A stretch of DNA of 64,000 bases, taken from Klebsiella phage vB_KpM_FBKp34. The translations under genes and the position numbers were made by a program. Location: sequence record MW394390.1. The stretch is one strand, 5' to 3'. The notes under the pieces are model-generated. The model was not told the DNA's origin and ran no database searches. It saw only the letters and a program-made list of their open reading frames with translations. Below, piece after piece: positions 1 to 64,000 of this stretch. Within the stretch, counting starts at the first letter, position 1; the number at the start of each line of letters is the position of its first letter.

Positions 1-1
1 G

Positions 2-298
2 AATAAGAACGGAACTACCTTTACTTACAAAGGAGAGGATAAACGTTTTCCAAAGGAACTTACCTGGAAAGATGCAGTAATTTTGCATAATACTGGTTTC
101 TTTCTTATTGGTGATAAAGGATTTTACCAAGTTCCTCAAATGCATGTACATTATGTTAAGAGTTATACGTTTGATCTAAAAGAAGCTGTCAACTCTTCTC
201 CTCTGGTTAAGATTTATCTTCAGTGGAACAAAAAGAAGAAACACTGGCAAACATCTACTAATCGTATTAAATTTAACGAGGAGTATTTCAATGGGTGA
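2..298 (+). CDS. hypothetical protein, 5' end lies outside the window
   Basis: The frame of ORF 83..298 stays open back to base 2 with no stop, so the gene begins upstream of the window. Confidence 0.4.
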   Translation, partial: NKNGTTFTYKGEDKRFPKELTWKDAVILHNTGFFLIGDKGFYQVPQMHVHYVKSYTFDLKEAVNSSPLVKIYLQWNKKKKHWQTSTNRIKFNEEYFNG

Positions 299-551
299 AG
301 TTATCAGTTTTGATTTCAAAGAAAAGAAAAAGATTGAAAAATATGTAATTACACCTTGGAAATGTCTTGTTTGCAAAATAGCTTTCCAGTATGATTCTCG
401 CAAAGATAAAGAGAATATGCCAAGGATTATTCTTCGTGAAGGAACTAAGCAACGTTCTGAAGAAGCAATATGCAAGAATTGCTCCCTGGATATAAAAGCA
501 ACTGCTGAAGATTGTAAGTGGAAATATGATGAGGAAGACAGCAATGACTGA
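291..551 (+). CDS. small zinc-ribbon protein (two CxxC pairs)
   Basis: ORF with GAGGAG SD before the ATG; motifs CLVC ... CKNC. Confidence 0.45.
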   Translation: MGEVISFDFKEKKKIEKYVITPWKCLVCKIAFQYDSRKDKENMPRIILREGTKQRSEEAICKNCSLDIKATAEDCKWKYDEEDSND

Positions 552-963
552 TATCACCGAACTGGCGCAGAGCCTGAAAGCGGCAGCAGATAGAGAGATG
601 ATTTGCCGAGATGGCGCCGAAACTTCTGAAATCTGGGAAAGAACTGTAACGCCGGAAAACATCCTCGCGCTGGTAGAGGCGCTGGAGAAGGCACAGGCGG
701 ACCACCGACTACACGCAGCGCGGTTAATCAGCGAAAAAGCTTTGTTGAATGAGCGCATCGCCGAGCTGGAGTCCCGCACCGTGACGCTGCCGAAACCTAA
801 AGATTCTGACCCGGGTTGGAAAATTGATCCAGAATTTATCAGCAAAGTTCAGAACGCAATAGGGTACGATGACCAATGCGAATGTTGGGAGGGTACACCT
901 TCCATGGAGGTAGTAGAGGCCGTTTTGCTGGCCGCCGCTGGCATCAAGGTGGAGGCTGAATGA
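544..963 (+). CDS. hypothetical protein, GC-rich acquired-looking gene
   Basis: Start ATG 544 (MTDITELAQ...) follows a GAGGAAG SD. The ORF is markedly GC-richer than the surrounding phage DNA. ATGA overlap with the upstream gene. Confidence 0.5.
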   Translation: MTDITELAQSLKAAADREMICRDGAETSEIWERTVTPENILALVEALEKAQADHRLHAARLISEKALLNERIAELESRTVTLPKPKDSDPGWKIDPEFISKVQNAIGYDDQCECWEGTPSMEVVEAVLLAAAGIKVEAE

Positions 964-1139
964 TGGCAGAGCTTTGGAAAACATATCTCACTATCGCATT
1001 CATCGGCTTGGGAGCTACGCCGATAAGCATGGTAGCGGCAAAGATTGACGTACCTGTTTGGGCGCTTATTGCCGGGCACTGCGGCGCGATTATAGCAGGA
1101 TTTATTTGTGCAGAACTTGGAAAGGGGGACAACCAATGA
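960..1139 (+). CDS. small two-helix membrane protein (59 aa), not in the ORF track
   Basis: MMAELWKTYLTIAFIGLGATPISMVAAKIDVPVWALIAGHCGAIIAGFICAELGKGDNQ. GGAGG SD 4 nt upstream. TGATG and ATGA overlaps with both flanking genes. GC-rich. Confidence 0.4.
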   Translation: MMAELWKTYLTIAFIGLGATPISMVAAKIDVPVWALIAGHCGAIIAGFICAELGKGDNQ

Positions 1140-1552
1140 CCAAATCAACCATAACCAGAGATGAGCTTAACGAAGTGATTTCCACATACGGAAAGCATCA
1201 CATTGCTCATCGAATGGCTAATGCATTGTTGGCCGCAATGGACAGCGAGCCGGATTGTAATGAGCGACAGCTTTTCTGTTCAACCGATACAGCTAGGATG
1301 AGGAAGGCAATCTCTGTCTCTGCTGGGACCAAGGTTGCACCGATTTATCACCATACTAAGCCAGCACCGGTAGTGCCGGATAACAGAGCTATTACTGTGG
1401 TGTTAAAATATACATCAGAGCCAAACGCCTTTGCTCCATGGGTAGCAAAAGCTTTTTATCAGTTTCATAAAGATACAGTAGATTCTTGTGTAAAAGCTTT
1501 CTCTGAAGCGTGTAATGAATCTAATATAAAACTTGAGATCATTTATAAATGA
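1136..1552 (+). CDS. hypothetical protein
   Basis: Likely start MTKSTITRDE at 1136 after a GGGGGA SD. The N-terminal half is GC-rich and the C-terminal half AT-rich. Confidence 0.45.
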   Translation: MTKSTITRDELNEVISTYGKHHIAHRMANALLAAMDSEPDCNERQLFCSTDTARMRKAISVSAGTKVAPIYHHTKPAPVVPDNRAITVVLKYTSEPNAFAPWVAKAFYQFHKDTVDSCVKAFSEACNESNIKLEIIYK

Positions 1553-2055
1553 ATAACTTATCAAATACAGAATTATCAAATATTAAATGGTATGCAGGAG
1601 AGGCCATGTGCCATTCTGATCCTAATTATCAACAAGAATTCTATAACCTAGTCTACCCTGGGAATGTGTTGAGTTTAGTTACTGAATTACAGCAACTTAG
1701 GGAAGATAATAAAACACTAGAAGAAACAGTTGAGGAGTTGAAAAATATTTGTGCTGAATCTTATCAAGTAGTCGGTTATCTTGCATATAGATCGGGAGTG
1801 TTTGATGAACTTCGTGTTATAAAAGCCTTAGATAATCTATCCTCTCAAGAGATGCTACATAAAGATATTTTACCTTTTTCTTTAGATGAAGATATTATGG
1901 TAAATTTTGAACAACATAAATTACGTGAGTTAGTAGATCTTGTTTGGAATACTGCTACTGAAAGTACTGAAGTGCCAAGCACAAAATGGGCTGATGAATT
2001 AATTACTAAAGTTTTTGGAGTTTATAAAAATGACAACTACTCCCCTGTTAGCTAG
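1549..2055 (+). CDS. hypothetical protein
   Basis: ORF with ATGA coupling to the previous gene. Confidence 0.45.
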   Translation: MNNLSNTELSNIKWYAGEAMCHSDPNYQQEFYNLVYPGNVLSLVTELQQLREDNKTLEETVEELKNICAESYQVVGYLAYRSGVFDELRVIKALDNLSSQEMLHKDILPFSLDEDIMVNFEQHKLRELVDLVWNTATESTEVPSTKWADELITKVFGVYKNDNYSPVS

Positions 2056-2677
2056 TCGGTTAAAAGGCTACAATAAAAATATTTTTGTTGTTCCTAACGC
2101 TTTACCTTTTGATGAAAGCCAGTTTACAATTAGTAGAGATAAAGACTTCAAAAGTCCTATTGTATGGGTTGGCGGTGCATCTCATTATCCAGATTTAAAA
2201 GAAATTAAAGGTTGTTCTTTTATCAAGCCGCCGACGCTTTGTGGCTATGAACCTAAACCAGGACTTACACATGAGGAGTGGTTAAAGATCAGGGATGATC
2301 ATCCGACAGCCACATATGAAAAAGGATTACAAGAGTCTAATTATATGGACTTGTACGATGGTCATAAAGTTAGCATTGCGCCTTTATTAAATTCTGACTT
2401 TAATGCTTGCAAATCTAACTTAAAAGTGTTAGAATCTGGAGCTAAAGGATTACCTATCGTCTGCTCTAAAGTAGAACCCTACTACAATTCTATTGATTCC
2501 AAATATGTTTTATATGCAGAAACAAAACATGAATGGGAAACACATGTAAATAATCTTATAAAATATGAAGCATACAATGAAGATGTAGGTAAAGCTTTGT
2601 CTGAACATGTAAGATTACAGTATAATTTAAAAGATATTAATATCTTAAGAAAACATATTATTGAATCATTTAATTAA
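2030..2677 (+). CDS. hypothetical protein, possibly a glycosyltransferase-like C-terminal domain
   Basis: ATG 2030 (MTTTPLL) with GGAG 9 nt upstream. The ORF-track start at 2015 is TTG. ESGAKGLPIV resembles the GT-B donor-binding motif only weakly. Confidence 0.35.
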   Translation: MTTTPLLASRLKGYNKNIFVVPNALPFDESQFTISRDKDFKSPIVWVGGASHYPDLKEIKGCSFIKPPTLCGYEPKPGLTHEEWLKIRDDHPTATYEKGLQESNYMDLYDGHKVSIAPLLNSDFNACKSNLKVLESGAKGLPIVCSKVEPYYNSIDSKYVLYAETKHEWETHVNNLIKYEAYNEDVGKALSEHVRLQYNLKDINILRKHIIESFN

Positions 2678-2713
2678 CATTGTCCATCCTTTGGGCATTT
2701 TACGGAAGGTGTT

Positions 2714-2965
2714 ATGAAAAATATTATCTCTTTGTGCGTCCCGTACAATACATCTACTTCACAGACATTTTATGTAGATGTTGAAATTGATTATCAACTC
2801 CCAGATTTAAATCAAAATGATTCTGACTGGGATTATTATGGATGTTTTGATATTGTAGACTATTCCTCTGATTATCCTGATGAAATAAATCTGAATAAAC
2901 TTAAGCAAATTTGTCGTGAATATATTCGTGAACTTGTTATCTCCCAAACATTATATTTAGAGTAG
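2714..2965 (+). CDS. hypothetical acidic protein
   Basis: ORF with an SD. Confidence 0.4.
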   Translation: MKNIISLCVPYNTSTSQTFYVDVEIDYQLPDLNQNDSDWDYYGCFDIVDYSSDYPDEINLNKLKQICREYIRELVISQTLYLE

Positions 2966-2972
2966 GAGGCTC

Positions 2973-3671
2973 ATGAGTTTTATTAAGAAGTTATTTGATG
3001 TTGGAGTAAAAGATGTAGATTATCCCTTATATAAATGGCACTATGAGGGAAGTAAACAAATAATCGACTGGTGTTGTCCATACTACCTCTTATGGAAGGA
3101 ATTACTAAGGAGATGTTATTCCACTAAAGAGCATATTAGATACCCTACGTATGTAGAATGCGAAGTAAGCCCTATATGGTATAGTCTAAATAATTTCACA
3201 ACATGGGTTAAAGATCAAAAACAACATGACCTTTGGTTAAGTGAAAAAGGTAAATCACGCAAAGATAAGAAAATAAACTTTCATCTTGATAAAGATATTT
3301 TAAGTATAGGGAGCAAAATATATAGCCCAGAAACTTGCGTTTTCATTCCTAATTATTTGAATAGTCTTTTGTTAATACAAAAATCTCAAAGAAATGCATT
3401 TAGCTTAGGTGTTGGCTGGGATAAAAAGTTAAATAAATTTCGAGCGTATATTTCTATAGGAAGTACCTATAAATATTTAGGCCACTTTGACAAAGAAGTG
3501 GACGCCCATAAAGCTTGGCAAAAAGCTAAAGCACAAAATATCTTGAATGTAAAAAGTAATTATCAAAAAGAGGACTATTCAGACTTAAGAGTAGTTTTAA
3601 AATTACAAGAGATAGCAGAAAGACTGTTAACGGACTATTCCCTTGATATAGAAACTAAAACCTTAATATAA
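2973..3671 (+). CDS. homing-endonuclease-like protein with a C-terminal AP2-type DNA-binding domain
   Basis: GVGWDKKLNKFRAYISIGSTYKYLGHFDKEVDAHKAWQKA is an AP2 domain signature. The N-terminal CPYY...LRRCYS...LDKDIL...TCVFIP block is shared with the paralog at 52484..53119. Confidence 0.55.
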   Translation: MSFIKKLFDVGVKDVDYPLYKWHYEGSKQIIDWCCPYYLLWKELLRRCYSTKEHIRYPTYVECEVSPIWYSLNNFTTWVKDQKQHDLWLSEKGKSRKDKKINFHLDKDILSIGSKIYSPETCVFIPNYLNSLLLIQKSQRNAFSLGVGWDKKLNKFRAYISIGSTYKYLGHFDKEVDAHKAWQKAKAQNILNVKSNYQKEDYSDLRVVLKLQEIAERLLTDYSLDIETKTLI

Positions 3672-3684
3672 TTTGTGAGGCAGA

Positions 3685-5484
3685 GTGGACTATAAACATA
3701 TAAAATGGTATGGTACTGAGGTTGATCTAACAAAACAAGGTCATACAGGATGCCCTAGATGTATTTCAAAAGGCAGGGACAAAAATAAAGATAATTTAAT
3801 GGTATATGGGGAAAACTCTGAGGGCTATCATACAGGAGCTTTTTGTTTCTCTTGTCAGTTAAGTATACCAGATGAAATTTATATGATGGAAAATGATGAA
3901 GATTATGAAGAGGAGGATATATTGGGTAGTGAGTTTAACTCAGAAATTCATGAAAAACTTAAAGAAACCACTGGCCTTAAATCCAATGGTTATAGAGGGA
4001 TTAGAGATGAAATCTCAAAATTCTTCGGTGTAAGATACAAATATGATGAAACAGATGGTAAAACAGTAAAAGCTGTACTTTATCCTACAACTACTTCTTA
4101 TGAGATATCTGGTTATAAACAAAGAACACACCCCAAAAATTTCAAGTCGCCCGGACCAATCGGTGAAACTGGAAAAGAGTGTGACTTATTTGGGCAGTTT
4201 CGCTTTAAAACCTTCAGTAACACTTTGTTAATAGTTGGAGGGGAACATGATCAGTTAGCTGCATATCAAATGCTGGTTGATGCTCAGAAAAATAAGAATT
4301 ATGATCCAATTGCGGTAGTTAGTGGCACAACTGGTGAATCTTCTGTTTACAAACAGCTTCAAAACAATTATGATTTCATTAATCAGTTTAAGAAGATTGT
4401 CATCTGTATGGATGCAGATAAAGCAGGTGCTGAAGCCACTGAACGAATTCATGAAGTTTTACCGAAAGGTAAAGTCTTTGTGATGAAGATGCGTTATAAA
4501 GATCCTAATGAATACATTTATAATAAAGAAACAGGGAAATTAGTCCACAAAGAACAAGAGTTCGTCAATGATTTCTGGGCTGCTAAACCTTATACTCCAC
4601 ATGGTGTAAAAAGTGCAGCAGACGGCTTGGATGAGATTGAAGAAGAGCTAAGAAAGCCACGCATTACCCTTCCTGAATACATGCATGAAATGCAAGTAAT
4701 GATGGGTGGTGGTATGATTCAGGGTAGGATTGCAAACATTATTGCAGACACTTCTAGTGGTAAATCCACTCATGTTAACCGTATGGTTTACCATTGGATT
4801 TTCAACAGTCCGGTTACTCCAACTATTGTTAGTCTTGAAGCAACTGCTGCACAGTATATGTTGGAAATGTTATCGATTCATTTAGAAGTAAACTTACTCT
4901 GGAAAATGGCTCCAGAAGAAATTATCACGTGGTTGAAGACAGAAGAAGGACAAAGGGTTTATAGGGAGTTAGCTTATAAAGAAGATGGTCAACCACGTTT
5001 CTACATTCTTGATGAACGGGCTGGTAGTATTAAAGATTTGGAAGCAGAGTTAGAAATGCTTTATAGAAAACATGACAGCAAGCTTTTTGTCATTGATGTT
5101 CTTTCAGATTTACTTCGTGGTTCTAGTGAAGAACATGCAGAAGACCATATGAACTTTCAAAGAAATATGGCTAAGAATGGTGTTACCATTGTTAATGTTC
5201 TACACACTCGTAAACCACCACAAAACTCTGAAGGTAAGCCAAGAAAAGTCACTGAGTATGATGCATTGGGTACTGGGAGTTTTGTGCAATCAGCAGCATA
5301 TAATATCGTATTAAATAGAGATAAACTTTCAGAGGATTCTATTGAGAAAAATACCACTGAAGTAGATTTACCAAAATGCCGTGGTGGTAAGACAGGGGCT
5401 GCGGGTAAATGGTATTATGAATTTGACAAAAGCAAATGTCATGATCTAAATGACTACTTCTCGGATAAACCAGCACGGAGTTAA
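3685..5484 (+). CDS. DNA primase-helicase (zinc ribbon, Toprim and DnaB-like ATPase)
   Basis: GTG start behind a GAGG SD. CPRC...CFSC zinc ribbon. Toprim motifs (VGGEHDQ, CMDADKAG). Walker A ADTSSGKST. Confidence 0.8.
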   Translation: MDYKHIKWYGTEVDLTKQGHTGCPRCISKGRDKNKDNLMVYGENSEGYHTGAFCFSCQLSIPDEIYMMENDEDYEEEDILGSEFNSEIHEKLKETTGLKSNGYRGIRDEISKFFGVRYKYDETDGKTVKAVLYPTTTSYEISGYKQRTHPKNFKSPGPIGETGKECDLFGQFRFKTFSNTLLIVGGEHDQLAAYQMLVDAQKNKNYDPIAVVSGTTGESSVYKQLQNNYDFINQFKKIVICMDADKAGAEATERIHEVLPKGKVFVMKMRYKDPNEYIYNKETGKLVHKEQEFVNDFWAAKPYTPHGVKSAADGLDEIEEELRKPRITLPEYMHEMQVMMGGGMIQGRIANIIADTSSGKSTHVNRMVYHWIFNSPVTPTIVSLEATAAQYMLEMLSIHLEVNLLWKMAPEEIITWLKTEEGQRVYRELAYKEDGQPRFYILDERAGSIKDLEAELEMLYRKHDSKLFVIDVLSDLLRGSSEEHAEDHMNFQRNMAKNGVTIVNVLHTRKPPQNSEGKPRKVTEYDALGTGSFVQSAAYNIVLNRDKLSEDSIEKNTTEVDLPKCRGGKTGAAGKWYYEFDKSKCHDLNDYFSDKPARS

Positions 5485-5500
5485 TTTTTAAGAGGGGAAG

Positions 5501-7717
5501 ATGAAGAAAATAGTTAACTGGAGAAAAGGTACAGTTGTAGATATTGAAACAGATGGACTTTTAGATGAATTAACAAAATGTCACGTAATGAGTTTTCAAA
5601 TGTGTGGCAAAGATAAACCTTCATCAATTGAAGGTAGTAATCTAAAAAGAATTAAGACAATGCTCCAATGGCATATCGACAATGAGATCCCAATTGTGGG
5701 CCATAACTTTATTCTGTTTGACTCCCCTGCCTTAGAAAAAATTACAGGTATGGATTTGTCTGAACTGAAGATAATTGATACTATGGCTTTAAGTTGGTAT
5801 CTTAATACCTTTAGGAAACAACATGGTCTTGACTCTTTTCATGAGGATTATGGAATCAAAAAACCAGAGATAACTGACTGGGAAAACTTAACTTACGAAG
5901 AGTATAGACATCGTTGTGAAGAAGATGTTAAGATTAACCAAGCACTATGGGATGATTTTAAAAATCGATTAACTGTGATGTATACCCTTTCAAAAGAACA
6001 AATTGATCTAGGGAATGTTGGAGGTACAAGGATGTCTCCAGATGAAGAGATCTACATTGACAGTTTAAAAGGTTTAAGCGTAGATGATCACATAGAAAGA
6101 TTTTTAACGTTCATGATGTTTAAAATGGATACATACCGTATTCAAGAGAAGGAAGGCATTCTTCTTGATAAAGTGCATATTGAAAAGAAAGAGGAAGAGT
6201 ACGCAGTTAAGGTGCAAGAATTAAAAACAGCTTTGGAATCTGTCATGCCAAAGATCGCAAAATACTCTAAGAAGAAAAAACCTGCAAAAGCCTTTAAACA
6301 AAATGGAGAATTAAGTGCTTCTGGATTAGCTTGGGAAGAGATAAAAACTCAGTACCTTGAGAAAACCACTGATGAATATGGAACAAGATTGGTTCTCTTA
6401 GGAAAAGATGAACCTACGATACTTGTTAATGGTGAAGAGAGATGCCGTCAGGTTGATGAAATAGAAGAGTTTCAAGTTTTTAAAGAGTATGAGAAACCTA
6501 ATGCCAACTCACCAGACCAAATTAAAGCTTTCCTATATGCACACGGATGGATACCAGAGACATTTAAGGAAGTAAAAGATAAGGAAGCAGAACAAGCTTG
6601 GCAGAATGAAATGAAAGCTTGGAAAGCTATCAAAGGAAGAAAGCCTAAGAAACCAGAACGCCCAGTAGCAAGACAAGTCCCTCAAGTTACAGTGCCTGGA
6701 GAAGATGGCAAAGAACTTTGTAGAAGTGTTGAACGTTTGGCTGAAGAAGTACCTGAAATCAAACTCTATTCAAACCTGAACCTTTTCAAACACCGTCATG
6801 GTGTGTTTAAAGGCTTCTTGAGAGATATGGATGAAAATGGAAGAATTAAAGCTTCTATTGGTGGTATGACAAATACCTTACGTGTTAAGCACAGAAATAT
6901 TGTGAATTTAGTTGGTGTTGATAAAATAGGTGGAGAAGATATTCGTGGATCATTAATTGCAGACCCTGGTATGGTGTTCTGTGGTAGCGATTTGAGTAGC
7001 CTTGAAGATCGAACCAAGCATCACTTCATGCTTCCACTTGATCCTGAATATGTAAACACAATGATGGCGGACGACTTTGACCCTCATCTTCTTATGGCTG
7101 TTACTGCACATTTCATCACAGAGCAAGAGATGCAGGACTACAAAGCAGGGATTAAACTACCTCATGTTGTCAAAGGTCGTAAGTTAGGTAAATCAACAAA
7201 CTACTCCGCAGTATATGGTGCAGGTGCCCCTAAGATTGCTTTAACAGCAGGTGTTGATGACGAGACAGGTCGATTGTTGCACACTTCCTACTGGAAACTG
7301 AACTGGAGTGTTCAGGCTATTGCAGAGGAACAAGTAATTATTGAACTCAGCCAAGATAATGATGAATATTCTGGTTGGCATAAGATGTGGCTCATTAACC
7401 CCATTAATGGATTCTTGTATAGTCTCCGTGCTAAGAAAGATGTATTCAGTACATTGTGTCAAGGTTCTGGTTCATTCTTCTTTGATATGTGGTTGAAAAA
7501 TGTATTACGTCGTCAGAAAGAGACTTTTGGTGTTCAAAAAGTTCAATTACAGATGCATGATGAATTAGCATTCTGCTTTAAGGATACTGAAAAACTTCGT
7601 GAGAAATTCTATCATATCGTTAAAGAAGCTATTTATGATGTTAATAAAGAATTTAAATTACGTAGGCCATTAGATAATGATATTCAATTTGGGTATGCTT
7701 ATTCAGATATACACTAA
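5501..7717 (+). CDS. family A DNA polymerase with 3'-5' exonuclease domain
   Basis: Exo I motif VVDIETDGL. Pol A motif B KLGKSTNYSAVYGAG. Motif C QMHDELAF. Confidence 0.85.
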   Translation: MKKIVNWRKGTVVDIETDGLLDELTKCHVMSFQMCGKDKPSSIEGSNLKRIKTMLQWHIDNEIPIVGHNFILFDSPALEKITGMDLSELKIIDTMALSWYLNTFRKQHGLDSFHEDYGIKKPEITDWENLTYEEYRHRCEEDVKINQALWDDFKNRLTVMYTLSKEQIDLGNVGGTRMSPDEEIYIDSLKGLSVDDHIERFLTFMMFKMDTYRIQEKEGILLDKVHIEKKEEEYAVKVQELKTALESVMPKIAKYSKKKKPAKAFKQNGELSASGLAWEEIKTQYLEKTTDEYGTRLVLLGKDEPTILVNGEERCRQVDEIEEFQVFKEYEKPNANSPDQIKAFLYAHGWIPETFKEVKDKEAEQAWQNEMKAWKAIKGRKPKKPERPVARQVPQVTVPGEDGKELCRSVERLAEEVPEIKLYSNLNLFKHRHGVFKGFLRDMDENGRIKASIGGMTNTLRVKHRNIVNLVGVDKIGGEDIRGSLIADPGMVFCGSDLSSLEDRTKHHFMLPLDPEYVNTMMADDFDPHLLMAVTAHFITEQEMQDYKAGIKLPHVVKGRKLGKSTNYSAVYGAGAPKIALTAGVDDETGRLLHTSYWKLNWSVQAIAEEQVIIELSQDNDEYSGWHKMWLINPINGFLYSLRAKKDVFSTLCQGSGSFFFDMWLKNVLRRQKETFGVQKVQLQMHDELAFCFKDTEKLREKFYHIVKEAIYDVNKEFKLRRPLDNDIQFGYAYSDIH

Positions 7718-7724
7718 TTATTTA

Positions 7725-7754
7725 TTGACTTACTTCATAGAAATGTTGTAATAT
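7725..7754 (+). promoter_or_regulatory. sigma70-like promoter for the SSB gene
   Basis: TTGACT, an 18-nt spacer, then TAATAT, followed by a GAGGAG SD and ATG 7810. Confidence 0.5.
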
Positions 7755-7809
7755 AACCAAGCCAGTTAATCTGGCTATTTCCTAAAACTAAAAGAGGAGA
7801 CTCAAATTT

Positions 7810-8670
7810 ATGTCTATTATTACTACTGTAGTTAACCCTGTAGATGATTCTGAAGTAACCCTGGCTACTGGCCTTGTAAAACGTATTCTGTTTAAAGATG
7901 CAAGTGCAGCACAGAAGAAATATGACACTACTCACAATGCCTCTATTATCCTAGCTGCTCAAGGTGAAGATGATGTTTTCGTAAACCTCTCTCTTAAAAT
8001 TAAAGATGGGCAAGAGCCTCAGATTCGTTATGCTGAAGGTAAGAAAGGTAGTGAAACTTGGCACACTCTTAATGCTGGAGATGAAGTTAAAATCCAGATG
8101 AAAGACGTCAATAAAGTAGGTGATAAAACTTATTATCAGACTTCTGTTTCTCGTATTAAAGTTACTAAGCGTAATGAGAATGCAGGTAGTCAAAATGAGG
8201 CACCTAAATCAAGCGTAGGGCAGAGTTCTTATAAGAAACGTGATATGACAGGGATGGAGACTGGACACGCTCTGAATGGTGCTCTGGAGCTTGTACGTGG
8301 TGGTTCTGTTGTGCATGATGAAGTAGAACTAGCTAAACTGGTTCATCAGATTACTGTAGATCTGAAAGCAGAAGTTGCAAAAGAGAAAGGAGTAGATGTT
8401 TCTGATTATGACATCGGTGCTTCTGTAGGTCATGCTGTTCTGAATGCTTGTCGTAATTTCCAAGGTGGTCAGATTGACAAAGATGAACTGATTGCAGAAG
8501 CTAAACGTATTCTGGCTATCGCAGAAGAAGTAACTAAATTTATTAAAGGTGAAGTTAAAGAAGAAACTAAAGTTGTAAAACCAAAAGTAAAGAAAGAAGT
8601 TAAAAAGGAAGACCCGGCAGAACAACTTGCTGAACCGCCAATGGACTTCGACGACGACATTCCGTTCTGA
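7810..8670 (+). CDS. ssb: single-stranded DNA-binding protein
   Basis: C-terminus PPMDFDDDIPF is identical in character to the E. coli SSB acidic tail. Sits just downstream of the polymerase behind a strong promoter and SD. Confidence 0.7.
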   Translation: MSIITTVVNPVDDSEVTLATGLVKRILFKDASAAQKKYDTTHNASIILAAQGEDDVFVNLSLKIKDGQEPQIRYAEGKKGSETWHTLNAGDEVKIQMKDVNKVGDKTYYQTSVSRIKVTKRNENAGSQNEAPKSSVGQSSYKKRDMTGMETGHALNGALELVRGGSVVHDEVELAKLVHQITVDLKAEVAKEKGVDVSDYDIGASVGHAVLNACRNFQGGQIDKDELIAEAKRILAIAEEVTKFIKGEVKEETKVVKPKVKKEVKKEDPAEQLAEPPMDFDDDIPF

Positions 8671-8800
8671 TGAAAATTCTTTAGTATAGGGTATAAAAAT
8701 GACTATTGAAGACCAAAGTGGAAAAGGATTAGCAGCAGAGAACGGCGGCGGTTTCGAATGTAGAGTTTCGCTATAGATGTATTCATAAATAATTAAAGTA

Positions 8801-8828
8801 ATAAAAAGGGCCTTTCGGCCCTTTTTCC
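8801..8828. terminator. bidirectional intrinsic terminator between convergent genes
   Basis: AAAAA GGGCC tttc GGCCC TTTTT, a hairpin flanked by A- and T-runs. Confidence 0.6.
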
Positions 8829-8831
8829 TTA

Positions 8832-11800
8832 TCACTCCCCGCCCGCGATAGCGGCTTCTATTCTCTCCAACCTTCTGCGCTGATACGCAGCCTCCATAGC
8901 ATTACATTCATTCATAACAAGCCGCCATTCACCTCCTGCTGGTATCGCTTCTTTGGTAACTCGCGATCCTGCCGGGCGCACAAGGACCTGCATCTCATCA
9001 GAGATCTTAACCCCCTGCTCATCGTACTGCGCCGGAATGGTTTCGTACTCATCGTCCCATGACTCCACCTGCTCAGGCTGGGCGTCCCATTCATTGCGTA
9101 CAAGCAACGCCCATTCGGTAGCGTCCTCCCCTGCGGCTTCGAATGCTTCAATAATGTCCTGAGCAATATAGCCCACATGCCAGCGCGCACTATCTTCCCC
9201 CTTCCTAGCAATAGCCCAGTCATACTTAAACCGCTTGATACTGATTGTTCCCCAGATATCAAGGATCTTATCCGGTATCCCTTCCCGTACAGGCTTACGG
9301 TCGCGGTCTGAAACAACAGTTACCGCATTCTGGGCGTAGATGTTTTTGACCGTATTACCCGGGGAGCCTATATCCCAGGTATTTGTCGCGCTGAAACCAA
9401 TATTCCCACCGAAGACAAGAGCCGAGGCGTTAAGACCAAGTGAGGTTCCGTATGCGTTTATATCGGCGGATTTAGTGGTGGCACCTCCGACATAAAATTC
9501 AACGGTACGTGTACTTGTCGACCCAGCGTTATACCCGAAGCGCATTGTAGTACCACGCAGGGTGAAACTGCCGTTTGCTGTCAAGGCGTCTGCGGTGTAG
9601 TCTCGGCGATAAGTACGCGCTGTTAGTGTCCGCTGGTTGATATTCAGAGTATCGCCAACAGCTCCAACAACCGCATCAAGGACGTACTGCCCGCTAAGAG
9701 TTCCATCAGTTTTCAGGTTACGCTTATGGATACGGGTTTCACCAGTATATCCAGTGGACGAACCTCCGGTAATATTCAGAGGAACCCCCATGAAAACGTA
9801 TGGCTTATATGCAGCTGGTACGTCTACGGTTGTCCGACTATTAGTGGAGTCAACCTCAACAACATTTACGGTAAACTCCTTGGCGAAGAAGGAACCAATA
9901 CTATTACCACCTTTGATGATTAACGGCAGATTCGTAAAGCCATAATCCTCGTAAACAGTGGTTGCGAACTTGTAATTTGTGTTCGCCCGCTGGTGTGCCG
10001 TCCAGGGGTAAATGACATCCTCGGGCATGAAGATACCACCACCAACCTTTTTGAACAGGTTATATTTAAACCCGTTACTTGGATTGACGTGGCCCCATAC
10101 ACATAAGTCTGACGTCTCAGGACGATAATCCAGTCCGACAGGGAATACCGGAATACCACCAGTGAACGCCTGAACGGCCTTGAGAATAATGGGAGTGGTG
10201 TCAGGGATAGTAAACTGCAACGACTGCTGACTACCCGCTGTACCTACACCGTCATTGTTGTTCCATTTCAAGTTCTGGATAATCGCCATCTTATAGCCAT
10301 TACCATAATCAATGGCCATTTCCGCGCGGGCAAAGAACAGGTTCTGGTTGTACCCGGCATCTGCGGAATTCTGGTCAATGTTGGCATTAGTCCAGATAGC
10401 GATGTTGGACAGGTCAAAACTTCCGGTCAGGTCTTTGTACCAGATACAGATATTACTGTGCATCGCAGGCGACAAAACTGGCAGTTGCAGGATGCCATTC
10501 GCCGCCATCAACCCATACGGAGAGAACATCTCCTTGGTGGTTTTGTGCCCGCGCATACTATCCACATCTGGCGGATTTGGATAAGTGGTGTTTGTGCTGT
10601 ACATCACACCATAGGTGCCGTATTTGAAGTCAAACCCGCCATGTGGGAATGCGCCAGTATCGTGTGTCGGACTACCGAAGCGAACGAAGTCAATGCCGTT
10701 GGTTGACGGGTACGAACCGTATCCGGCTGGCGGCACCCAGTTCTCATTAGCATCATAATACCCAAATGCGCCTGGCTCGAAAGTCAGGTACTTATAGGTT
10801 CGGTCAGGACGATACTGTGAACCGATACAGTCGATATTTAAACCGAAACCTTTCTCGTTGCCATCGTTCCACCACTTGTTAAGGATTGTAACGTAGGACG
10901 GGGTGTCTTCCATATAACAAGCCGAATAGACGGAACCACGAGCGGCGGTAGCGATGACGGATTTGTTCGGTTTGCGTTCAGTCGGGTTGTACGCCGGGAT
11001 ACTGAGATATGTCCCTGAACAATGGAAACCATGTCCAGTTTCGATCAAGTAATAATCACATTGCTGACCGCTTACGGATGATGTCCAACGCCCGTTATTA
11101 GAGATCGTTCCGCCAATCCACTGACACCAGTCGATGTGCAATCGAACACAACAGTAACGCGCCGTGCTGATATATAGATTTTTGAAGACACACCCGTAGA
11201 AGTTGCCAATCTTCTCTGGGAGAACACTAGATTTGTATGGGATGATATCGCTGGACATCACGCCATCTTCATCAATACGGACCTGCATCCCGACTAGGTT
11301 GACACGGAAATTTTCTACGCGGATGTCTTCAAAAGAACAGTACCACGGGTTAAGTGCCAGTATACCGATACCAGCAGTACAATCAGCATCCAGCGTACCA
11401 GGTACATGGTCGCCAATAATCTTCCCACCAGTCATCTGTGTGAAGCCCAGACTTACCGATTCCCAGTAGAGCTTGTTTCCGAGCGCCGTGTACACCTCTT
11501 CCACGTCTTCTACAGAGTGCTCAAATCCGTTAAGGTACTCACCAGTAACCTGGAATTTACGGGAGGCGCTGGCCTTGACGTAAATCGTGGACGCGCCGAG
11601 ATTGTAGATGACGTTGGAACGTAGCTTCGCAGCCTCTTTCCCGATACGCCACAACCCAGATGAAATATTGAACGTGATTACAGAGTAGGTGCTCTGGTCA
11701 TTGATGTTATTACCGGGCTGCATCCACAGCGGGAGTACGCTGATGATGCCGTTAACTGCCTGCCCTAAGCATACAAAATCATCAGTATCAGCTTGTGCCT

Positions 11801-12434
11801 CAGCATAGTCCGCGACTTCCTTGGCGCCGTTGGCTTTGGGGCTGATAATACCCATACCGACACCTACCTGAAGCTGGTATTCAACACCATTGGCGTTATA
11901 GATTTTTGCTTCAGTGATGACGTGAGTTCCGGCTTTTGAGGCGTCAGTGTTTCCAGTGGCTACCCATATGCCATCCCCGCCATCATTAGGTGTATAAAAA
12001 CCTCTTACACGTATTTCATCAAAAATACTAGGTAATGTAAAAATATCTATCGCAGAATCCACAGTAAACGTATAAGGAAACGAATAAAGTTTCCAGTTTG
12101 CGTCCCCTACTGGGGTATCTCCCATCAAAATTGGATTTGTGGCTGTGGCTGTAGGTGCATAATACCAACCTTTATTGATATTATCTGTGTCATAAACATA
12201 GAGTTGGTTAAAGACTGTATTAGTATTTCCTGGATTCCATTGAATCGGATTTTTGAAATAAAAATTATCAATTAAAGCTTTTCTTAATGTAGGGATATCA
12301 CCGCTCTCGGTGCTTACAACTGAAGTTGCATCCCCATTAATTACATCCCCAAGCTGGTTACTGGAGTATATTGTAAGATCTACAGCTTGGTCAAATGACG
12401 TAGCAGGGTATTGTGGAAAATTATCTGCCATCAT
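8832..12434 (-). CDS. long tail fibre or tailspike with a C-terminal S74 self-cleaving chaperone domain
   Basis: 1200 aa. The C-terminal VSDRDRKPV...WHVGYIAQDIIEAFEAAG matches the endosialidase-type intramolecular chaperone. The C-terminal two thirds are visibly GC-richer than the N-terminal third. Confidence 0.8.
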   Translation of the reverse strand: MMADNFPQYPATSFDQAVDLTIYSSNQLGDVINGDATSVVSTESGDIPTLRKALIDNFYFKNPIQWNPGNTNTVFNQLYVYDTDNINKGWYYAPTATATNPILMGDTPVGDANWKLYSFPYTFTVDSAIDIFTLPSIFDEIRVRGFYTPNDGGDGIWVATGNTDASKAGTHVITEAKIYNANGVEYQLQVGVGMGIISPKANGAKEVADYAEAQADTDDFVCLGQAVNGIISVLPLWMQPGNNINDQSTYSVITFNISSGLWRIGKEAAKLRSNVIYNLGASTIYVKASASRKFQVTGEYLNGFEHSVEDVEEVYTALGNKLYWESVSLGFTQMTGGKIIGDHVPGTLDADCTAGIGILALNPWYCSFEDIRVENFRVNLVGMQVRIDEDGVMSSDIIPYKSSVLPEKIGNFYGCVFKNLYISTARYCCVRLHIDWCQWIGGTISNNGRWTSSVSGQQCDYYLIETGHGFHCSGTYLSIPAYNPTERKPNKSVIATAARGSVYSACYMEDTPSYVTILNKWWNDGNEKGFGLNIDCIGSQYRPDRTYKYLTFEPGAFGYYDANENWVPPAGYGSYPSTNGIDFVRFGSPTHDTGAFPHGGFDFKYGTYGVMYSTNTTYPNPPDVDSMRGHKTTKEMFSPYGLMAANGILQLPVLSPAMHSNICIWYKDLTGSFDLSNIAIWTNANIDQNSADAGYNQNLFFARAEMAIDYGNGYKMAIIQNLKWNNNDGVGTAGSQQSLQFTIPDTTPIILKAVQAFTGGIPVFPVGLDYRPETSDLCVWGHVNPSNGFKYNLFKKVGGGIFMPEDVIYPWTAHQRANTNYKFATTVYEDYGFTNLPLIIKGGNSIGSFFAKEFTVNVVEVDSTNSRTTVDVPAAYKPYVFMGVPLNITGGSSTGYTGETRIHKRNLKTDGTLSGQYVLDAVVGAVGDTLNINQRTLTARTYRRDYTADALTANGSFTLRGTTMRFGYNAGSTSTRTVEFYVGGATTKSADINAYGTSLGLNASALVFGGNIGFSATNTWDIGSPGNTVKNIYAQNAVTVVSDRDRKPVREGIPDKILDIWGTISIKRFKYDWAIARKGEDSARWHVGYIAQDIIEAFEAAGEDATEWALLVRNEWDAQPEQVESWDDEYETIPAQYDEQGVKISDEMQVLVRPAGSRVTKEAIPAGGEWRLVMNECNAMEAAYQRRRLERIEAAIAGGE

Positions 12435-12916
12435 ATCTCCTTAAAGTGTGAGGCAATAGCAAGTATGTAGTTACATGCTGCAAAAGTTAGCCAAAAATTT
12501 GTTCTTTTATCTATTCTTTTTAATACAGTCAAAAGATAGGTAATTAAAATCTCGTTTGCATAAGCAGAAGAATGTTTACAAAACACGTAAAGATAATAAC
12601 TTAATGAATCATCTCTTTGTATAAAGAAATCAATTGCAAGTATAAACATTGGATTTAATAATGTGAGGGTTACAGCAAAAGAAAATACCAATCTTAGTCT
12701 AATATCTTTTACAAAAGGTAATCCTATAAACATTAAAATCATTTCTACAAATGTTATACTAATTAAATACTCAATGGGTGAAACTAATAAATCATAAAGT
12801 ATAGTGTCAAACAGGTAGTCGAGACACAAAATGATAAAAACAATTTTAATATTTGTATCTTTAATCAAAAAGATCCCTAAGAGGTATATTAGAAGATACT
12901 GTTCATACAATAACAT
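12431..12916 (-). CDS. polytopic membrane protein (about 4 TM helices)
   Basis: Very hydrophobic 161-aa ORF set inside the tail-fibre gene block. Confidence 0.4.
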   Translation of the reverse strand: MLLYEQYLLIYLLGIFLIKDTNIKIVFIILCLDYLFDTILYDLLVSPIEYLISITFVEMILMFIGLPFVKDIRLRLVFSFAVTLTLLNPMFILAIDFFIQRDDSLSYYLYVFCKHSSAYANEILITYLLTVLKRIDKRTNFWLTFAACNYILAIASHFKEI

Positions 12917-12945
12917 CTTACCTCCTAGTTATTCTACATGAAAAA

Positions 12946-13284
12946 TCACTTTTTATCAATAAGTTTAGATAACATATCCTTGACAGGACCAATTTTTAGG
13001 TCCATAGTTTTCTCGATTCTTGTTTCCAACGTATTATTACTTTTTTCTAGATTCATTAAAAATTCTTGGAATAGATCACGCATTTGGTCTTGAGTTACAA
13101 ATGAGGATTCCATCTTAATAATTTTCTTTTCCAAGTCTGAATTTGCCATATTAAGCTTTTCAATATCTGAATCCATTCGAGACAACTTTTGTTGAAATAT
13201 TGCATAGATTAAACCTAATACAGGGAAGACTGCTACTTTAACAATATCCCAAAGAATAGGCCAAGATAACATATTAACCTCCAA
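12946..13284 (-). CDS. membrane-anchored coiled-coil protein (holin- or spanin-like?)
   Basis: N-terminal TM helix followed by a charged coiled-coil. Confidence 0.4.
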   Translation of the reverse strand: MEVNMLSWPILWDIVKVAVFPVLGLIYAIFQQKLSRMDSDIEKLNMANSDLEKKIIKMESSFVTQDQMRDLFQEFLMNLEKSNNTLETRIEKTMDLKIGPVKDMLSKLIDKK

Positions 13285-13762
13285 TGTTTTCTGTCAGAAC
13301 AGGAGGATCAATGCTACCATCCCCAGTTGATATATAAGATCTTAATTTTTTCCTGTAGTCTGTAAGTGAAGATTTAGCAGTTTGCAATTCTTCTTCACTT
13401 AGTTCTTCAAAATCCTGATCTTGTAATCTGTCAACATAATCTTGAATAGTTTTAGACACAGATTCATACTGCTCTTGAGCTTTATTAAGATTTGCTTTAT
13501 TCTTTATTTTCTTTTCTGCTTCAATCTGTTCAGTGCTTTGAGTCCATTTTAAACTATCTTTGTTGAAGGAGTAATATGGACTGGGTTTTGCTGTATCAGA
13601 TAGAGTTATGTCATTACCTTCAATCATTGCAAAAAAGCCTTGATTAATTTTATCTAAAGTGTCTAACCATACAATCTCATCAATAGTGATGACATCTGTA
13701 GGCAGCGATACATACTCTAAAGTTTCATCATAAAAAGCTTGAGTTTTTTCACTAAATAACAT
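13274..13762 (-). CDS. tail fibre assembly protein (Tfa-like)
   Basis: 162 aa directly downstream of a tail fibre gene, with Tfa-like composition. Confidence 0.5.
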   Translation of the reverse strand: MLFSEKTQAFYDETLEYVSLPTDVITIDEIVWLDTLDKINQGFFAMIEGNDITLSDTAKPSPYYSFNKDSLKWTQSTEQIEAEKKIKNKANLNKAQEQYESVSKTIQDYVDRLQDQDFEELSEEELQTAKSSLTDYRKKLRSYISTGDGSIDPPVLTENIGG

Positions 13763-13763
13763 A

Positions 13764-14792
13764 TTATCTCCCTATTGCAATCCAATAACATGGCTGTGCA
13801 ATGCTAAAATCTTGTCCAGAGTTACTATCACCCCATAAAGAAAAGCCTGTTGTTGTGCCATTTACACAAGCTAGGACTGTAATATTTCCTGTAGAGGTAT
13901 TCATCTGATTCAGCTTAGGATTAGCATTAATAGAATATACAGCATTAGGGAAAGTAATAGGAAATGTCACACCTACACTAGTTTGAGCTGAACCTGATGT
14001 TGTAGGCAGTGTTACAGAACCCCATTGAATAATAGTGCCAGTATTTACATCTTTCCAGTAACCATTAGTTGCAAATGATGCGGTACTCTTAGAATCAATA
14101 TAACTTCTTAATGTACCATCTAAATTACTTATTTGTCCATCAACATAATCTTTTCTTGTGAGATCTGCATTATCTGTACCTTGTGTACTTCTTGATCGAG
14201 GAGAAGTTAATTCTACCCTACCTGCATATAGAACAATTTCAGATGTTTTTGCAGTTGGTGTTCCTTTATAGATAGTAATAACATCGCCTGTTCTATCCCA
14301 CGCAAAAGAACCTCTTTGAGTATTACTAGCTGCTTGATCATAAATTCTATAATCAAAGTTTTGCCCTGCTGGGGCATATCCATAAAAGTTTTGTAGTGCT
14401 CCAAATCCACCACCACTATCTCTTTTTACAAGAGTATTTGGAGTAGGGTCAGAAGTTGCTGCATTTAAGGTTGCAGAGGATAGAGTCACAGAAGTAACTG
14501 CATCACCATTCCAAGTAGCAGTTCCTGAAATATCCCCTTCAAAGGTTAATTGTGTACCATCTTTAGGTAAATACACATCAGGAAGTCCTGCAATAACTTC
14601 ATCGTTTAAATATCTAATCCATTGACCAAGATTATTTAGTTCCCAGTTGAATTCTTCTGCACTAGGGATTTGACCTTTATCCCAGCCAATAGTTAAAAGG
14701 CTATTCTTAGGTCTAACCTTATTCGTTTGTCCTGTAGAAGGCAGTGTAGTGTCTTCTGTAGCCCAATCAGGATAGTATGTAGGTTGTGCCAT
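13764..14792 (-). CDS. tail fibre protein
   Basis: N-terminal GWDKGQIPSAEEFNWELNNLGQWIRYL is the conserved phage tail-fibre or collar N-terminal motif. Confidence 0.65.
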   Translation of the reverse strand: MAQPTYYPDWATEDTTLPSTGQTNKVRPKNSLLTIGWDKGQIPSAEEFNWELNNLGQWIRYLNDEVIAGLPDVYLPKDGTQLTFEGDISGTATWNGDAVTSVTLSSATLNAATSDPTPNTLVKRDSGGGFGALQNFYGYAPAGQNFDYRIYDQAASNTQRGSFAWDRTGDVITIYKGTPTAKTSEIVLYAGRVELTSPRSRSTQGTDNADLTRKDYVDGQISNLDGTLRSYIDSKSTASFATNGYWKDVNTGTIIQWGSVTLPTTSGSAQTSVGVTFPITFPNAVYSINANPKLNQMNTSTGNITVLACVNGTTTGFSLWGDSNSGQDFSIAQPCYWIAIGR

Positions 14793-14804
14793 TATATCTC
14801 CTTT

Positions 14805-15428
14805 TTAAGGTGTGGCGGTTAATAGTGAAGGTAAATGCCCACCATATGAATTCTCATCAAATACAGAACCAAATCCTTGGAAAACATCCGATGGTGTTTC
14901 ATCATAGACTGATCCAAAACCAAAAGGTGTCCCTGATTTCAATAGAAGTCTGTAACTACTAAGAATTGGGAAAATCTCTGTTAATTCCTCTTCTGCTTTT
15001 TCTGCATTTAAACATCCTTCATAAAATGCAATATCAAAAGATTTTTGACTACCAATATAAATATTTATACTTTGTTCATCTACTCCGGTAAACCTAACTA
15101 AAAGATCTATAATCTCTGGCATAGTTCCAGAAGTTTTAGTTCTATAAGATCTTATTTTTAGTACGTTTCTGTAATCATCATCAGAAGACCCATTTCTAGG
15201 AACCCCTAATTCCTCTCCGATATTATCAAGAACAATCCCTGTTCCTGTATCTATCGTTCTATTTTTACCCAAAAAGATAACTTCGTCATCTATTTGCTTT
15301 TTCATACTAGCAATAACTTGCAAAAGCTTGACAAGATTATCAGATCCTTTAAACTGTTCTAAAAGTAAATCAAAGGTATCTTTTACATAATCAGGATTAT
15401 ATTGGATATGGTCAACACTGTTAGCCAT
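14805..15428 (-). CDS. baseplate or tail protein (gpI-like by position)
   Basis: Position between the baseplate J-like gene and the tail fibre. Confidence 0.4.
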   Translation of the reverse strand: MANSVDHIQYNPDYVKDTFDLLLEQFKGSDNLVKLLQVIASMKKQIDDEVIFLGKNRTIDTGTGIVLDNIGEELGVPRNGSSDDDYRNVLKIRSYRTKTSGTMPEIIDLLVRFTGVDEQSINIYIGSQKSFDIAFYEGCLNAEKAEEELTEIFPILSSYRLLLKSGTPFGFGSVYDETPSDVFQGFGSVFDENSYGGHLPSLLTATP

Positions 15429-15437
15429 GTGACCTCC

Positions 15438-16922
15438 TTAAATCACTTGTTCAAACGAAACATTTTCTGTAGAGATGGCTGCAATTTCAGAAAACGCTGG
15501 AGTAATGTCTGAAGTAGAGAAACTTGAATCAGGATCAGATGCTTTTTTAGTTTGAACTTCTAAATAACTTAATCTTCCAAAAGTAATAGAACTAAAAACA
15601 ACACTTTGTAATTGAACATTAAATATAGTTGTCCCAATCTCAAAAGATGAAGCCAGATTAACAAAGTTATTTTGGATAACTGTTTGTTCTTCTGCTGTCA
15701 ATGGAGAATCATCTACTGTTCTGTATCTTACTCTAATACTATATTCAGTTTCACTAGCAGGAGTATATTTTATAACTTCAATACCACCATCTGGAAGCGC
15801 TTGATTATAACTGACTGTACCTGATGTCAGAGTATTAATAGGTTTTTTATTATATAATGTAGTTGCAATTTCTTGAGGATCACCACCTAGCACTACTGTA
15901 TTAAATGTAAATGCTGGGGCTTCTGGTGTATCATTAATAGTTGGATTATCATAGATTCTAACTTTCTCAACACCGTCTAAATCAGAAATAGCTTTATAAA
16001 TTGCTGGTCTTGTTGCAGCATTTGATTCATCAATAACATCGTTAAATCTTGCTCTATACTCTGCATCTGTTTCAACATCACGACCCGGATAAAACTCAGT
16101 AAAGTTACCTACAGCAAGTTGACCTGTGATTGAAGGTGTTATACTAACAATTCCACCAGGAAAAACATCATAAACCCCAGTCTCAGTTGCTGTTACAGGA
16201 ATAAGACTCCACTTAGTTCCTACGTTAACTGTTGCATAGAATTTAACAGAAGAATTTAAACCAACAGGATTGGTTAAATCTGTACTATTAAATCCTACAT
16301 ATAAAGTATTATTCTGAACAAAAACTTTACTGGTCTCAGATGATGCAACGTTAGAAGATATAAAAGTTGCCAGATCTGTCATCAATGTTGAAGAGTTTGT
16401 TGCAAAAGTCGCAGTATTTAAGGCTCCACTAACTACATTTGTAATATAGAATGTAATGGATGTCCCAGCGGCAGTCAATTGCGATTTAGTAACCGTGTAA
16501 GCAGCAATACGATCACGTAATGCTGTTTCTATAGATACCTGGTATGTTTGACCACTAGATGATCTAAAAGATGTTGACAGCGGAATACTTGTCGTCCATA
16601 ATGCAGTATTATTTGTCTTAATGAAGGCATAACCATTCCCGGCTGCACTTGTCTTTCTAAATATACTACGTCTTGAGAGGATTTCATCCAGATAAATACC
16701 TTCTGCACCATTCAAAGTTTGGCTATTATAAACAGCTTGCAATCCTTGCCAAGTATAGATATCCTGAAATGCAAAGATACTCAGAAACTGTCCTATAACA
16801 GAAGAGTCTCCTATGTTTACATCACTCCCAAATGTTGCCCTTGCGTTTTCATAATATGCAGATCTCCAGTCATCATAAGAAGGCATTATGAAACCGAAAT
16901 CCTTTAATCCAAAGTCACTCAT
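15438..16922 (-). CDS. baseplate wedge protein (J/gp6-like by position and size)
   Basis: 494 aa immediately downstream of the gp25-like gene. Confidence 0.45.
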   Translation of the reverse strand: MSDFGLKDFGFIMPSYDDWRSAYYENARATFGSDVNIGDSSVIGQFLSIFAFQDIYTWQGLQAVYNSQTLNGAEGIYLDEILSRRSIFRKTSAAGNGYAFIKTNNTALWTTSIPLSTSFRSSSGQTYQVSIETALRDRIAAYTVTKSQLTAAGTSITFYITNVVSGALNTATFATNSSTLMTDLATFISSNVASSETSKVFVQNNTLYVGFNSTDLTNPVGLNSSVKFYATVNVGTKWSLIPVTATETGVYDVFPGGIVSITPSITGQLAVGNFTEFYPGRDVETDAEYRARFNDVIDESNAATRPAIYKAISDLDGVEKVRIYDNPTINDTPEAPAFTFNTVVLGGDPQEIATTLYNKKPINTLTSGTVSYNQALPDGGIEVIKYTPASETEYSIRVRYRTVDDSPLTAEEQTVIQNNFVNLASSFEIGTTIFNVQLQSVVFSSITFGRLSYLEVQTKKASDPDSSFSTSDITPAFSEIAAISTENVSFEQVI

Positions 16923-17238
16923 TATTTACGTCCTTACCTTTAGGTCTAGGCTCTTGATCGTCTTCAGTTTGATTAAAATCTCCGTAACGATACTTCATTA
17001 ATTTACTTGCAAGATTAGGAGTAACTACGATACATGCATAAATCCATGCATACCATTCAGGCAATCCTATGAAAAAGCCAAAGTAAATAAATACTGCGGT
17101 CATACATAGAAAACCAACATTACTCCAAAACCTTGTATGTGAATATTGCCCACCAGGTCTAAAGGCAAATAAAAAAGATTTTAAAAAATTTATCATTTGC
17201 ACCTCTAAACTATCCCCAGTTATTCCACCAAGTTGCAT
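16915..17238 (-). CDS. small membrane protein in the baseplate cluster
   Basis: Two TM helices. Fills an otherwise 288-bp gap. The true start may be the internal MINFLK. Confidence 0.3.
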   Translation of the reverse strand: MQLGGITGDSLEVQMINFLKSFLFAFRPGGQYSHTRFWSNVGFLCMTAVFIYFGFFIGLPEWYAWIYACIVVTPNLASKLMKYRYGDFNQTEDDQEPRPKGKDVNNE

Positions 17239-17734
17239 AAGTGTTTATAGGTAGACCATTAAAATTAATAAACTCGTATAGTTTATTCACATAAGTTATT
17301 TGATCACCTAATCCACAATCAATATGAGGGTTATCATCACCAAAATCTGGGTATTCCCATTCAGCCTGTGGAGAAATTTCTGCATCAACAAAAATAACAC
17401 CGTCGTCTGTTACTACAGCAACTTTTAGATCATAAATTCTTAATTGTCTATCCCATGTAGATGAGAAGGAATCAATAGAGTTAACTCCTTCTTCTTGTCT
17501 AATTTCATTAAGAAAAATTGTATCTACATCTTTTTTATTACGGGCTTTACCTATAATCTCTTGTTGATAGGGTATCCCATAATCTTGGTTTATAAACCAC
17601 TCAGTTTCAAAAGTATTAAGTCTTATTTTCAATCTTTGACCTAACTCTTCGTCTTTCTTAGATGTAAAAGTTAAATCTTGATCCACAAAAATAAGATCAT
17701 TTGTATCCTTATCAAGTTTAAAATCAAAACTCAT
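17210..17734 (-). CDS. baseplate wedge protein, gp25/GPW family
   Basis: EELGQRLKIRLNTFETEWFINQDYGIPY matches the GPW/gp25 core motif. Confidence 0.6.
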   Translation of the reverse strand: MSFDFKLDKDTNDLIFVDQDLTFTSKKDEELGQRLKIRLNTFETEWFINQDYGIPYQQEIIGKARNKKDVDTIFLNEIRQEEGVNSIDSFSSTWDRQLRIYDLKVAVVTDDGVIFVDAEISPQAEWEYPDFGDDNPHIDCGLGDQITYVNKLYEFINFNGLPINTYATWWNNWG

Positions 17735-17736
17735 AA

Positions 17737-18390
17737 TTAACTCCCAAGTGGATTAGTACTGCTTCCACCACTCTCAACACCACCATGGGTATGTTTATCA
17801 ACAACAGAACCATCTACAAGTGTTAATTGTCCAGTAGGAGATATTTTTAAACCATTTAAGTTAATAGTTCCATCCGAACCCATTTCAATTTTCCCCCCAG
17901 AATTTTCAATAATAATTGTTCCATCTGGATATAAGGTAAATTTAGATTGATCATTAGCAATGACCAAATTTTCACTATCTATTTCTGTTGAACTATTTCC
18001 AGCAGATAAACATGGTATAATCGCAATAGGATATAAACCTAAATAAGTTCTCTGTGCAGGTTCACTTAAATTGTCACCATTATTTCCAGAAAGGAAGTTA
18101 GATGGGTCTCTTTCAGAGAAGACCACTAACACTGTATCACCAGGTTTAATAGGGAAAGTAATTTTTGCTTTACCACCATTACCAGATTGTACTACAATAG
18201 GAATATCTAACAATTCTGGATAGGGTATTGTTTTACTTGTACCTATGGCAGTTTTCACAAGTGGTTGTGCAGATCCTTTCCCTGAGCCATAGTTAATAGA
18301 AGTTAATCTCGCCGGAACTGCTGTATGGACATCTGCCAGTTTGCTTGTGATCAGATCTCCTAATGTTGTTGTAAATCTATCTGGATTCAC
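17737..18390 (-). CDS. baseplate spike or assembly protein (gpV-like)
   Basis: Position and size. Glycine-rich beta-rich C-terminus. Confidence 0.4.
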   Translation of the reverse strand: MNPDRFTTTLGDLITSKLADVHTAVPARLTSINYGSGKGSAQPLVKTAIGTSKTIPYPELLDIPIVVQSGNGGKAKITFPIKPGDTVLVVFSERDPSNFLSGNNGDNLSEPAQRTYLGLYPIAIIPCLSAGNSSTEIDSENLVIANDQSKFTLYPDGTIIIENSGGKIEMGSDGTINLNGLKISPTGQLTLVDGSVVDKHTHGGVESGGSSTNPLGS

Positions 18391-19356
18391 TTAAGCCCCC
18401 TGTTTTGATATAGTAGCATCTATTGGAACTGCTTCTACACGGGTTGTCCACTCAGACTCTTCATAACTTCCTTTATGAGTAACTTTTGTGACTCTAAATG
18501 CACCGTCATAGCCCCTGGCCTTGACATAAATTGTAGAATCAGGAATAATAGCACCATCAAGTTGACACTCCAAAGATATACCGTTTGCAGGTGTTTTATT
18601 CTTTTTAGATTTTTTCTCACTCTGACTTAATGGCTCTGGTCCCTGTTTGAGTCCCGTCTCATCTGACAAATACGCAGATTGCTGAGTTAATCTTTTATTA
18701 TTAGGTAACACATAAATAGAGCCGTCTTGAATTGAATAAGAGTGGTTAATCCCACTGGCAAGATTTCCTAATTGATTAGATGTTCCACCTACAAAAGAAA
18801 CAGGCGTTGTAGTTGTAGGCACAGAAGAGTCTATTTCAATTCTACCTACAGGAGTTCCTAAATCTTTTGCTAGGTCATTAAAGATTTGATCATATGTTGT
18901 CCCAGCAGGGTACGTCCTTGACGTTAGTGCCTCTTTTACATTCACAGCACCATCTGCACATTTAAGTGTAGTTTGTCTTGTTTCTCTTTCCCATTTATCA
19001 ATTATTTTTGCAACAGTGCCTTTAAATACAGTTTTAACTTCTCCAACCCAGCCAGCTTCTAAAATTAGAACCAAATAGTTTTCAATATTAGTTTTAATAT
19101 AATTTACAAGGTTATCATCTAAGTTAAATATTGTTATCTCAGTACTATTAGGTTCTTTATTATTATCTTTCTTTATTGTAAAGGAAATTTGATGAGTTGT
19201 CAACTCATAAGCATTTGTTCTTCCTTTAGAATCCTGAATATTTTTATCCAAATCAACAGGCACTGTGAAGGAAGAATTTGTGGATAAATTTTGTGATAAA
19301 GGTACACCAGTACCAAATCTTAACCTGTACTGATGAAGAAATCTATAATTTTCCAT
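18391..19356 (-). CDS. baseplate hub-like protein
   Basis: Position only. Confidence 0.35.
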   Translation of the reverse strand: MENYRFLHQYRLRFGTGVPLSQNLSTNSSFTVPVDLDKNIQDSKGRTNAYELTTHQISFTIKKDNNKEPNSTEITIFNLDDNLVNYIKTNIENYLVLILEAGWVGEVKTVFKGTVAKIIDKWERETRQTTLKCADGAVNVKEALTSRTYPAGTTYDQIFNDLAKDLGTPVGRIEIDSSVPTTTTPVSFVGGTSNQLGNLASGINHSYSIQDGSIYVLPNNKRLTQQSAYLSDETGLKQGPEPLSQSEKKSKKNKTPANGISLECQLDGAIIPDSTIYVKARGYDGAFRVTKVTHKGSYEESEWTTRVEAVPIDATISKQGA

Positions 19357-19365
19357 TTAAGTTCC

Positions 19366-19707
19366 TCATAATGTTACAGTTTCTGTTGAATCAAAGTAAA
19401 CTAATCTATATCTCTTATCAATACCAAAATTATCGTAATCTACTCTTCCCCATATAGCTACTAGGTCTATGGCATAAAGAGATCCGTTAGGCACACCATC
19501 CATATATTTATATGGCCTTAATAAATCAAATCCATTAGTTATTTTAAATGAAGCAGAAGGATCTTCACCTGTAATACCTATATATGCTTGCCAAGATTCA
19601 TCTCTATCAATCCATTTCAATCTTAGATCGTAAGTGTTACCTTCTAGCACAACAGTATAAGTGACATCAACATCTTCTCCACTTTTTAGATACCAAACTG
19701 ACATCAC
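19366..19707 (-). CDS. hypothetical tail or baseplate protein
   Basis: ORF in the structural operon. Confidence 0.35.
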   Translation of the reverse strand: MMSVWYLKSGEDVDVTYTVVLEGNTYDLRLKWIDRDESWQAYIGITGEDPSASFKITNGFDLLRPYKYMDGVPNGSLYAIDLVAIWGRVDYDNFGIDKRYRLVYFDSTETVTL

Positions 19708-19715
19708 ACCTCCAG

Positions 19716-20417
19716 CTAATTATTTGCTTCATTTCTTTTTATTGCTGCATCTCTTTCAGTTTTATATTTATCCTGTGCTGCAACAGCCGCTTCAGATTTT
19801 GCAGAACCACCACTATTAGTATTAGATGCCACACTCTTCTTAGTGCTTTTTGAAACATTTAAAGTGACCTGTTTAGCAAAAGCTAAACGAGTTTGTTCTA
19901 TAGCTATTTTAAAATTAATAGCTTCTTGTGCTTCTTGATCAAATTCTATACCAGTAATAATACAATTATCTATCTTTTGAAACTCACTGTATAAGGTGAA
20001 TAATGTTTTATTTTTAAAGAATTCTTCAAGATAGTCAACAGCAGCTTTAGTCCTTTGTGTACCCGTTCCATAAGTACTAAAATATTCTCCATCATGAGTT
20101 TCAAATGGAGTATTTGAAATAACACCCTCTAAGGTAAATTTATTATTTCTTATGGTAATGTGATCAGTAATATCTGAACCTTGAGACACAGGATACTTTG
20201 TTAAATCACCTTCCCACTTAGTATTGAACTTTGTTGTAACATCCAGTGCAATTATTTTTTGTTGATCACTTTGTGTTTTATCTCCTTGCTCATCAGTTTT
20301 TATATTACCACCTTCCTTGGCAGTAAACAGTCGAGAGGCAAGAAATAAATATGTTACAGTATTTCCCTCCTGAGAAGTACTCCCAGAGGTATTTGACACT
20401 GTAGATTTAGTTGCCAT
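19716..20417 (-). CDS. hypothetical tail protein downstream of the tape measure
   Basis: ORF in the structural operon. Confidence 0.35.
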   Translation of the reverse strand: MATKSTVSNTSGSTSQEGNTVTYLFLASRLFTAKEGGNIKTDEQGDKTQSDQQKIIALDVTTKFNTKWEGDLTKYPVSQGSDITDHITIRNNKFTLEGVISNTPFETHDGEYFSTYGTGTQRTKAAVDYLEEFFKNKTLFTLYSEFQKIDNCIITGIEFDQEAQEAINFKIAIEQTRLAFAKQVTLNVSKSTKKSVASNTNSGGSAKSEAAVAAQDKYKTERDAAIKRNEANN

Positions 20418-20421
20418 TTTA

Positions 20422-22365
20422 CTATTCCCCTAAAATACTTTGGTTAATTTGGAAGTTCTGATCATCAAATGCCCACTCAATTCTTTGGTCAGCACGTGCA
20501 TCAATCAGGTTGCCAAATTCTTCAGAAGGTTCTACTTGAACTACTACAGGCGCTGGTGTAATATTTAAATTATACTGTGGAAGATTAAATGGATTGTTAC
20601 CGCCAAAATTATTTTGATTAGCATACATAGCACTAGGTGCATTAGAACCACTTGAGAACCAGTTATCCCAAAGGTATGTTAACTGATCAGATAGACTCAT
20701 GGAAGTAGGATCAATGACAGCCAAAGGTAAATCACTTTGAGTGATACCTAAAGAAGCCTGGAAGTTCTTTCTCCAATCTAAGAGGCTGTTAATAGCCCCA
20801 CCAAGTTTAATAAATGAACCAGTTAAATCACCTGTGACTTTACCTAAAGCTTGAATAACAGGAACGAAACCTGACAATTCTTTTGAAAGATTGTTGCTAT
20901 TTATACCTGCATCTTTCAAGCCTTGAACAAACGCAGCACCAAATTGACCTTCCATAAAATCTGCTGTTTTACTAAAGGTTGCAGACATATCAGAAAGATC
21001 TTTCAAATTATCTCGTTGAACTTTGGTATAAAGCAAACCTGCGTCTGTTAGTTCATTAAGAGTTGCGACAACATTTTCACCATCTCTACCAACAGATTTA
21101 GCAATATAAGAGAAGTCATTTATTGCTTCTGCTAACGCAGTAAATTCAGAATCTGTAAGTTTTGCACTTTTACGTAAACCTTCAAGTAAGACTGCCAGTT
21201 CAACTGGGCCTTTTACGCTTCTTAGTGTTGCCAGTGCACCTTCACGGCTAAAACCACCACGTTCAGTCATGATCTTTAACCAGTCAGCCATTTCACCACC
21301 ACCACTAAAAGACCAATCCCCAGTTTTCTTATTTTGTTTCCATTCACCAAGGCTTAACTGACCAATTTTATCCTGCACGTCTTTAGAAATATCAGAAATT
21401 TTCTCGAAAGATAGATCGAATCCTGTTGATCTTAGGGCTGCAAGTTGCAAAGCTTGGGTTTCTTCAGGCATGATACCCATAGAACTAACACGACTTAACC
21501 CTCTAGATTGCAATACGGCGCTCTGGAGAGCCATGACAGCACGAGAGTAGCCCATGTAACCTAATGCACCTGCACCTATTAATCCAGCCCCTGCAATAGC
21601 ACCACCGAAGCCTAGACCACCTGATCCACCTTTTCTTAAGTCACCAATCCTCTCTCTGAGAGTCATATGCTCTTTTGAAAGATCTCTTGTGCTTCTTAAA
21701 AGTTGTCTTGTGCTTTCTCTGTATTGGTCTAGTTCTATTTTACCAGAACGGTATCTCCTGTTTAAATTTTCCAGTTCTCTTGAGAATTGTCTAGCTTCTT
21801 TAGCACCAAGATTTAATCTACTCACTTCAAAAGCTAATTGATTACTTCTTAAGCCAGATTTACTATCTCGTTTTTCTTGATTTCTTCTTGCAAGCAAAGC
21901 TTCTCTTGCGATCCTTTCACGAATTTTATCTACGTTTTTTTGCTGATCAAGCATATCCCTAGTATATCTTGCCATTTCAGCATTTTGTCTTTTTACCCTT
22001 TCGTTATCTTCTGCAAAAGCTTTTTTAAAAACGTTAGCACTATCTCTTGCAGATTTCCCAGGTGTCTTATTTACACCAAGTATTTTATTATATGAGTTTT
22101 GAACATTTTTTGCCGCTTGTTTACTTCTAAGCTTTGCAACATCTTCCATAGCTTTTATATGAGCATCCATAACTTGGGTTGCTGTTTTTTTAGCATTTCT
22201 TACGGTTGCTCTCGCAGCTACAGGAGATGCTATGGCATTAGAAGCAGTTTTAGAAAACTCTTGTTGAAGCTTTTTCATGTCATTTCTGACAGCTTTCAAA
22301 CTCTTGGTGTCTGTTTTATAGACAATCCTGTTGACAAGTGTTGCGGCTTCTACCTTAGTAGCCAT
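20422..22365 (-). CDS. tail tape measure protein
   Basis: 647 aa, strongly alpha-helical and charged, with a glycine-rich central segment. Lies downstream of the chaperone pair. Confidence 0.7.
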   Translation of the reverse strand: MATKVEAATLVNRIVYKTDTKSLKAVRNDMKKLQQEFSKTASNAIASPVAARATVRNAKKTATQVMDAHIKAMEDVAKLRSKQAAKNVQNSYNKILGVNKTPGKSARDSANVFKKAFAEDNERVKRQNAEMARYTRDMLDQQKNVDKIRERIAREALLARRNQEKRDSKSGLRSNQLAFEVSRLNLGAKEARQFSRELENLNRRYRSGKIELDQYRESTRQLLRSTRDLSKEHMTLRERIGDLRKGGSGGLGFGGAIAGAGLIGAGALGYMGYSRAVMALQSAVLQSRGLSRVSSMGIMPEETQALQLAALRSTGFDLSFEKISDISKDVQDKIGQLSLGEWKQNKKTGDWSFSGGGEMADWLKIMTERGGFSREGALATLRSVKGPVELAVLLEGLRKSAKLTDSEFTALAEAINDFSYIAKSVGRDGENVVATLNELTDAGLLYTKVQRDNLKDLSDMSATFSKTADFMEGQFGAAFVQGLKDAGINSNNLSKELSGFVPVIQALGKVTGDLTGSFIKLGGAINSLLDWRKNFQASLGITQSDLPLAVIDPTSMSLSDQLTYLWDNWFSSGSNAPSAMYANQNNFGGNNPFNLPQYNLNITPAPVVVQVEPSEEFGNLIDARADQRIEWAFDDQNFQINQSILGE

Positions 22366-22376
22366 AATAACTCCTG

Positions 22377-22598
22377 TTATATTTTAGGTTTATTTTTCTC
22401 AGAAAGTCTTTTAACCTCAATATCTCTATATTCAAGATCTCTTATATACTCTTTAAGTGCAATTGCTTCATGAAGTTGTAAGAAATAGTCAATACCATAT
22501 TGATCTAAAGAGTATCTCGTTTCTGATGTCTCTGATACTACTTTAAAAAACATATAATCATACCAAGTTAAAGACGAACTTTTCCTAGCAACATCCAT
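22377..22598 (-). CDS. tail assembly chaperone frameshift extension (E'/T-like)
   Basis: In the -1 frame relative to 22619..23134. That -1 frame stays open across the upstream gene's last ~35 codons. Confidence 0.5.
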   Translation of the reverse strand: MDVARKSSSLTWYDYMFFKVVSETSETRYSLDQYGIDYFLQLHEAIALKEYIRDLEYRDIEVKRLSEKNKPKI

Positions 22599-22618
22599 AG
22601 CTCTTTTGATGCTAGGGT

Positions 22619-23134
22619 TTACTCGGCTTTGCTCAGACCCACCACTGGAATGATCGAGCGAATAAGTTTTCCGAAACCTGTCTTGAAAAAAGGGGAGTAG
22701 TTTATCTCAACAACTTTAGCCATTAGTTGTAAAATAACCTCGTTTTTACCCATGAAAAGAGTATCGAAGTTTTCAAGAACACTTGTATTCTCATAATAAA
22801 CTTCATCTAACAACAGAGCAATGAATTGAAGAAGATCATCTTCATCCATTGTATTAAATAGCTGTAACAGAGCAGCAGGAAGGGCTTCAGAAAAGCTAGC
22901 TTCTCCTGGCTTTGTATCGACCATCATAGAAACAGGTACAGCAAAATACTTACCGATTTTAGAAATTCTTGAAAAAGTTTTAGTTGGACTCCAGTGGATA
23001 ATCCTGAAATTCATTTTTTCACCGCTAATACACTCAGCAGTAAACGTTGTCTCTGGTGCAGCTAATCTTTTCATTGTAGATTGCTGTTGCATACCTTGAA
23101 TACTTTGCATATTATCTCCATAAAAATAAAGCAC
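22619..23134 (-). CDS. tail assembly chaperone (E/G-like)
   Basis: Lies between the tube and tape-measure genes. Contains the slippery heptamer U UUU UUC at 22685-22691. Confidence 0.55.
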   Translation of the reverse strand: MLYFYGDNMQSIQGMQQQSTMKRLAAPETTFTAECISGEKMNFRIIHWSPTKTFSRISKIGKYFAVPVSMMVDTKPGEASFSEALPAALLQLFNTMDEDDLLQFIALLLDEVYYENTSVLENFDTLFMGKNEVILQLMAKVVEINYSPFFKTGFGKLIRSIIPVVGLSKAE

Positions 23135-23150
23135 GACATTGTGCCGTGCT
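23115..23150 (-). terminator. hairpin plus U-run after the tail tube gene (attenuator or terminator)
   Basis: AAAGCACGaCAttgTGcCGTGCTTTTATT. Confidence 0.4.
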
Positions 23151-23186
23151 TTTATTATAACATAAATATTTTTATTTTAAAACAAC

Positions 23187-23666
23187 TTAAACAGTAATAC
23201 CTTGGATAGAGTTCAGAGAAATTGCAGTAGTTCCTCTTACAAGACTACAATCTTTAAGTCCAATCACCCAATCTACAGAAGTAACTTCTGAACCGATTGT
23301 ATTTTCACCTTGACTTTGAATCCAGCCAATTGTATTAATAATAAAACCACGGGGGTCTTCCATATACACAGGGAAAGCAACTTCTCTTGTTAAATACATC
23401 TGCTCATGATACGCTGTAATAACATCATTAGCACTAGACGTTGCTTGCAGTGATAGAGTAAGAGTTCCTAGTTTATTTCTTTGCAGTGCAAGAGATACGT
23501 CACCATCTGTCCCTGAATAAGGAACAATGATATCACTGGTCTTAGTAATAGTGATTTTAGTATCTGTAGCAAAACCATAAGGTGCCCAACCACCCAGAAG
23601 TAACGTAACTTCTGAAGGATCGTAGGCCATTAGACCTGTTAGCATTTGATCCATTATATTCTCCAA
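23187..23666 (-). CDS. tail tube protein
   Basis: 159 aa directly downstream of the sheath gene. Confidence 0.6.
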   Translation of the reverse strand: MENIMDQMLTGLMAYDPSEVTLLLGGWAPYGFATDTKITITKTSDIIVPYSGTDGDVSLALQRNKLGTLTLSLQATSSANDVITAYHEQMYLTREVAFPVYMEDPRGFIINTIGWIQSQGENTIGSEVTSVDWVIGLKDCSLVRGTTAISLNSIQGITV

Positions 23667-23696
23667 TAATATGGGGAGCTTTACTCCCCTTTATAA

Positions 23697-25064
23697 TTAA
23701 CGGTCAACCAGAACGTTTACCTGAACTTTGATGTAGTGAATGAAACCAGCATAAACATATTCAACCACAACACCATTCAGAACACGTTGTGCAATGTCAT
23801 TCGTAGGAATATCTGCTCTATTAGGAACATAGACAGTAGGTCTTAAATCTTCTCTCATACCTGTTTCAGTAGAGACGTTGATTTCATTCGCAATAGATCC
23901 ATTTAAAATACCCTGATTAAGAGGATTATCCCAAATAGCTTGACGAACTTGACCCAGACCTACAGAAGTAAATCTTACTCCAGATAACAGATCAGAACGA
24001 CGTTTAAGCAGTGCAAACAGGCTTTCAGCTACACGAGCTTTAACCCACAATGCATGGTGAATTGTATCACAGAAGTTACCATCGACCATTCTACCATCAC
24101 GATAGAAGTTCTGTCCATATTCACGACGATAGATGTTACCATTCTGAGCTACGATATTTGTTTCTTGTGTAGTTGTTAGTTTCTGTACTGCAAGACCAAT
24201 TAGGGTTTTACCATGTAGGGTAGTAGTACCAGGATCAGCAGCAGCAATAGCACCTACAACAGCAGCTTCTGGGAATGTAGTGTCTGCATCAGTACGCCAC
24301 ATTGCAAAACCAGTATTACGATAACCTGAGAGCATCAGTTCTTGAAGAATGTTGCCATCTTCTGCGTTGACTACAGCGGTATCTTGTGAACTTGTCCAAT
24401 AAATCTTATCATGCTCTTGGGCATAGCCTGCAAGATTCATAACATCTGCTGGTACATGACTATCAGAAACCATCCAGAACCAAGTATTATTCACGTCTGC
24501 AACAGCAGTAATATCTTCCAGAATATCTGAACTTACATTACGTACCTGAACTAAATTAGTCCCTACAGATACATCTAATGCTTCACCTTCTACAGGGGTA
24601 AGTACCAGACTGTTTCCAGTTACAGATGCTGTTACTCTGGTATTCCATGTAGTATCTGCACTAATTAAAGTTTGCAGTCCAGTTGCAATTTCTGTTACTG
24701 TTGGTGAAGAAGTCGCCACAAACTGGAATGCTTTAGATACTGAGCCATGTTTTAAAGTAACTGTGTAAATAGCATTTGCTACAGCAGTTGGAGTGATAGT
24801 ATAATTTTCTAGTTGTCTACGTCCGATGACGATCTGATCTGGAGCACCAACACCCTGGAACATTAAAGATGCCATTTGGTATGTTGGGGAGTCACTAGCA
24901 AAACCTGCTTGAAGCATTGCATCAGTTGAAGTATAAACATCAACAGTATTTTCAGTGACATTGTGTGCTGCCAGGATCAGTGCAATATCGAATACAGCAG
25001 TTTCAATTACTGCTGAACCGAAGACTAGTGTTACGTCAATAACTTTATCAATTAAAGTTGCCAT
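23697..25064 (-). CDS. contractile tail sheath protein
   Basis: 455 aa in the myovirus order sheath-tube-chaperones-tape measure. Confidence 0.65.
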   Translation of the reverse strand: MATLIDKVIDVTLVFGSAVIETAVFDIALILAAHNVTENTVDVYTSTDAMLQAGFASDSPTYQMASLMFQGVGAPDQIVIGRRQLENYTITPTAVANAIYTVTLKHGSVSKAFQFVATSSPTVTEIATGLQTLISADTTWNTRVTASVTGNSLVLTPVEGEALDVSVGTNLVQVRNVSSDILEDITAVADVNNTWFWMVSDSHVPADVMNLAGYAQEHDKIYWTSSQDTAVVNAEDGNILQELMLSGYRNTGFAMWRTDADTTFPEAAVVGAIAAADPGTTTLHGKTLIGLAVQKLTTTQETNIVAQNGNIYRREYGQNFYRDGRMVDGNFCDTIHHALWVKARVAESLFALLKRRSDLLSGVRFTSVGLGQVRQAIWDNPLNQGILNGSIANEINVSTETGMREDLRPTVYVPNRADIPTNDIAQRVLNGVVVEYVYAGFIHYIKVQVNVLVDR

Positions 25065-25081
25065 TACAATAGATCCCCTTT

Positions 25082-25657
25082 TTAAGTTGTAAGGAAAGTG
25101 ACATTTATGCCTTGAATAACGGGGTTAACATCTCCCTCGTATTTATTTGTATATATTGACCCTGTTATAGTTTCAACTAAATTAGGGGCATTAGTATCAA
25201 GTGAAGAGATTCTTGCATTGAATGTTACAAGCATTCTTGCTCTTTTTTCTGTTTCAATTCCATCAAAGACAGTGTTAGCAGGTGTGGCATTAGAAACATC
25301 TAATAAACCAATCCCTTTAGAGTAAAGATGTTGATATCTTAATTCTTGAAAACCTCTAAAAGCTTGTATTAGTAGTGCAAGTGTTGCCATAGGTCTTCCA
25401 AATCTTGCTACTAATTCTACAGTAAAGGTTAAATCTGTTTTAGCTATATATCTACCATCTTCATTGATTTCATTAGTATTACCCCATCCATTTGAGTCGT
25501 CATATGATAAAATATGGACACCCACAGATGGTACTGTTTCATCAGGCCATGGTTGATCTATCAGAAATAAACTTAAACCAGTTACTTCTTGAATGAAGGC
25601 TCCTATGTTCTCAAGCAGATAGTCTTCGACTAATTCCATTTTATCTGCATTAACCAT
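25082..25657 (-). CDS. hypothetical structural protein (tail completion or terminator?)
   Basis: Start moved to MVNADKM, which has a GGAGG SD. ATGGTTAA overlap with the upstream gene. Confidence 0.4.
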   Translation of the reverse strand: MVNADKMELVEDYLLENIGAFIQEVTGLSLFLIDQPWPDETVPSVGVHILSYDDSNGWGNTNEINEDGRYIAKTDLTFTVELVARFGRPMATLALLIQAFRGFQELRYQHLYSKGIGLLDVSNATPANTVFDGIETEKRARMLVTFNARISSLDTNAPNLVETITGSIYTNKYEGDVNPVIQGINVTFLTT

Positions 25658-26069
25658 AGTTTCCTCCAGTTGTATTTGAAGAGTCCATTGAGTTATTAAT
25701 TTCTTCTCGAACTGCTGCACAATGGTAGTGTGATAGATAAGATGTTCTGGTCCAATCTTTGAAATTATATATAGAGAACCACTCCCCATTAATTTGTATT
25801 TGATCAGCTAATTGGTTAGTATTCTGTTCTAAACCTTTCATTTCTGTTTTACACCAGAACTGATAAACAGCTTTTGATCTATAACCTTCTGGTAGAGCTT
25901 GAAGAGTTCTTCCATCTATTGGTTGCAAACTACAATCTTCGATGGTAAAATCTGTGTAATTAACTGTAGCGTAGGAATTTTTAAAGACGCTTTGGGTTGA
26001 TTTAACATATTCTCTATGTCTTCCTTGATAATTTTTTAATTCTATGAGTGTTAATTGTTCTAATAACAC
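25650..26069 (-). CDS. hypothetical structural protein
   Basis: ORF. Confidence 0.4.
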   Translation of the reverse strand: MLLEQLTLIELKNYQGRHREYVKSTQSVFKNSYATVNYTDFTIEDCSLQPIDGRTLQALPEGYRSKAVYQFWCKTEMKGLEQNTNQLADQIQINGEWFSIYNFKDWTRTSYLSHYHCAAVREEINNSMDSSNTTGGNYG

Positions 26070-26114
26070 AAAACCTCCTCTACACTTAATTTTAGCACGA
26101 AAATAGTATAATAA

Positions 26115-26600
26115 TCAAGACTTCTCATTAATCTTATATTCTGCGCTATTAAGTAATTCAGAAGTTTCTACAAGAATTGTGGAACTTCCTTTTTTCGCAA
26201 CAGTCGATGGTGCTAATGGAGTAAATCTTTGAGACATAATACTTCTTTGTATTGTTCTTACACCAGTCACACCTACTGGCTTGAATGAAGAATTAGCATC
26301 TTTCCTTTTGAAGAGATAATCTATCATTCCCTTTCTCATTGCAGAAATATCTTTATCATTTAATAGTTTTACACTATAAAAAACAAAAGGTCTTGCTGGA
26401 ATATTTCTTTTAACACTACCATATTCTTGAATAAGGGCTAAAGAACCAATAGGTAAACCAGAAGCATCATGCGTTTTGTCATCATAATAACCGTACTCTA
26501 CAGATACTTGATCTAACCTATAAGTTCTTTCTTCAAGTTGGTCAAAAAAAGATGTATCCCATTTACTGTCAATTTTCAAAGACATTATCTTCTTCTCCAA
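26115..26600 (-). CDS. hypothetical structural protein
   Basis: ORF. Confidence 0.4.
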   Translation of the reverse strand: MEKKIMSLKIDSKWDTSFFDQLEERTYRLDQVSVEYGYYDDKTHDASGLPIGSLALIQEYGSVKRNIPARPFVFYSVKLLNDKDISAMRKGMIDYLFKRKDANSSFKPVGVTGVRTIQRSIMSQRFTPLAPSTVAKKGSSTILVETSELLNSAEYKINEKS

Positions 26601-27091
26601 GGATTATATGGATCTACAAAAGTCCCTCTTGGTCTCCTGTTATCTACTCCAAAACCCCACAGACCATTAACACTATTAGGATCACATTTAACCCTATCGA
26701 CCTCGCATCTTTCAACACCACCGATAATTACACCTTTAGCGATTGGTCTTGTTGTTCCAGGTATCCATAAATCTCCATTCAGATATCCATCCAGTATTTT
26801 CTGCCATTTAGAAACATAATCAGCAGTATAACCAACTTCAACTTCAACCTGTCCAACCTTTTCCCTTCGTGTAGAACCAGCAGTTCCACCACTACCATTT
26901 GGATCTGTATAAATAAGATAATATAAACAATCTATGGTGGCATTATAAAGAACAACAGGTTCTTGTCTTGGATCAGGGTATATTGCAGTCCATTTATCAA
27001 TATTTGCTGCAATAATTTCATCTGGCAATTCTTGTTCTGTCGGATAAAAGCAATATGACCTAACTTTAAGAATTTGTTCTGGAGTAGCCAT
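26585..27091 (-). CDS. hypothetical head-tail joining protein
   Basis: Position. Confidence 0.35.
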   Translation of the reverse strand: MATPEQILKVRSYCFYPTEQELPDEIIAANIDKWTAIYPDPRQEPVVLYNATIDCLYYLIYTDPNGSGGTAGSTRREKVGQVEVEVGYTADYVSKWQKILDGYLNGDLWIPGTTRPIAKGVIIGGVERCEVDRVKCDPNSVNGLWGFGVDNRRPRGTFVDPYNPWRRR

Positions 27092-27093
27092 AA

Positions 27094-27504
27094 TTACCCC
27101 TCAGTTTTAAGGAGATTAATGATTTCTTCTTTTTTCAGGGTTGGTTTTACTTCAAGACCTTTTTCAAGAGCCATGGCAAGCAGTTCAGCTTTAGTTTTTT
27201 CTTCAAGAGTACTTTTAGCTAATTCTTTTTCTACTTGATCAAGATAGCCATCTTCAAAGGTTACAAGATATCCGAAATTAGCTTCAATGCAACCAGACGG
27301 AATAAGCTTAACACCAAATGTTTCTTTGATTAGCTCACAAAGGTGTGTAAAATTACATCCACCGATAATGCCTTTAGATTTACTAAACATTGCATAATTA
27401 GGGGTTTGCTTATTTAATTCAACGTCACTGTTAATTTTATTTAAAAAGATTAAAAACTCACTAAAGTTCCAAAAACTTTTCTGATTTTCTTTTGTTACAA
27501 ACAT
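27094..27504 (-). CDS. hypothetical protein with a Rho_N/SAP-like C-terminal helix-hairpin
   Basis: KTKAELLAMALEKGLEV...EEIINLL. Confidence 0.35.
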   Translation of the reverse strand: MFVTKENQKSFWNFSEFLIFLNKINSDVELNKQTPNYAMFSKSKGIIGGCNFTHLCELIKETFGVKLIPSGCIEANFGYLVTFEDGYLDQVEKELAKSTLEEKTKAELLAMALEKGLEVKPTLKKEEIINLLKTEG

Positions 27505-27570
27505 CGGTTCCTCCGATATAAATAAAGGGAGATAGCTCTCACTATCTCCCTTTAGATAAGGACGCTATAC

Positions 27571-28569
27571 TTAGGACATTGTGCTACGTACAACCAGTTC
27601 AGGACGAGTGTTCACAGCCAGCAGAGAGAACTCTGTTTCAATGTGAGCAGTACGATGATCCTGAATCATGTACATATAGAAGTCTTGAGCAACTTCGTTG
27701 GCATCAGAAATAGCATCAGCAGGAGCATAGAACGCCTGGAACATATTCGGAATACCACGTGGGAAGAAGTAAGCTTCATTAGTCGGGATAGTTCCATACG
27801 GATCTTCTACATAAAGAACACCGTTGAAGAACCAAGAACGAGCATCAGAGTTACCACCAATACGATCACGCAGAGGAGACTGACCAGCAATACCATTATA
27901 AGCTGCACGAGTAAACGAGTTGCTTACAAGAGCCTGGAAATACTGACGACCACACAGTGCAACAATATCAGTAACAGCAGTACCAGTACCTTTGTTGTCG
28001 ATAATGAAACCACGAATTTCACTTTCAATAGTGTCAGTAGGGTTAACAGTAGTAGAACTGAAAGCTACATCAACAACTTCCTGGGTTACACCCCAAGTCT
28101 GGTAGTAGTCATAGTGCTCGTTAGCGTTTGCAGCAGTAACACCTGCATAGCTACGACCCATAACAGCTTCAGTAAAGATACGCTCTTTAGTGACAGACTC
28201 TGCATTACGAATCTGATTCAGCTTACGAGTAACAGCTTGCTGTACTGTAGCAGGAGTATCTTCACCAAGATCCAGAAGATTTGTAAAGTTCTGTACATCT
28301 ACAGCTTTAATGTTAGCATCAACTGGGAAGAATGGTACAATGAAGGCCACTTCTGAAGGTTGATTACCAGTGATCCAGTTACGTTCACCTTGACGTTGAC
28401 GAGCTTCAATCAGAACTTGTTCATCAACAATACGCTGTGCACGTACAGTGGTAGAACGGTCATAATTGATGTCGAACAGATCAAGAGATTCAACAACACC
28501 CGGAGTACGAGTGGTAATCTCAATCAGTGGAGACAGATCATAAAACTGGTTAGTTAAAAAATTAGGCAT
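27571..28569 (-). CDS. major capsid protein
   Basis: 332 aa after the scaffold and decoration genes. A strong SD and upstream hairpins suggest high expression. Confidence 0.6.
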   Translation of the reverse strand: MPNFLTNQFYDLSPLIEITTRTPGVVESLDLFDINYDRSTTVRAQRIVDEQVLIEARQRQGERNWITGNQPSEVAFIVPFFPVDANIKAVDVQNFTNLLDLGEDTPATVQQAVTRKLNQIRNAESVTKERIFTEAVMGRSYAGVTAANANEHYDYYQTWGVTQEVVDVAFSSTTVNPTDTIESEIRGFIIDNKGTGTAVTDIVALCGRQYFQALVSNSFTRAAYNGIAGQSPLRDRIGGNSDARSWFFNGVLYVEDPYGTIPTNEAYFFPRGIPNMFQAFYAPADAISDANEVAQDFYMYMIQDHRTAHIETEFSLLAVNTRPELVVRSTMS

Positions 28570-28586
28570 TTAGATATTCTCCTTTA

Positions 28587-28988
28587 TTAAGTAGTAGGCA
28601 GAAGGACTTTATCAGTCAGTTTCAGACCTTTCGCTTCCAGTGCGATTACACCTGCGTCATCAATGGCAGAACCATCAGAGTAGACAACACGGTAACGATT
28701 CAGAGTTGCATCTTGTTTAGCAACAACAGCACGGAATGAAGTACCTACTGGGATAGCATCTAGACCAAATGGCTGGTCAGCCCATACGAATACGGTGTCT
28801 GCATCAGCAGCGGCAGCAGCTTCTGTCAGGTCATCGGCAATAACGGAACCAAACTGAAGAGTCGCAGTCATTGTCAGGCTAACCTCACGGAAAGCGTGAC
28901 CAATGTCACTACCCATTACATAACCCAGAACTAGATCTGAGTAGTAAGGCATACGGCGGTCAGTTGGCACATAAGCTTGTTTTGGCAT
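28587..28988 (-). CDS. putative head decoration protein
   Basis: Position between the scaffold and capsid genes. Confidence 0.35.
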   Translation of the reverse strand: MPKQAYVPTDRRMPYYSDLVLGYVMGSDIGHAFREVSLTMTATLQFGSVIADDLTEAAAAADADTVFVWADQPFGLDAIPVGTSFRAVVAKQDATLNRYRVVYSDGSAIDDAGVIALEAKGLKLTDKVLLPTT

Positions 28989-29003
28989 TGTTTACCTTCC
29001 TTA

Positions 29004-30344
29004 TTATTTAGATTGTTTTGCTTTAAGAACAGCAGCAATAGCTTTAACTTTTTCTACACCATCTTTCGGGGCTTCAGCCTTGCGGTCAGAACCTTTTTCG
29101 GAGGCAAATTCAGCTTTTACTTTTTCGATTTCTTCATGTGCTTTATTCAGCATTTCAATAAAGATTACAGAATTTTCAGTATCAGCCATCAGAGCTTTAA
29201 CTACTTCTTCTACTTTATCTTCTTCTACGAAACCGAAACCTTTGACCACATCTTCGTATGCAGTTTTAATACGTTTCTGTTCTGCTTTTTCTACTGCTTC
29301 AAGTCTTTCGTTAGCTTGTTTCAGAGATTTAGCCAGTTCTTCTTTTTCTGCATCTTTCTCTTTGGTTGCATCTGCAATAAGAGATTTCAGCATTTCTTGT
29401 GCTTCAGCACTTTTTAATAGTTCATTCAGATCCACAATATTGGCTCCTTGTTTTTTAGTGATTTTTCCAGAGGAATTCCCCTCTGATTTATCTTTATCCT
29501 CTGATTCAATCACAGAGTTTTTATTTTCCAGAGATTTAATAATGTCTGGGACATCATTATCCGGGAAGAATTTTTTATATGCTTTACGAACTTTAGCTTT
29601 AACAGAAGCAAGATCTTCTTCAGGAATTTCAACTTTATTTCCTCTGAAACCTTTACCAAGAGCAGCTACAGCCGCTGATGTATGTCTTGCATCGTCAATT
29701 CTAAGTTTCCAGGTGGAAGGTTTTTCTTTATCTGGTGTATAAGCATAATCAGAAGCTGTAAGCGTTGAACTACCAACTTTCTTAGTAGCAGCTTTAATAA
29801 CTTCTACGGTAGCTGGTTGACTTAGGGATTTAGCTAACATATCATAAACATCTTGTTCCATAGAATCCATTAGGTCTTCAGAAACAAGGATATCATTTCC
29901 GATAACAACATAGTCCTGAATAGGAACTACTGGATTAGCTACATCACCAACTTCAACATTTGTACCATCTGAGGTATAATCTACTGAATAAGTGCCTGAG
30001 TCTGTTGTAAATATTGCAACTGAATCATTCCAGTCAGAGACCCAAACATAATCATATTTATCTACAAACTCTTTTTCTCTGATTTTTTGATTTAGCATGT
30101 TTCTAAGGTCATTAGCATACATTGCTTTTTCAAGGTCTGTAGTATCTTCACCAAGTTCTTTCAACTTAATGATTAAATCTTTATTAATTTCTGTGTTGTC
30201 TGCTTTGAAAAGAAGTGGTTTATTATAGCCAGAAGCTGCACCACCTTGGAAGTCAAATGTGAGTGCAATATGTGCACCAAGACTATCCTCTGATTCTTCA
30301 AAGTCAAAACTAACATCTTCTAAATAAGTGTTAAGTTCTGGCAT
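29004..30344 (-). CDS. capsid scaffolding protein
   Basis: 446 aa, highly charged coiled-coil (KEKDAEKEELAKSLKQANERLEAVEKAEQKR...). Confidence 0.6.
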   Translation of the reverse strand: MPELNTYLEDVSFDFEESEDSLGAHIALTFDFQGGAASGYNKPLLFKADNTEINKDLIIKLKELGEDTTDLEKAMYANDLRNMLNQKIREKEFVDKYDYVWVSDWNDSVAIFTTDSGTYSVDYTSDGTNVEVGDVANPVVPIQDYVVIGNDILVSEDLMDSMEQDVYDMLAKSLSQPATVEVIKAATKKVGSSTLTASDYAYTPDKEKPSTWKLRIDDARHTSAAVAALGKGFRGNKVEIPEEDLASVKAKVRKAYKKFFPDNDVPDIIKSLENKNSVIESEDKDKSEGNSSGKITKKQGANIVDLNELLKSAEAQEMLKSLIADATKEKDAEKEELAKSLKQANERLEAVEKAEQKRIKTAYEDVVKGFGFVEEDKVEEVVKALMADTENSVIFIEMLNKAHEEIEKVKAEFASEKGSDRKAEAPKDGVEKVKAIAAVLKAKQSK

Positions 30345-30832
30345 TATTTCTCCACTTTCTTACGTCTACCTTGAGCACCAATAGAGATACCCTTAAAGAC
30401 GCCATCTTTTCTTTTCTGAAAAAGTTCTGGATCATGGAACTTCAACTTCACTAATGGTAAACCTTCTTTAACTTCTTCTTCACCAATAACACAATCGCAT
30501 TCATTTACCCAGGCTTTAACTGGAGAGAATTTATCTGTGTTAATTGCATGACCAAAGTTACCTTTAATCTTATCTATATTGGCATTGAAGTTATCTACCA
30601 TTTTACGAATTTCAACTTCTGTCATTCCCTCGCCATGTGCATCTGCTTCTAACGGAGCACAATAAAGAACTTCAATACTCTCCATTTTCTCATCTTCAAA
30701 TTTCTTAATGACTGGGAGATTTACATTAGAAGGCTTTTCCGTGGAATGTTTTAATTCATCTTCAGAAGTCGTGTCGAGAAATTTTTTAAATAGCTCAACA
30801 AGAGATTCTTTGTTAAACAAAGGTTCCTCCAA
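30344..30832 (-). CDS. putative prohead protease or head morphogenesis protein
   Basis: Position between the portal and scaffold genes. ATGA coupling. Confidence 0.3.
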   Translation of the reverse strand: MEEPLFNKESLVELFKKFLDTTSEDELKHSTEKPSNVNLPVIKKFEDEKMESIEVLYCAPLEADAHGEGMTEVEIRKMVDNFNANIDKIKGNFGHAINTDKFSPVKAWVNECDCVIGEEEVKEGLPLVKLKFHDPELFQKRKDGVFKGISIGAQGRRKKVEK

Positions 30833-30967
30833 AAAGTTAGTTACCTTCTCTAATACTTATTTTATAGTATTATTTTTATAATGTCAACACTATTAGATTA
30901 GAAAAGTATATTTTATTTAATAATTTAAAACTTATTTGTGGTAAAATAACCATCCTTGGTTAAAATT

Positions 30968-32548
30968 TTAAGCAGCATTCTCATTATTCATAGTTGAGGT
31001 ATCTGTTGAAGAAACAGAAGTTGAAGTGCCATTTAATCCACCTGCGGCAATTCCATCTCCAGATCTACTTGTTGATGCTGGAACATTATTTGCAATAAAT
31101 TCGGCAGCTTTCTCTGGATCAGAAACTATGTCATCAGGAATTCTATATTTAAAACCGCACATCTCTAGCATTTCATTCATTGTCTCAGCATTGAGAGGAA
31201 TTGCTCCTACAGCTACTACACGTTGAATCATTTTAGAATTGCCTTCAATGTCAGGATCACCAACATCACCAGGTTCAAATACAGGCATTTCTTCATCAGT
31301 AAGATACATGCCATTTAAAGCTAGGAGTTGTGGAATGAGGTCTTTATTAAGAACTTCAGAAATCCCTTTGACATCATGTTCAATAAATTGAGAATGAAGA
31401 GTTTGTTTATTATCGCTTAAAGAATATGAACCAGTTTCACTGTTACCCATAATAAGAAAACCAGCACCAAAACTGTCATATATTTCTTTTTTCCTTTGCT
31501 GTTTTAATTCTGTAGTATCAAATTGCTTACCTGAACCATCGATACCAAGGAATTTGATTTCATATTGTGGTGTTGTGCTTTGATCATGAAGATCCGATGG
31601 GATAATCATGTAAGCCTGTTCACCTGCATGAAGGTTAGCGAGGTTAGCTTTTAGAGTCTCAATGCTCATCGCTTCATCACTATTAGGATCAACAGCAGCA
31701 CGATTAAGGATGTCTGTTGGCACTTTTAATACCGGAGTACCACCTAAGTCTTTACCCACACCTACGACTTCATATTCAGAGATAAGTGTTTTTTCTTTCC
31801 ATGTAATATAAATAGACGAAAGAGGTGAGACACCTGTAGGATTAGAATCCGTAATTTGCTCACCAAACAACAGAAACTTATTTCTAGGAATATAAATCTC
31901 ACCAACCAGACTTACATCAGTATCTGTTGTGAAAGTGCTTTTGTTTGGGATCACTTGATAAACACCAAGAACGTCTCTACCATCATCAGAATATCTAAAT
32001 GGTTTATTTCTTCTAAGTGTTGATTGTGGCCTTGATGCTAATTTTTTGATTTTATAATTTCCAGCATACTCACCAGAAGTTACTTTAGTAAAAACTTTTT
32101 CCAGAACAGAAAAACCATATACTTTATAGGTTAACGCTTCTCTTGCAACCTGTCGTAGTGTTTGTGAATCCATGTTCTTTAAACACCATTCTACAAACTT
32201 TGCAGCTTTCTCAGATTTGCGATTACCTTTTTTATATTTTACCTCAAACTCATCAAAAGCCCTTTCTACAAAAAGATAGTTTGCAGTTAAAGCCGTAGCA
32301 ACGTCTGCATCATTTGCCATGAGACTGTATGTATCAAGACAACGAGGCCACGAAATCTCATAAGGTCTTATCCAGTTTGCATACACGTTGATTGTATTAA
32401 GTGCTGTTGTACCAATCTCACCTAATTTTAATCTTGATGTAGTTTGATCTGTGTTTCCTGCCTTATTAACTTCTTTTGTAGTCTGAGGAGATTTAATCTT
32501 GTCCCAGTAATCAGATTTTTTAGTATATTTTCTTTTAACTGTTGACAT
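30968..32548 (-). CDS. portal protein
   Basis: 526 aa directly downstream of the terminase large subunit. Confidence 0.65.
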   Translation of the reverse strand: MSTVKRKYTKKSDYWDKIKSPQTTKEVNKAGNTDQTTSRLKLGEIGTTALNTINVYANWIRPYEISWPRCLDTYSLMANDADVATALTANYLFVERAFDEFEVKYKKGNRKSEKAAKFVEWCLKNMDSQTLRQVAREALTYKVYGFSVLEKVFTKVTSGEYAGNYKIKKLASRPQSTLRRNKPFRYSDDGRDVLGVYQVIPNKSTFTTDTDVSLVGEIYIPRNKFLLFGEQITDSNPTGVSPLSSIYITWKEKTLISEYEVVGVGKDLGGTPVLKVPTDILNRAAVDPNSDEAMSIETLKANLANLHAGEQAYMIIPSDLHDQSTTPQYEIKFLGIDGSGKQFDTTELKQQRKKEIYDSFGAGFLIMGNSETGSYSLSDNKQTLHSQFIEHDVKGISEVLNKDLIPQLLALNGMYLTDEEMPVFEPGDVGDPDIEGNSKMIQRVVAVGAIPLNAETMNEMLEMCGFKYRIPDDIVSDPEKAAEFIANNVPASTSRSGDGIAAGGLNGTSTSVSSTDTSTMNNENAA

Positions 32549-32685
32549 TTACCTCTCCAAATAATAAAGTTACTAAAAGTAAAAATAATTATTTACCAAC
32601 TTTTATTAGTAAACAATTAATATCATATTATCAGATATTACAAGGTTTTGTCAATTCTTATTAAAAGTAAAATCATAAAGTCGCA

Positions 32686-34230
32686 TCAATGTCTAGTGTT
32701 TAAACCAGATCTTTTAGTCAACGTTGGTGCTGATACTCTCGGAATAGCTGCTGCTACAAAACTTCTTTCTTTACACAAAGCATTGTATGCAGAAGCCGCA
32801 GCATCTGCCCAGTCATCTTTCCTTTCACTTGTAGACCTTTCACCATTAAATGCTTCTAGTTCCTTATAGAAAGCCTCTAAGGTGGCTTTATTTGTAAAAC
32901 TATCTTCTACAATACAAACTAGACCATTTTGACATGCACTTGAAAATGGCATAAATCTTGTAAGCTTAGATTTATTATTAGGCATAGGATCTGGTTTTAC
33001 TTTAAAACCTAAAATATTTAATTTCTTGGCGCTTTCTTGATATTCTACTTGTCCTGCTGCACCTGGATCTTTTGGTAGAATTACTGTAACATGTTCACCA
33101 TCGATCTCTGTTTGATTTTTTATTAACAGGTCTCTAGAGCCAGCCCTTTTCCTGAATTTACCAGCTATCATTGTCTTTTCATCTAATGTTTCTGGATCAA
33201 AATCACCAAAAATATAAAAAATACCATCTGCACTTTTACCCATTTTAACTGAGGCTGTAAAGTCAGGGTGTCTGTTCTGGTCTGAAGGTTCAGAAGATGC
33301 TTTATCCCACGCTCTAACAAGTTTTAAAGGTGGTACTTCACTTCTAGTCACCTTTGTTAACCACTCTCTTTGAAAGTTGTTGGACCCTTCAGCACGGGCA
33401 AACCAGCAGCCATCTAACAGCCTTGCACGGTTAACTTTGCTTTGTGCTTTTAATGCAGATAAATATTTAGGGTTAGCTTTAATAAGTTCTGGATTATCAA
33501 AAATTGTTCCTCCAATGAAAGCAAAAGTCATTGGTGGTACATACTTTGTTTCTCCAGTTGTAGGATCTTCAACATAACAAAGTTCTGGATAATCTTTAGC
33601 TAATTCTTCTTCTGTATCTGCAAATACTGGTGCATCGTTCACAATAACGAAATATCTTACAACACCACATCTATCTTCTCTTGGATAACCTTTTTCATCA
33701 AGATACCATAAAACCCAATTCATTACCCAAGAATCAGGATCAGGGTTTGTAGAGGCCATACAGAAAGAGTCAGTCTCTGATGCTGAACGGAGACGACCTA
33801 AAAGATATAAGAATTGGGTTTGAGTAAAGTGTGTTAATTCGTCAAAAGCCACCATTGAATATTGAAGACCCTGATGGTTCCCCTCTGCGTCATTTTCATT
33901 TTCTAGGTGTGTAAATTTAAGTGTCCCACCGCTTGTGTTGTTAAATATGATTTCCATATCTTTTTCACGAATCTTAGGTCTTAGTGGGGAGTATAGTTTT
34001 TTAGCCTCAGTAAATAAACCACCTGCCGCTTTTAATGGTGGAGATGTTCTACGGAAAAGTACTCCTTCAAAATCTTTATCATTTGCAGCATACTTTAACG
34101 CTTTTAAGAGAATCAATCTTGACTTACCAGATCCTGCTGCACCACCATAGATAAGAACATCCACTTTCTTATCTAACGCCATTTTTTGCTTACCTTCTTG
34201 GGCTTTAAATGTGATTACATTTCTTGCCAA
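32686..34230 (-). CDS. terminase large subunit
   Basis: Walker A LIYGGAAGSGKSRL. Size and position ahead of the portal gene. Confidence 0.8.
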   Translation of the reverse strand: MARNVITFKAQEGKQKMALDKKVDVLIYGGAAGSGKSRLILLKALKYAANDKDFEGVLFRRTSPPLKAAGGLFTEAKKLYSPLRPKIREKDMEIIFNNTSGGTLKFTHLENENDAEGNHQGLQYSMVAFDELTHFTQTQFLYLLGRLRSASETDSFCMASTNPDPDSWVMNWVLWYLDEKGYPREDRCGVVRYFVIVNDAPVFADTEEELAKDYPELCYVEDPTTGETKYVPPMTFAFIGGTIFDNPELIKANPKYLSALKAQSKVNRARLLDGCWFARAEGSNNFQREWLTKVTRSEVPPLKLVRAWDKASSEPSDQNRHPDFTASVKMGKSADGIFYIFGDFDPETLDEKTMIAGKFRKRAGSRDLLIKNQTEIDGEHVTVILPKDPGAAGQVEYQESAKKLNILGFKVKPDPMPNNKSKLTRFMPFSSACQNGLVCIVEDSFTNKATLEAFYKELEAFNGERSTSERKDDWADAAASAYNALCKERSFVAAAIPRVSAPTLTKRSGLNTRH

Positions 34231-34299
34231 TTTTCCTCCAAATATAATAACTTCCTAATGTTATCATAACCCAATGTTAAAATTTAGTCAAATTTACAT

Positions 34300-34335
34300 A
34301 AAAGAAAACCCGCACAAGGCGGGTTATATTTTTAA
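34300..34335. terminator. bidirectional intrinsic terminator
   Basis: AAAAGAAAACCCGC acaa GGCGGGTT atATTTTT. Confidence 0.5.
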
Positions 34336-34351
34336 ATTAATTCTGTACTAT

Positions 34352-34651
34352 TCATTTCTTTTTACCTTTCTTCTGTTCAACTACAGGTTTCTCTACTTTC
34401 TTACCAACCTTCTCTCGTGCAGTTTTCCCAGTACGAATACGGTGACTAACCACCACATCAACACCACCCTCTACAGTGGTAACAGACTCCCACTGTTTAC
34501 GATCTTCGTTATAAACCATTTTAGTTACTGAACGACCACCAAGATTAATCTGTTTTGGTTTAGATTCAGTTTGTGTAGACTTGCTTTCAAACTGAAAAGG
34601 GTGAATAATTGCATCAATTGCAGAAACTTTCTTATTAGTATTTTTAGTCAT
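34352..34651 (-). CDS. hypothetical lysine-rich protein
   Basis: Start MTKNTNKK with a GAGGAG SD. The ORF-track start at 34741 is further upstream. Confidence 0.4.
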   Translation of the reverse strand: MTKNTNKKVSAIDAIIHPFQFESKSTQTESKPKQINLGGRSVTKMVYNEDRKQWESVTTVEGGVDVVVSHRIRTGKTAREKVGKKVEKPVVEQKKGKKK

Positions 34652-34755
34652 AACTTTCTCCTCGTCATTTAAAATAGAATTATGCTTGCCCCTTTCGGTG
34701 AAGAGGTCTACTCCAGTCTTTGAGTCTTTACAGTACATCACTCTGCTTTGATGTT

Positions 34756-34833
34756 TGGTAGACCGCCTGGGACTCGAACCCAGAACCTTCCGATTAAAAG
34801 TCGGATGCTACTAACCAATTGAGCTAGCGATCT
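34756..34833 (-). tRNA. tRNA-Lys (UUU)
   Basis: Hand-folded cloverleaf. Anticodon loop CUUUUAA. T arm CTGGG/TTCGAGT/CCCAG. CCA encoded. Confidence 0.7.
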
Positions 34834-34840
34834 ATATTAA

Positions 34841-34957
34841 TTAAAAACCCCAATTTTCTTCAGATTTGATAAGATCTGGTCTCTCATCATCGTGATACCA
34901 CTCATCACTAAAGATTCCTTCACCATAACCAATAAAACCATCAAATTGATCTTTCAT
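34841..34957 (-). CDS. small ORF (38 aa) between tRNAs
   Basis: AAGGAG SD then ATG. Product MKDQFDGFIGYGEGIFSDEWYHDDERPDLIKSEENWGF. Confidence 0.3.
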   Translation of the reverse strand: MKDQFDGFIGYGEGIFSDEWYHDDERPDLIKSEENWGF

Positions 34958-34979
34958 ATTTTTATTCTCCTTAAAAATT

Positions 34980-35055
<76 letters not shown>

Positions 35056-35070
35056 TTAATCTGGAGTTGA

Positions 35071-35250
35071 CTATAATACTTCTTCTAAATCTACGTCAAC
35101 ATCTTTTTTAAACTTTCTTTTCCCTTTCAAGGAAATATTGCCACAAAGTTTGCATCTTTGTCCTGGACTGATCATGTTGCAATCACAAGAGCAATAATGA
35201 TATGATTTTTTAGACTTCTTAGCTTTTATTCTATTACTATGTCTAATCAT
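35071..35250 (-). CDS. small zinc-ribbon protein (59 aa) between tRNAs
   Basis: MIRHSNRIKAKKSKKSYHYCSCDCNMISPGQRCKLCGN... Confidence 0.35.
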   Translation of the reverse strand: MIRHSNRIKAKKSKKSYHYCSCDCNMISPGQRCKLCGNISLKGKRKFKKDVDVDLEEVL

Positions 35251-35266
35251 AATAAACCTTTAAATT

Positions 35267-35342
35267 TGGAGCAACCGACGCGATTCGAACGCGCGACATC
35301 TGACTTGGAAGGACAGCGCTCTACCAACTGAGCTACGATTGC
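35267..35342 (-). tRNA. tRNA-Gly (UCC)
   Basis: D arm GCTCAGTTGGTAGAGC. Anticodon loop CUUCCAA. T arm GCGCG/TTCGAAT/CGCGT. Confidence 0.65.
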
Positions 35343-35753
35343 ATATTCACTAATGTATGATCTTAAGTCCTGAATATCGCCATATTCCCTACACAAGTAC
35401 CAAGTGTTTGCGAAACACTCCGCTTGTACCATTCCGTAATAATCAGTTCTCGCGATAACTAATCTACAGAATCACACCCCACAGGTGCAGCAAGGTTTTA
35501 AGTGTCTAAGACCATACATTAGTGTTTTGGATGGCAGGTACTGATCTCCTGCATTCTTTGAAGTGGCGGCAATTTCCACTTCTTGAGGTAAGCGCTGCCT
35601 AGCACCTGCGTATCAGTCTACGCATTCATCCAAAATTTTTATAATTTGGTGTGACTGATGGGGTATGATCCCATATCATCTCATTCACAGTGAGAAACGT
35701 TAGCCAATTACGCTCACAGTCACCATTGATTCTAAATATTATATGAATAACTT

Positions 35754-35813
35754 GGGTCTGTTTGGGACTTGAACCCAATATCAACGTCTTGATAGTCTCC
35801 ATACACAGACCAT
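35754..35813 (-). pseudogene. truncated tRNA-like element (acceptor and T arm intact, D and anticodon arms missing)
   Basis: GGTCTGT...TTGGG TTCAAGT CCCAA ACAGACC C. Only 26 nt lie between the acceptor strand and the T arm. Confidence 0.3.
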
Positions 35814-35963
35814 TATTTGGCACCAGAAGGAGGAATCGAACGCTCCTAATCAGGTCATGACTCCTGACTATCTCAAACCAAATACTGTTGTGTTGGCTAT
35901 TGTATAACGGCGAGCGCTCACCCTTATACAGACCTTCACTAGTATCGAGATCCTGGTATTGTT

Positions 35964-36055
35964 TGGTGCGGGTAGTGGGAGTCGAACCCACAGGAGGGTT
36001 TACCCCTCCGAGGGATTTTAAGTCCCTTGCGTACTGCCAATACCGCCATACCCGC
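35964..36055 (-). tRNA. tRNA-Leu (UAA), type II
   Basis: Acceptor GCGGGTA/TACCCGC. Anticodon loop CUUAAAA. Long variable arm. T arm TGGG/TTCGACT/CCCA. Confidence 0.7.
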
Positions 36056-36066
36056 ATTAAATCTGA

Positions 36067-36141
36067 TGACCCCCGGAGGATTCGAACCTACCTGCCTCTC
36101 GATTATGAGTCGATTGCTCATACCTAATGAGCTTGAGGGCC
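36067..36141 (-). tRNA. tRNA with CAU anticodon (Met, fMet or Ile2)
   Basis: Acceptor GGCCCTC/GGGGGTC (two G.U pairs). Anticodon loop CUCAUAA. CCA not encoded. Confidence 0.55.
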
Positions 36142-36210
36142 ATTTCTTGTATCTCTTTGATGTACTTACTGTATCAAATCTTCTAGCATCTTGTCAACAA
36201 CAAATTTTAA

Positions 36211-36546
36211 CTATTTCTGTTTTCTTAACTCTTCAAGTAACTTCTTAGTGTAACCTTGGAGTGCTTTCAGATTATCACGATCTTCCTGCCAAAGTCCATT
36301 GTTTTTTGAAGTTATCAGTTTTAATGCTTCTGTGTTGCTTGGACCATTTTTTAACTGTTCTTCAGTTGGTTTATATGGCGTCTTAGGATCTCTCATCCAA
36401 TCTGGATCAGGATCTTGAATTTCTATCTTACTGGTGACAGTACACTCATTCGGGTAAACTGTCTTGGTAGAGTTGCATCCACTTACCATCAAGGCAACGC
36501 AGATTGCCAGAATCACTTTTTTCATAGTTAGTAATCTCATCATCAA
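36211..36546 (-). CDS. o-spanin (Rz1-like outer-membrane lipoprotein)
   Basis: Lipobox LAICVALMVSGC. Overlaps the 3' end of the i-spanin in another frame. The start may be the internal MKKVIL at 36525. Confidence 0.6.
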   Translation of the reverse strand: MMMRLLTMKKVILAICVALMVSGCNSTKTVYPNECTVTSKIEIQDPDPDWMRDPKTPYKPTEEQLKNGPSNTEALKLITSKNNGLWQEDRDNLKALQGYTKKLLEELRKQK

Positions 36547-36868
36547 CTTTATCTTTTTTATCTTTTCTTTTCTTTTTAAGATCAGAATTCTCTTTCTTCA
36601 ACAAAGTAATTTCCTGATTAAGTTCTTGCCTTTCTTTGTCTTTAACTTTCAATCTTTCTTCATACTGGACTTTAAGATCATTTTGTTCTTTTTTATAAAT
36701 AGAAACTTGATGCTCAACACCATTTTGATATCCAGTGTTGTAATAATGATTTGTTAACAGAGAATAACCTACTTTAAGAAATATTGCAAGTACAACTGTT
36801 AAAATAAAATATCTTAAAGTTTTATTATTCCATAATGATTTAAGAATTGTTAGGATCGAAGTTACCAT
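36446..36868 (-). CDS. i-spanin (Rz-like)
   Basis: N-terminal TM helix plus a long charged coiled-coil. Overlapped by the o-spanin gene. Confidence 0.55.
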   Translation of the reverse strand: MVTSILTILKSLWNNKTLRYFILTVVLAIFLKVGYSLLTNHYYNTGYQNGVEHQVSIYKKEQNDLKVQYEERLKVKDKERQELNQEITLLKKENSDLKKKRKDKKDKVDDEITNYEKSDSGNLRCLDGKWMQLYQDSLPE

Positions 36869-37025
36869 TTAATTCCTCATACTGTTCTACTGCAATATTA
36901 ACACGATCTTCATAGAGTTGGTCTAATTCCCACTCTATAGATGTTTTACGACTGTAGTCATTCTTTTGATCTTTATGATATCCGCCAAAATTATGATCAT
37001 GTTTTGCTACAAAATTATTTTTCAT
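36840..37025 (-). CDS. hypothetical small protein
   Basis: ORF only. Confidence 0.25.
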   Translation of the reverse strand: MKNNFVAKHDHNFGGYHKDQKNDYSRKTSIEWELDQLYEDRVNIAVEQYEELNGNFDPNNS

Positions 37026-37299
37026 ATTAAACCTATGCTAAAATATAATTATTTAAACAACTAAAGGGACATTTTGAAAAAGTCTTATTTATCTAAATCA
37101 CACTCTAAAACTTTTAGTGTCACACATATTATTTTTGTTTCTAGATATAGAGAAATATATTCAATCTTAAGAAAGACCTGATTAACACTTAGCTCACTAA
37201 TCCCACACCTAAAGTGAGTGGGCTTATCGTTCGCAATTTGGTAATAGATTGAATAGTCTGTATCGTTCAATCGTTAGTTATGACGCTATATGCATATCA

Positions 37300-38700
37300 T
37301 CAGGCTATTTGACATCCTCCCCATCCTAAAGGATGGGGATTCCTAATTCATCGAGGTTTCTAATGAAACCTCTCCAAAGGCTTAAATTTCCGTGTGTCCC
37401 ACGGTATTTATTTCTATATAACTATAATATATTAAATTCTTTTATGCAGCAAGAGCTTTACAATTAAAAATTTCTAAACCTCTTTTATGAATATTTAAAG
37501 CAGCATTAATGTCTCGGTCATGGTCTGTTTTACAAGAAGGACACACCCAATGACGAACATTAAGTTTCAATTCCTCAAGAACATGACCACAACATGAACA
37601 AGTTTTAGACGAGGGATAGAATTGTTCTATCTTCACAATGCTACGTCCAAACCAGGATGCTTTATACTCAAGTTGCCTTACAAACTCACCCCAAGATGCA
37701 TCAGCAATATGTTTTGCCAATTTTCTATTTTTAATCATATTTTTAACTTTCAAAGTTTCAGTAGAAATTATTTGGTAAGTTTTTACTAAATTAGATGTTG
37801 CTTTATGCAATGCATCACGGCGAGAATCACTAACTTTAGCATGTGTTTTAGCAACTTTCAAACGCATTTTATTATAATTGCTTCCACCTTTTTTCATCCG
37901 ACTAAGTTTTCTCTGCAAACGTGCGAGACGTTTAGCATATTTCTTTGTAAACTTGCCATTTTTACCTTTAAGTCCATCTGCTGTAATATAAAGGTCTTTT
38001 AAACCAAGATCAATGCCTGTTGTCTTACTCGATATTGGCAGTTCTTCAATTTCAGTTTCACACAAACAAGACACAAAATATCTACCAGATGCATCTTTAC
38101 TGATAGTAATTGACGAAGGGTGACTTGGTAATTCACCATAACTCCATTTAACATCCAGCGAGACTTTCATTGATTTGGCAATGAAAAGTTGACCATTAAT
38201 GTATTTAAAAGCATTCTTCGTGAGATTAAATGAGTAACTATTATCATAACGGCTTTTGAACTTAGGAAATCTAGCTCTTCCAGAGAAAAAGTTGCTATAA
38301 GCTTTTTCTTGGTTTCTCAGTTCTTGTTGCAGTGCTACCACTGAAACTTCGTTAAGCCACTCATATTCTTTTTTAACTTTAGTTAACTCTCTCGATGCTT
38401 CGGCAAAGTTAATCTTATTTTTATCTTTTTCATAAGCCTCTTTTCTCCAAGCTAATATATGGTTATAGATAAAACGACAAGAACCAAATGTCTTAGCAAG
38501 AAGGATTTTTTGTTCTTGTGTTGGATAAAAACGCATTTTATAAGCTTTTAAAATAATCTTTTTCATTTGATCCCTTTCTAACTATCGTTCTCAGTTTGGT
38601 CAGAATTCACAAAGTGATCTAAATCATATTTAATAAATCATAAAATTGACATCCTCCTCACCCTAAAGATTGTGGAGTTTCTCCTTCATAGAACCTTATA
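37300..38700 (-). mobile_element. IS200/IS605-family tnpB-only element (IS1341-like) with subterminal hairpins
   Basis: The tnpB ORF is flanked by direct repeats TTGACATCCTCCYCAYCCTAAAGRAT at 37309-37336 and 38646-38670. Hairpins CCCCATCC taaa GGATGGGG and GAGGTTTC taat GAAACCTC lie just 3' of tnpB. Confidence 0.45.
37442..38566 (-). CDS. tnpB: TnpB (IS605 OrfB, RuvC-like RNA-guided nuclease)
   Basis: N-terminal RFYPTQEQ...FGSCRFIYN. RuvC-I motif [10 protein letters not shown]-terminal zinc ribbon CSCCGH...CPSCK. Confidence 0.75.
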
Positions 38701-38998
38701 ATCAAGACTCTCCAGAGACTTAAAATCGGTGATGTCCTCACCTACTGAAAATCATAATATACTACTTAAATCTAAAGTTCAAGCTTTTTACTTTTTCGTT
38801 TAATTGTCAAAAACGTTATCAATAGCTCTGTTGATACTCCCAGCCATAAATAACTGGGATTCTTCCTTCAATGGCTTTCTAACGATTACCTCCAGAAGCA
38901 TAACTTCGGCGTTAACCACACCTAGAAGATTACTTGTCTTTCGACTTGTTTCTCTCAACAAGAGACACTTTACAGAGTCCCTTAGTAAAAGTCAACGT

Positions 38999-39373
38999 CT
39001 ATTTAAAATTTGTTTCACACAGTAATGTGCAATGTCGAGAATCACCAACAATGAAAGCATATGCTGTTAGTGCTTCTGTATTAGCATACATTATCTCTTC
39101 GCATGGTGCAAACATCACTTTATTTCCTGAAATTTCACTGCCAATTGTATCTTTAATTGTTTTTGCTACAAGACTTAAAATTTTTAATACTTGATCCAAG
39201 TCTCCAGATTGAATTTTATCTACTATATCCTTAGTTAAGTGACCAACATCTATCGGGTAAAATTTAATACCATCTTCATGTTTTTGCAAAAATTTATAGC
39301 TTATTCCATCTTCTTCTAAGAGGTCTCTGACCATTTTATCCAACATACCAGATAAGTCAACTAAAATATTCAT
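38999..39373 (-). CDS. hypothetical protein
   Basis: ORF. Confidence 0.4.
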   Translation of the reverse strand: MNILVDLSGMLDKMVRDLLEEDGISYKFLQKHEDGIKFYPIDVGHLTKDIVDKIQSGDLDQVLKILSLVAKTIKDTIGSEISGNKVMFAPCEEIMYANTEALTAYAFIVGDSRHCTLLCETNFK

Positions 39374-39458
39374 ATGTTTCTCCTGTAGATATTAAACGTT
39401 AACCTTATAGACTCAAGGTTAACAAAACAGACTTAGTTTGTCAACATCTTGCTTAGAT

Positions 39459-40316
39459 TTAAGAATCTTGGATTATCAATACCCCATTTTTCTTCAATTC
39501 TCTAAACTTTTCAACTTGAATGCAAGCTTCTTGAAAATTTTTACTCAGGTGAGTAGGTACGAAAATTGCCTTTCCTGTTGGATTTAAATAAAATTTAAAA
39601 AATCTCTTTTCACACTCTATCAGATTTCCTTCATTTTTCAAGTAAATTTTGAAATTTTTATTACCCTTTTTGTAAGTTTTAAGCTTTGGAAAAACCTCAT
39701 ACAGTTTACTTATCTCGTCTTCCTCACAAACTGCAATAATTTTATCTGCTTTTATATTGTTTTCCTTCAATTTATACAGAGTATTATGAAGTACTGGGAA
39801 AACTTCACAAGGAATATTAAGACTATTTAATCTAGCTTGATTTATAAATCCATCTTTATCAAAGGTAACATGAAAAATGTACTGTTCATAGGATGTTACA
39901 GTAAACATCAAACTGGTGTTTAGATTCTTACTATCTGCTATTGATTTTTCTAATAGATCTAATGGGATGTTAAGTTGTATGGCACTATTTTTTATGGCCT
40001 TTAAATTTGCAATTTTAACTGTCAAAAATTCAGAATCTATTTCTTCCTGTAGATCATAAAAAATCTTATTGATTTTGTCTAAGATTGTAGATGGGTCTTG
40101 TATGTTTTTTGTTATACAATTTAAAATATTTTTTAATTTTTCAAAGGTATTCATGTAGTCTCCTGTATAAATATACATGTTTAATGTTGAGATATGACTA
40201 TACCAAAAGTCATAATGTGTGTCAATAAAAATATAAAAGAAAACCCCAGCATTTCTGCCAGGGTTTATCATGTCATTCAATTTTAAAGATTGGTCCTGTA
40301 TCTTCCTCTTCTTCAA
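39459..40316 (-). CDS. hypothetical protein
   Basis: ORF. Confidence 0.4.
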   Translation of the reverse strand: MKKRKIQDQSLKLNDMINPGRNAGVFFYIFIDTHYDFWYSHISTLNMYIYTGDYMNTFEKLKNILNCITKNIQDPSTILDKINKIFYDLQEEIDSEFLTVKIANLKAIKNSAIQLNIPLDLLEKSIADSKNLNTSLMFTVTSYEQYIFHVTFDKDGFINQARLNSLNIPCEVFPVLHNTLYKLKENNIKADKIIAVCEEDEISKLYEVFPKLKTYKKGNKNFKIYLKNEGNLIECEKRFFKFYLNPTGKAIFVPTHLSKNFQEACIQVEKFRELKKNGVLIIQDS

Positions 40317-40596
40317 CCTTAGTTTCCTCTACACCAGATGGCAGTTCATCATCTTCTTGCTCCATTTCTGCAAGGACGCTTTCTACTGCCTCTTTGATTG
40401 TTTTTGCAGATGAAATTTTATTGGTAACAGAAGCTTTTTCATCATCCAGTACTGCTACAAGATAATTAACTGCTTTCATATAATTCTCAGCTAACTTCTC
40501 TTGACCCTCAAGGATGCTTGTTTGAAGTTCATAAAGAAGTCTATCCTGTCTTGCTGGACGACCACGACCACGTTTCATAATTTTTGGTTTAGCCAT
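40273..40596 (-). CDS. hypothetical AT-hook-like DNA-binding protein
   Basis: N-terminal KRGRGRPA followed by an acidic tail. Confidence 0.35.
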   Translation of the reverse strand: MAKPKIMKRGRGRPARQDRLLYELQTSILEGQEKLAENYMKAVNYLVAVLDDEKASVTNKISSAKTIKEAVESVLAEMEQEDDELPSGVEETKVEEEEDTGPIFKIE

Positions 40597-40783
40597 AATC
40601 CTACCTACTTATCTTAGACACTTACAGTGACTTACATAAAAATAAAGCGGCATAGAATTAATCTAGCCGCTTATACAAATGCACTTTAAGATATCACCCT
40701 CAGAGGAGAGTTGAGAGTTTATCGGCTTCTTTAACAAAAAGCTGTGCTTATACAGCTAAGGCGCTGCTTGTGCTCATTTAAAT

Positions 40784-40860
40784 TGGCAAACCCACTAGGA
40801 CTCGAACCTAGACTGTACGGTTTTGGAGACCGACATGCTGTCCAGTAACATTCTGGGAAT
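40784..40860 (-). tRNA. tRNA-Trp (CCA)-like, acceptor stem imperfect (possible pseudogene)
   Basis: Good T arm CTAGG/TTCGAGT/CCTAG and anticodon loop CUCCAAA. The acceptor ATTCCCA/TGGGTTT has two U.U mismatches. Confidence 0.35.
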
Positions 40861-40865
40861 ATTGT

Positions 40866-40941
40866 TGGTGGAACCCGATAGAATCGAACTATCTCCTAAT
40901 GCTCTTCAGGCATCCGCGCGAACCATCTACGCCAGAGTTCC
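40866..40941 (-). tRNA. tRNA-Phe (GAA)
   Basis: Acceptor GGAACTC/GGGTTCC. Anticodon loop CUGAAGA. T arm GATAG/TTCGATT/CTATC. CCA encoded. Confidence 0.7.
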
Positions 40942-40946
40942 TTTAT

Positions 40947-41021
40947 TGGCGGGCATACTTGGACTCGAACCAAGATCAAACGGTTAACAGCCGTCCGTAC
41001 TAACCTTTGTACTATACACCC
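40947..41021 (-). tRNA. tRNA-Asn (GUU)
   Basis: Anticodon loop CUGUUAA. D stem GTAC/GTAC. T arm CTTGG/TTCGAGT/CCAAG. Confidence 0.7.
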
Positions 41022-41216
41022 TTAAGTTTTACCATAATAGACAGAGATAGTTTTACCATTCTGATTCATTACGTATGCTACCTCATCTTCTTTAAGAAAG
41101 ATATTTTGATCTAGTCCAGAAATAGCAATACTCTTTTGTTTCGGGTTGAATCCGACACTATTGCCATCATGAATCTCTTCCCCACCTTCTGTCGAAATAA
41201 CTTTTACTGTTAACAT
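41022..41216 (-). CDS. hypothetical small protein
   Basis: AGGAG SD then ATG. Abuts the tRNA-Asn 5' end. Confidence 0.4.
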   Translation of the reverse strand: MLTVKVISTEGGEEIHDGNSVGFNPKQKSIAISGLDQNIFLKEDEVAYVMNQNGKTISVYYGKT

Positions 41217-41262
41217 TTGCTTCTCCTGTGGTTTGTCATCTCTGACTTTTAGTTATAAAAAT

Positions 41263-41340
41263 TGGTCTCCCCTACAGGATTCGAACCTGTGACCCGATGC
41301 ATCCAAAGCACCCACGCTGACCAGACTGCGCTAAGGAGAG
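41263..41340 (-). tRNA. tRNA-Pro (UGG)
   Basis: Anticodon loop UUUGGAU. T arm ACAGG/TTCGAAT/CCTGT. Confidence 0.7.
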
Positions 41341-41346
41341 ATAATT

Positions 41347-41421
41347 TGGAGGGTAGTAGTGGAATCTAACCACTCTAATACTGTTTTGCAGACAGATACA
41401 TGAACACTCTGACAACTACCC
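41347..41421 (-). tRNA. tRNA-Cys (GCA)
   Basis: Acceptor GGGTAGT/ACTACCC. Anticodon loop CUGCAAA. T arm AGTGG/TTAGATT/CCACT. The D arm is weak. Confidence 0.5.
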
Positions 41422-41427
41422 TTTAAT

Positions 41428-41504
41428 TGGTTGCGGCTATGGGTATTGCACCCATCTTACTCTAGTTTATGAGACTAGAAAGAACTCTCTGCCTCCCAAC
41501 CGCA
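41428..41504 (-). tRNA. second tRNA with CAU anticodon (Met, fMet or Ile2)
   Basis: Perfect anticodon stem CTAGT/CUCAUAA/ACTAG. The T loop TGCAATA is unusual. Confidence 0.5.
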
Positions 41505-41595
41505 ATAACTTAATACTTAATTATGGCGGGAACTTCATGCACTCCACCATGCGTTGGAAGCCAAGGAGTGTTCTCATGTAAGTATTCCCATGATT

Positions 41596-41671
41596 TGGTG
41601 CTACGGACTGGACTTGAACCAGTGACAACTCGATTATCGGTCGAGCATTCTACCAACTGAATTACCGAAGC
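41596..41671 (-). tRNA. tRNA-Ile (GAU)
   Basis: Anticodon arm CTCGA/CCGATAA/TCGAG. D arm ATTCAGTTGGTAGAAT. CCA encoded. Confidence 0.65.
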
Positions 41672-41677
41672 ATTGTT

Positions 41678-41763
41678 TGGCGGAAGATGCAAGGGTTGAA
41701 CTTGCACACCCTTTCGGATGGCGGTTTAGCAAACCGCTGTGGCTACCATTTCACCAATCTTCC
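41678..41763 (-). tRNA. tRNA-Ser (GCU), type II
   Basis: Acceptor GGAAGAT/ATCTTCC. Anticodon loop UUGCUAA. Long variable arm. Confidence 0.65.
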
Positions 41764-41843
41764 TAAATTTAAAGGCATTTAAGCCAGTTAATGTTTCCCT
41801 GGATTTATAGACACTGGTTCATTAACATCACACTCGTCTTATC

Positions 41844-41929
41844 TGGCGGTAGATTGAAGAGTCGAACTCCTGCCCTTTCGGACCCCTCCGGGTTCAAACC
41901 GGATTGCCAACCACTTAGCGGAACCTACC
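41844..41929 (-). tRNA. tRNA-Ser (UGA), type II
   Basis: Anticodon arm TCCGG/UUUGAAC/CCGGA. Long variable arm GGGGTCCGAAAGGGC. Confidence 0.65.
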
Positions 41930-41935
41930 TTTATT

Positions 41936-42013
41936 TGGTACATCTAGAGAGATTCGAACTCATCACTGACTGGAACCTAAATCCAGTGCCTCTACCAATT
42001 GGGCTATAGATGC
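41936..42013 (-). tRNA. tRNA with UAG anticodon (reads CUA; Leu-like) but class I architecture
   Basis: Perfect anticodon stem CTGGA/UUUAGGU/TCCAG. Short variable region. The T stem is weak. Confidence 0.45.
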
Positions 42014-42023
42014 ATTTATTATT

Positions 42024-42101
42024 TGGCGTTCTGTATGGTATTCGAACCCATAGAAATCCACCTTGAAAGGGTGGTGACTTTACCTGTTTGTCCAACAGAA
42101 C
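42024..42101 (-). tRNA. tRNA-Glu (UUC)
   Basis: Acceptor GTTCTGT/ACAGAAC. Anticodon arm CCACC/CUUUCAA/GGTGG. Confidence 0.6.
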
Positions 42102-42109
42102 ACAATTTT

Positions 42110-42223
42110 TGGCGGTGAATTCAGGAATCGAACCTGAGCCTACTCCATGACAAGGGAGATTGAATGCTGTAAAACTTCTCTAAGAAGTTATTTTTAGTTA
42201 TTCTACCACTAAACTAATTCACC
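42110..42223 (-). ncRNA. 114-nt tRNA-like gene with canonical acceptor, D and T arms and an internal ~38-nt insertion
   Basis: GGTGAAT TA GTTTAGTGGTAGAAT ... TCAGG TTCGATT CCTGA ATTCACC G CCA. The anticodon cannot be assigned. Confidence 0.4.
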
Positions 42224-42229
42224 TAAACT

Positions 42230-42306
42230 TGGCGCGTCCGACGGGTTACGATCCCGCATTCTCTCCCGTGACAGGGGAGTACCATTACCTAGCCAGCCCC
42301 AGACGC
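42230..42306 (-). tRNA. tRNA-Asp (GUC)
   Basis: Anticodon arm CTCCC/CUGUCAC/GGGAG. Acceptor GCGTCTG/CGGACGC. Confidence 0.65.
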
Positions 42307-42312
42307 TTAATT

Positions 42313-42350
42313 TGGTGTGGGAAGATGGAGTCGAACCAGCGAAGACGTAT
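42313..42350 (-). pseudogene. orphan tRNA 3' half (T arm and acceptor 3' strand plus CCA)
   Basis: GCTGG TTCGACT CCATC TTCCCAC A CCA with no matching 5' half. Confidence 0.3.
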
Positions 42351-42431
42351 GTCGGGAGTTTTACTATTCTCCAGTGTATTTGCTGTATAACTACATCGGC
42401 TAATTTAATTATCAGAAGCTATCTTTTCTAT

Positions 42432-42506
42432 ACTTTCGCTCTACCAGGCTGAGCTATTCCCCGTCAGTTGTTCGGGGAAGCAGGATTTGAACCTACGACC
42501 AAAAGT
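42432..42506 (-). ncRNA. matched tRNA halves in permuted order (3' half upstream of 5' half)
   Basis: 5' half CGGGGAA TA GCTC AGCCTGGTA GAGC G AAAGU. 3' half ACUUU UGGUC GUAGG UUCAAAU CCUGC UUCCCCG A. Acceptor pairs 7/7 and anticodon stem 5/5. An 8-nt linker joins them. Confidence 0.35.
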
Positions 42507-42749
42507 TCCCATTAGATTTTATTTGCTGTAAAGCTTCTTTGATAAAATTGTCGGCAGAAGAATTTATTTTCTATGCATGAAATTTTAAAATTGCTGTATT
42601 TCTTCTTGCCAAGATTTATTTATAAAAGATTCAGAAGATATTCTTTTCGCTACATTTCAAGTGTAATGTTGTTTTATATTTGCTGTAAATCTTCAAGAAC
42701 CTTTTATAGATAAATCTTTGTTTCTAAACTATGTATTTACTTTAGCATA

Positions 42750-42783
42750 GGGGCTAACACCTTGTCAACCCCTATTTTTAATT
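42750..42783 (+). terminator. plus-strand-oriented hairpin plus T-run
   Basis: AGGGGctaacaccttgtcaaCCCCT ATTTTTAATT. Confidence 0.35.
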
Positions 42784-42785
42784 AT

Positions 42786-44225
42786 TTAGAAATCATAACG
42801 TGGTACGTTAACTAACTTCTGCATAACTTTAACAGGTTCTAACTCACCTGTCAAGAGTCCTTTCATAATCGCTGGTGAAAATCCTGAAACCAATGCTGTA
42901 CCTTTCTGACCTACTTGAACTGGCACGTTGCCTCTCTGATGGGCTGCAAGATTCCAGAAAACAAGCTGAGGCATGGTATATCCAGACTGACTGTACATGA
43001 GAGCAATAGACTCAAAGTTTGTCATACCTGAAATAGCTTGGTTAAATTCCATATCAGAGAATACGATAACTTTACTAGGCATATCCCCTTGTGTCAAGTT
43101 GTGTTTCTTACCTAACTCAAGAATTCTTGCAAAAGCTTTCATAATATCAGTTGATCCATACTCAACATGTTCTTGTACCTTAGCAAGTTTCTGTGCAAGA
43201 GTCAAGGAACTTCCTACATCAATAAAATAAGGATTTGTTGAATACACCATCATCTGATCTTTAAAGATGCCTTTATTACGTTCAGCAATGTAAAGAGATA
43301 AAGCAATCCCTACATGAAGAGCATAAATATCACCAGAAACTTTTGCGTTATCAAAAGTCATTGAACCAGAAACATCAGATAAACAGATAATGTTTTCACT
43401 TGTACCTTCAGTATAATCTGGCAATGCTTTCCATTGGGCATTTGCTACTGACTTATCTCCGTGCATACAAGATTTTACAATATCATACGGATAAACAGCA
43501 CCTGCATTGATCTTAGCTTGTCCATCTTCTTTAATCAGGCTTTCACGATACTGTGCATAACGTTCACTGTCCACACGATTAAATAGTGCCTGATAACGTG
43601 CTGCTGCAAGTGATGGCAGCTTGCTATAATCAATAGCACCGTATTCTTTGCGAGAAAGACTCTGTTCCACAGTATTAGACAAAGAGGACAAGAGTTTATT
43701 ATATTCCTGATAACTCAGTTTCATAAATTTAGCAAGTACCTTTGCATTATTTTTATTTTTAACTGTGTTATTTCCACGCATACGTGGCATCCATTTTGCG
43801 CATAGTCCTGCGTTAGTCTTATCTGTTAAACAGTCAGCGATAAACTGCAAGGCTTCTTTTTCAACTGGTGTTCCAATAGCTTCAAGAACATCGTCCCAAC
43901 GACCAAGTTCTGGAATCTTAACTAACAAACGTGTTGCGAGTTTTGGATTCTGGTCACAAATGTTTTTAAATGTTTTTCTAAAAATATTTCTTTCACCCAT
44001 ACCTCCGCGAATATCTCGGGAGTACAGAAGAATACGTACAGCAGTTTCAGCATCTTCACTAAGAGCTTGCCAGAAAAGATCATCAGAAACAACATTCGGA
44101 TTCTTACGTAAAGTACCAATCTGGAAAAACAAATCCACATTTTTATTCAGTGAAGATTCATGAGTAACTGCACCATTAAGTGTCAGTTGGGACTTAGTAC
44201 GGGATGCATCAAACAGCTTAGACAT
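42786..44225 (-). CDS. vWA-domain protein with an N-terminal helical domain (DUF2828/TROVE-like?)
   Basis: MIDAS motif ICLSDVSGSMTF at about residue 283 of 479. Confidence 0.55.
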   Translation of the reverse strand: MSKLFDASRTKSQLTLNGAVTHESSLNKNVDLFFQIGTLRKNPNVVSDDLFWQALSEDAETAVRILLYSRDIRGGMGERNIFRKTFKNICDQNPKLATRLLVKIPELGRWDDVLEAIGTPVEKEALQFIADCLTDKTNAGLCAKWMPRMRGNNTVKNKNNAKVLAKFMKLSYQEYNKLLSSLSNTVEQSLSRKEYGAIDYSKLPSLAAARYQALFNRVDSERYAQYRESLIKEDGQAKINAGAVYPYDIVKSCMHGDKSVANAQWKALPDYTEGTSENIICLSDVSGSMTFDNAKVSGDIYALHVGIALSLYIAERNKGIFKDQMMVYSTNPYFIDVGSSLTLAQKLAKVQEHVEYGSTDIMKAFARILELGKKHNLTQGDMPSKVIVFSDMEFNQAISGMTNFESIALMYSQSGYTMPQLVFWNLAAHQRGNVPVQVGQKGTALVSGFSPAIMKGLLTGELEPVKVMQKLVNVPRYDF

Positions 44226-44307
44226 AATTAACTCCTTTGTTTATTAACTCGTTCGAAATGAACTATAGCAAAAGTTACAAACAGAAGTCAAGTATGTTTT
44301 TAAAATT

Positions 44308-44550
44308 TTAATCAAAATCTTCAGATTTTATTCCATTTCCAGAAAAATCTAGTTCGCTTAAGTATTGATGTTCATATTCTCGATCTGAGTTTGAGTTATC
44401 AAAAGAGTATGAAGCACACCTGGAGCAGTATGGTGATTCATTTATACCATTTTTGACATTGTAGGAATTGTGGTTAAGAGGGGCATCACAGGCTTTACAT
44501 CTAAAATAAAAATTATAGGTTGGTTTATTATTGTTATTGGGTTTATCCAT
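44308..44550 (-). CDS. small zinc-ribbon protein
   Basis: CKAC...CSRC. Confidence 0.4.
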   Translation of the reverse strand: MDKPNNNNKPTYNFYFRCKACDAPLNHNSYNVKNGINESPYCSRCASYSFDNSNSDREYEHQYLSELDFSGNGIKSEDFD

Positions 44551-44623
44551 AAAATCTCACAAAAGTTATAGTTAATAGTTTGGTAATATTACTATACACC
44601 AGAGTGAGATTTTATGTCAAATC

Positions 44624-45478
44624 TTAGAAATTATCTATAACAGTTTCACCAGCTTCTAACCAAACTATCTTAAAAATTATACGGTTAGCATTACCTGATG
44701 TGTTAATTAAATTTACTTGAAAATTAGATCCTTTAGGGAAAATTTGATATCCTTGGTCTCTTGAGCTAGATGCTGAAGTCCTTTGTGACGGATTACTTCC
44801 GCTTGCTGGGATAAAAGATGGTATATCATATAAAGAACCTATTCCTGTAGGGTTCCCAGATAAAACATGAATACTCATTGTTGAATTTGAACCAAATCCT
44901 TGGTTACTTTTCACAGGGGTAATTAAAGAAGCATTAGTTTTTCCTGTACTACCTACATAAGTTCTTGCTTCAAACCCTGTATAAAAAGGTGTAAAATTGG
45001 TAGACACAATAGCGCACTCTTTGTCTGAAGGGACTATAAAATCAATCCATATGTTACCACCATTTGCAATGGTAAGATCCACTATTGCACTGTACAACCT
45101 ACCATCGATAGATGCTGCCTCTATTTGGGTTATTGTTTGTGTAAGTATTCTTGGTTCAATCAACCTTAAAAGTTTTCTAGAAGATGACCTCACATCTGAA
45201 GCCAAAACTTTATGTGCTGCTAATCTTCCCAAACCATAGGTTGAATCAGCTATAACAAAAACACCCTCCATTTGAGAGGGAACATAAAATTCTTCTTTTG
45301 AAGAAATTATATTAACTGTTGATTTATCAATATTTGTTACAGAACTCCCAAAATAAATCCTTATTGGAACTTCAGAGATATTTTCAAGAAGATAAGAAAA
45401 TTTAGAATCAAAACCAGATACAGTATAAAGATTAGTCCAAGTATCATTAGAAATATTTGGAGTGAGAACTCTATTCAT
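44624..45478 (-). CDS. hypothetical Ser/Thr/Asn-rich protein
   Basis: ORF. Confidence 0.4.
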   Translation of the reverse strand: MNRVLTPNISNDTWTNLYTVSGFDSKFSYLLENISEVPIRIYFGSSVTNIDKSTVNIISSKEEFYVPSQMEGVFVIADSTYGLGRLAAHKVLASDVRSSSRKLLRLIEPRILTQTITQIEAASIDGRLYSAIVDLTIANGGNIWIDFIVPSDKECAIVSTNFTPFYTGFEARTYVGSTGKTNASLITPVKSNQGFGSNSTMSIHVLSGNPTGIGSLYDIPSFIPASGSNPSQRTSASSSRDQGYQIFPKGSNFQVNLINTSGNANRIIFKIVWLEAGETVIDNF

Positions 45479-45567
45479 TTTATTTTCCTTATGTTTTATT
45501 TATATTTTAACATAAAGATTAAATATTTACCAGATAAATAAAAGCCCCAATTAAGGGGCTTAATTTT

Positions 45568-47253
45568 TTAAAGTTGTGACGCTGCTCGTTCACGAATCGT
45601 TGTCAGGTCTTCATCGACAATCAGCTTGCCGTTGTAGAACACACGACGCAACTCGTTATCGTCAGACTGTACATCTTCAAGCTGACAATTGTCAACCAGT
45701 TTCAGTTCGCCATTCTCATCACGAACAACCTTCAGGAAACCTTTTGCAGATTTCTTACCGAGGTCAGTCTTCGGTTCTTTGACAACCATGATCTGCTGAC
45801 CATCAATCACAGCGCCAGTTGCCTTAACAGCCATACCCAGTGAATCGCGGGTTGTGTACTGCGTGGTGAAAGAACCGACGCCGTAAACAATGTTGCTGGA
45901 TGCAAAACCTTTTTCTTTCAAACGTTCAAAGATGTCTTTTGCACGAGCAACAGTGATGGAGTCACCGTAAATCAGACCAACATGACTATCAAGAACTTTG
46001 TAACCTTTAGTGTTAAATTCACCACCGAAGATTTCCCACAGACACTGGATTGCACCTTTAACTTCATGCTCTTCAAGACCTGAAGGTTGGAAGTCGAAGT
46101 AGGCATTATTCTCATCGTCAACAAGAATCCGGTAGTATTTACCTTCAATCTTGGCAACTTCTGAATTTGAATCTTCCTGTAGTGCTGAGTGTGCATCAGA
46201 CCAGTCATCAAACTCACCGAGGCTACGATAGCCAGCAATGATATGCTCTGGAATACCAGAATCAGGACGGAATACTACACGACCATCACGGGCCATGATG
46301 TCCTGTTTCAGGATCGCTGCTGCTTTGGTGATAATCGCCCAAAAGTCATAACTGTCTGCCACGTAGGAAACAAAACCTTTAGGGAAAATTTCCGTAATGT
46401 AACGACGCAGGAACTCAACCTCAGCCAAGAAACGCGCTTCATCCAGAGTCAATTCAGGGTGTTCACCTTGTAAACGACCAACGATGAAACCGATGTTCGT
46501 TGTTGCAACAGAGTGTTCAGATGCAGGAATAGAACCAGCAACGAACTTGCCTTTCATGTTGTAATAACGATTTGCATACAGAATTGCTGGGATAGTATCA
46601 GTACCCATTGAGTTGATCAGTTGACCAAACTCACTCTGTGCTGCGTCGTGCGTCCCAGATTCACCACGATATGCGAAACAGTGGTTCTGGAAAGGCACAT
46701 GCAAGTTGTTATCGCAAGTCTCAGCAGCCCATTTTTCAGACAGCTTGCGATACTGCCAGAACGTAGTTGCAGTCGTAATAGTTTTCCAAGTTTCTGCGGA
46801 GATCACACTTTCCAGGAAGTTAGGCAACCAGTAAAAATCAGGATGCGTGTTCTGAATGGTGAACAGCGGAACCTGTACCGGAGACAGAGTACCTTCAGGA
46901 ATCGAACGGATTTCCAGTGGCAGATAACCAAGGTCATGCAGCTTTTCAAATCCCCAAGTTTCAACCATGTTAGGACCAATACTCAGATCACAAATTTCTT
47001 TGTACTGTTCAATAGCTTCTTCTTTACTTTTCTTGAAGAAGTTTTCGTTAAACATGTCGATAAGGAACCACTTAATGAATCCCTGAAGACCTGCCATCAT
47101 AACACGCTGGTCGTTATCAGCGAAGTGAATGAAGTGCTTCGCATTTCGTGGTGTCATGTTGTCCTGAACAATCTCAGAGCGTTTATCGTACATAGAAATG
47201 TGGCTTGGCTTATACCAATCCGCAAACATGATAGGGTTTTCTTTATACAGCAT
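45568..47253 (-). CDS. nadV: nicotinamide phosphoribosyltransferase (NAMPT/NadV)
   Basis: 561 aa. VFRPDSGIP and ADSYDFWAII match the NAMPT motifs (human VIRPDSGDP and SDSYD). Adjacent to prs. Confidence 0.8.
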   Translation of the reverse strand: MLYKENPIMFADWYKPSHISMYDKRSEIVQDNMTPRNAKHFIHFADNDQRVMMAGLQGFIKWFLIDMFNENFFKKSKEEAIEQYKEICDLSIGPNMVETWGFEKLHDLGYLPLEIRSIPEGTLSPVQVPLFTIQNTHPDFYWLPNFLESVISAETWKTITTATTFWQYRKLSEKWAAETCDNNLHVPFQNHCFAYRGESGTHDAAQSEFGQLINSMGTDTIPAILYANRYYNMKGKFVAGSIPASEHSVATTNIGFIVGRLQGEHPELTLDEARFLAEVEFLRRYITEIFPKGFVSYVADSYDFWAIITKAAAILKQDIMARDGRVVFRPDSGIPEHIIAGYRSLGEFDDWSDAHSALQEDSNSEVAKIEGKYYRILVDDENNAYFDFQPSGLEEHEVKGAIQCLWEIFGGEFNTKGYKVLDSHVGLIYGDSITVARAKDIFERLKEKGFASSNIVYGVGSFTTQYTTRDSLGMAVKATGAVIDGQQIMVVKEPKTDLGKKSAKGFLKVVRDENGELKLVDNCQLEDVQSDDNELRRVFYNGKLIVDEDLTTIRERAASQL

Positions 47254-47841
47254 CTTTTGTGTCTCCTTTGTGGTTTATTCTATAAAATATGCAATTTCTA
47301 TGAGAGTGTCTTTTACCTTTTACAACAGCACTAACTAAGCGATAGTCAAAGCCATAATCTCTCATCTCTTCATTGCCATTCATAATAGCAACTATTTCAT
47401 TTGTGTCAAGAGTTATTGCAAATATTGTGAAAGATAATCTTGTTGCCCTCCTCCCACTTGGCATATCCTTCAACCCATTGGCAAGTGCGTGAATTTGGTT
47501 AGTTTTGTTATCAACCCACTCAAGGTTTTCAACATTATTGTTTTGCTTGTTACCATCCTTGTGGTTGACTTGAGGAAGTCTTGTAGGATTAGGTATAAAT
47601 GCTTCTGCAACTACACGATGAACCTTGAGACTGACTTTCTTGCCACTTTTATCCTTCGTCCTAAGACGTAAATAACCACAATTATCTTCTTGAAATTTTA
47701 AAATCTTGCCTTTTACTTTACATAAGGTTCCTGTATCAGACCGTGCATAAACACGGTCAACAGAATAGATATTACCTTCGTTATCTACTTCAAGATATCC
47801 TTCAAAATCCTGAACGGATTTCTTTGAGAATTCCATGTTCA
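47243..47841 (-). CDS. HNH homing endonuclease (NUMOD4-HNH type)
   Basis: FEGYLEVDNEGNIYSV (NUMOD4). VNHKDGNKQNNNVENLEWV (HNH). Start reassigned to MNMEFS, which has a GGAGA SD. Overlaps the ends of both nadV and prs. Confidence 0.7.
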
Positions 47842-48647
47842 TTTCTCCCTGAAATATTTTCCATCCATGGATGGTAAGTGTAAACCTCATCAACAAACCC
47901 TTCGAGGATATCTATCCCTTTTGAGAAGATACCATGTGTAACGTATAAAATTACACGTTTTGCACCTTTTTGTTTAAGAACCTCCCCTAATTTAAGAAAG
48001 GTGAACGCACCATCGGCGATGTCATCTACGATGACACATTCTTTACCAGCCACATCCCCAAAAACCTCTGTCCCGAAAATTTCTCCTGTCGTTACATCAC
48101 GAACCTTACCAGCCTCCACCAGTGGAAGGCGCATACGATCTGCAACCTTTTGTGCTTTCTTCCTTGCACCAGCATCTGGTGCTACAATAATAACGTCTCC
48201 ACCATAAAGGTGGTCATGGAATTCTGAAATCAGTATATCTTGACCACGAACATGAACATTGTTTAGTAATGCTGTTGAAACATCACTATGTGGATCATCT
48301 ACCACAACTTTATCAAAACCAAGCGAGTTTACAATGTTTGCAAATACCTTAATGGCAAGAGCTTCACCAGGCTGCATCACACGATCCTGCCGAGCATAGG
48401 GGATGTAAGGCAGATTTAGAGTAAACTCTGCATGAACATCAAGATTCTCAAGCCGAGAAACTGCATCCACGAGTAAAGCCAATACCATAATATCCGCAGA
48501 ATTTTTAATCTTTGCTGTAATGTCAACAAAACCAATACTACCTTTCGGAGCATGGTTCAAGTCAATCTTCACTTGCTCCTCACCACCTTTGAACGTAAAG
48601 TGGTCTACAGGAACAATAAGTTTGTTCAGTCTAAGTTCAAGACTCAT
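47802..48647 (-). CDS. prs: ribose-phosphate pyrophosphokinase (PRPP synthetase)
   Basis: 281 aa. PRPP-binding loop CVIVDDIADGAFT. NLDVHAEF region. Confidence 0.8.
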   Translation of the reverse strand: MSLELRLNKLIVPVDHFTFKGGEEQVKIDLNHAPKGSIGFVDITAKIKNSADIMVLALLVDAVSRLENLDVHAEFTLNLPYIPYARQDRVMQPGEALAIKVFANIVNSLGFDKVVVDDPHSDVSTALLNNVHVRGQDILISEFHDHLYGGDVIIVAPDAGARKKAQKVADRMRLPLVEAGKVRDVTTGEIFGTEVFGDVAGKECVIVDDIADGAFTFLKLGEVLKQKGAKRVILYVTHGIFSKGIDILEGFVDEVYTYHPWMENISGRNEHGILKEIRSGF

Positions 48648-49027
48648 TTTAAATCTCCTCTATTAACTACTATGTAATGTCTTGGTTTTGCATGACCTGA
48701 TTGGTCTACAAAACCACTCTTGATTCTTTGTATATAACCATACTCTTCCATCCTTTTCAAGAACTCTGTTACTTTTGTTCTTGATTTTTCCCCAAATCCA
48801 AGTAATTCACACAATGTTTGTTGGGAAGGATAGAACACTTTAGTCAAATCTGCAAGCTTGTCTTTCTTCTTAGCCAAGTGACAAAAGTAGTCATATCTCC
48901 ACCATAATCTTATCAATCTTTGTAAATCACCACCAGACAACCTCTTATCGAAAACCCAGTAGACAGGGATAGAGACAAAAGAGTTCTCTTTTATTATAAT
49001 CTCATTGTCATCTAACCTTATTTTCAT
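48644..49027 (-). CDS. putative winged-helix DNA-binding protein
   Basis: SRTKVTEFLKRMEEYGYIQRIKSG resembles a wHTH. Lies next to the repeat-rich divergent control region. Confidence 0.35.
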   Translation of the reverse strand: MKIRLDDNEIIIKENSFVSIPVYWVFDKRLSGGDLQRLIRLWWRYDYFCHLAKKKDKLADLTKVFYPSQQTLCELLGFGEKSRTKVTEFLKRMEEYGYIQRIKSGFVDQSGHAKPRHYIVVNRGDLK

Positions 49028-49091
49028 CCAAGTTGCTCCTGCCTGTATCTCACTCTATAAGTTTTACCACTTCACAGTTTCAGTGTCAACA

Positions 49092-49136
49092 CCTAATTGT
49101 CCCTAAAAAGAGACATTCCTAATTGTCCCTAAAAAG
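49092..49136. repeat. tandem direct repeat CCTAATTGTCCCTAAAAAG x2
   Basis: Copies at 49092-49110 and 49118-49136. Confidence 0.6.
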
Positions 49137-49213
49137 GCACACAATACTAACTTATGATCTAGTTTATAGACTAACTTATGATTATATATTATTAATTATA
49201 AATAATTAATATG

Positions 49214-49258
49214 ATTTAGATCACATGTAAATTTATACAGTTGTTTTGTGATCTAAAT
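49214..49258. repeat. perfect 12-bp inverted repeat ATTTAGATCACA / TGTGATCTAAAT
   Basis: Arms at 49214-49225 and 49247-49258. A third GATCACAT lies at 49277-49284. Confidence 0.6.
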
Positions 49259-49305
49259 TTATGTTTTATCATCTTTTGATCACATAGTAAAGTTAAAAAA
49301 TAATC

Positions 49306-49334
49306 TTGACTTTAGTCTAATAGATAGTTAGTAT
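49306..49334 (+). promoter_or_regulatory. sigma70-like promoter of the plus-strand operon
   Basis: TTGACT, a 17-nt spacer, then TAGTAT. GAGG SD and ATG at 49366. Confidence 0.4.
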
Positions 49335-49365
49335 CTATACATAAATTAATAATTATGAGGTACTT

Positions 49366-49662
49366 ATGTCAGATTTTACTACAATCATGTCAGTGGTAGA
49401 TAAACCGAACAAGCGTATGCGTAAAGAGAAACCTACCACTGAAGAAGTCTTGTTCTTAGATCAGGTAAGAAGTGTAAGACTCTCTGTAATCCATGGTCAA
49501 CCTGTTGTAGTGGTAACGGAAACAGAAAGAAGTTTTGAAGATGTCTTCAAACAGTACACCAGTGTGATGAAACTTTATGACAAAAGAGGCTTGATCACAC
49601 TGAAGAGTCTTGATAAAGTTACAGCTTCAGATTTAGATAAAAATATTGTGGAGATCCATTAA
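49366..49662 (+). CDS. hypothetical protein
   Basis: ORF with an SD. Confidence 0.45.
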   Translation: MSDFTTIMSVVDKPNKRMRKEKPTTEEVLFLDQVRSVRLSVIHGQPVVVVTETERSFEDVFKQYTSVMKLYDKRGLITLKSLDKVTASDLDKNIVEIH

Positions 49663-50708
49663 TGACTATTGGTTTGATTTTTGGGAAGTTTGCACCTTTA
49701 CACTTAGGACACATCAACATGGTGATCAAAGCTTCTGCTTTGGTTGACACATTGCATGTGGTCTTAAGTTATGATCAAAAATTCAATGATACATTAGAAC
49801 CTAGTGTTAGTGAACCTTTAACCAAAGCCAACAGACATTTAGCTTTGATTGAAACCTTTAAAGATTTTAATAACATCATCGTCAGTGTCATTGATGAAAG
49901 TGCGGTTCCTGGTTATCCAGAAGGTGAAGTAATGTTCACTAATATGCTGAAGAAAAAGACTAGAACTCTACACTTCGATAAAGTATTTACAAGTGAACCT
50001 AGTTATGATAAGTATCTTAAAGATAATTTTCCAGACTCTGAGCACATCGTTGTAGATGCTAACCGTGATGAAGTAAATATCAGTGCAACAATGATCAGAA
50101 ATAATCCCTATAAGTATTGGGATTTTATTGCTCCAGCCATGAGAAAACACTATGTGAAAAAAGTTTGTATCATTGGTGTAGAGTCTACTGGCAAATCAAC
50201 ACTAGTTAAAAAGCTCTCTAAAGCTCTACAGACGCTTTTTGTAGAAGAGGTAGGTCGAACTATCTGTGAGCAAGAATATGGCCTCACAGAGGCTTACATG
50301 AAGCCTGAAGACTATGTATACGTTGCTATGAAGCATAAGATGAAAGAAAAGGAACTTTTGCCATATGCAAACAAGATTTTGTTGAGTGATACAAATGCAG
50401 TTGTGACAGACTTTTCTATGAATACATTTAACAACTTGGAGCACTACTCCCCACTGTTGTCAGAGATCTGTTTTGCTGAGAAATATGATCTTGTCTTGTA
50501 CTTACGTAATGACATCCCTTGGGTAGATGACCCTTTACGTAAAAAATCAACACAAGATGACAGAGAAAAATCACAAAAGGTTCTTGACAATTTTGTATAC
50601 AACGTTTATAAAGTTTATGAGAAGTGTCCAGTTATCCAAATTGGTGGGACTTACGAAAACCGCTTCAATGAAGCAATGAAAGAAATTAAAAAACTTCTAG
50701 CAAGTTAA
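49662..50708 (+). CDS. NadR-like bifunctional NMN adenylyltransferase / ribosylnicotinamide kinase
   Basis: N-terminal FGKFAPLHLGHI (the HxGH nucleotidyltransferase motif). A second domain carries the Walker A GVESTGKST. Confidence 0.7.
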   Translation: MTIGLIFGKFAPLHLGHINMVIKASALVDTLHVVLSYDQKFNDTLEPSVSEPLTKANRHLALIETFKDFNNIIVSVIDESAVPGYPEGEVMFTNMLKKKTRTLHFDKVFTSEPSYDKYLKDNFPDSEHIVVDANRDEVNISATMIRNNPYKYWDFIAPAMRKHYVKKVCIIGVESTGKSTLVKKLSKALQTLFVEEVGRTICEQEYGLTEAYMKPEDYVYVAMKHKMKEKELLPYANKILLSDTNAVVTDFSMNTFNNLEHYSPLLSEICFAEKYDLVLYLRNDIPWVDDPLRKKSTQDDREKSQKVLDNFVYNVYKVYEKCPVIQIGGTYENRFNEAMKEIKKLLAS

Positions 50709-50722
50709 AAACAGGAGTCTTT

Positions 50723-50908
50723 ATGAAAATAGGTGATATGGTACGTTGTACTCACAGTGCAGATAATGATTTTACTGTAGGTAAGCTTTACATTATTGAT
50801 GCTTTTGATGGAGATGGTGATCCTATTCTAGTTGATAACGATGGATATATAGGTAACATTGGAGTGATTATGAATGGCTATCTTTACCAGTTTGAGGAGG
50901 TAAAATGA
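50723..50908 (+). CDS. hypothetical small protein
   Basis: ORF. Confidence 0.4.
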   Translation: MKIGDMVRCTHSADNDFTVGKLYIIDAFDGDGDPILVDNDGYIGNIGVIMNGYLYQFEEVK

Positions 50909-51603
50909 ATATTTATCTTAAAACAACTTTGACTGATTTTTATGGTTGGTCTAAGTTAGAATATCTTTGGCTTTTTGTTTGTTCCGTAACTATTGCAGCA
51001 ACATCAGTTATTATGGGTGCAACTCTCGTTGAATTTGTTTCATCTGTTACAGGGATCATTGGTGCGATCCTTGTTGCTAAAGGGAAACTCTCAAGTTACT
51101 ACTGGGGATTTGTTGCAACAGCATTGTATGCATATATCTCATTCACATACAAAATGTATGGTGAAACAATTATGTATACTGTATTGTTTACACCTTTACA
51201 GTTGATTGGTGGTATTCTTTGGTCTCAAAAGTTAAAGCTTTCTGAAGATGGACAGAAGGCGGATGTTGTTAAGAAATGGTTAACAACTCAACAACGTCTC
51301 ATTGTTACTGTTGGTACACTAATCGTTATTGCAGCCTATGCTTATGGTGTTTCCTTGTTGAAGGGATATTCTCCTGGTTTAGATTCTGCGACAGCAATTC
51401 TCTCTGTGCTAGCTACAGTGTTAATGGTACTACGTTACTCTGAACAATGGTATGTTTGGGTAATTGTTAACATTGTTGCCGTTGTTCTTTGGATTCAGGC
51501 TACAATGCATCATGAGGGTGGAGGAGCAGTCGTGTTAGTAATGTGGGTTGCTTACCTCTTAAACTCAGTGTATGGTGTATATCAGTGGCGTAAAATTGCT
51601 TAA
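50905..51603 (+). CDS. PnuC-like nicotinamide riboside transporter (inferred)
   Basis: 232 aa with about 7 TM helices, immediately after the NadR-like gene. Confidence 0.5.
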   Translation: MNIYLKTTLTDFYGWSKLEYLWLFVCSVTIAATSVIMGATLVEFVSSVTGIIGAILVAKGKLSSYYWGFVATALYAYISFTYKMYGETIMYTVLFTPLQLIGGILWSQKLKLSEDGQKADVVKKWLTTQQRLIVTVGTLIVIAAYAYGVSLLKGYSPGLDSATAILSVLATVLMVLRYSEQWYVWVIVNIVAVVLWIQATMHHEGGGAVVLVMWVAYLLNSVYGVYQWRKIA

Positions 51604-51632
51604 TAGATCCTTTTTGAGTTGTAGGAGATCAA

Positions 51633-51950
51633 ATGAACAAAGAACAAATCTTGGCAGAATTGGCTTACAATGAAGAATACAAAAAACTTATTGGTGATCA
51701 ATTGGATGTAATTTTCTCTGCCATAGACCGATATTCAGAGATGTCAAAAGAAGATATAGAAATTTTAGACATCTCAACAAGTAGAGAATTTCTTTTCAAT
51801 GATCATTCGGTATCTTATATTTATTGTAAATTTGATAAAAATCTTAAGGATTATGTAAATGCTATCCAGATGAAATTGATTTGCTGGCAAATGGCTAATC
51901 ATACTGGTAAAGATTATCCAATGGTTGTTTGTAAAGTATTGGAGGAGTGA
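51633..51950 (+). CDS. hypothetical protein
   Basis: ORF. Confidence 0.4.
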   Translation: MNKEQILAELAYNEEYKKLIGDQLDVIFSAIDRYSEMSKEDIEILDISTSREFLFNDHSVSYIYCKFDKNLKDYVNAIQMKLICWQMANHTGKDYPMVVCKVLEE

Positions 51951-52231
51951 TGAAAGAGTATGAAGATGGTTTGCCATTTGATCAGATGGATCTAGAGATA
52001 GTTTCATGCATACTACAAGATATCTTTAAGGAACTTGTGGAAGTTAAAGATATTTTGATTGATTTGAAAAGTAAACTTCCAGAAGAGCAAGAAAAACAGT
52101 TAGATACCATTATTGAATATGTTAGCATTGCAGGTGGCTCTATAGACAAAGCACATTTAGATACAAATGATGTTAACTTTATGAAATTCGGAGGCAAAGA
52201 TTTCAAATGGGAACCACTGGAAAAACAATAA
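51947..52231 (+). CDS. hypothetical protein
   Basis: ORF. Confidence 0.4.
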   Translation: MMKEYEDGLPFDQMDLEIVSCILQDIFKELVEVKDILIDLKSKLPEEQEKQLDTIIEYVSIAGGSIDKAHLDTNDVNFMKFGGKDFKWEPLEKQ

Positions 52232-52521
52232 AGAAAGAGAAATTTGATACTTCTGCTTTCGTGTTTGAGACTGATCTATCTGCTCTTGAAGAAAAGCTTC
52301 TGGCCTGTTATGCTGAGTTAGAGGATCTTCTTGAGTACCAACAACCTGATTCTGAACAAAGAAAAAGGATTGAGGAACTCAAGTATTGGCTTGGTTGGTA
52401 TGAGTTAAATTTACCAGAGGCTAAAAGGAGAAATTTAAAATTTATCTTAACTTGTGCAATAGAAAATAGAGTTTTAGGATTATATGAAAAGAAAAAAAGT
52501 TTTCGGAGTAGGAGTAAATGA
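52207..52521 (+). CDS. hypothetical protein
   Basis: ORF. Confidence 0.4.
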   Translation: MGTTGKTIKKEKFDTSAFVFETDLSALEEKLLACYAELEDLLEYQQPDSEQRKRIEELKYWLGWYELNLPEAKRRNLKFILTCAIENRVLGLYEKKKSFRSRSK

Positions 52522-53119
52522 CTCAAAGATTCCTGTTAGTTGGTGGGAGGATAGAGGAGAAAAAAGAGTTAGAATTTTATGCCCTTATTATGTAAAATGG
52601 ACAGACATGTTGAGACGATGTTATAGTGAAAAACAAAATCTTATGTCTCCTTGGTATGACTCTAAAGTTCATAATGAATGGCATATTTTTAGCAACTTCA
52701 AATCTTGGATGGAAAAACAAGATTGGGAAGGAAAACACCTAGATAAAGATATACTTGGAGATAAAAGTTTATATAGCAAAGATACTTGTGTATTTGTTCC
52801 ATATTATGTAAATAATGTTTTTCAAAATCACCAAGATTGTTCTTACTGTACATACCATAAACGTGACAATAAATATCAAAGTTCAATAAATTGGGATGGA
52901 AGAGTTAAACATATTGGTTATTTTGACAGTAAAGTAGAGGCACAATATGAATATTTTAAAGTTAAAATATTATACATATCTGGTAAAATTAAAAGGTATT
53001 TTTCAGAAAACTATGATTCTAGGGTTATGTTGAAATTAATAATGTTATACAATAACTTAGTTGAAACATTTCAAGCTTTAAAAGTAAAATTAATAGAGTT
53101 AAAAGGAGATTTAAAATGA
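52484..53119 (+). CDS. homing-endonuclease-like protein with an AP2-type domain (paralog of 2973..3671)
   Basis: Shares the CPYYVKW...LRRCYS...LDKDILG...[11 protein letters not shown] block. AP2-like [27 protein letters not shown]. Confidence 0.5.
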
Positions 53120-53469
53120 ATTTTGAATTACCAGATATTTGTTTTAAAGTTGCAGACTGGTTGGATGGTCGTAAAATTCAACGACGAATTGTATGTGCAG
53201 CTAATAGATTTGAATTGAAAACTGGCGGAACTATCATTATTCCTGGTACTCGTCATTATTCTCGTGACATGGCAAATGTCTTGGATTTAATTTGTGATAA
53301 GCTGGTAACAGATCATGTTAGCGGTGATAATCAAGGGTTTGTTGATCAATGGGGTGAATATTTTACTCGTGAGGAAGCTTTGATTATTGCAACTCATGCT
53401 GGACAGATTAACACTGTACGCACCAAAGGTTATCCTCGTGATGTATTATTTAGTGAGGATTTATATTAA
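53116..53469 (+). CDS. hypothetical protein
   Basis: ORF. Confidence 0.4.
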
Positions 53470-53960
53470 TGAGAGATATTCTTAAAGAACTTAATGTTAA
53501 TCATTTAAGTCATCAACTTGAAGATAATTGGCTAGATTTCTATGCTAGTACTTATGTGCAATGTCGTAAAAACTTTAGCGAAGCTTTACATCATGTCCAA
53601 GAACTCTTTAATGTAAAAGAGGATGAAATTTTAGCAAAATCATACTCAATTCGTGCTTATGATTACACTAATCCAGAGTTTATGCTAAAATTTTGGGAAG
53701 ATGTTAATCAATTTATTAAAGAAAATACCTCAGAAGATTGGAATTTTTCATATATTACTGTTGAAGATACTGAAAAATTCATAGACCAATATGATGATTT
53801 TGGTGAAGATTTTAAACAGATTAGTTTATATGCTTATGTTAAAAGCTTTGATCAATTTACATCACAAGAACAACAGGATGCAATTGATACAATGAGATAT
53901 TGTGAAATTAAACTTAAAGAAGCAAAAGAAAATTTAGATCAATATAAAAGAGGTATTTAA
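53469..53960 (+). CDS. hypothetical protein
   Basis: ORF. Confidence 0.4.
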   Translation: MRDILKELNVNHLSHQLEDNWLDFYASTYVQCRKNFSEALHHVQELFNVKEDEILAKSYSIRAYDYTNPEFMLKFWEDVNQFIKENTSEDWNFSYITVEDTEKFIDQYDDFGEDFKQISLYAYVKSFDQFTSQEQQDAIDTMRYCEIKLKEAKENLDQYKRGI

Positions 53961-53961
53961 T

Positions 53962-54519
53962 ATGTATGTGACTTCAGACCTGCATTTTATGCATAGGAGG
54001 GTTTCTGAATTTTGTCCTGCTTATAGAAAATGGAATTATCTTCATGATATGACAGAAGGACTTATTTTAGCTTGGAATGAAAAAGCTAAAACACCAGGGA
54101 CAAAAATGTATCATCTCGGCGATTTCTGCTTTGGGACACCAGAAGAAACAGATCTCATAGCTTCCCGTCTGAATGGTGATATTACATTTATTGTTGGCAA
54201 CCATGATTACTCAAAACACCGAGAAGTGCTTGAGAAGTATGGTGAAGTGAAGTATTACGATGAAGTTAAATATGGTAAGAAATTCTTTGTCCTTTGTCAC
54301 TATCCTATTGCATCTTGGAATAAACAAGGAAGAGGTTCAATTATGCTTCATGGGCATAGTCATGGAAGTTTTCCTGATGAAATGTATGGAAAGATGTTAG
54401 ATGTCGGTTGGGATGCACAAGGGAAGATCTTGCATTTTGATGAAATCATTGCTAAGATGGAGCGTCGTGAAGTAAAAGTAATTGACCACCACAAAAATTT
54501 TGGTTTAGATAATGAATAA
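53962..54519 (+). CDS. calcineurin-like metallophosphoesterase (lambda phosphatase-like)
   Basis: VTSDLHFMH, HLGDFCFG, FIVGNHDY and HGHSH motifs. Confidence 0.65.
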   Translation: MYVTSDLHFMHRRVSEFCPAYRKWNYLHDMTEGLILAWNEKAKTPGTKMYHLGDFCFGTPEETDLIASRLNGDITFIVGNHDYSKHREVLEKYGEVKYYDEVKYGKKFFVLCHYPIASWNKQGRGSIMLHGHSHGSFPDEMYGKMLDVGWDAQGKILHFDEIIAKMERREVKVIDHHKNFGLDNE

Positions 54520-54709
54520 AGACATTGATCTTATTGAGAATGTAATATTTCTTCTGAGTGAACTTGAAGATTATGTTGACAACCTAGATATGAGCGAATA
54601 TGATGACTTCAATGAGATGAAGGAAGCACAAAAAGAAGTTCTTAAACTTTTGAAGAATCTTACACGAAGGAGAGAAAATGAAGTTCAACGTAGACGACTT
54701 AGTTGCTAA
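54512..54709 (+). CDS. hypothetical small acidic protein
   Basis: ORF. Confidence 0.35.
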   Translation: MNKDIDLIENVIFLLSELEDYVDNLDMSEYDDFNEMKEAQKEVLKLLKNLTRRRENEVQRRRLSC

Positions 54710-55598
54710 AAATCTGGTGACTAAAAAGACTTACACCGAAGGCCCGTTCGCTGGTCTTTCTGTGCTCAAATATAAGAACAATGTGTTCTGGGACAACCTG
54801 TGGCATACAGACTCACGTCTGCTTGAGTGTCGTGGTATGGTTGTTGATGCAGAAGACAACGTTATTATCTGGCCTTTTACGAAGATTTTTAACCGTTTCG
54901 AGAATGGAACAGACTTACCACTCGATCAGCAGGTTGTTTGCATTCGTAAAGTCAACGGATTTATGGCAACTGCTGCGGTACGTGGTGAAAAACTTCTTGT
55001 ATCAACGACAGGAACCTTGGATTCTGAGTTCTCTGATCTGGCACGGAAATATCTTGAAAAGATGAAATTAGATCTTGTTGCATTTCCAGAGGACTATACT
55101 TTCATCTTTGAAATTTGTGACAGTAGCGACCCTCACATTGTTGAGGAGGAAGAGGGTGCATATTTGATTGGTATGCGAGACTTAGCCTTAAATGGGACAA
55201 TGCTTGAAGAATATCGTCTTGATCGCATAGCTGAAGTGATCGGAGCAAAGCGTCCTGAATGGCATAATATGTTCTTCAGTGATGTGATCAAGTACTCCAA
55301 GGCTGTAACTCACGAAGGTTTTGTTATCCGTAATGTCGGAACAGATAACGAAAACAGCGAACTGCTTCTTAAAATAAAGTCACCACATTACTTGACGAAG
55401 AAGTTCCTGATGCGAGGTGGACAGAACAAGTGGGACATGATCTGGGACAATCCAAAAGAAGCTAAAAAGCGTATTGATGAAGAATATTATAACCTTATTG
55501 ATTATTTACGCTGGGCCTTTGAAAAAGAGGAATGGGCAGTTAAAGATGCTCAATATCGTCGTAAATGGATCGAGGCTTATTTTGAGGAGAAATGCTAA
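54678..55598 (+). CDS. ligase-family covalent nucleotidyltransferase, probably an RNA ligase
   Basis: Motif I-like RKVNGF. Motif IV HEGFVIR. Motif V LLKIKSPHY. A separate canonical DNA ligase lies at 58009. Confidence 0.5.
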   Translation: MKFNVDDLVAKNLVTKKTYTEGPFAGLSVLKYKNNVFWDNLWHTDSRLLECRGMVVDAEDNVIIWPFTKIFNRFENGTDLPLDQQVVCIRKVNGFMATAAVRGEKLLVSTTGTLDSEFSDLARKYLEKMKLDLVAFPEDYTFIFEICDSSDPHIVEEEEGAYLIGMRDLALNGTMLEEYRLDRIAEVIGAKRPEWHNMFFSDVIKYSKAVTHEGFVIRNVGTDNENSELLLKIKSPHYLTKKFLMRGGQNKWDMIWDNPKEAKKRIDEEYYNLIDYLRWAFEKEEWAVKDAQYRRKWIEAYFEEKC

Positions 55599-55942
55599 TG
55601 ATCGTATGGCTTGATGACTTAAGAGATCCAAAAGACTACGGTTATCCTGATGCATTGTGGTTTAAGACCTCTCAGAAGTTTATGGATTTTCTTGATAATC
55701 GGTCAAAGTTCTATCGTTATGTCACAGAGTGGCATTTCGATAATGACCTCGGAGAAGATTCAGAAATGGAGGGCTATGACTGCCTGTTAGCCTTGGAAGA
55801 GAAGCTTGTGTATGGGAAACTTCCTGTGCATGATGCTAAACTCTATGTCCACACATCTAACCCTTCTGCGGCAAAAAAGTTCATGCTTGCAAAAGAGAGC
55901 TTCTTGAAGTATCGTATCACGATCTTAAGAAACAATTACTGA
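55592..55942 (+). CDS. hypothetical protein
   Basis: ORF. Confidence 0.4.
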   Translation: MLMIVWLDDLRDPKDYGYPDALWFKTSQKFMDFLDNRSKFYRYVTEWHFDNDLGEDSEMEGYDCLLALEEKLVYGKLPVHDAKLYVHTSNPSAAKKFMLAKESFLKYRITILRNNY

Positions 55943-55951
55943 GGAGAAGAG

Positions 55952-56377
55952 ATGGAAAAGACTCTGATTATCTTGCGTGGTGTGTCTGGTGCTGGTAAGT
56001 CTACAGTAGCAGAAATGTTATCAGATGGCGTATGGCCTATCTGTGAAGCAGATAAATTTCACTACACGGAAGAGGGTGTTTACGACTGGAAACCTGAAAA
56101 TATCCAGGCAGCGCATAAATGGTGTCAAAATCAAGTAAGAGGTTACATGGAAGACAGCTTCCATGGTTTAGGTAACTGGGTAAAAATAATTGTATCTAAC
56201 ACTACAACTACTGAAAAAGAACTTAAACCATATATTGACTTAGCTGAAGAGTATGGGTATAAAGTTGTTAGTTTGGTTGTTGAAAATAGACATGGAAATG
56301 ATTCTATTCATAACGTCCCACAGGAAATCCGTGATACTCAAGAGAGACGTCTTAGAAACTCATTAAAATTACAGTAG
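55952..56377 (+). CDS. P-loop kinase (polynucleotide kinase-like)
   Basis: Walker A ILRGVSGAGKST in a 141-aa protein. Confidence 0.5.
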   Translation: MEKTLIILRGVSGAGKSTVAEMLSDGVWPICEADKFHYTEEGVYDWKPENIQAAHKWCQNQVRGYMEDSFHGLGNWVKIIVSNTTTTEKELKPYIDLAEEYGYKVVSLVVENRHGNDSIHNVPQEIRDTQERRLRNSLKLQ

Positions 56378-56385
56378 GATAAATT

Positions 56386-56598
56386 ATGAAACATATTTTA
56401 ATAGTACTATTATTCTTATCTTATTCAGTTTTTGCAAATGAGAATAAGAAGGATGTATTTTTGTTTACACCTAAAACTGATGAGATCTTCGAAGTCAAAA
56501 CTAATGATGGAAAACAATTGTGGTGTTATGTCTCCGATAAATTAATAACGAGATTAACTATAAAGTGCTTTGATAAAAATTTTGATAAGGAGAAATAA
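56386..56598 (+). CDS. small secreted protein (signal peptide)
   Basis: MKHILIVLLFLSYSVFA. Confidence 0.4.
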   Translation: MKHILIVLLFLSYSVFANENKKDVFLFTPKTDEIFEVKTNDGKQLWCYVSDKLITRLTIKCFDKNFDKEK

Positions 56599-57374
56599 TG
56601 AGACGTCTTATAGTAATAAGTGGGGCGGGCTTCTCTGCGGAGAGCGGTGTACGTACATTCCGCACAGATACTGAATCTGGGAAAGCTTTATGGGATGAAT
56701 ATGACCTTGAGGAGGTTTGTAACATACACGCCTTCCGTGGTAACTTCTACCATAAAACACACATGTTTTATAACAAGCGTCGTGCAGAGTTACCAACGGT
56801 ACACCCGAATGCTGCACATCTTCGTGTTGCTGAATGGTACAAACGTTATCCTGGACAAGTTATCAACATGACGACTAACGTCGATGATTTGTTGGAACGT
56901 GCAGGTGTACCGAAAGAAGATACTCTGTACATTCATGGATACCTGAAAGAAATTCGTTATCAGATGCATGAGGATTCTGAAGAAGAATTGGTGGATATTG
57001 GTTATGCACAAATTGATCCTGATGATTATTATTGGTGCAAACCAAACGTAGTATTTTTTGGGGAGAATGCTCCGGCCTATGCTGCTATGTATGACACCTT
57101 GGAGTCATTGACAAATCAGGATCTTGTAATTGTTGTAGGCTGTTCAAATACAGTTATTAACTTCAACTGGGAACTTTTCCCTGCTTCAAGGATTGGTACT
57201 AAGGTTGTTGTAGTCAATCCAAATGTTCGGTATGATGAGCAGTTGATGTACGAAGATGCTGGTGTTATAGTTTATCGGACTGGAGCAGTGGATGCCTTTA
57301 GTAACTTAGATCTGATTAAAATGGTTGAAGACCATCTCGAAGGTAAAACTGGGCTTCAAAAATTAGGAAAATGA
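56598..57374 (+). CDS. Sir2-family (sirtuin-like) NAD-dependent protein
   Basis: GAGFSAESGVRTFR (sirtuin GAGISxxSGIPxFR motif). Catalytic IHG. VVFFGE. VVGCSNTV. The zinc-binding cysteines are mostly absent. Confidence 0.7.
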   Translation: MRRLIVISGAGFSAESGVRTFRTDTESGKALWDEYDLEEVCNIHAFRGNFYHKTHMFYNKRRAELPTVHPNAAHLRVAEWYKRYPGQVINMTTNVDDLLERAGVPKEDTLYIHGYLKEIRYQMHEDSEEELVDIGYAQIDPDDYYWCKPNVVFFGENAPAYAAMYDTLESLTNQDLVIVVGCSNTVINFNWELFPASRIGTKVVVVNPNVRYDEQLMYEDAGVIVYRTGAVDAFSNLDLIKMVEDHLEGKTGLQKLGK

Positions 57375-57378
57375 GATA

Positions 57379-57564
57379 ATGAAGAAACTTTATATTGTAA
57401 TTAAAGATTCACTGCTTGCTTCTTTTCAAGATGGAGATAAAATAGAAGTTGAATGGGATGAACAAGAAGAACCATTTCTTAGGAGTCTTCGTGATCCAGA
57501 TGATATTGTTGAGTTTAATCATCTAATTTATCACCATGTTTTATTTGAAGTCATTAAGGAGTAG
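57379..57564 (+). CDS. hypothetical small protein
   Basis: ORF. Confidence 0.35.
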   Translation: MKKLYIVIKDSLLASFQDGDKIEVEWDEQEEPFLRSLRDPDDIVEFNHLIYHHVLFEVIKE

Positions 57565-57566
57565 AG

Positions 57567-57785
57567 ATGAATCTTTATGTTAGCTTTGGTCAAAAATATA
57601 ATCTCAGAAACAGTCTTATGAAATTTGAAGGCAAAAATGAGGATCAAATTCGAGACTATATGATGAAGGTTTATAAAAATAAATACGCCTTCATTTATGA
57701 AGAATCAGAAGCATTGCGACAAGTTGATGTTTATGGTTTAAATATTGTTCTTCCTGGAGAGGAACTTTATGAACGTGTTAACTAG
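57567..57785 (+). CDS. hypothetical small protein
   Basis: ORF. Confidence 0.35.
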   Translation: MNLYVSFGQKYNLRNSLMKFEGKNEDQIRDYMMKVYKNKYAFIYEESEALRQVDVYGLNIVLPGEELYERVN

Positions 57786-57793
57786 GAGAAAAT

Positions 57794-58012
57794 ATGCAAA
57801 TTTACTTAAATGATAAAGTTAAGATTAAAGATGGTGTTTTTGATGAGCTAGGTAATCAAAATATTGACTTATCTGGTAGGATTGGATATGTTTCTAGAAT
57901 TGGTTATCGGTCAGATGAATTCCCTTTTGCTGTTAGTCTTGTAAGTAAAGAGACTGGACAGATTGAAAAAGAATTAGTTTTTAATATTGACGAATTGGAG
58001 GTTATATCTTGA
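57794..58012 (+). CDS. hypothetical small protein
   Basis: ORF. Confidence 0.35.
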   Translation: MQIYLNDKVKIKDGVFDELGNQNIDLSGRIGYVSRIGYRSDEFPFAVSLVSKETGQIEKELVFNIDELEVIS

Positions 58013-59370
58013 CACTAACTGAAATTATTAATGAACTTGCTTCTACTTCTTCTAAAAATGAAAAAGAAGCTATCATGATCAAAAACAAAGATAATAAAGA
58101 TCTTAAGCGTCTTTTTGAAGTAACTTATTCTAAAGACTTAAACTTTTTTGTGCGTCAATTTAAAGTGGATCTAATTAATACCGAAGGTTTAATGGATATT
58201 AATGAAAGCATTGAAATGCTTGTTAATGAGGTTGCTTCAAGAAATTATACGGGTAATGATGCACGAAGCTATATGACACAACTTGTGCAAACTTGTAAAG
58301 AACCAGAACTACTTTTAAAAGTAATCAACCGTGATCTTGAATGTGGAGTTCAACAAACAATTACAAATAAAGTATGGAAAGATATTATCACTGATCCGCC
58401 ATATATGAGTTACAAACTCTTTAAGCCAGAGTTGATCAAGAAGTTAAAATTTCCAGCTTATTCTGATGTAAAACAGGACGGTCTGTATGCTGATGTTATT
58501 GTTCATAAAGACTTAATTATTTATCGGTCAAGGTCGGGTAAAGAACTTAATTTCCGTCTACCTGAAAGTGAAGAGCGTAAACTTAAAGAATTGGCAGAAT
58601 ATCCTGGTGAATCTTTTGTTCTTCATTCAGAAGCCCTTGTCATTGATCCATCTTATCCAAATGGAGTTCAACCTCGTGAAATAGGTAATGGATACTTGAA
58701 TCAAGACCCAGAACTTATTGATTGTAATAAAGTTAAATTAGTAACTTGGGATATGGTCACTTATAAAGAATATCTAGCACGTAAAAGTGAAGAGACTTAT
58801 GATATTCGTCGTGAAGAACTTAGATGCCTCACACAACATTTAAAATCAAATCATGTTGAAATGATTGAAGGTGTTGTGGTAAACTCTATCTCTGAAATTA
58901 TTGATCATTTTATTGCTTGTCGTAAAAAAGGTCTTGAAGGTACTGTAGTTAAATCATTTACACTTCTTTGGGAAGATAAGAAAGTTTCCCAAGGTATTAA
59001 GATTAAAAATGAGTTTGATGCAGAATTTGTTATTGTTGGCTACATTGAACATAAGAAAAAGCCTGGATGGATTGGATCTCTCCTTGTTGAGAGTTCAGAT
59101 GGTAAAATTAAATTCGGTGTTGGTTCTGGTTTAACTGACAAACTAAGAAAAGAACCTTTTGAGAATTTCAAATTAAAAATTCTTACTGTTAAAGGTAATG
59201 ATATTGGTTGTTCTGAATCAAAAGATACTTGGTCTGTTTTCTTACCACGTTATGTTGAGCTTCGTAATGATAAAACCAAAGCAAATACATTTGAAGAATG
59301 TATGGAAGCAAAAGATTCAATAATTGCAGTTCTGAAAGAGATTGCTGAAGACTTAGAGAATAAGGAGTAA
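58009..59370 (+). CDS. ATP-dependent DNA ligase
   Basis: Motif I VKQDGLYADVIV (KxDG). 453 aa. Confidence 0.7.
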   Translation: MTLTEIINELASTSSKNEKEAIMIKNKDNKDLKRLFEVTYSKDLNFFVRQFKVDLINTEGLMDINESIEMLVNEVASRNYTGNDARSYMTQLVQTCKEPELLLKVINRDLECGVQQTITNKVWKDIITDPPYMSYKLFKPELIKKLKFPAYSDVKQDGLYADVIVHKDLIIYRSRSGKELNFRLPESEERKLKELAEYPGESFVLHSEALVIDPSYPNGVQPREIGNGYLNQDPELIDCNKVKLVTWDMVTYKEYLARKSEETYDIRREELRCLTQHLKSNHVEMIEGVVVNSISEIIDHFIACRKKGLEGTVVKSFTLLWEDKKVSQGIKIKNEFDAEFVIVGYIEHKKKPGWIGSLLVESSDGKIKFGVGSGLTDKLRKEPFENFKLKILTVKGNDIGCSESKDTWSVFLPRYVELRNDKTKANTFEECMEAKDSIIAVLKEIAEDLENKE

Positions 59371-59371
59371 A

Positions 59372-60031
59372 ATGAACACTATTAATACATATCTTAAACC
59401 ACTGGATTTTTCAAAATATTTTAAGCGTGTTGTTGAATGGAATGCTACTGCACGTGGTGGAAAGCATGACTTCTCAGATAAAACACTAAATAAACAAAAA
59501 GAGCTTGTTGCAGAAGAGATCAAAGAACTTAAGGAAGCAATAGATGCCTCAGACACTGTTGAAGTTCTTGATGCACTTTGTGATATCTTTGTAGTTGCAA
59601 GCTATTATCATTTCCTACAAATGAATGGAGAACTAAAAGATTTAAGCCTGAAGATTTTAACTCCGTTATCTGGTATTGATTATTACACCAGTATGATTTA
59701 TGATTTTGAAACATTGGATAATGGGTTAATGGTAACATCCGATGTGTGTGCTCTACTGTATCAATTCAATGGTTTTGCAACAGCCGCATTGGAGGAAGTA
59801 CTCTCTAGTAATGATAGTAAATTCCCTAAAGTTGAAAAATTCGGAAAACAAAAATCTAAACGAGAACTTGCTCTTAATAATGAATGTGCTATGATTGAAA
59901 CTCGATCAGAAGGACGGTACTCTGAAGTTAAATGGGAAATTCGAGGTGATCGAGTAGTATTTTTAGATGGAAATGGGAAAATAATGAAGCCATTTACATT
60001 CAAATCTCCTAATCTTAAACCTTTCTGTTGA
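59372..60031 (+). CDS. MazG-like nucleotide pyrophosphohydrolase
   Basis: EEIKELKEAIDASDTVEVLDALCDIFVVA (EExxE...D motif). Confidence 0.5.
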   Translation: MNTINTYLKPLDFSKYFKRVVEWNATARGGKHDFSDKTLNKQKELVAEEIKELKEAIDASDTVEVLDALCDIFVVASYYHFLQMNGELKDLSLKILTPLSGIDYYTSMIYDFETLDNGLMVTSDVCALLYQFNGFATAALEEVLSSNDSKFPKVEKFGKQKSKRELALNNECAMIETRSEGRYSEVKWEIRGDRVVFLDGNGKIMKPFTFKSPNLKPFC

Positions 60032-60038
60032 GGTATTT

Positions 60039-60146
60039 ATGTGGAATATGGGAGTTAATGTGACATCACTAATTGGTGCATGTGTTATCTTTGGTATCGT
60101 TGTTGGATTCTTGTTTGGTGTAATCTTAGGGGCAATTGTATGGTAA
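60039..60146 (+). CDS. small hydrophobic membrane peptide (35 aa), not in the ORF track
   Basis: MWNMGVNVTSLIGACVIFGIVVGFLFGVILGAIVW. GAGG SD. ATGGTAA overlap with the next gene. Confidence 0.35.
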   Translation: MWNMGVNVTSLIGACVIFGIVVGFLFGVILGAIVW

Positions 60147-60412
60147 ACTCTTCTATTTTTGAAGTTATCCTTAAGAAGTGGATCAAGAGTATCAAAGAGG
60201 CGGGGTTTAACGACCCCACTAAAGAAGTTATTAAGGCTACAGTTGGTGGAAAACTTCTAGTCATCCAATTGTACACAGAAGACCAATGGGAAAAGAAAAC
60301 AAGTAAGACAGTTGCACAGCGAGCTTTGAAAAATATAGGATTAGATAAATTGCCAGATTACACAGTATGTGTGGACGGTGTTATTTACTTAGTAGAGATT
60401 GTTAAAAGTTAA
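60140..60412 (+). CDS. hypothetical protein
   Basis: ATG 60140 (MVNSS). The ORF-track start at 60080 would overlap the peptide gene. Confidence 0.4.
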   Translation: MVNSSIFEVILKKWIKSIKEAGFNDPTKEVIKATVGGKLLVIQLYTEDQWEKKTSKTVAQRALKNIGLDKLPDYTVCVDGVIYLVEIVKS

Positions 60413-60424
60413 TGGGAGATTTTA

Positions 60425-61360
60425 ATGACTAATAAAGAAATTGTAAAAGCAATGAAAGGGTTTGTGGTATATGAAGTTAAAGGCGAAGTTGATCTAAGTG
60501 AAATTCTTAAAGCAGATAATTTTGAATACCGCAAGTATAAAATTGCGCAAGAAGATGAACTGTCTACTATTGGTTTTTTACCTACAGTTGAGCTTGAGTG
60601 TAATGACGATGGCGAAATTGTTCGGGAAGAGGAGTTTGTGTCAGAGTTTTCCGGTCTTCAGGTAGTATCTATTGGATCATCTAAGCGTAAAGTACCCGGC
60701 AATGAAGTTAAAAAACTGGTAAACCAGAAAATTAAAGATTTTATTAAACAAGCTAAAGACAATGGTGAGGAAGAAGTTAAGGTTGATAAAGATACCAAAG
60801 AAATCTTTAAAGAAGAAGCTATCAAAGAACTTATGCCAAAATGCTTCGTAGATGAATACCAGACATTTGCATTCCATGATAAAACTAATGGTCTGTTTTT
60901 TGTATTTAGTAATTCTTTCAAGAAGGCAGAACAAATTAATGGTCTTATCCGTTCTGTAATTGGGTCACTCCCCGTTGTTCCTCTTAGTGTAGAAAATGTT
61001 GACATTGGTAAGAAGTTCTCTGATTTTATTACTGTCCCACTAAATGATAAAATTACTCTGGAAGATTTTGCAGAGATTGAAAATGATTCTGGAATTGTAA
61101 CATTCAAAAAAGAATCTTTATATAGTGCAGAGATTGCAGGAGAAGTGCTGGAGCAATCATCAGATGCTTTTGTAAGCAAGATTGGCCTAAACTATGATGG
61201 TACATTATCTTTCGTAGTTTCTAATGACCTTGTGTTCTCTAATCTCAAGTTTGAAAGCTATCTTACTGTATCTGGAAATGATTTCAAATCTACTTTCTTG
61301 CTTGCAGCAAATGAGGTTAAAGATTCAACACTAGAATTGATTAAAGAGCTTAAAAAATAA
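60425..61360 (+). CDS. RdgC-like recombination-associated protein
   Basis: VIGSLPVVPLSVEN matches the E. coli RdgC SLGSLPVVPLSMEN. Size 311 aa. Confidence 0.6.
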   Translation: MTNKEIVKAMKGFVVYEVKGEVDLSEILKADNFEYRKYKIAQEDELSTIGFLPTVELECNDDGEIVREEEFVSEFSGLQVVSIGSSKRKVPGNEVKKLVNQKIKDFIKQAKDNGEEEVKVDKDTKEIFKEEAIKELMPKCFVDEYQTFAFHDKTNGLFFVFSNSFKKAEQINGLIRSVIGSLPVVPLSVENVDIGKKFSDFITVPLNDKITLEDFAEIENDSGIVTFKKESLYSAEIAGEVLEQSSDAFVSKIGLNYDGTLSFVVSNDLVFSNLKFESYLTVSGNDFKSTFLLAANEVKDSTLELIKELKK

Positions 61361-61417
61361 TATTGACTTGGCAGGCAGAGATGTGATACTCTTTGCCTGT
61401 TCAACAAAGGGGATAAT

Positions 61418-61645
61418 ATGAAAAATCTATTTGTGGCAATCTTTATCATTTTAGTGGCTACTCTTGTTTTGTTGTTTTCTCAAAGTTCAAGAGCAACACA
61501 AATCACTCTAACTGATCCAGATGAGCAAATCACTTCAGACGGTAAGATGTGTGTTTATGAAAACTCACAAGTAACTAAGGTCATCTACGTAGGTGAACAT
61601 TCTAAATGTCCTTATGCAAAAACTTTTACAGTAGAAGATGAGTAA
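61418..61645 (+). CDS. small secreted or membrane-anchored protein
   Basis: N-terminal signal or TM helix. Confidence 0.4.
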   Translation: MKNLFVAIFIILVATLVLLFSQSSRATQITLTDPDEQITSDGKMCVYENSQVTKVIYVGEHSKCPYAKTFTVEDE

Positions 61646-61659
61646 AATTAGGAGGTGTT

Positions 61660-62757
61660 ATTAGCTTTAATACAATAAAAATAGAAGACTTACCAAAGTA
61701 TATTGATGAAAATACTAAATTGGTAATAGACTACGATCAGGCAGCATTTCAATCTGCCGCGGCTCTTGAAAAACGTGAAATAAAAGCTATTCATAAAGCC
61801 TCTGGTCGTAGTATGACATTTAAAAATAGAACAGAGTTCTATGGTAAAAAGAAAAACTCATTGGAAGATAGTTGGCTTGGTGATCAAAACACTATGCGAG
61901 AAGCAAAAGGACAAAGACCTTTCTCCAAAGATGAATTTGACATTGAAGATGTTCAAATTGCCTCAGAAGTCTCGCATACCCTTTATGAATGTAAACGTAG
62001 AATAGAAAACTATTGTAAGCATTTAGGTATTGAAGATTATTTTGGAGTAATCGGAAAAGGTGAAACATTCCGCCATGAGTTACCCCTCCCACAAAAATAT
62101 AAATCTAATCGAGATACTGCTCTTAGACCATTACTGTTAACAGAAGCTAAAGATTATTTGGTAGAATACCACGAAGGTAAGATTGTAACTGGTATTGAGG
62201 CCGATGATATGTTAACTCGTTATGGCTACAGAGGTTGGCTTGATTATAAAAAGACGGGGAAATTTTCCTACCTTGTAGGCACCATGGATAAAGACCAACG
62301 TGGAACACCTTGCCTATACTTTGACATTTTTGCTCAAAAAGGAAAGTTTAGAGATCCAGATCCTATTCTCATTGACGATGGACTCGGTGAAATCTGGCTG
62401 CAAAAAGGAGAGGTTAAGGGTTATGGTGCAAAATGGCTGGCAGTTCAAATGTGTAAAGGTGATGAATCTGACCATGTGAGACCATATCAAGATTTTGGAA
62501 TAGTTTATGGTGATACATCTTGTTATCACGATTTTCATGATGCAAAATCTGCTAAAGATCTATTTACAAGAGTTCTTAATAGATTCGTAGAATGGTTTCC
62601 TGATGGTGTAGAGTATGATGCATGGAATGGTCAACATATGAAACTTAACTCTTTAGAGTGGGCTAATATGATGTTTAAACTTGTCTACATGCACAGGATT
62701 AAAGATGATCCAACAACTTTCACAAAACTTCTTCAACACTACGGAGTTCTTAAATAG
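61660..62757 (+). CDS. T4 RNase H-like 5'-3' exonuclease / flap endonuclease; start codon uncertain (AUU 61660 or UUG 61720)
   Basis: LVIDYDQAAFQSAAA resembles T4 RNase H ICLIDFSQIALSTAL. IEADDML resembles YEADDHI. The frame is open from 61642 with a GGAGG SD at 61651-55. Confidence 0.65.
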   Translation: MSFNTIKIEDLPKYIDENTKLVIDYDQAAFQSAAALEKREIKAIHKASGRSMTFKNRTEFYGKKKNSLEDSWLGDQNTMREAKGQRPFSKDEFDIEDVQIASEVSHTLYECKRRIENYCKHLGIEDYFGVIGKGETFRHELPLPQKYKSNRDTALRPLLLTEAKDYLVEYHEGKIVTGIEADDMLTRYGYRGWLDYKKTGKFSYLVGTMDKDQRGTPCLYFDIFAQKGKFRDPDPILIDDGLGEIWLQKGEVKGYGAKWLAVQMCKGDESDHVRPYQDFGIVYGDTSCYHDFHDAKSAKDLFTRVLNRFVEWFPDGVEYDAWNGQHMKLNSLEWANMMFKLVYMHRIKDDPTTFTKLLQHYGVLK

Positions 62758-62765
62758 GAGGTAGC

Positions 62766-63386
62766 ATATACACAATAGGAATCGATCAATCATACTCCAA
62801 CTTTGCTTATGTTATTTTTGACAATAATCAGCAAGTAATAGACAGAGGAGTTTTGCACACAGGAGATAATAATGAATCTAATTCCAAAAAACAGTTCGGG
62901 AAGTATTATAATTCAACCCAAGAACAACTCCAATACCTCTACTCAGAATTCAAGCCAGTGGTATCTAAATATTCCCCTTGTCAGTTGGTATTTGAGGGCT
63001 TATCCTTCGGTTCTATCGGTAATAGAGTTTTTGATCTTGGCGGGCTATTTTATTTCATTACAACTTCACTAGTAATGGAAGGTCTTGTTAACATTAAAGA
63101 CATACATACCGTGACGCCTACATCTGCTAAAAAACTTGCGAGAGATCACCTAAGTGAAGATGATCAATACGAGAAAGATAAGTCAGGTAATGTTGTAATA
63201 GCTAAGAACAAAAAACCTAAATTGAAGAAAATGGATAAACCAGATATGCTTAAGGCTCTTAATAATACAGATGACAAGTGGATTGTTGATGGATATTCAG
63301 CAAGTTCAGTTAAAATTCAAACAGGTATTAAAGACCTTCCAGATGCATATTGGTTAGCAAGAACTTTCTTAAAGGAGGTTGTATAG
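62766..63386 (+). CDS. RuvC-like Holliday junction resolvase; apparent AUA start after an AGGAGG SD
   Basis: IYTIGIDQSYSNFAYVIFD resembles RuvC MAIILGIDPGSRVTGYGV. This motif lies upstream of the first canonical start, TTG at 62853. Confidence 0.55.
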   Translation: MYTIGIDQSYSNFAYVIFDNNQQVIDRGVLHTGDNNESNSKKQFGKYYNSTQEQLQYLYSEFKPVVSKYSPCQLVFEGLSFGSIGNRVFDLGGLFYFITTSLVMEGLVNIKDIHTVTPTSAKKLARDHLSEDDQYEKDKSGNVVIAKNKKPKLKKMDKPDMLKALNNTDDKWIVDGYSASSVKIQTGIKDLPDAYWLARTFLKEVV

Positions 63387-63934
63387 CAAGGAAAACATTT
63401 AAAAGGAAGAGTTCTACAAAATCTAAAACAAAGAAAATAGCAGTAGAACTCAATCCTTCTTTTTGGTTAAGAAATACAGAAGAAGTTCGTAAATGGAGGG
63501 AAGAACATAAACCTGAATCTGGTCTATGTCCTATCCTTAAAATAAAACCTAGAATTTGGACTCTGGATCATGACCATGCAACAGGTGAGGTGAGAGGGGT
63601 TATCTCTAGTTTAGGTAATCTTGCAGAAGGAAGATTCAACAGAGTATATGAAAAATATTTAGCAAATCATACTGATCTTTCTTTCTCAGAAGTGATGAGG
63701 AATCTTGCAGATTATTTAGAAAGGGCTGAACATTTTGAAAATATGTTACATCACAGATTTGTAGAAGATCAGAGAAAATATCTTAATAGATGCACTAAAG
63801 CAACTATAGCTATTAAAGCTAAAGACTCATTCCAATTAATATTGGATGAAAATATAATGAGTAAAGAAGAAATGATCTATGCTTATCTTGTTGAATTTGT
63901 AAAAGCTTATGAGGAAATGAATGGAAAAACTTAA
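63383..63934 (+). CDS. T4 endonuclease VII-like resolvase (start AUA 63383 or UUG 63350)
   Basis: LDHDHATGEVRGVISSLGNLAEG resembles T4 endo VII HLDHDH...VRGLLCNLCNAAEG. Upstream GLCPIL. GGAGG SD 4 nt before ATA. Confidence 0.55.
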   Translation: MARKTFKRKSSTKSKTKKIAVELNPSFWLRNTEEVRKWREEHKPESGLCPILKIKPRIWTLDHDHATGEVRGVISSLGNLAEGRFNRVYEKYLANHTDLSFSEVMRNLADYLERAEHFENMLHHRFVEDQRKYLNRCTKATIAIKAKDSFQLILDENIMSKEEMIYAYLVEFVKAYEEMNGKT

Positions 63935-64000
63935 GTTCTATTATATTAATTGGAAAGGAGAGAAAAGTTTAAGAACTGTACAAGATCCTAAATTCTGGTT

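Follow-up and report, generated by a model that had tools for sequence, protein, structure and literature searches.

The window (the whole stretch of DNA that was analysed, 64 kb) carries a tnpB gene that is followed by a structured RNA module and preceded by two related modules on the same strand. This locus is probably a tnpB-only IS200/IS605 unit (IS1341-type) that is no longer mobile and is still functional, residing at an insertion hot spot with right-end relics. Its core, a phage tnpB with an omega RNA, is already known and ordinary: Klebsiella phage FBKp34 has the identical protein (100%), annotated as "transposase accessory protein", and gp188 of that phage was named an IS200/IS605 element in its 2021 paper.

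The tnpB gene and its product

The tnpB gene is located on the minus strand (37442..38566) and encodes a 374-aa protein, predicted from its sequence to be an RNA-guided endonuclease of the IS200/IS605 family (IS1341-type, tnpB-only). Three Pfam domains were matched, each far above its gathering score: HTH_OrfB_IS605 (PF12323, residues 1-49), OrfB_IS605 (PF01385, residues 172-280) and, in the C-terminal part, Cas12f1-like_TNB (PF07282, residues 292-359). The domain order is that of a TnpB, with an N-terminal HTH/WED-REC part, a split RuvC and a zinc-ribbon TNB domain. The NCBIfam models guided_TnpB and IS200_TnpB scored 356 bits (cut-off 100) and 414 bits (cut-off 425), respectively, and PHROG 506 was matched with an E-value of 5e-137. 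GIDLG is readable in the translation, and the zinc ribbon comprises two CxxC pairs (C323/C326 and C342/C345). The original prediction of a 374-aa TnpB with an HTH, GIDLG and a zinc ribbon was therefore borne out by Pfam, NCBIfam and the translation, including the HMM check it had proposed for the OrfB_IS605 and zinc-ribbon domains. The neighbouring ORFs have no Pfam match, and the genes downstream are Rz-like spanins.

The closest solved relative in the alignment is the ISDra2 TnpB (8h1j/8exa; E-value 5e-86). The RuvC triad D186/E270/D352 is intact and aligns with D191/E278/D361 of ISDra2; the three columns are invariant in an alignment of 30 homologues. Among the phage variants, the divergence of tnpB is 1.6-2.5% at codon positions 1 and 2 and 7-9% at position 3; dN is well below dS, and the ORF is intact in all four. 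As judged from these codon differences, tnpB is under purifying selection. With its catalytic residues preserved and selection of this kind acting on the gene, the protein is plausibly an active RNA-guided nuclease. TldR proteins are TnpB-derived, nuclease-dead transcription regulators in which the RuvC catalytic residues are lost or the C-terminus is truncated; this identity was ruled out by the intact triad and zinc ribbon.

The omega-RNA module and the predicted guide

Directly 3' of tnpB lies a module termed copy C (37309..37440, minus strand), which represents a putative omega-RNA scaffold together with the right end (RE) and ends ...GGAGGATGTCAA. The sequence confirms the two perfect hairpins that had been noticed 3' of tnpB (GAGGTTTC/GAAACCTC and CCCCATCC/GGATGGGG), and a third hairpin of 5 bp (CCGTG/CACGG) lies beside both. 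A 102-nt stretch 3' of tnpB folds with -38.6 kcal/mol, which corresponds to z = -4.3 against shuffles. Right ends of this type have a subterminal hairpin about 10 nt ahead of the cleavage site; here the hairpin CCCCATCC-TTTA-GGATGGGG is followed by AGGATGTCAA and the terminus ...GGAATCCCCATCCTTTAGGATGGGGAGGATGTCAA at 37309. The terminus GAGGA(T/A/G)GTCAA is kept in about 40 relatives.

A covariance model of the family (R1), built from non-phage relatives, matched copy C at 37309-37381 with 61.3 bits (E-value 4e-13), and in some 125 of 162 other loci it located a single copy immediately downstream of tnpB. Covariation in the copy C family also pointed to a conserved structure: among 34 relatives, 90% of the cells were paired, versus 68% in shuffles. 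Moreover, a compensatory C-G to U-A change was found in the RE hairpin of the related locus L002. The only Rfam matches in the region were copy C and the upstream copy B described below, both to HgcC (RF00062), a family defined in archaea; the matches span the full model, with 30.2 bits (E-value 1.7e-4) and 17.1 bits, respectively, which are below the gathering threshold of 50. An Rfam scan of three related loci gave nothing further on the element. The proposed omega-RNA region 3' of tnpB has thus gained support from the R1 score, the covariation and the fold, and these sequence comparisons make a convincing case that copy C is the cognate structured omega RNA, ending at the right-end boundary.

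A TnpB guide is normally no more than whatever DNA borders the transposon. By analogy with ISDra2-type biology, a 16-nt guide (ATAGCCTGATGATATG) is predicted at 37293..37308 on the minus strand, immediately following the conserved RE terminus. The 374-aa TnpB would be expressed from a promoter in the adjoining upstream segment; the transcript 3' of the stop codon would give a compact three-hairpin scaffold ending ...GGAGGAUGUCAA, and the next ~16 nt (AUAGCCUGAUGAUAUG) would serve as the guide. The TnpB-omega-RNA complex would then be expected to cleave DNA in which a TAM precedes the guide sequence. Its target may be an allele of the phage locus that does not carry the unit, or a competitor or host sequence.

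Tandem right-end-like copies

The near-identical direct repeats reported to flank tnpB are present at 37309-37339 and 38646-38676 (TTGACATCCTCC...), but they are not IS ends. Each repeat is just the core of a more extended similarity (~95-130 nt; 37307-37440 versus 38644-38778); by this comparison, the repeats mark where right-end-like modules end on the 3' side, and the upstream one belongs to a right-end paralogue, one of two upstream copies. Three such modules are arranged in tandem on the tnpB strand, with ends at 38831, 38646 and 37309 and terminus-to-terminus spacings of 185 nt and 1337 nt. R1 found no further scaffold elsewhere in the 64-kb window, which has one tnpB only.

Copy B (38646..38768, minus strand), the RE/omega-scaffold-like paralogue upstream of tnpB, was matched by nhmmer with 87.7 bits and by R1 with 33.5 bits (E-value 3e-6). 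Its fold is no better than that of shuffles (z = -0.5), and a promoter-like site lies at 38754-38782. The third copy, A (38831..38950, minus strand), ends ...CCCAGTTATTTATGGCTGGGAGTATCAA and scored 70.8 bits with nhmmer and 22.7 bits with R1 (E-value 1e-3); its fold has z = -3.1, and its promoter-like site is at 38967-38995. The terminal hairpin of copy A has three substitutions in L003, with all pairing kept. The match to copy A is truncated in L001, and the phage KP13-16 has this copy as far as window position 38860. The copies A, B and C are mutually about 60-75% alike, and the scores follow the order C > B > A. The A and B scaffolds are 95-99% conserved between the variants, which is at least equal to the third codon positions of tnpB.

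Most simply, copies A and B would be remnants of earlier elements, as the fall in score from C to A and the lack of a fold in B are expected of relics. However, relic status does not account for their 95-99% conservation, nor for the good fold of copy A and the pairing kept through three substitutions. Other origins of copy B were tried and rejected. A tblastn search with 121 TnpB proteins against 38640-40300 gave no match, which speaks against copy B being a remnant preceded by leftover tnpB coding sequence. A nested insertion into the second hairpin of copy B was also rejected: B aligns with the right end without a break at the supposed junction, and the remainder of B does not reappear after copy C.

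Variable patches after each terminus

The four variants are 92-100% identical elsewhere, but directly behind each ...TCAA terminus they carry 22-124 nt of unrelated sequence. On the minus strand of the window, these patches are V0 (38793..38830), V1 (38601..38645) and V2 (37242-37308), the first part of V2 being the predicted guide. The V segments of different variants are unrelated, with z between -1.0 and 1.7 against shuffles; whereas the scaffolds are 95-99% identical. The conservation boundary coincides exactly with the scaffold/guide junction, three times. V1 contains a -10-like TATGAT, 18 nt after the ATGTCA of copy B's end, and the two are likely the tnpB promoter. Differing insertion points in a single ancestral sequence were rejected as the origin of the patches, since V1 and V2 together vary in length and sequence between the variants. 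Beyond the phiKp34-like phages, the region of the Aeromonas phages phiA009 and phiA019 was compared for a variable-guide pattern, and the two are identical there.

The complete change of sequence from each ...TCAA terminus in four variants is not accounted for by a stranded unit. It would be accommodated by a primitive, CRISPR-array-like locus in which A, B and C would each be transcribed from a promoter-like site of its own and loaded on TnpB, and the guides V0, V1 and V2 turn over fast against competitors or host DNA. This multi-guide arrangement would fit the three same-strand copies that the independent family model found in all four variants, the promoter-like sites just upstream of A and B, the fold and the pair-keeping substitutions of copy A, and the junctions at which conserved scaffolds give way to unrelated segments; moreover, the tandem arrangement is rare in the 162 other loci. 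Nevertheless, we consider it unlikely. The copies are just about 60-75% alike, the fold of copy B is at the shuffled level, and the model scores drop from 61 to 33 to 23 bits. V1 bears a promoter -10 element in three of the four variants and is hence not simply a guide; moreover, we know of no route by which a TnpB locus could gain several guides or change guides.

The search for targets also yielded no protospacer-like match for any V segment. The 16-mers of six guides had no match with up to three mismatches in the window or in the loci L001-L008, and V2 and V1 gave only chance-level matches in the phage collection. Two 18-mers were searched in IMG/VR: one had no match, and the other matched once, within what is probably a structural gene and lacking a TAM-like motif upstream; this match was judged to be chance. 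When all 12 V segments were compared with the phage loci by short-word blast, nothing in guide register was found. Somewhat less likely still is the full version of this idea, that A, B and C are all working omega-RNA genes whose guides the phiKp34-like phages exchange rapidly, so that a natural multi-guide TnpB system of a lytic phage would act against competing phages or host DNA, as a living intermediate between transposon nucleases with a single guide and CRISPR arrays.

Left end, TnpA and mobility

The left end of the relatives consists of TCATC/TTATC, 13-20 nt and a hairpin, which lies 70-125 nt before the ATG. Their TAM is therefore probably TCATC/TTATC-like, and not the TTAC-like target site that had been proposed. 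No canonical left-end hairpin was found in the 79 nt before the tnpB ATG, only an 18-mer (CCAAACTGAGAACGATAG; 38583..38600, minus strand) directly ahead of the RBS and ATG. The same 18-mer (CCAAATTGCGAACGATAA) recurs after V2, where it is followed by the hairpin CCCACTCAC-TTTA-GGTGTGGG. This left-end-like module (37202..37241, minus strand; repeat D11) is conserved in all variants, and its geometry fits the left ends of the relatives (~13-20 nt, then a hairpin with a TTTA loop). As the left-end hairpin before the ATG is lacking, a clean inserted element cannot be delimited. The original prediction of an inserted tnpB-only IS200/IS605 element thus holds for the type and the right end, but not for the left end or for a delimitable insertion.

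TnpA was correctly predicted to be missing: tblastn over the 64-kb window gave a best E-value of 2.4. The probe was an IS200 TnpA sequence, and it was validated by tnpA matches in 8 control loci. TnpA is also missing in most of the relatives (152 of 160 loci). With neither TnpA nor a left-end hairpin, the unit cannot transpose by itself.

An element that is still mobile with the help of a host TnpA acting in trans was also considered. The imperfect terminal hairpin of copy B would then be the left end, with the TTGAT 17 nt upstream as the target motif; a unit of 1.39 kb (38701 to 37309) would move, and TnpA acting at the RE-V-LE junctions would make the patches. The hairpin of B does lie ~89 nt before the ATG, as do the left-end hairpins of the relatives; its left foot is GAGAAAC as in their left ends, the TTGAT (38702-38706) is at the canonical distance, and the variability begins exactly at the TnpA cleavage position ...TCAA|. 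However, the collinear alignment of copy B to the right end extends over ~95-130 nt and takes in the RE-type terminus GGAGGATGTCAA, whereas the left and right ends of canonical relatives have just a ~27-nt hairpin in common. The motif of the relatives is TCATC/TTATC rather than TTGAT, and V1 and V2 of the variants do not sum to a common ancestral sequence. The unit also occupies the same place in the four variants, with a single copy per window, and no empty site was found in the phage records or the IMG/VR scan. Mobility of this kind is improbable.

Related phages and the insertion slot

The comparison with related phages that had been suggested was informative in part: the same tnpB was found at the same place in the four variants, and an unrelated 419-aa TnpB (30% identical) occupies the same slot in KP13-16, but no empty site was recovered. 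Megablast and blastn searches of the region against 50,697 phage records gave only KP13-16, with its other TnpB, and tRNA matches. The 107-aa flanking protein had no match when IMG/VR was scanned with it; looked up exactly, this protein and the 61-aa flanking protein gave only contigs that carry tnpB, or nothing. The region is plastic, with a 1.2-kb insertion in the window (39009-40235), a gene for 231 aa in L002 and another cassette in KP13-16. TnpB in phages had been called uncommon, which did not hold: homologues were found in 424 of the 50,697 phage records (all lifestyles pooled), including large Staphylococcus, Enterococcus and Aeromonas phages.

An inert tnpB cassette that is nearing loss, with the patches as ordinary recombination scars in a plastic region by the tRNA cluster, would suit this plasticity and the missing TnpA and left-end hairpin, but it is the least probable explanation, given the ORF intact in four variants with dN well below dS, the intact catalytic triad, the compensatory change in the RE hairpin, and patches that start at three homologous termini and are not scattered. 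The favoured explanation is a tnpB unit that is passed on vertically in the phiKp34-like phages, at a probable hot spot for such elements, with A and B upstream, the left-end-like hairpin downstream and the other TnpB cassette in KP13-16.

Comparison with known systems

The ISDra2 TnpB from the Deinococcus radiodurans IS200/IS605 element (PDB 8h1j, 8exa, 8bf8) has the same domain order and is of the same length class (408 aa, versus 374 aa in the phage). The two proteins align end to end, with the D-E-D RuvC triad and the zinc ribbon in both. The omega RNA (reRNA) of ISDra2 and that predicted for the phage are structured RNAs encoded by the 3' end of the gene and the sequence behind it; both finish at the right-end boundary and continue into the guide. 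Unlike ISDra2, the phage unit has no TnpA partner and no left-end hairpin before the gene, and it resides in a lytic phage genome. Its scaffold is compact, with an 8-bp hairpin in place of the central domain, and two additional right-end-like copies are located upstream. The TAM of ISDra2 is TTGAT; whereas TCATC/TTATC is suggested by the left ends of the relatives of the phage TnpB.

The IS1341-type tnpB-only elements with sense-overlapping 3' RNAs (sotRNA), together with the Rfam family HgcC (RF00062), are another close comparison (Gomes-Filho et al. 2015, PMC4615843). The phage unit is similar in having tnpB without tnpA, and a 3'-end non-coding RNA with the right-end hairpin. Homologous TnpBs of other phages (44-59% identity) include those of the Aeromonas phages phiA009/phiA019 and of the Klebsiella phages ZCKp20p and RSU-F4K5, as well as GipA of Gifsy-1. 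The compact right end of phiA009 is 79% identical over 75 nt and ends GAGGATGTCAA. In phiA009 the left end is canonical (TTTATC, hairpin, promoter) and only one right end is present; in the window, by contrast, the left-end hairpin is missing and the right-end-like copies number three.

Copies A and B could also be compared with PATEs, miniature IS200/IS605 derivatives in which the left and right ends are fused (PMC4615843). Like these, A and B are short (about 120-150 nt), gene-less and right-end-like, and they adjoin a full tnpB unit; however, A and B have no recognisable left-end half, and are in tandem at one locus, not dispersed. CRISPR-like arrays adjoining tnpB have been described in the Thermus Lalka phages (PMC11437467). 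The phage locus shares with these arrays, and with the type V (Cas12) CRISPR loci derived from TnpB, a repeated RNA module that alternates, near a TnpB-family nuclease, with short segments that differ between close relatives. Nevertheless, the phage repeats are about 120-130 nt long and only 60-75% alike, the variable segments are 22-124 nt, and tnpB lies between B and C. Adaptation genes were not noticed among the loci that were examined. A CRISPR array or type V CRISPR-Cas identity was rejected, because the repeats are neither short nor near-identical and their spacing (185 nt and 1337 nt) is irregular.

Biological meaning

The tnpB itself is one more phage-borne TnpB with an omega RNA, and is of minor weight. 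The anatomy around it could matter: three tandem scaffolds, with a complete change of sequence at the first base after each, in phages that are a few per cent apart. Should this pattern reflect guide turnover, the locus would be informative on RNA-guided conflict between phages and on the descent of CRISPR arrays from TnpB right ends. If instead a Y1-transposase or repair activity acts at the right-end termini, it would illustrate the scarring and remodelling of phage genomes by such elements.

The tnpB gene and its neighbourhood

The one long ORF of region 37300-38700 is tnpB (37442..38566, minus strand), which encodes a protein of 374 aa. The Pfam search revealed three TnpB domains in this protein (E 4e-20 to 4e-26): HTH_OrfB_IS605 (1-49), OrfB_IS605 (172-280), and the Cas12f1-like TNB (292-359). 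The NCBIfam scores were 356 bits for guided_TnpB (cut-off 100) and 414 bits for IS200_TnpB, slightly below its strict cut-off of 425. The nearest natural protein of solved structure is ISDra2 TnpB (8h1j, 8exa; E 5e-86, residues 6-364 aligned), and its catalytic D191, E278 and D361 align with D186, E270 and D352 of the phage protein. Across 30 aligned homologues, neither these three residues nor the four cysteines of the zinc ribbon vary. The domain matches, the ISDra2 alignment, and the intact D-E-D residues and zinc ribbon thus bear out the original prediction of a TnpB. Between phage variants the gene differs by 1.6-2.5% at codon positions 1 and 2 and by 7-9% at position 3; purifying selection acts on tnpB.

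The proposed absence of TnpA was confirmed: a tblastn probe that detects tnpA in eight fetched control loci found none in the 64 kb, and the ORFs flanking tnpB had no Pfam match. The genes downstream of tnpB encode two Rz-like spanins and one 61-aa protein without known function, and tRNA genes flank the region on either side. The 17 tRNA genes are all on the minus strand and form two clusters (34756-36142 and 40784-42306), with the spanin-tnpB region between them. A 1.2-kb insertion with two ORFs (39009-40235) is missing in phage KP13-16 (L001) and in the variants L003/L004, which is a further sign of a plastic region between the tRNA clusters. It contains a 124-aa ORF of unknown function (PHROG 8569) and the greater part of a 285-aa ORF (39459-40316) that has no match in Pfam or PHROG; in the variants L002 and L171 a related version is present, which includes a 231-aa gene. 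Beside the tRNA array, YrlA (Y RNA-like) Rfam matches of about 40 bits (gathering score 69) were seen in L003 (1374-1481), L002 (1065-1171) and L001 (8976-9082). L001 (8324-8399), L003 (2057-2132) and L002 (1728-1803) have tmRNA-like matches as well (31.6 bits, E 3e-9). Both kinds may be tRNA-like RNAs of the phage tRNA cluster.

Relatives and the occupied slot

The TnpB is 100% identical to a protein already annotated as "transposase accessory protein" (Klebsiella phage FBKp34), and the 2021 paper on this phage names its gp188 as an IS200/IS605 element. The gene lies at the same place in L002 (a 144-kb Logan contig, 97% protein identity), L003/L004 (94%) and L171 (a JGI metagenome contig); the next closest TnpBs, from Enterobacterales, are about 61% identical. 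A tblastn search of 50,697 phage records gave 424 with homologues; among them are large phages of Staphylococcus, Enterococcus, Brochothrix, Geobacillus, Aeromonas and Vibrio. The core finding thus holds but had been annotated before and is not rare, and the supposed rarity of TnpB in phages was not upheld.

The suggested comparison with related phages could be made. KP13-16 (OP617741; Klebsiella phage, Stephanstirmvirinae) is 95-99% identical to the window on either side of the slot. Within it (window 38860 to 37024) KP13-16 carries another cassette, whose 419-aa TnpB is just 30% identical to the window TnpB; this indicates that the locus is a hot spot for TnpB elements. The similarity of KP13-16 to the window breaks off within the terminal hairpin of the right-end-like copy A (see below). 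An empty site without tnpB was not found in the related phage sequences searched. The hot spot is located within the tRNA region of the phage. Just upstream of the 419-aa TnpB, in minus orientation (L001 ~5560-5650), is a CRISPR-like repeat, GTGTTCCCCACATGCGTGGGGATAAACCG, presumably of type I-E-like kind, after which come a 33-nt spacer and another, degenerate repeat; two more repeat-like units are 3' of this tnpB (~4010-4080). Neither the window nor any other fetched locus has the repeat, and nothing else in the phage collection matches its spacer. These repeats may be a phage-borne mini-array or the ends of the KP13-16 TnpB element.

The omega-RNA module and the left end

Directly 3' of the tnpB stop codon is a right-end module (copy C, 37440 to 37309, minus strand) with three hairpins (CCGUG/CACGG, GAGGUUUC/GAAACCUC and UCCCCAUCC/GGAUGGGGA) and a final 9-nt tail, GGAUGUCAA. 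Its fold is -38.6 kcal/mol (z = -4.3). The terminus GAGGA(T/A/G)GTCAA was found 100-180 nt past tnpB in about 40 distant relatives (cyanobacteria, actinomycetes, Ktedonobacter, viral contigs). In an alignment of 34 regions with this ending, the three helices were 90% paired versus 68% in column shuffles, and 121 cells were changed on both sides of helices versus 46 expected. With a covariance model built on Aeromonas phage phiA009 and 27 non-phage relatives, one module was found directly past tnpB in some 125 of 162 other loci. The model has exactly three matches in the window, all on the minus strand: copy C (61.3 bits, E 4e-13), copy B (33.5 bits, E 3e-6) and copy A (22.7 bits, E 1e-3), which are also present in L002, L003 and L171. 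Moreover, the terminal hairpin of copy C has a compensatory C-G to U-A change in L002. In Rfam, the region matches HgcC only (RF00062; 30.2 bits, below the gathering score), which was connected with 3' RNAs of IS1341-type tnpB genes (PMC4615843). The hairpins, fold, covariation and model score of copy C support the candidate omega-RNA region 3' of tnpB. The copy C regions of L002 (7148-7231) and L003 (7149-7232) also match weakly the Helicobacter pylori small RNA HPnc0580 (28 bits, E 0.85).

The guide predicted from the analogy with ISDra2 is ATAGCCTGATGATATG, the 16 nt past 37309. No target of the guide was found in the window, related loci, the phage collection or IMG/VR, nor was an empty site, and therefore both the TAM and the biological target are inferred. 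In relatives, the left end is situated 70-125 nt ahead of the ATG, with TCATC or TTATC, the probable TAM, 13-20 nt upstream of the left-end hairpin. The 79 nt ahead of tnpB in the phage contain no such hairpin. The right end of phiA009 is 79% identical to that of the window, and phiA009 has a canonical left end of this kind.

Tandem copies and replaced patches

The direct repeats flanking tnpB (37309-37339 and 38646-38676) had been taken as termini of an inserted IS, but they form the 3' end of a similarity that extends over ~95-130 nt. The upstream repeat is copy B (38646-38768, minus strand), of right-end type and collinear with the entire module, terminus GGAGGATGTCAA included; left ends of relatives have just a ~27-nt hairpin in common with the right end. 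The repeats were therefore rejected as IS ends. A third right-end-like copy, A (38831-38950, minus strand), ends with ...CCCAGTTATTTATGGCTGGGAGTATCAA. Copy A folds well (z = -3.1), and its terminal hairpin has three substitutions in L003, all pairing-preserving; the fold of copy B is no better than shuffles. Among 162 other loci, L035 from Okeania sp. SIO1I7 is alone in having a second same-strand copy upstream of tnpB (1963-2121, 38 bits), which ends ~380 nt before the gene.

The four phage variants are 92-100% identical over 39000-37026 apart from three patches, each starting at the first base past a ...TCAA terminus: V0 after copy A (38830-38793), V1 after copy B (38645-38601) and V2 after copy C (37308-37242), all on the minus strand. 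Across variants the patches span 22-124 nt and, except for V0 of L002 and L171, resemble each other no more than shuffled sequence does (z -1.0 to 1.7). This divergence far exceeds the 7-9% of third codon positions, so the patches were replaced, not mutated. An 18-mer, CCAAAYTGNGAACGATAR, stands after both V1 and V2. After V2 the next feature beyond it is a left-end-like hairpin (CCCACTCAC-TTTA-GGTGTGGG, 37202-37222); after V1 the hairpin is absent, and the RBS and ATG of tnpB come next. The elements of the locus thus follow each other in the order RE_A, V0, RE_B, V1, left end without hairpin, tnpB, RE_C, V2, left-end-like hairpin, phage genes (RE, right end). V1 has a -10-like hexamer in three of the four variants, 18-19 nt past the ATGTCA of the copy B terminus, and a consensus promoter scan also lists this site for the window; it is likely the tnpB promoter. 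The window V1 has a 17-nt exact match, AATATGATTTAGATCAC, to 49208-49224, in an intergenic region between divergent genes (49196-49262) that has an inverted repeat, ATTTAGATCAC...GTGATCTAAAT; this is possibly a shared promoter or operator motif.

Interpretation

Judged from sequence, the locus is probably a TnpB-omega-RNA unit that is stranded but still functions, in a hot spot where earlier elements have left remnants. Having neither TnpA nor a left-end hairpin, the unit would be stranded and vertically inherited within the phiKp34-like phages, and copies A and B would be remnants of earlier elements in the hot spot. Relics are the simplest reading of these copies; however, it explains neither their good conservation nor why the three replaced patches begin precisely where right ends terminate. 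Three less likely readings may account for this: a multi-omega-RNA locus with guides in rapid turnover, a host Y1 transposase acting in trans on RE-V-LE junctions, or a break-and-repair hot spot. Several points speak against the multi-guide reading: the copies are just ~60-75% alike, copy B folds no better than shuffles, the searches gave no protospacer, and V1 would also serve as promoter.

The element is thus already annotated and of a known kind; the original prediction was right on the gene and the RNA, and wrong on the repeats and the rarity. The Okeania locus could be a comparison case for tandem right ends. The significance of the phage locus is moderate, and comes solely from its right-end copies in tandem and from the replaced sequence that follows each of them.

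What the first reader, a model, noticed from the sequence alone, without database searches (positions are those of the whole stretch)
42110..42223. tRNA-like gene with a ~38-nt internal insertion
This 114-nt element has a perfect 7-bp acceptor stem (GGTGAAT/ATTCACC), a discriminator plus CCA, a perfect T arm (TCAGG/TTCGATT/CCTGA) and a D-arm-like TAGTTTAGTGGTAGAAT. The central region is about 38 nt too long and I cannot fold a 7-nt anticodon loop in it. Candidates are an 8-nt loop CUUGUCAU on a CUCC/GGAG stem, or a 7-bp hairpin with a triloop. It could be an intron-containing tRNA, a tRNA with an extended anticodon (frameshift-suppressor type) or a tRNA-derived regulatory RNA.
Basis: seen in the sequence. 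Interest (0 to 1): 0.6.

Follow-up and report, generated by a model that had tools for sequence, protein, structure and literature searches.

The report
tRNA carrying a Ro60-like docking cassette
This phage gene encodes a complete tRNA-shaped RNA whose anticodon stem is interrupted by a conserved 40-base cassette, the same cassette that marks the small RNAs encoded beside the phage's Ro60-like protein, so it is probably a tRNA-shaped partner RNA of that protein and not an ordinary or broken tRNA.

Summary
On the minus strand (42223->42110) there is a tRNA body with a 7-bp acceptor stem, G73-CCA, a D arm and a T arm, plus about 40 extra bases. Rfam's tRNA model scores it 47.7 bits with a 51-nt insert. 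Default ARAGORN misses it. ARAGORN with introns calls tRNA-Asp(GUC) with a 40-nt intron.

The insert is a conserved cassette: an A-rich linker, a 7-bp hairpin, then single-stranded UUACAGCA. It sits in the 5' strand of the anticodon stem, after nt 29.

The same signature (stem + U[U/A]ACAGCAA ... stem + CUG) marks the small RNAs between this element and a gene 0.56 kb upstream. That gene's product (DUF2828 + vWA) models as a full-length Ro60 fold. The signature recurs beside its homologues in phages of four bacterial phyla.

In 31 of 70 distinct members, removing the cassette rebuilds a canonical anticodon arm.

Best reading: a tRNA-shaped, Y-RNA-like partner of the Ro60-like protein. Whether the cassette is later excised as an intron is unresolved. 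I found no description of it in the papers I could search.

The parts
42110..42223 (-). Whole element: 114-nt tRNA(Asp)-shaped RNA with an embedded cassette and an encoded CCA
   Evidence: Rfam tRNA 47.7 bits. Family model R1 76.2 bits. ARAGORN -i calls tRNA-Asp(gtc) i(31,40). Identical in KP13-16.
42217..42223 (-). Acceptor stem 5' strand, GGUGAAU. It pairs with 42114-42120 (AUUCACC). G73 is at 42113 and CCA at 42110-42112.
   Evidence: Read from the sequence. Acceptor pairs are 99.6% paired with double changes across 74 distinct family members.
42200..42214 (-). D arm, GUUU-AGUGGUA-GAAU
   Evidence: All four D-stem pairs covary in the family.
42196..42198 (-). Proximal part of the anticodon stem, A27 C28 U29, which pairs with A41 G42 U43 at 42142-42144
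   Evidence: Infernal pairs ACU with AGU across the insert. In the family the proximal bases covary with the 3' strand: 31 of 70 perfect against 8.2+-2.3 when swapped among members.
42156..42195 (-). Cassette of 40 nt (39 nt if it ends at 42157). Linker AAAAAU is 42190-42195. Hairpin AACUUCU-UAG-AGAAGUU is 42173-42189. Motif UUACAGCA is 42165-42172. Linker UUCAAUCU(C) is 42156-42164.
   Evidence: Coordinates. Hairpin: 7 pairs, 95% of cells paired, every pair with changes on both sides. The motif bases U.ACAGCA were invariant in the 18-sequence seed alignment.
42142..42155 (-). Distal anticodon stem and loop: CC-UUGUCAU-GGAGU, anticodon GUC. The alternative reading is the local hairpin CUCC-CUUGUCAU-GGAG with an 8-nt loop.
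42121..42137 (-). T arm, UCAGG-UUCGAUU-CCUGA
42786..44225 (-). 479-aa DUF2828 + DUF7788 (vWA) protein with a Ro60-like fold; proposed protein partner
   Evidence: Pfam. AF2 model pLDDT 85. The top 11 PDB matches are all Ro60/TROVE, E from 5e-9 to 1e-6, TM up to about 0.6.
42739..42768 (-). Sigma-70-like promoter match (TTGACA-18-TAAAGT, TG extension) between the protein gene and the RNA array
   Evidence: This is a consensus match only.
42632..42694 (-). Stand-alone small RNA 1: GAAGA-UUUACAGCAA...UCUUC-UG
   Evidence: Rfam Dicty_Class_I 25.2 bits, below threshold.
42555..42605 (-). Stand-alone small RNA 2: GAAGA-AAUACAGCAA...UCUUC-UG
   Evidence: Rfam Dicty_Class_I 23.6 bits, below threshold.
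42412..42537 (-). Permuted tRNA-like unit (YrlA-like). Order: GAAGC-UUUACAGCAA, anticodon-stem 3' strand ACUUU, T arm, closed acceptor hairpin, D arm, anticodon-stem 5' strand AAAGU, GCUUC-UGA. It is a circular permutation of the element's architecture.
   Evidence: Rfam YrlA 39.6 bits against a gathering score of 69. Structure read from the sequence.
42313..42400 (-). 5' part of a further permuted unit (GUAGU-UAUACAGCAA...) fused to the 3' end of tRNA-Tyr by a deletion of about 950 bp
   Evidence: Comparison with KP13-16.

Best explanation
The element is a gene for a chimeric RNA. It has a full tRNA(Asp)-type body with a 40-nt cassette bulging out of the 5' strand of the anticodon stem. The cassette is an A-rich linker, a 7-bp hairpin and single-stranded UUACAGCA. 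It is the hairpin-closed version of the module (terminal stem + UUACAGCAA ... + CUG) that defines the small RNAs encoded next to the phage's Ro60-like DUF2828-vWA protein.

Proposed mechanism:
- The element is transcribed within the polycistronic tRNA array. It lies 6 nt after tRNA-Asp and 8 nt before tRNA-Glu.
- RNase P and 3' trimming to the encoded CCA release it like any tRNA.
- The tRNA fold gives it stability and may let it engage tRNA-binding proteins, since the anticodon bases are kept.
- The cassette docks the Ro60-like ring protein, as Y RNAs dock Ro60.
- The resulting particle would work like a Ro60/Y-RNA complex, gating or tethering the protein to RNA-processing or defence factors.

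Shown here: the structure, its conservation and covariation, membership in a large family, the shared cassette, physical linkage to the protein gene, and the predicted Ro60 fold.

Inferred, not shown: transcription and processing, protein binding, the function of the particle, and that the cassette stays in the mature RNA.
For: 1. The same module occurs five times within 600 nt downstream of the Ro60-like gene. Two copies are stand-alone RNAs, two are in permuted tRNA-like units, and one is closed by a triloop inside this tRNA.
2. The protein models as a full-length Ro60 fold.
3. In 80 viral loci retrieved only through the protein, the motif is strand-biased, with 79 copies on the gene strand and 38 on the other against about 41 expected per strand. 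It lies within 500 nt downstream of the gene in at least 25 of the 80 loci, against about 2.4 expected.
4. In the reverse direction, 33 of 49 loci retrieved only through the RNA pattern and holding a clean cassette-bearing tRNA carry a DUF2828 gene within the few kb held, often a few hundred bases downstream on the same strand. The protein occurs in 709 of 50,697 phage records.
5. The module lies next to the gene in Listeria phage A511, Campylobacter phage CP81, mycobacteriophage Whirlwind and Vibrio phage ValKK3.
6. A family model built without this phage scores the element 76.2 bits and finds 80 members in 47 sources. The cassette hairpin is 95% paired with double changes at all 7 pairs. The whole structure is 97.6% paired against about 45% in slid controls.
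7. Many relatives have a full 5-bp anticodon stem with the cassette in place of loop positions 32-33. They lack U33, so they cannot be decoding tRNAs whatever happens to the cassette.
8. The phage has an ordinary tRNA-Asp(GUC) immediately upstream.
9. There are precedents. YrlA Y RNAs carry a tRNA-like domain. M. smegmatis YrlA is cut by RNase P and receives CCA (PMC4201824). A Ro60-like protein of phage Bas63, encoded directly upstream of its tRNA genes, counters the Ppl defence, and its authors guessed that some of those 'tRNAs' are Y RNAs (PMC11482910).
Against: 1. Removing the cassette restores a perfect 5-bp anticodon stem and a canonical 7-nt loop (U33, purine 37) in 31 of 70 distinct members. 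They carry at least 11 different anticodon identities, and by inspection some bodies match those identities. This is what a real intron would look like.
2. The anticodon hairpin is identical between XbC2 and Kaldavass while the flanking linkers have diverged, which suggests selection on the anticodon arm.
3. No binding, expression or processing data exist.
4. The canonical Ro60-binding motif of YrlA (GNCGAAN0-1G) is absent, and Rfam's YrlA model does not hit the element.
5. Among the 80 closest protein homologues, only 2 loci have tRNA-topology members, so this form is a minority partner.
6. In XbC2 and Kaldavass no DUF2828 gene lies within 4 kb of the element.
Confidence: 0.6

Rival explanations
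1. It is a true intron-containing tRNA-Asp gene. The 40-nt cassette is cut out by proteins (an endonuclease plus an RtcB-type ligase, from phage or host), giving a working 74-nt tRNA-Asp(GUC) and possibly releasing the cassette as a small RNA.
For: ARAGORN -i calls tRNA-Asp(gtc) with a 40-nt intron. The joined exons form the perfect stem ACUCC/GGAGU with the loop UUGUCAU. The joined exons align end to end with uninterrupted phage tRNAs at 77-79% identity. In 31 of 70 distinct family members the split stem is perfect, against 8.2+-2.3 in permutations. Listeria phage A511 encodes an annotated 'tRNA splicing ligase' 1.3 kb from its DUF2828 gene.
Against: No protein-dependent tRNA splicing is known in bacteria or their phages (my own knowledge). 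The cassette is far too short for a group I intron, and no ribozyme family matched it. Its position inside the helix, after nt 27, 28 or 29, is not the canonical 37/38 site, and I saw no convincing bulge-helix-bulge on inspection. None of the 19 window ORFs scanned is an RNA ligase or splicing endonuclease. Relatives with the cassette in place of nt 32-33 cannot give a U33 loop. This element has a redundant normal tRNA-Asp next door. Its loop is 8 nt unless the 3' junction is placed after one particular C.
Confidence: 0.25
2. It is a decaying tRNA pseudogene that was disrupted by the chance insertion of a small repeated or mobile sequence.
For: The cassette is repeated nearby. The region is recombination-prone, with a deletion of about 950 bp between T loops relative to KP13-16. 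The anticodon loop is irregular at 8 nt. A normal tRNA-Asp is present.
Against: All four tRNA stems and the cassette hairpin are intact. The element is identical in KP13-16 and conserved at full length in distant jumbo phages, with compensatory changes in the hairpin. Eighty members with strong covariation show purifying selection.
Confidence: 0.07
3. It is a frameshift-suppressor tRNA that reads a four-base codon with the 8-nt loop CUUGUCAU.
For: The local hairpin CUCC-CUUGUCAU-GGAG is in the minimum-free-energy fold. One jumbo-phage lineage also gives an 8-nt loop, AUUCAUAA.
Against: This does not explain the 40-nt cassette or its conservation. In that fold the stem has only 4 bp. Most relatives have 7-nt loops or no loop at all. 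A 114-nt RNA with a large side arm on the anticodon stem is unlikely to fit the ribosome (inference).
Confidence: 0.03
4. It is a type II tRNA (Tyr, Ser, Leu or Sec) whose extra bases form a long variable arm.
For: Only the overall length suggests this.
Against: The extra bases lie 5' of the anticodon, between the D arm and the anticodon loop. The variable region is 4 nt, AGGC. Neither ARAGORN nor Rfam gives such an assignment, and there is no tRNA-Sec hit here.
Confidence: 0.01

Closest known systems
YrlA / bacterial Y RNAs bound by Ro60 (Rsr), Rfam RF02553 (Chen et al. 2014, PMC4201824)
   Same: Both are small RNAs encoded on the same strand within about 1 kb of a Ro60-fold protein gene. Both contain a tRNA-like domain with T and D arms and an acceptor-type stem. 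Several copies occur per locus, some without the tRNA-like part (like YrlB). M. smegmatis YrlA is cut by RNase P and receives CCA. The neighbouring unit at 42412-42537 gives a sub-threshold YrlA hit of 39.6 bits.
   Different: The protein belongs to the DUF2828 family, not Pfam TROVE. The conserved RNA motif is U(U/A)ACAGCAA followed by a 3' CUG, not GNCGAAN0-1G. The element has normal tRNA topology, with an open acceptor stem bearing CCA and a protein-binding helix closed by a triloop, whereas YrlA is the circular permutation of that. It keeps an anticodon stem-loop, which YrlA lacks.
Dictyostelium Class I RNAs, Rfam RF01414 (Kjellin et al. 2021, PMC7919456)
   Same: The neighbouring stand-alone RNAs share the architecture: a short 5'/3' terminal stem, the motif (CC)UUACAGCAA directly after the 5' strand, a variable middle, and a 3' strand followed by CUG(U) in which C pairs with the 5' G. 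The Rfam model repeatedly picks exactly these RNAs in unrelated phages at 23-27.5 bits.
   Different: All scores are below the gathering score of 41.5. The hosts are eukaryotic. Those RNAs have an RNA-polymerase promoter element (DUSE) and no tRNA part. Their known direct binder is an RRM protein, CIBP. I could not test whether dictyostelids have a DUF2828 protein that binds them. The resemblance may be convergent or due to chance.
Archaeal tRNA introns at non-canonical positions, and permuted tRNA genes
   Same: These are short intervening sequences (tens of bases) inside tRNA genes at places other than 37/38, including the anticodon stem. Permuted versions of the same RNA coexist with them.
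   Different: Those introns are defined by a bulge-helix-bulge motif cut by the EndA endonuclease. No such motif or enzyme is evident here, the host is a bacterium, and the insert carries a conserved sequence motif shared with non-tRNA RNAs.
Group I introns in bacterial and phage tRNA genes
   Same: Both interrupt the anticodon arm of a tRNA gene in bacteria or phages.
   Different: Group I introns are over 200 nt, self-splicing, and sit in the anticodon loop. This insert is 40 nt, with a single hairpin and no Rfam intron hit.

Membership tests
tRNA (RF00005) | Cloverleaf scoring above Rfam's gathering score | tested here: met
   47.7 bits against 29, covering model positions 1-71.
tRNA (RF00005) | Contiguous 5-bp anticodon stem with a 7-nt loop | tested here: not met
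   A 51-nt insertion replaces model positions 30-40. The stem is split after nt 29 by a 40-nt cassette. Default ARAGORN makes no call.
tRNA (RF00005) | Aminoacylation and decoding | not testable with these tools
   G73, CCA and a GUC triplet are present. No biochemical data exist.
YrlA / Y RNA (RF02553) | Encoded next to a Ro60-type protein gene, on the same strand | tested here: met
   It lies 563 nt downstream of a DUF2828-vWA gene whose model matches Ro60 over its full length. The linkage holds in 33 of 49 RNA-anchored loci.
YrlA / Y RNA (RF02553) | tRNA-like domain with T arm, D arm and an acceptor-like stem | tested here: met
YrlA / Y RNA (RF02553) | Permuted topology: acceptor-like stem closed by a loop, RNA ends in the Ro-binding stem | tested here: not met
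   The element has an open acceptor stem with CCA and a closed cassette hairpin. The neighbouring unit 42412-42537 does have the permuted topology.
YrlA / Y RNA (RF02553) | GNCGAAN0-1G motif near the 5' end; score above gathering | tested here: not met
   The motif is UUACAGCA. There is no YrlA hit on the element. The neighbouring unit scores 39.6 bits against 69.
YrlA / Y RNA (RF02553) | Bound by the Ro60 protein | not testable with these tools
   Needs immunoprecipitation or a gel-shift assay.
Ro60 / TROVE protein family (for the upstream gene) | HEAT-repeat ring plus a vWA domain | tested here: met
   AF2 pLDDT 85, pTM 0.85. Foldseek ranks 1-11 are all Ro60/TROVE, with alignments of 512-570 columns.
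Ro60 / TROVE protein family (for the upstream gene) | Match to Pfam TROVE, or sequence similarity to solved Ro60 structures | tested here: not met
   Pfam gives DUF2828 + DUF7788 only. phmmer against PDB sequences finds no Ro60. The similarity is structural only.
Group I intron in tRNA | Self-splicing fold of over 200 nt | tested here: not met
   The insert is 40 nt with one hairpin. No Rfam intron hit at E <= 10.
Archaeal-type spliced tRNA | Bulge-helix-bulge at both junctions, and an EndA endonuclease | tested here: inconclusive
   I saw no convincing BHB by eye, but I did not run a formal search. No endonuclease or RNA ligase is among the 19 window ORFs scanned. The rest of the genome is not in the window.
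Dictyostelium Class I RNA (RF01414), for the neighbouring stand-alone RNAs | Terminal stem + CCUUACAGCAA + 3' CUGU; score above gathering | tested here: not met
   The architecture and 9 of the 11 motif bases are shared, but scores are 15.5-27.5 bits against 41.5.
Type II tRNA (long variable arm) | Extra arm between positions 44 and 48 | tested here: not met
   The variable region is AGGC. The extra bases lie 5' of the anticodon.

The most novel reading that the evidence does not exclude
The cassette is a real intron of a new class. On this reading, phages of bacteria carry a protein-dependent tRNA splicing pathway. The Ro60-like DUF2828 protein recognises the hairpin + UUACAGCA cassette in pre-tRNAs, the cassette is excised, and the exons are joined by an RtcB-type ligase. 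That would yield both a working tRNA and a Y-like small RNA. A second reading is also not excluded. The DUF2828 protein together with the 'stem-UUACAGCAA-CUG' RNA may be an ancient pair that also includes the Class I RNAs of Dictyostelium, which are currently thought to be unique to social amoebae.
Probability: 0.2. Interest if true: 0.9.

Novelty: new variant of a known kind. Interest (0 to 1): 0.7.

Why it matters
Ro60-like proteins are encoded by at least 709 sequenced phages. One of them was recently shown to counter a bacterial defence system (PMC11482910). Their RNA partners are unknown outside the classical TROVE/YrlA case.

This element, read with its neighbours, gives a concrete and searchable signature for those partners: stem + U[U/A]ACAGCAA + CUG. 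It also shows that the signature can be grafted into complete tRNAs of many identities.

These genes are currently missed or mislabelled in phage annotation. Examples are 'tRNA-Phe (AAA)' and 'tRNA-OTHER', small ORFs called over the RNA, and no call at all.

The element makes two questions directly testable. The first is what phage Ro60-like particles bind and do. The second is whether bacteria-infecting viruses have an enzyme-driven tRNA splicing pathway.

Tried and rejected
- **Type II tRNA or tRNA-Sec.** Rejected because of the position of the insert.
- **Group I intron or other ribozyme.** No Rfam hit at E <= 10 on the 670-nt region.
- **Splicing or repair enzymes in the window.** Pfam scans of 19 ORFs found none. 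They found only an ATP-dependent DNA ligase, TnpB, an HNH endonuclease, NAD-salvage genes and structural genes. The window is less than half of the genome, so their absence is weak evidence.
- **AcrIIIA1.** This staphylococcal phage protein co-purifies with tRNA fragments (PMC11662646). I considered it as a relative and dropped it, because its authors report almost no homologues, so it is not DUF2828.
- **Dictyostelium link.** The afdb50 fold library, which could show whether Dictyostelium has a DUF2828 protein, was unavailable. Searches for DUF2828, DDB_G0281243 and the motif itself found nothing relevant.
- **A 6-bp threshold for the terminal stem of stand-alone RNAs.** It does not discriminate, since 59% of random positions pass. 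I therefore relied on strand bias, position relative to the gene, and inspection instead.
- **A local-hairpin control.** It passes at 10% of random positions. The hairpin evidence therefore rests on the covariance model and pair counts.
- **R1 on the 80 closest protein homologues.** Only 2 loci have tRNA-topology members. That form is uncommon in this subgroup, where stand-alone and permuted forms dominate.
- **Redundancy test.** I asked whether a normal tRNA with the same anticodon is present. The result, 6 of 26, was uninformative because only a few kb per contig are held.
Full report
**1. What is there**

The element lies on the minus strand, from 42223 to 42110. It reads:

GGUGAAU-UA-GUUU-AGUGGUA-GAAU-A-ACU-[AAAAAU AACUUCU-UAG-AGAAGUU UUACAGCA UUCAAUCU(C)]-CC-(C)UUGUCAU-GGAGU-AGGC-UCAGG-UUCGAUU-CCUGA-AUUCACC-G-CCA

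- Rfam's tRNA model matches end to end at 47.7 bits (gathering score 29). It pairs ACU with AGU across a 51-nt insertion that replaces the rest of the anticodon arm.
- Default ARAGORN finds 17 tRNAs in the window but not this one.
- With introns allowed, ARAGORN calls tRNA-Asp(gtc) with a 40-nt intron.
- The element sits inside a dense tRNA array, 6 nt after tRNA-Asp(GUC) and 8 nt before tRNA-Glu.

**2. It is conserved, not an accident**

The window comes from a Stephanstirmvirinae phage. Its closest relative is Klebsiella phage KP13-16, which carries an identical, unannotated copy.

Full-length relatives at about 73% identity occur in the 367-kb jumbo phages Xanthomonas XbC2 and Erwinia Kaldavass. 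There they are annotated 'tRNA-Phe (AAA)', 115 nt, and 'tRNA-OTHER'. The alignment shows the hairpin kept through compensatory changes: CUUCU/AGAAG, AUUCA/UGAAU and AUUCC/GGAAU. The hairpin is followed by an invariant U.AC.GCA.

**3. The insert is a cassette shared with the neighbouring small RNAs**

Between the element and the gene upstream, the motif U(U/A)ACAGCAA recurs four more times. Each copy directly follows the 5' strand of a stem whose 3' strand is followed by UG.
- Two copies are stand-alone RNAs of 51 and 63 nt (42555-42605 and 42632-42694).
- One is a permuted tRNA-like unit (42412-42537). It has a T arm, an acceptor hairpin, a D arm and a 5-bp anticodon-type stem AAAGU/ACUUU. Rfam YrlA scores it 39.6 bits, below the gathering score of 69.
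- One is a unit truncated by a deletion (42313-42400).

The element is the circular permutation of the permuted unit. It has the same A-rich strand, stem and UUACAGCA. The difference is that the stem is closed by a UAG triloop and the RNA ends lie in the acceptor stem.

**4. The upstream gene encodes a Ro60-like protein**

ORF 42786-44225 (479 aa) matches Pfam DUF2828 + DUF7788/vWA. It has no sequence match to solved structures.

An AlphaFold2 model built from 35 homologues (pLDDT 85, pTM 0.85) matches Ro60/TROVE structures over its full length. These take ranks 1-11 in the PDB search, with E from 5e-9 to 1e-6 and TM up to about 0.6. They include Xenopus and Deinococcus Ro60 and the Ro60 of Thermus phage phiLo.

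The family is large. There are more than 6,500 clusters in the protein database and 709 phage records. The hosts include Escherichia and Salmonella (FelixO1-like phages), Vibrio, Listeria, Staphylococcus, Campylobacter, Enterococcus, Bacillus and Mycobacterium. In mycobacteriophages the protein is annotated 'Ro-like RNA binding protein'.

**5. The protein and the RNA signature travel together**

Starting from the protein:
- In 80 viral contigs retrieved through the protein alone, the motif occurs 79 times on the gene strand and 38 times on the other. About 41 per strand are expected.
- It lies within 500 nt downstream of the stop codon in at least 25 of the 80 loci, where about 2.4 are expected.
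- The flanking stems differ between phages but stay complementary: UUGGUUCC/GGAACCAG, AGGCUUC/GAAGCCUG, AGGAUUG/CAAUCCUG and GAAGACCAA/UUGGUCUG.

Starting from the RNA:
- Of the 49 loci with a clean cassette-bearing tRNA, 33 carry a DUF2828 gene within the few kb held, often a few hundred bases downstream on the same strand.

The same RNAs lie beside the gene in four well-known phages:
- Listeria phage A511 has three in tandem.
- Campylobacter phage CP81 has two, partly annotated as a small ORF.
- Mycobacteriophage Whirlwind has one, next to a sub-threshold YrlA hit.
- In Vibrio phage ValKK3 the RNA overlaps the gene's own ribosome-binding region.

**6. Cassette-bearing tRNAs form a large structured family**

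I aligned 18 members from unrelated contigs, leaving out this phage and KP13-16. RNAalifold independently predicted the acceptor, D, cassette-hairpin and T helices, and 20 of the 23 pairs showed compensatory changes.

The covariance model built on that alignment (R1) gives these results:
- It scores the window's element 76.2 bits, against 41.9 bits or less for ordinary tRNAs.
- Across 74 distinct sequences, 97.6% of cells are paired, against 40-48% when partners are slid by 1-3 columns.
- The cassette hairpin is 95% paired, and all 7 of its pairs change on both sides. That alignment is fitted to the model and so leans towards the structure. The MAFFT/RNAalifold result is independent of it.

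**7. Where the cassette sits, and what is left of the anticodon arm**

In 31 of 70 distinct members, removing the cassette after nt 27, 28 or 29 rebuilds a perfect 5-bp anticodon stem with a 7-nt loop, U33 and a purine at 37. The anticodons are Thr, Asn, Pro, Lys, Asp, Gln, Glu, Val, Gly, His and Ser. Swapping the bases 5' of the cassette among members gives 8.2+-2.3 perfect stems, with a maximum of 17 in 1000 trials. The split stem is therefore real.

By inspection, some bodies match their anticodons. One Glu member has a D arm resembling that of E. coli tRNA-Glu, and the Gly-like members have a G1-C2-G3 acceptor stem with U73 (the comparison with E. coli tRNAs rests on my own knowledge).

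Other members keep the whole 5-bp stem and carry the cassette in place of loop positions 32-33. They retain only the five bases that look like positions 34-38, for example GCCAA or UCCAA. These lack U33 and cannot decode, whatever happens to the cassette.

In this window the joined exons give ACUCC-UUGUCAU-GGAGU, which is Asp GUC, if the cassette is 40 nt. They give an 8-nt loop if it is 39 nt.

The joined exons align end to end with uninterrupted tRNAs of other phages. They are 77% identical to a Kuttervirus tRNA-Asn and 79% identical to a T4-like phage's tRNA-Thr.

An orthologue in contig L284 has the loop CUGUCAC (Asp), while XbC2 and Kaldavass have CUUUCAC on the same body. That change suggests the decoding identity is not strictly held.

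**8. Interpretation**

The best-supported reading is a tRNA-shaped member of a Y-RNA-like family. The tRNA body would provide processing by the tRNA machinery, stability, and possibly contact with proteins that read tRNAs. The cassette would dock the Ro60-like protein.

Three precedents support this reading:
- YrlA RNAs have a tRNA-like domain.
- M. smegmatis YrlA is cut by RNase P and gains CCA (PMC4201824).
- The Ro60 of phage phiLo binds two phage Y-like RNAs and host PNPase (PMC12135203).

A Ro60-like protein of phage Bas63, encoded directly upstream of its tRNA genes, counters the Ppl defence. Its authors guessed that some of those 'tRNA' genes are Y RNAs (PMC11482910). FelixO1-like contigs in my set show that same arrangement. 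That Bas63 gp130 belongs to DUF2828 is my inference and was not tested.

The main rival is a true intron. It explains the canonical rebuilt anticodon arms better. It needs an unknown endonuclease and a ligase, and nothing of that kind was found among the 19 ORFs scanned here. A511 does have an RtcB-type 'tRNA splicing ligase' near its DUF2828 gene.

I put about 0.6 on the stable chimeric partner RNA and about 0.25 on excision. The two are not fully exclusive.

**9. Comparison with known families, and novelty**

The system works like Ro60/Y RNA, but it fails defining features of Rfam YrlA. It has a different motif, a different topology and sub-threshold scores, and the protein is not in Pfam TROVE.

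The stand-alone neighbours resemble Dictyostelium Class I RNAs closely in architecture: a terminal stem, (CC)UUACAGCAA, and a 3' CUG(U) (PMC7919456). The Rfam model for that family repeatedly hits exactly these RNAs in unrelated phages, but always below its threshold, at 15.5-27.5 bits against 41.5. I could not test whether dictyostelids have a DUF2828 partner.

The paper library I could search has no description of the UUACAGCAA signature in phages or of cassette-bearing phage tRNAs. I therefore rate it a new variant of a known kind.

Noticed in passing
window 37442-38566 (-) and 37296-37374 (-): A TnpB-type ORF (HTH_OrfB_IS605 + OrfB_IS605 + Cas12f1-like TNB domains) sits inside the tRNA region. 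A sub-threshold Rfam HgcC hit (30.2 bits) lies just 3' of it and is probably its guide (omega/re) RNA.
   Followed up: partly
window 47243-47896 (-): An HNH_3 + NUMOD4 endonuclease ORF lies between the NAPRTase and prs genes. KP13-16 has only a 153-nt ORF at that place, so this looks like a homing-endonuclease insertion.
   Followed up: partly
window 42313-42400 (-) compared with L001 6970-7940: About 950 bp are deleted relative to KP13-16 by recombination between two T loops (UGGUUCGA). The deletion fuses a permuted Y-like unit to the 3' end of tRNA-Tyr and removes tRNA-Thr, tRNA-Gln and tRNA-Tyr. It also removes a further permuted unit, and KP13-16 carries other unexamined sequence between its tRNA-Thr and tRNA-Gln.
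   Followed up: partly
window 41350-41421 (-): Rfam calls a tRNA here (43.9 bits) that ARAGORN does not report.
   Followed up: no
L403 2440-2520 (Vibrio phage ValKK3): The stem + UUACAGCAA module overlaps the ribosome-binding site and start codon of the DUF2828 gene itself. This could be autoregulation by the protein binding its own leader.
   Followed up: no
L401 5351-6503 (Listeria phage A511); L402 208-1140 (mycobacteriophage Whirlwind): A511 has an annotated 'tRNA splicing ligase' (RtcB type) and an HD phosphohydrolase within 1.5 kb of its DUF2828 gene. Whirlwind has a Band-7-like gene nearby. The A511 ligase recalls the bacterial rsr-rtcB RNA-repair neighbourhood.
   Followed up: no
L404 2331-2468 (Campylobacter phage CP81); L002 4001-4115 (XbC2): There are likely mis-annotations in public records. 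A small ORF is called over two cassette RNAs in CP81. In XbC2 a cassette-bearing tRNA is labelled 'tRNA-Phe (AAA)', apparently reading the A-rich linker as the anticodon.
   Followed up: partly
L290 1455-1578: This cassette-bearing tRNA has the 5' stem strand UCAGA present both before and after the cassette, which looks like a duplication. It has a CUCUAAA loop (CUA, amber-suppressor type) and a long variable arm.
   Followed up: no
window 44624-45478 (-): A 284-aa ORF with no Pfam match lies between the 80-aa ORF and the NAPRTase gene. It is absent from the corresponding place in KP13-16.
   Followed up: no

What the first reader, a model, noticed from the sequence alone, without database searches (positions are those of the whole stretch)
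42313..42506. Permuted and orphan tRNA halves at the end of the tRNA array
A tRNA 5' half (CGGGGAA-TA-GCTCAGCCTGGTAGAGC-G-AAAGU) lies 8 nt downstream of, rather than upstream of, a 3' half on the minus strand. The two match perfectly, with the acceptor 7/7 and the anticodon stem AAAGU/ACUUU 5/5, and share variable, T-arm and discriminator elements. The 5' and 3' segments are therefore in circularly permuted order. A second, orphan 3' half (T arm plus TTCCCAC-A-CCA) sits about 110 nt further on at 42313-42350. This could be a rearrangement scar or a split or permuted tRNA gene. Alternatively these elements could be tRNA-like decoys or Y-RNA-like partners for the adjacent vWA protein.
Basis: seen in the sequence. 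Interest (0 to 1): 0.55.

Follow-up and report, generated by a model that had tools for sequence, protein, structure and literature searches.

The report
Phage Ro60-like protein's tRNA-mimic partner RNAs
The "scrambled tRNA" is a tRNA-shaped module inside one of several small RNAs encoded next to a Ro60-like phage protein, all sharing a conserved "handle" found across hundreds of phages and strikingly like an enigmatic RNA class of social amoebae; the "orphan half" is only a deletion scar.

Summary
On the minus strand, 42506-42432 holds a tRNA 3' half, a 9-nt loop and the matching 5' half (7/7 acceptor pairs, 5/5 closing pairs). It is not a tRNA gene: it has no anticodon loop. It is the interior of a ~125-nt RNA (42538-42414) closed by a 7-bp stem next to the motif UUACAGCAA. 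Two plainer units with the same handle lie upstream (42699-42628, 42610-42551), directly after a 479-aa gene (42786-44225) whose predicted fold is a full-length Ro60 ring plus vWA domain. The same gene-plus-handle-RNA arrangement recurs in at least 43 of 80 metagenomic loci and in cultured Bacillus, Staphylococcus, Listeria, Vibrio, Mycobacterium and E. coli phages. These include Bas63, whose orthologue gp130 is published as a counter-defence gene. The stems covary; the motif does not vary. The tRNA-like part resembles bacterial YrlA Y RNAs, but the Ro-binding motif differs. The handle matches every published hallmark of Dictyostelium Class I RNAs. The orphan 3' half (42340-42313) is a deletion junction: relatives carry ~0.93 kb more here, including a second permuted unit and tRNA-Thr, Gln and Tyr. 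Protein binding and function are inferred, not shown.

The parts
42786..44225 (-). Gene for a 479-aa Ro60-like protein: helical ring plus C-terminal vWA domain with a conserved DxSxS MIDAS motif. Pfam labels it DUF2828 + DUF7788.
   Evidence: Pfam. AlphaFold2 model with pLDDT 83.5 and pTM 0.82. The 11 best Foldseek PDB matches are all full-length Ro60/Rsr/TROVE proteins, E 1e-10 to 1e-8. D284, S286, S288, T359 and D391 are invariant in 26 homologues. It is 52% identical to Bas63 gp130.
42739..42768 (-). Sigma-70-like site (TTGACA-N18-TAAAGT with TG) between the gene's stop codon and the first RNA unit. It lies within a hairpin at 42774-42748. Compatible with an RNA-array promoter, nothing more.
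   Evidence: Such matches are not enriched over shuffles (10 found against 8.1 expected), so this is weak evidence.
42628..42699 (-). Unit R1, a plain handle RNA: stem GAAGAU (42694-42689) / AUCUUC (42639-42634), UUA-CAGCAA (42688-42680), A-rich interior, and a 3' U then the conserved G.
   Evidence: Handle model R1 gives 18.9 bits. It is the third-best hit in the 64-kb window and was not in the seed set. Rfam Dicty_Class_I_RNA gives 25.2 bits. Conserved in KP13-16.
42551..42610 (-). Unit R2, a plain handle RNA: stem GGCA-AGAAGAA (42610-42600) / UUCUUCU-GCC (42562-42553), AUA-CAGCAA (42599-42591).
   Evidence: Best hit of model R1 in the window, 26.6 bits. RNAfold z-score -2.3. Rfam Dicty_Class_I_RNA gives 23.6 bits.
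42414..42538 (-). Unit R3, the handle RNA that carries the tRNA-like module: closing stem AGAAGCU (42538-42532) / AGCUUCU (42420-42414), UUA-CAGCAA (42531-42523), inner stem AUCU/AGAU, A-rich linkers, conserved G at 42413.
   Evidence: The minimum-free-energy fold gives exactly this nesting. Same frame in every lineage. Rfam YrlA matches 42412-42519.
42432..42506 (-). Circularly permuted, anticodon-less tRNA-like module. The order is closing stem 3' strand, variable loop, T arm, 7-bp acceptor stem capped by a 9-nt loop, D arm, closing stem 5' strand.
   Evidence: Model R2 gives 67.9 bits. Across 11 modules, 86% of cells are paired against 58% in shuffles, and 18 of 21 pairs change on both sides. 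Locus L089 has two compensatory acceptor pairs.
42341..42400 (-). 5' part of unit R4, truncated: stem strand GCC..GUAGUU, AUA-CAGCAA (42388-42380), the closing strand ACUCC and the long variable arm of a second permuted module. Its 3' partner sequences are deleted in this phage.
   Evidence: Aligns with KP13-16 L001 4242-4180, where the unit is complete (L001 4201-4112). Also complete in L088 (5380-5459).
42313..42340 (-). The 'orphan 3' half': a chimeric T arm plus acceptor 3' strand plus ACCA. The left part comes from unit R4 and the right part (42330-42313) from the 3' end of tRNA-Tyr. The crossover is in the shared TGGTTCGA (42338-42331).
   Evidence: The window aligns to KP13-16 in two blocks that overlap by 28 nt. 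Sequences read side by side. L088 also has the undeleted arrangement with tRNA-Thr, Gln and Tyr.
42110..42223 (-). Handle RNA in tRNA order. It has a normal acceptor, D arm and T arm and ends in CCA. The anticodon region is replaced by a loop-capped handle, AACUUCU-UAG-AGAAGUU (42189-42173) plus UUACAGCAU (42172-42164), followed by a remnant Asp-like hairpin (42158-42143). It has the same connectivity as R3 in the other circular permutation.
   Evidence: Rfam tRNA gives 47.7 bits with a 51-nt insertion; ARAGORN misses it. Identical in KP13-16 and L088. Two independent examples with a different handle stem (GCAAACU/AGUUUGU) occur in L021.

Best explanation
The permuted 'tRNA' is the effector module of a Y-RNA-like non-coding RNA. 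It belongs to a tandem set of partner RNAs for the Ro60-like protein encoded immediately upstream. Each RNA has a constant handle: a 6-8-bp closing stem joining its two ends, the motif (Y)UUA-CAGCAA directly after the 5' strand, A-rich linkers, and a G after the 3' strand. I infer that this handle is the docking site for the Ro60-like ring. The interior varies: a short loop in R1 and R2, and an anticodon-less tRNA body with a loop-capped acceptor stem in R3. By analogy with bacterial YrlA, I infer that host tRNA enzymes recognise the tRNA body. The 7-bp acceptor stem with a discriminator-like A makes it a likely RNase P substrate. Sister units carry an encoded A-CCA inside the capping loop, which suggests cleavage and 3' maturation into a nicked tRNA mimic. 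I further infer that the particle links the Ro60-like ring to tRNA-handling or RNA-decay factors, or acts as a tRNA decoy, during infection; in phage Bas63 the orthologous protein is reported to be needed to overcome the Ppl defence system. Shown here: the anatomy, conservation, covariation, gene linkage and protein fold. Inferred: expression, protein binding, processing and function. The orphan 3' half is a non-functional junction. A deletion by recombination in the shared T-loop sequence removed the rest of a second permuted unit, a third unit, tRNA-Thr, tRNA-Gln and most of tRNA-Tyr.
For: Anatomy and fold. Rfam YrlA full-length match; also at L065. Neighbouring protein has the Ro60 fold: the top 11 PDB matches are all Ro60/Rsr/TROVE over about 500-580 columns, and MIDAS residues are invariant. 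Module conservation: 38-73 bits in the window, KP13-16, L002-L006, L008, L009, L011, L014, L021, L065, L088-L092 and Bas63, against 33 bits or less for tRNA junctions. Covariation in all four helices and two compensatory acceptor pairs in L089. Handle: 70 of 149 gene-proximal same-strand CAGCAA sites have a fixed-register perfect 7-bp closing stem, against 9 of 120 elsewhere on that strand and 2 of 175 on the opposite strand (Fisher p 6e-28; 43 of 80 loci). There are 44 distinct stem sequences beside an invariant motif, and the unselected 3' G is present in 78 of 78. All 7 stem pairs change on both sides. Model hits abut the gene in unrelated cultured phages of Bacillus, Staphylococcus, Listeria, Vibrio and Mycobacterium and in Bas63. 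[quoted passage not shown] Deletion.
Against: There is no expression, binding or processing data for any of these RNAs. The YrlA match is well below Rfam's gathering score (39.6 against 69) and rests on the tRNA-like part. The Rsr-binding motif GNCGAA is absent. Neither Pfam TROVE nor a profile search of PDB sequences recognises the protein, so homology to Ro60 rests on a predicted structure. Only about a dozen of the 80 loci carry the tRNA-like module, so it is an optional part. About a third of the loci show no handle under my strict criteria. The handle stems used for pair counting were selected for perfect pairing, so their 100% pairing is not evidence. The promoter-like site is not statistically supported. 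The Ppl link comes from a preprint on a 52%-identical protein.
Confidence: 0.78

Rival explanations
1. It is a genuine circularly permuted or split tRNA gene. The transcript would be rearranged, or its halves joined in trans, into a decoding tRNA, as in Cyanidioschyzon merolae or Nanoarchaeum.
For: The 3' half lies upstream of the matching 5' half, with perfect acceptor and closing-stem pairing. Sister units carry an encoded CCA after the acceptor 3' strand.
Against: There is no anticodon loop anywhere. The 'anticodon stem' opens into a conserved non-tRNA handle, and that architecture is conserved across lineages. ARAGORN finds nothing here. Reduced versions with a 3-bp or absent acceptor stem exist in L010, L011 and L016, which cannot be tRNAs. 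From general knowledge, bacteria are not known to have the splicing endonuclease pathway that permuted tRNA genes need.
Confidence: 0.03
2. All these elements are inert debris: pseudogenes and scars left by recombination within a fast-evolving tRNA array.
For: The array does rearrange. The window lost ~0.93 kb by recombination between T-loop sequences, and relatives differ in tRNA content. The orphan 3' half and the truncated unit R4 really are debris.
Against: The permuted module and handle are conserved from 97% down to about 40% protein-identity relatives, with compensatory changes in every helix. The handle is strand-specific and gene-proximal. It recurs in phages of three bacterial phyla.
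Confidence: 0.04
3. The handle units act in cis as processing or regulatory punctuation for the Ro60-like gene and tRNA-array transcript (nuclease entry sites, attenuators or stabilisers). They would not be trans-acting, protein-bound RNAs, and the tRNA-like modules would simply recruit RNase P to cut the precursor.
For: Units are interleaved with tRNAs in L002 and Bas63. They start 28-45 nt after the stop codon in many loci. tRNA-like punctuation is a known processing device (general knowledge).
Against: In several lineages the units lie upstream of the gene, or in phages with no nearby tRNA array such as Faith1, ValKK3 and PJN02. An invariant single-stranded 9-nt motif beside a covarying stem is typical of a specific protein-binding site. 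The linkage is to the Ro60-like gene, not to tRNAs.
Confidence: 0.1
4. The handle is a small mobile or recombinogenic element that spreads within tRNA regions and has inserted into tRNA genes. Its linkage to the vWA gene would then be hitch-hiking.
For: There are multiple copies per genome. A capped handle sits inside otherwise tRNA-like genes (window 42223-42110; L021). Homing endonuclease and IS605-family genes lie nearby.
Against: There are no terminal repeats or target duplications. Copies within one genome differ in stem sequence yet keep pairing. Strand and position are fixed relative to one gene across phyla. A mobile element would not keep a tRNA body folded by covariation.
Confidence: 0.04

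Closest known systems
Bacterial YrlA-type Y RNAs with Ro60/Rsr (Rfam RF02553; Chen et al. 2014, PMC4201824)
   Same: A small RNA encoded on the same strand within a few hundred bases of a Ro60-fold protein. The RNA ends are joined by a stem. The interior is a tRNA mimic in the order T arm, acceptor-like stem-loop, D arm. Several different RNAs occur per locus (compare YrlA and YrlB). The 7-bp acceptor stem resembles that of the M. smegmatis YrlA, which RNase P cleaves.
   Different: The protein is the DUF2828/DUF7788 family, which Pfam TROVE and sequence searches of the PDB do not recognise. The Rsr-binding helix with GNCGAA is absent and replaced by stem + UUACAGCAA. The Rfam score is far below gathering. 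Plain units have no tRNA part. A tRNA-order permutation also exists.
Dictyostelium Class I RNAs (Rfam RF01414; PMC7919456, PMC5054030)
   Same: Length of about 50-70 nt. A 6-7-bp stem joins the ends and covaries while the sequence changes. CCUUACAGCAA-type motif in the same register directly after the 5' strand, with C6, C9, A10 and A11 invariant. A-A-G at the start and C-U-G at the end. Variable interior and many copies per genome. The Rfam model aligns end to end with phage units.
   Different: Scores are below gathering (17-29 bits against 41.5). The phage units sit next to a Ro60-like gene, whereas the only named Dictyostelium partner is the RRM protein Rnp1A. The eukaryotic DUSE promoter is not relevant here. 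Some phage units carry large modules. Whether Dictyostelium has a DUF2828-type protein could not be tested.
Phage canonical Ro60 with CGAA-motif Y RNA-like RNAs (Thermus phage phiLo, PMC12135203; mycobacteriophages, CcrColossus and phage G in Chen 2014)
   Same: A phage-encoded Ro60-fold protein with adjacent small partner RNAs. A proposed role in subverting host RNA metabolism or defence.
   Different: Those proteins are recognisable TROVE Ro60s, and their RNAs have the stem-bulge-stem CGAA site. Here both the protein family and the RNA handle differ.
Circularly permuted tRNA genes (Cyanidioschyzon merolae) and two-piece permuted tmRNA
   Same: The gene order puts the T arm, 3' acceptor strand and (in sister units) CCA upstream of the 5' acceptor strand.
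   Different: No anticodon loop, no tag reading frame or pseudoknots, no ARAGORN or Rfam tmRNA_permuted detection. The opening is at the anticodon-stem end, into a protein-type handle.

Membership tests
YrlA / bacterial Y RNA (RF02553) | tRNA-like domain in the order T arm, acceptor-like stem-loop, D arm, closed by a stem | tested here: met
   Full-length alignment to model positions 1-114, with all four helices paired.
YrlA / bacterial Y RNA (RF02553) | Reaches Rfam's curated gathering score | tested here: not met
   39.6 bits against 69. The model's second helix is deleted in the alignment.
YrlA / bacterial Y RNA (RF02553) | Ro/Rsr-binding helix with the conserved GNCGAAN0-1G motif (PMC4201824) | tested here: not met
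   No GNCGAA in 42538-42414 on reading the sequence. Stem + UUACAGCAA stands in its place.
YrlA / bacterial Y RNA (RF02553) | Encoded within about 4 kb of, and on the same strand as, a Ro60 orthologue | tested here: inconclusive
   It lies 248 nt downstream on the same strand of a protein with the Ro60 fold. That protein is not a recognisable TROVE orthologue.
YrlA / bacterial Y RNA (RF02553) | Physically bound by the Ro60 protein | not testable with these tools
   Needs co-immunoprecipitation or EMSA.
Ro60 / TROVE proteins | Helical-repeat ring followed by a vWA domain with a MIDAS site | tested here: met
   AlphaFold2 model. The Foldseek top 11 are all Ro60, with TM 0.44-0.63 over the full length. 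DxSxS, T and D are invariant.
Ro60 / TROVE proteins | Sequence-level match to TROVE (Pfam) or to solved Ro60 chains | tested here: not met
   Pfam finds only DUF2828, DUF7788 and a weak VWA_CoxE. phmmer and profile searches of PDB sequences find nothing.
Dictyostelium Class I RNA (RF01414) | A short stem joining the 5' and 3' ends, with compensatory variation | tested here: met
   44 distinct stems, and all 7 pairs change on both sides.
Dictyostelium Class I RNA (RF01414) | 11-nt motif CCUUACAGCAA adjacent to the 5' stem strand, with C6, C9, A10, A11 near-invariant | tested here: met
   CAGCAA in the fixed register. The window units read UUUACAGCAA, AAUACAGCAA and UUUACAGCAA. Published pattern.
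Dictyostelium Class I RNA (RF01414) | Conserved termini: AAG start and CUGU end | tested here: met
   G6 in 75 of 78, its partner C in 75 of 78, and the following G in 78 of 78, none of them selected for. The true RNA ends are unknown.
Dictyostelium Class I RNA (RF01414) | Reaches Rfam's gathering score; upstream DUSE promoter | tested here: not met
   25.2 and 23.6 bits in the window, 28.9 bits in L040, against 41.5. DUSE is a eukaryotic promoter element and is not expected here.
Canonical tRNA gene | Colinear cloverleaf with a 7-nt anticodon loop | tested here: not met
   ARAGORN finds none at 42313-42538. The order is permuted and no anticodon loop exists.
Circularly permuted tRNA gene | The two halves together reconstitute a complete tRNA, including the anticodon loop | tested here: not met
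   Both ends of the closing stem continue into handle sequence.
Two-piece (permuted) tmRNA | Detected by ARAGORN or Rfam; tag reading frame and pseudoknots | tested here: not met
   No tmRNA. Only 6.6-bit T-loop fragments match tmRNA.

The most novel reading that the evidence does not exclude
The phage handle RNAs and the Class I RNAs of dictyostelid amoebae may be one RNA class: a stem + CCUUACAGCAA handle that docks a DUF2828-type Ro60 paralogue. Class I RNAs have been thought unique to Dictyostelia, and their molecular function has been unknown for 20 years. On this reading they would be Y-RNA-like partners of a Ro60-like ring, and the system would span phages, possibly giant viruses (DUF2828 is reported in mimivirus-like proteins) and eukaryotes. 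Phage units with swapped-in tRNA bodies would show how such RNAs acquire effector modules.
Probability: 0.35. Interest if true: 0.92.

Novelty: new variant of a known kind. Interest (0 to 1): 0.8.

Why it matters
It assigns concrete partner RNAs to a very common but unnamed phage protein family: about 710 of 50,697 phage records, and more than 6,500 protein clusters at 90% identity. One member of that family (Bas63 gp130) already has a published counter-defence phenotype. That makes a Ro60-like phage RNP directly testable in E. coli. It shows that the Ro60/Y-RNA design of a constant protein handle plus exchangeable effector module, including tRNA mimics in two circular permutations, exists in a second, sequence-unrecognisable protein family with a different handle. 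It flags systematic misannotation: these RNAs lie in "empty" gaps or under tiny hypothetical ORFs, and one is called a tRNA with an insert. The handle also matches the defining features of Dictyostelium Class I RNAs, which offers a specific biochemical hypothesis for that long-standing orphan RNA class.

Tried and rejected
1. tRNA-tRNA junction artefact: rejected by the 7/7 pairing between the two acceptor strands and by the score gap.
2. Assembly artefact: rejected by conservation in a complete genome and four metagenomic relatives.
3. Permuted tmRNA: no ARAGORN or Rfam support.
4. The handle motif as a sigma-70 promoter (TTTACA as -35): the scan lists 42689-42660 and 42545-42516 only as 9/12 matches, and such matches are not enriched. 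The covarying stem and strand specificity point to RNA.
5. Sequence-level link of the protein to Ro60: phmmer and profile searches of PDB sequences and Pfam TROVE all failed. Only the fold search worked.
6. Literature on DUF2828, UCP015417 and PF11443 gave nothing functional. The Avesson 2011 paper naming the other Class I-binding proteins is not held. The supplementary tables of Chen 2014 are not held.
7. Whether Dictyostelium encodes a DUF2828-type protein could not be tested. The protein search tools list only the best hits, and these are all phage.
8. A fourth handle-model hit at 26338-26412 lies inside a 161-aa ORF and is treated as chance.
9. In a 65-kb search the Rfam Class I model did not reach E 0.1. 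It does so only in short stretches, so the Rfam evidence for that resemblance is modest. The case rests on the feature-by-feature match.
Full report
1. THE OBSERVATION. On the minus strand the window reads: ACUUU-UGGUC-[GUAGG UUCAAAU CCUGC]-UUCCCCG-AACAACUGA-CGGGGAA-UA-[GCUC AGCCUGGUA GAGC]-G-AAAGU, from 42506 down to 42432. That is a tRNA 3' half (closing-stem strand, variable loop, T arm, acceptor 3' strand), a 9-nt loop, and the matching 5' half (acceptor 5' strand, D arm, closing-stem strand). The second element, a T arm plus UUCCCAC-A-CCA, is at 42340-42313. ARAGORN tRNAs in the window but nothing between 42307 and 42786.

The feature is far beyond chance. A strict scan for acceptor-capped permuted cloverleaves found 13 in 620 kb against 0.2 in shuffles. 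A covariance model of the module scores the window copy 67.9 bits (E about 1e-18), while junctions between neighbouring ordinary tRNAs score 25.8 bits or less in the window. Those junctions are the false positives Chen et al. warned about.

2. WHAT SURROUNDS IT. The genome is a Stephanstirmvirinae phage. The only close relative in GenBank is Klebsiella phage KP13-16, at 97.9% identity.

Immediately upstream on the same strand lies a 479-aa ORF (42786-44225) that Pfam labels DUF2828 + DUF7788. Sequence searches of the PDB find nothing. An AlphaFold2 model (pLDDT 83.5, pTM 0.82) matches solved structures as follows. The best 11 hits are all full-length Ro60/Rsr/TROVE proteins: Xenopus Ro, D. radiodurans Rsr and Thermus phage phiLo Ro60. 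They align over about 500-580 columns with E between 1e-10 and 1e-8. After them come only isolated vWA domains at E about 1e-3. The MIDAS residues (DxSxS, T, D) are invariant in 26 homologues. The neighbour is therefore a divergent Ro60-like ring protein.

Rfam reports a full-length match of 42412-42519 to YrlA, the tRNA-mimicking bacterial Y RNA, at 39.6 bits. That is below the gathering score of 69 but has E 6e-6. YrlA has exactly this topology: T arm, acceptor-like stem-loop, D arm, closed by a stem (PMC4201824).

3. THE MODULE SITS IN A LARGER RNA WITH A CONSERVED HANDLE. RNAfold closes the element with AGAAGCU (42538-42532) pairing with AGCUUCU (42420-42414), plus an inner AUCU/AGAU stem. 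Directly after the 5' strand comes UUA-CAGCAA.

I fetched 80 loci encoding relatives of the protein at 39-52% identity. Every permuted module there is framed the same way: a 6-8-nt strand, then (Y)UUA-CAGCAA, an A-rich linker, the module, another A-rich linker, and the complementary strand. The stem sequence differs between lineages: AGAAGCU/AGCUUCU, AGACCG/CGGUCU, AAGAUCAU/AUGAUCUU, AGGAUGC/GCAUCCU, AGGAUUC/GAAUCCU.

Most units have no tRNA part and are only 50-70 nt long. The window has two of these upstream of the tRNA-like unit: R1 (42699-42628) and R2 (42610-42551).

A test that does not depend on my unit selection took every CAGCAA site, fixed the register, and required a perfect 7-bp stem. 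The results were:
- 70 of 149 sites on the gene's strand within 1.5 kb of the gene;
- 9 of 120 sites elsewhere on that strand;
- 2 of 175 sites on the opposite strand;
- Fisher p 6e-28, with 43 of 80 loci positive and many units starting 28-45 nt after the stop codon.

Among 78 handles there are 44 different stem 7-mers. G6 (75 of 78), U13 (75 of 78) and the G after the 3' strand (78 of 78) are conserved although I did not select for them. All seven stem pairs show changes on both sides; the 100% pairing itself follows from the selection and is not evidence.

A handle covariance model (R1) ranks the three window units as its top three hits in 64 kb, including R1, which was not in the seed. It also finds units abutting the gene in cultured phages it was not trained on:
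- Bacillus PJN02 (E 1.6e-5);
- Staphylococcus S-CoN_Ph12 (1.4e-4);
- Listeria SH3-3 (2.9e-4 and 4.4e-3);
- Vibrio ValKK3 (3.8e-4);
- Mycobacterium Faith1 (8.8e-3 and 0.086).

4. THE tRNA-LIKE INTERIOR. Eleven modules from different lineages support the permuted cloverleaf. 86% of cells are paired, against 58% in shuffles and 38-48% when partners are slid. 18 of 21 pairs change on both sides, including all 7 pairs of the capped acceptor stem.

Model R2 separates true modules (38-73 bits) from tRNA junctions (33 bits or less). Closer relatives at 90-62% protein identity (L088-L092) all have the order gene, two plain units, permuted module(s), tRNA array. L089 shows two compensatory acceptor pairs: UUCCCCG/CGGGGAA becomes UCUCCCG/CGGGAGA.

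Interiors vary between lineages:
- full modules;
- reduced modules with a 3-bp or absent acceptor stem (L010, L011, L016);
- a second conserved module, ...GAACCUUUCUGGAGGGGAAAGCAAAAACUCGCC... (L008, L009, L011, L012);
- 200-250-nt forms.

A constant handle with an exchangeable interior is the Y-RNA design principle.

5. THE SAME RNA IN tRNA ORDER. The "tRNA with a 51-nt insertion" at 42223-42110 scores 47.7 bits against Rfam tRNA and is missed by ARAGORN. It has the same connectivity as R3, but its ends are at the acceptor stem (it ends in CCA) and its handle is capped by a loop: AACUUCU-UAG-AGAAGUU-UUACAGCAU. L021, an unrelated lineage, has two such genes with a different handle stem (GCAAACU-GAYA-AGUUUGU-AUUCAGCAY), followed by a permuted unit. 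Both circular permutations of "tRNA body + handle" therefore exist side by side.

6. THE ORPHAN 3' HALF. The window aligns to KP13-16 in two blocks: 42800-42311 with L001 4642-4152, and 42338-42101 with L001 3238-3001. The blocks overlap by 28 nt.

In KP13-16 the left block continues into a complete second permuted unit: ACUCC, a long variable arm, a T arm, C-UUCCUCC-A-CCA, a loop, GGAGGAA, a D arm, GGAGU (L001 4201-4112). The right block begins inside tRNA-Tyr. The window sequence switches from one parent to the other within the shared TGGTTCGA (42338-42331).

L088 also has the undeleted arrangement, with tRNA-Thr, Gln and Tyr, so the window carries a derived deletion of about 0.93 kb. The orphan is a scar, and unit R4 (42400-42341) is truncated.

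7. HOW IT MOST LIKELY WORKS. Shown here: the anatomy, covariation, gene linkage and protein fold. Everything else in this section is inference.

I infer that the handle docks the Ro60-like ring and that the interior specifies a partner. From published YrlA work I infer that tRNA enzymes recognise the tRNA body. The M. smegmatis YrlA, with a 7-bp acceptor stem, is cleaved by RNase P and receives CCA. R3 has a 7-bp acceptor stem and a discriminator-like A. Sister units carry an encoded A-CCA in the capping loop (KP13-16, L021), which suggests maturation into a nicked tRNA mimic.

For function, Bas63 gp130 was reported to be Ro60-like and required to overcome the Ppl defence. The authors only guessed that "some tRNA genes" might be Y RNAs. 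I show that gp130 is 52% identical to the window protein (E 7e-166). I also show that Bas63 has two handle units and one permuted module in unannotated gaps, not among its annotated tRNAs. My working model is a phage Ro60-like RNP that engages host tRNA-handling or RNA-decay factors, or decoys them, during infection. phiLo Ro60 with PNPase is a precedent.

8. COMPARISON WITH KNOWN FAMILIES. The locus works like a Ro60/YrlA system but fails membership on three counts: the Rfam score, the GNCGAA Rsr-binding motif, and TROVE sequence recognition.

The handle matches the published definition of Dictyostelium Class I RNAs feature by feature. Those RNAs are about 60 nt long. They have a 6-bp covarying stem joining the ends and an 11-nt motif next to the 5' strand with C6, C9, A10 and A11 invariant. 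They start with AAG and end with CUGU (PMC7919456). The literal pattern is GTTGRC-CTTACAGCAA...GTCAAC-TG (PMC5054030). Rfam's Class I model is the only one of 4,227 families to hit the plain units, and it aligns end to end, but the scores are below gathering: 25.2 and 23.6 bits in the window, 28.9 bits with E 1e-3 in L040. That class is described as unique to Dictyostelia. I could not test whether Dictyostelium has a DUF2828-type protein. DUF2828 is reported in mimivirus-like sequences.

9. NOVELTY. Canonical Ro60 with CGAA-type Y RNAs is known in some phages. I found no description of the CAGCAA-handle RNAs, of their link to the DUF2828 family, or of the two topologies. The held library is incomplete, so this is not proof of absence. 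I rate the finding a new variant of a known kind, with a more radical cross-kingdom reading still open.

Noticed in passing
window 42110-42223 (-); L021 about 4895-5150 (+): An oddly long 'tRNA' (Rfam tRNA 47.7 bits, missed by ARAGORN) has its anticodon region replaced by a loop-capped copy of the handle (AACUUCU-UAG-AGAAGUU-UUACAGCAU), followed by a remnant Asp-like hairpin. Two independent examples with a different handle stem occur in L021. It has the same body-plus-handle as the permuted unit, in the other circular permutation.
   Followed up: partly
window 42628-42699 and 42551-42610 (-); L040 4446-4506; many loci: The plain 50-70-nt handle units match every published hallmark of Dictyostelium Class I RNAs (stem, CCUUACAGCAA register, AAG...CUG termini). 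They give sub-threshold but end-to-end hits to Rfam RF01414, a class reported as unique to social amoebae.
   Followed up: partly
L097 (Bas63, MZ501086) 20749-21023; L085 (Staphylococcus phage) 4019-4108: Small annotated 'hypothetical protein' CDSs overlie the RNA elements. bas63_0137, on the opposite strand, covers the permuted module at 20824-20892. CoNPh12_CDS0026 covers a handle unit at 4028-4099. These are probably misannotations.
   Followed up: partly
L008 1265-1373, L009 149-280, L011 2737-2836, L012 2276-2370: A second conserved interior module (...GAACCUUUCUGGAGGGGAAAGCAAAAACUCGCC...) sits in the same handle frame. It may be a different effector class, analogous to YrlB.
   Followed up: no
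L008 628-833, L010 686-804, L012 1840-2064, L013 2409-2659, L014 973-1184, L016 2066-2318: Longer (120-250-nt) units share the stem AGAGUGR.../...CCUUACAYCACUCU and the same motif. Their interior was not analysed.
   Followed up: no
L001 (KP13-16) about 3678-3600 (-), inside the stretch deleted from the window: An unannotated tRNA-like sequence, GGGGUCG...AAGGG-UUCAAUU-CCCUU-CGACUCC-A-CCA, has a 7-bp acceptor stem and T arm but aberrant D and anticodon regions.
   Followed up: no
window 41350-41421 (-): Rfam finds a tRNA (43.9 bits) that ARAGORN did not report, between tRNA-Pro and tRNA-Met.
   Followed up: no
window 37442-38566 (-) and 37296-37374 (-): An IS605-family OrfB/TnpB (Cas12f-like TNB domain) gene lies between the two tRNA blocks. 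A weak Rfam HgcC-family hit (30.2 bits, E 8e-4) lies just downstream, where a TnpB guide RNA would be expected.
   Followed up: no
window 47243-47896 (-): An HNH/NUMOD4 homing-endonuclease gene sits between the PRPP synthetase and NAPRTase genes. KP13-16 has only a 153-nt ORF at that position, so it looks like a recent insertion.
   Followed up: no
window 26338-26412 (-): Fourth-best hit of the handle model (18.3 bits, E 0.1). It lies inside a 161-aa ORF (26115-26600), so it is probably chance.
   Followed up: partly
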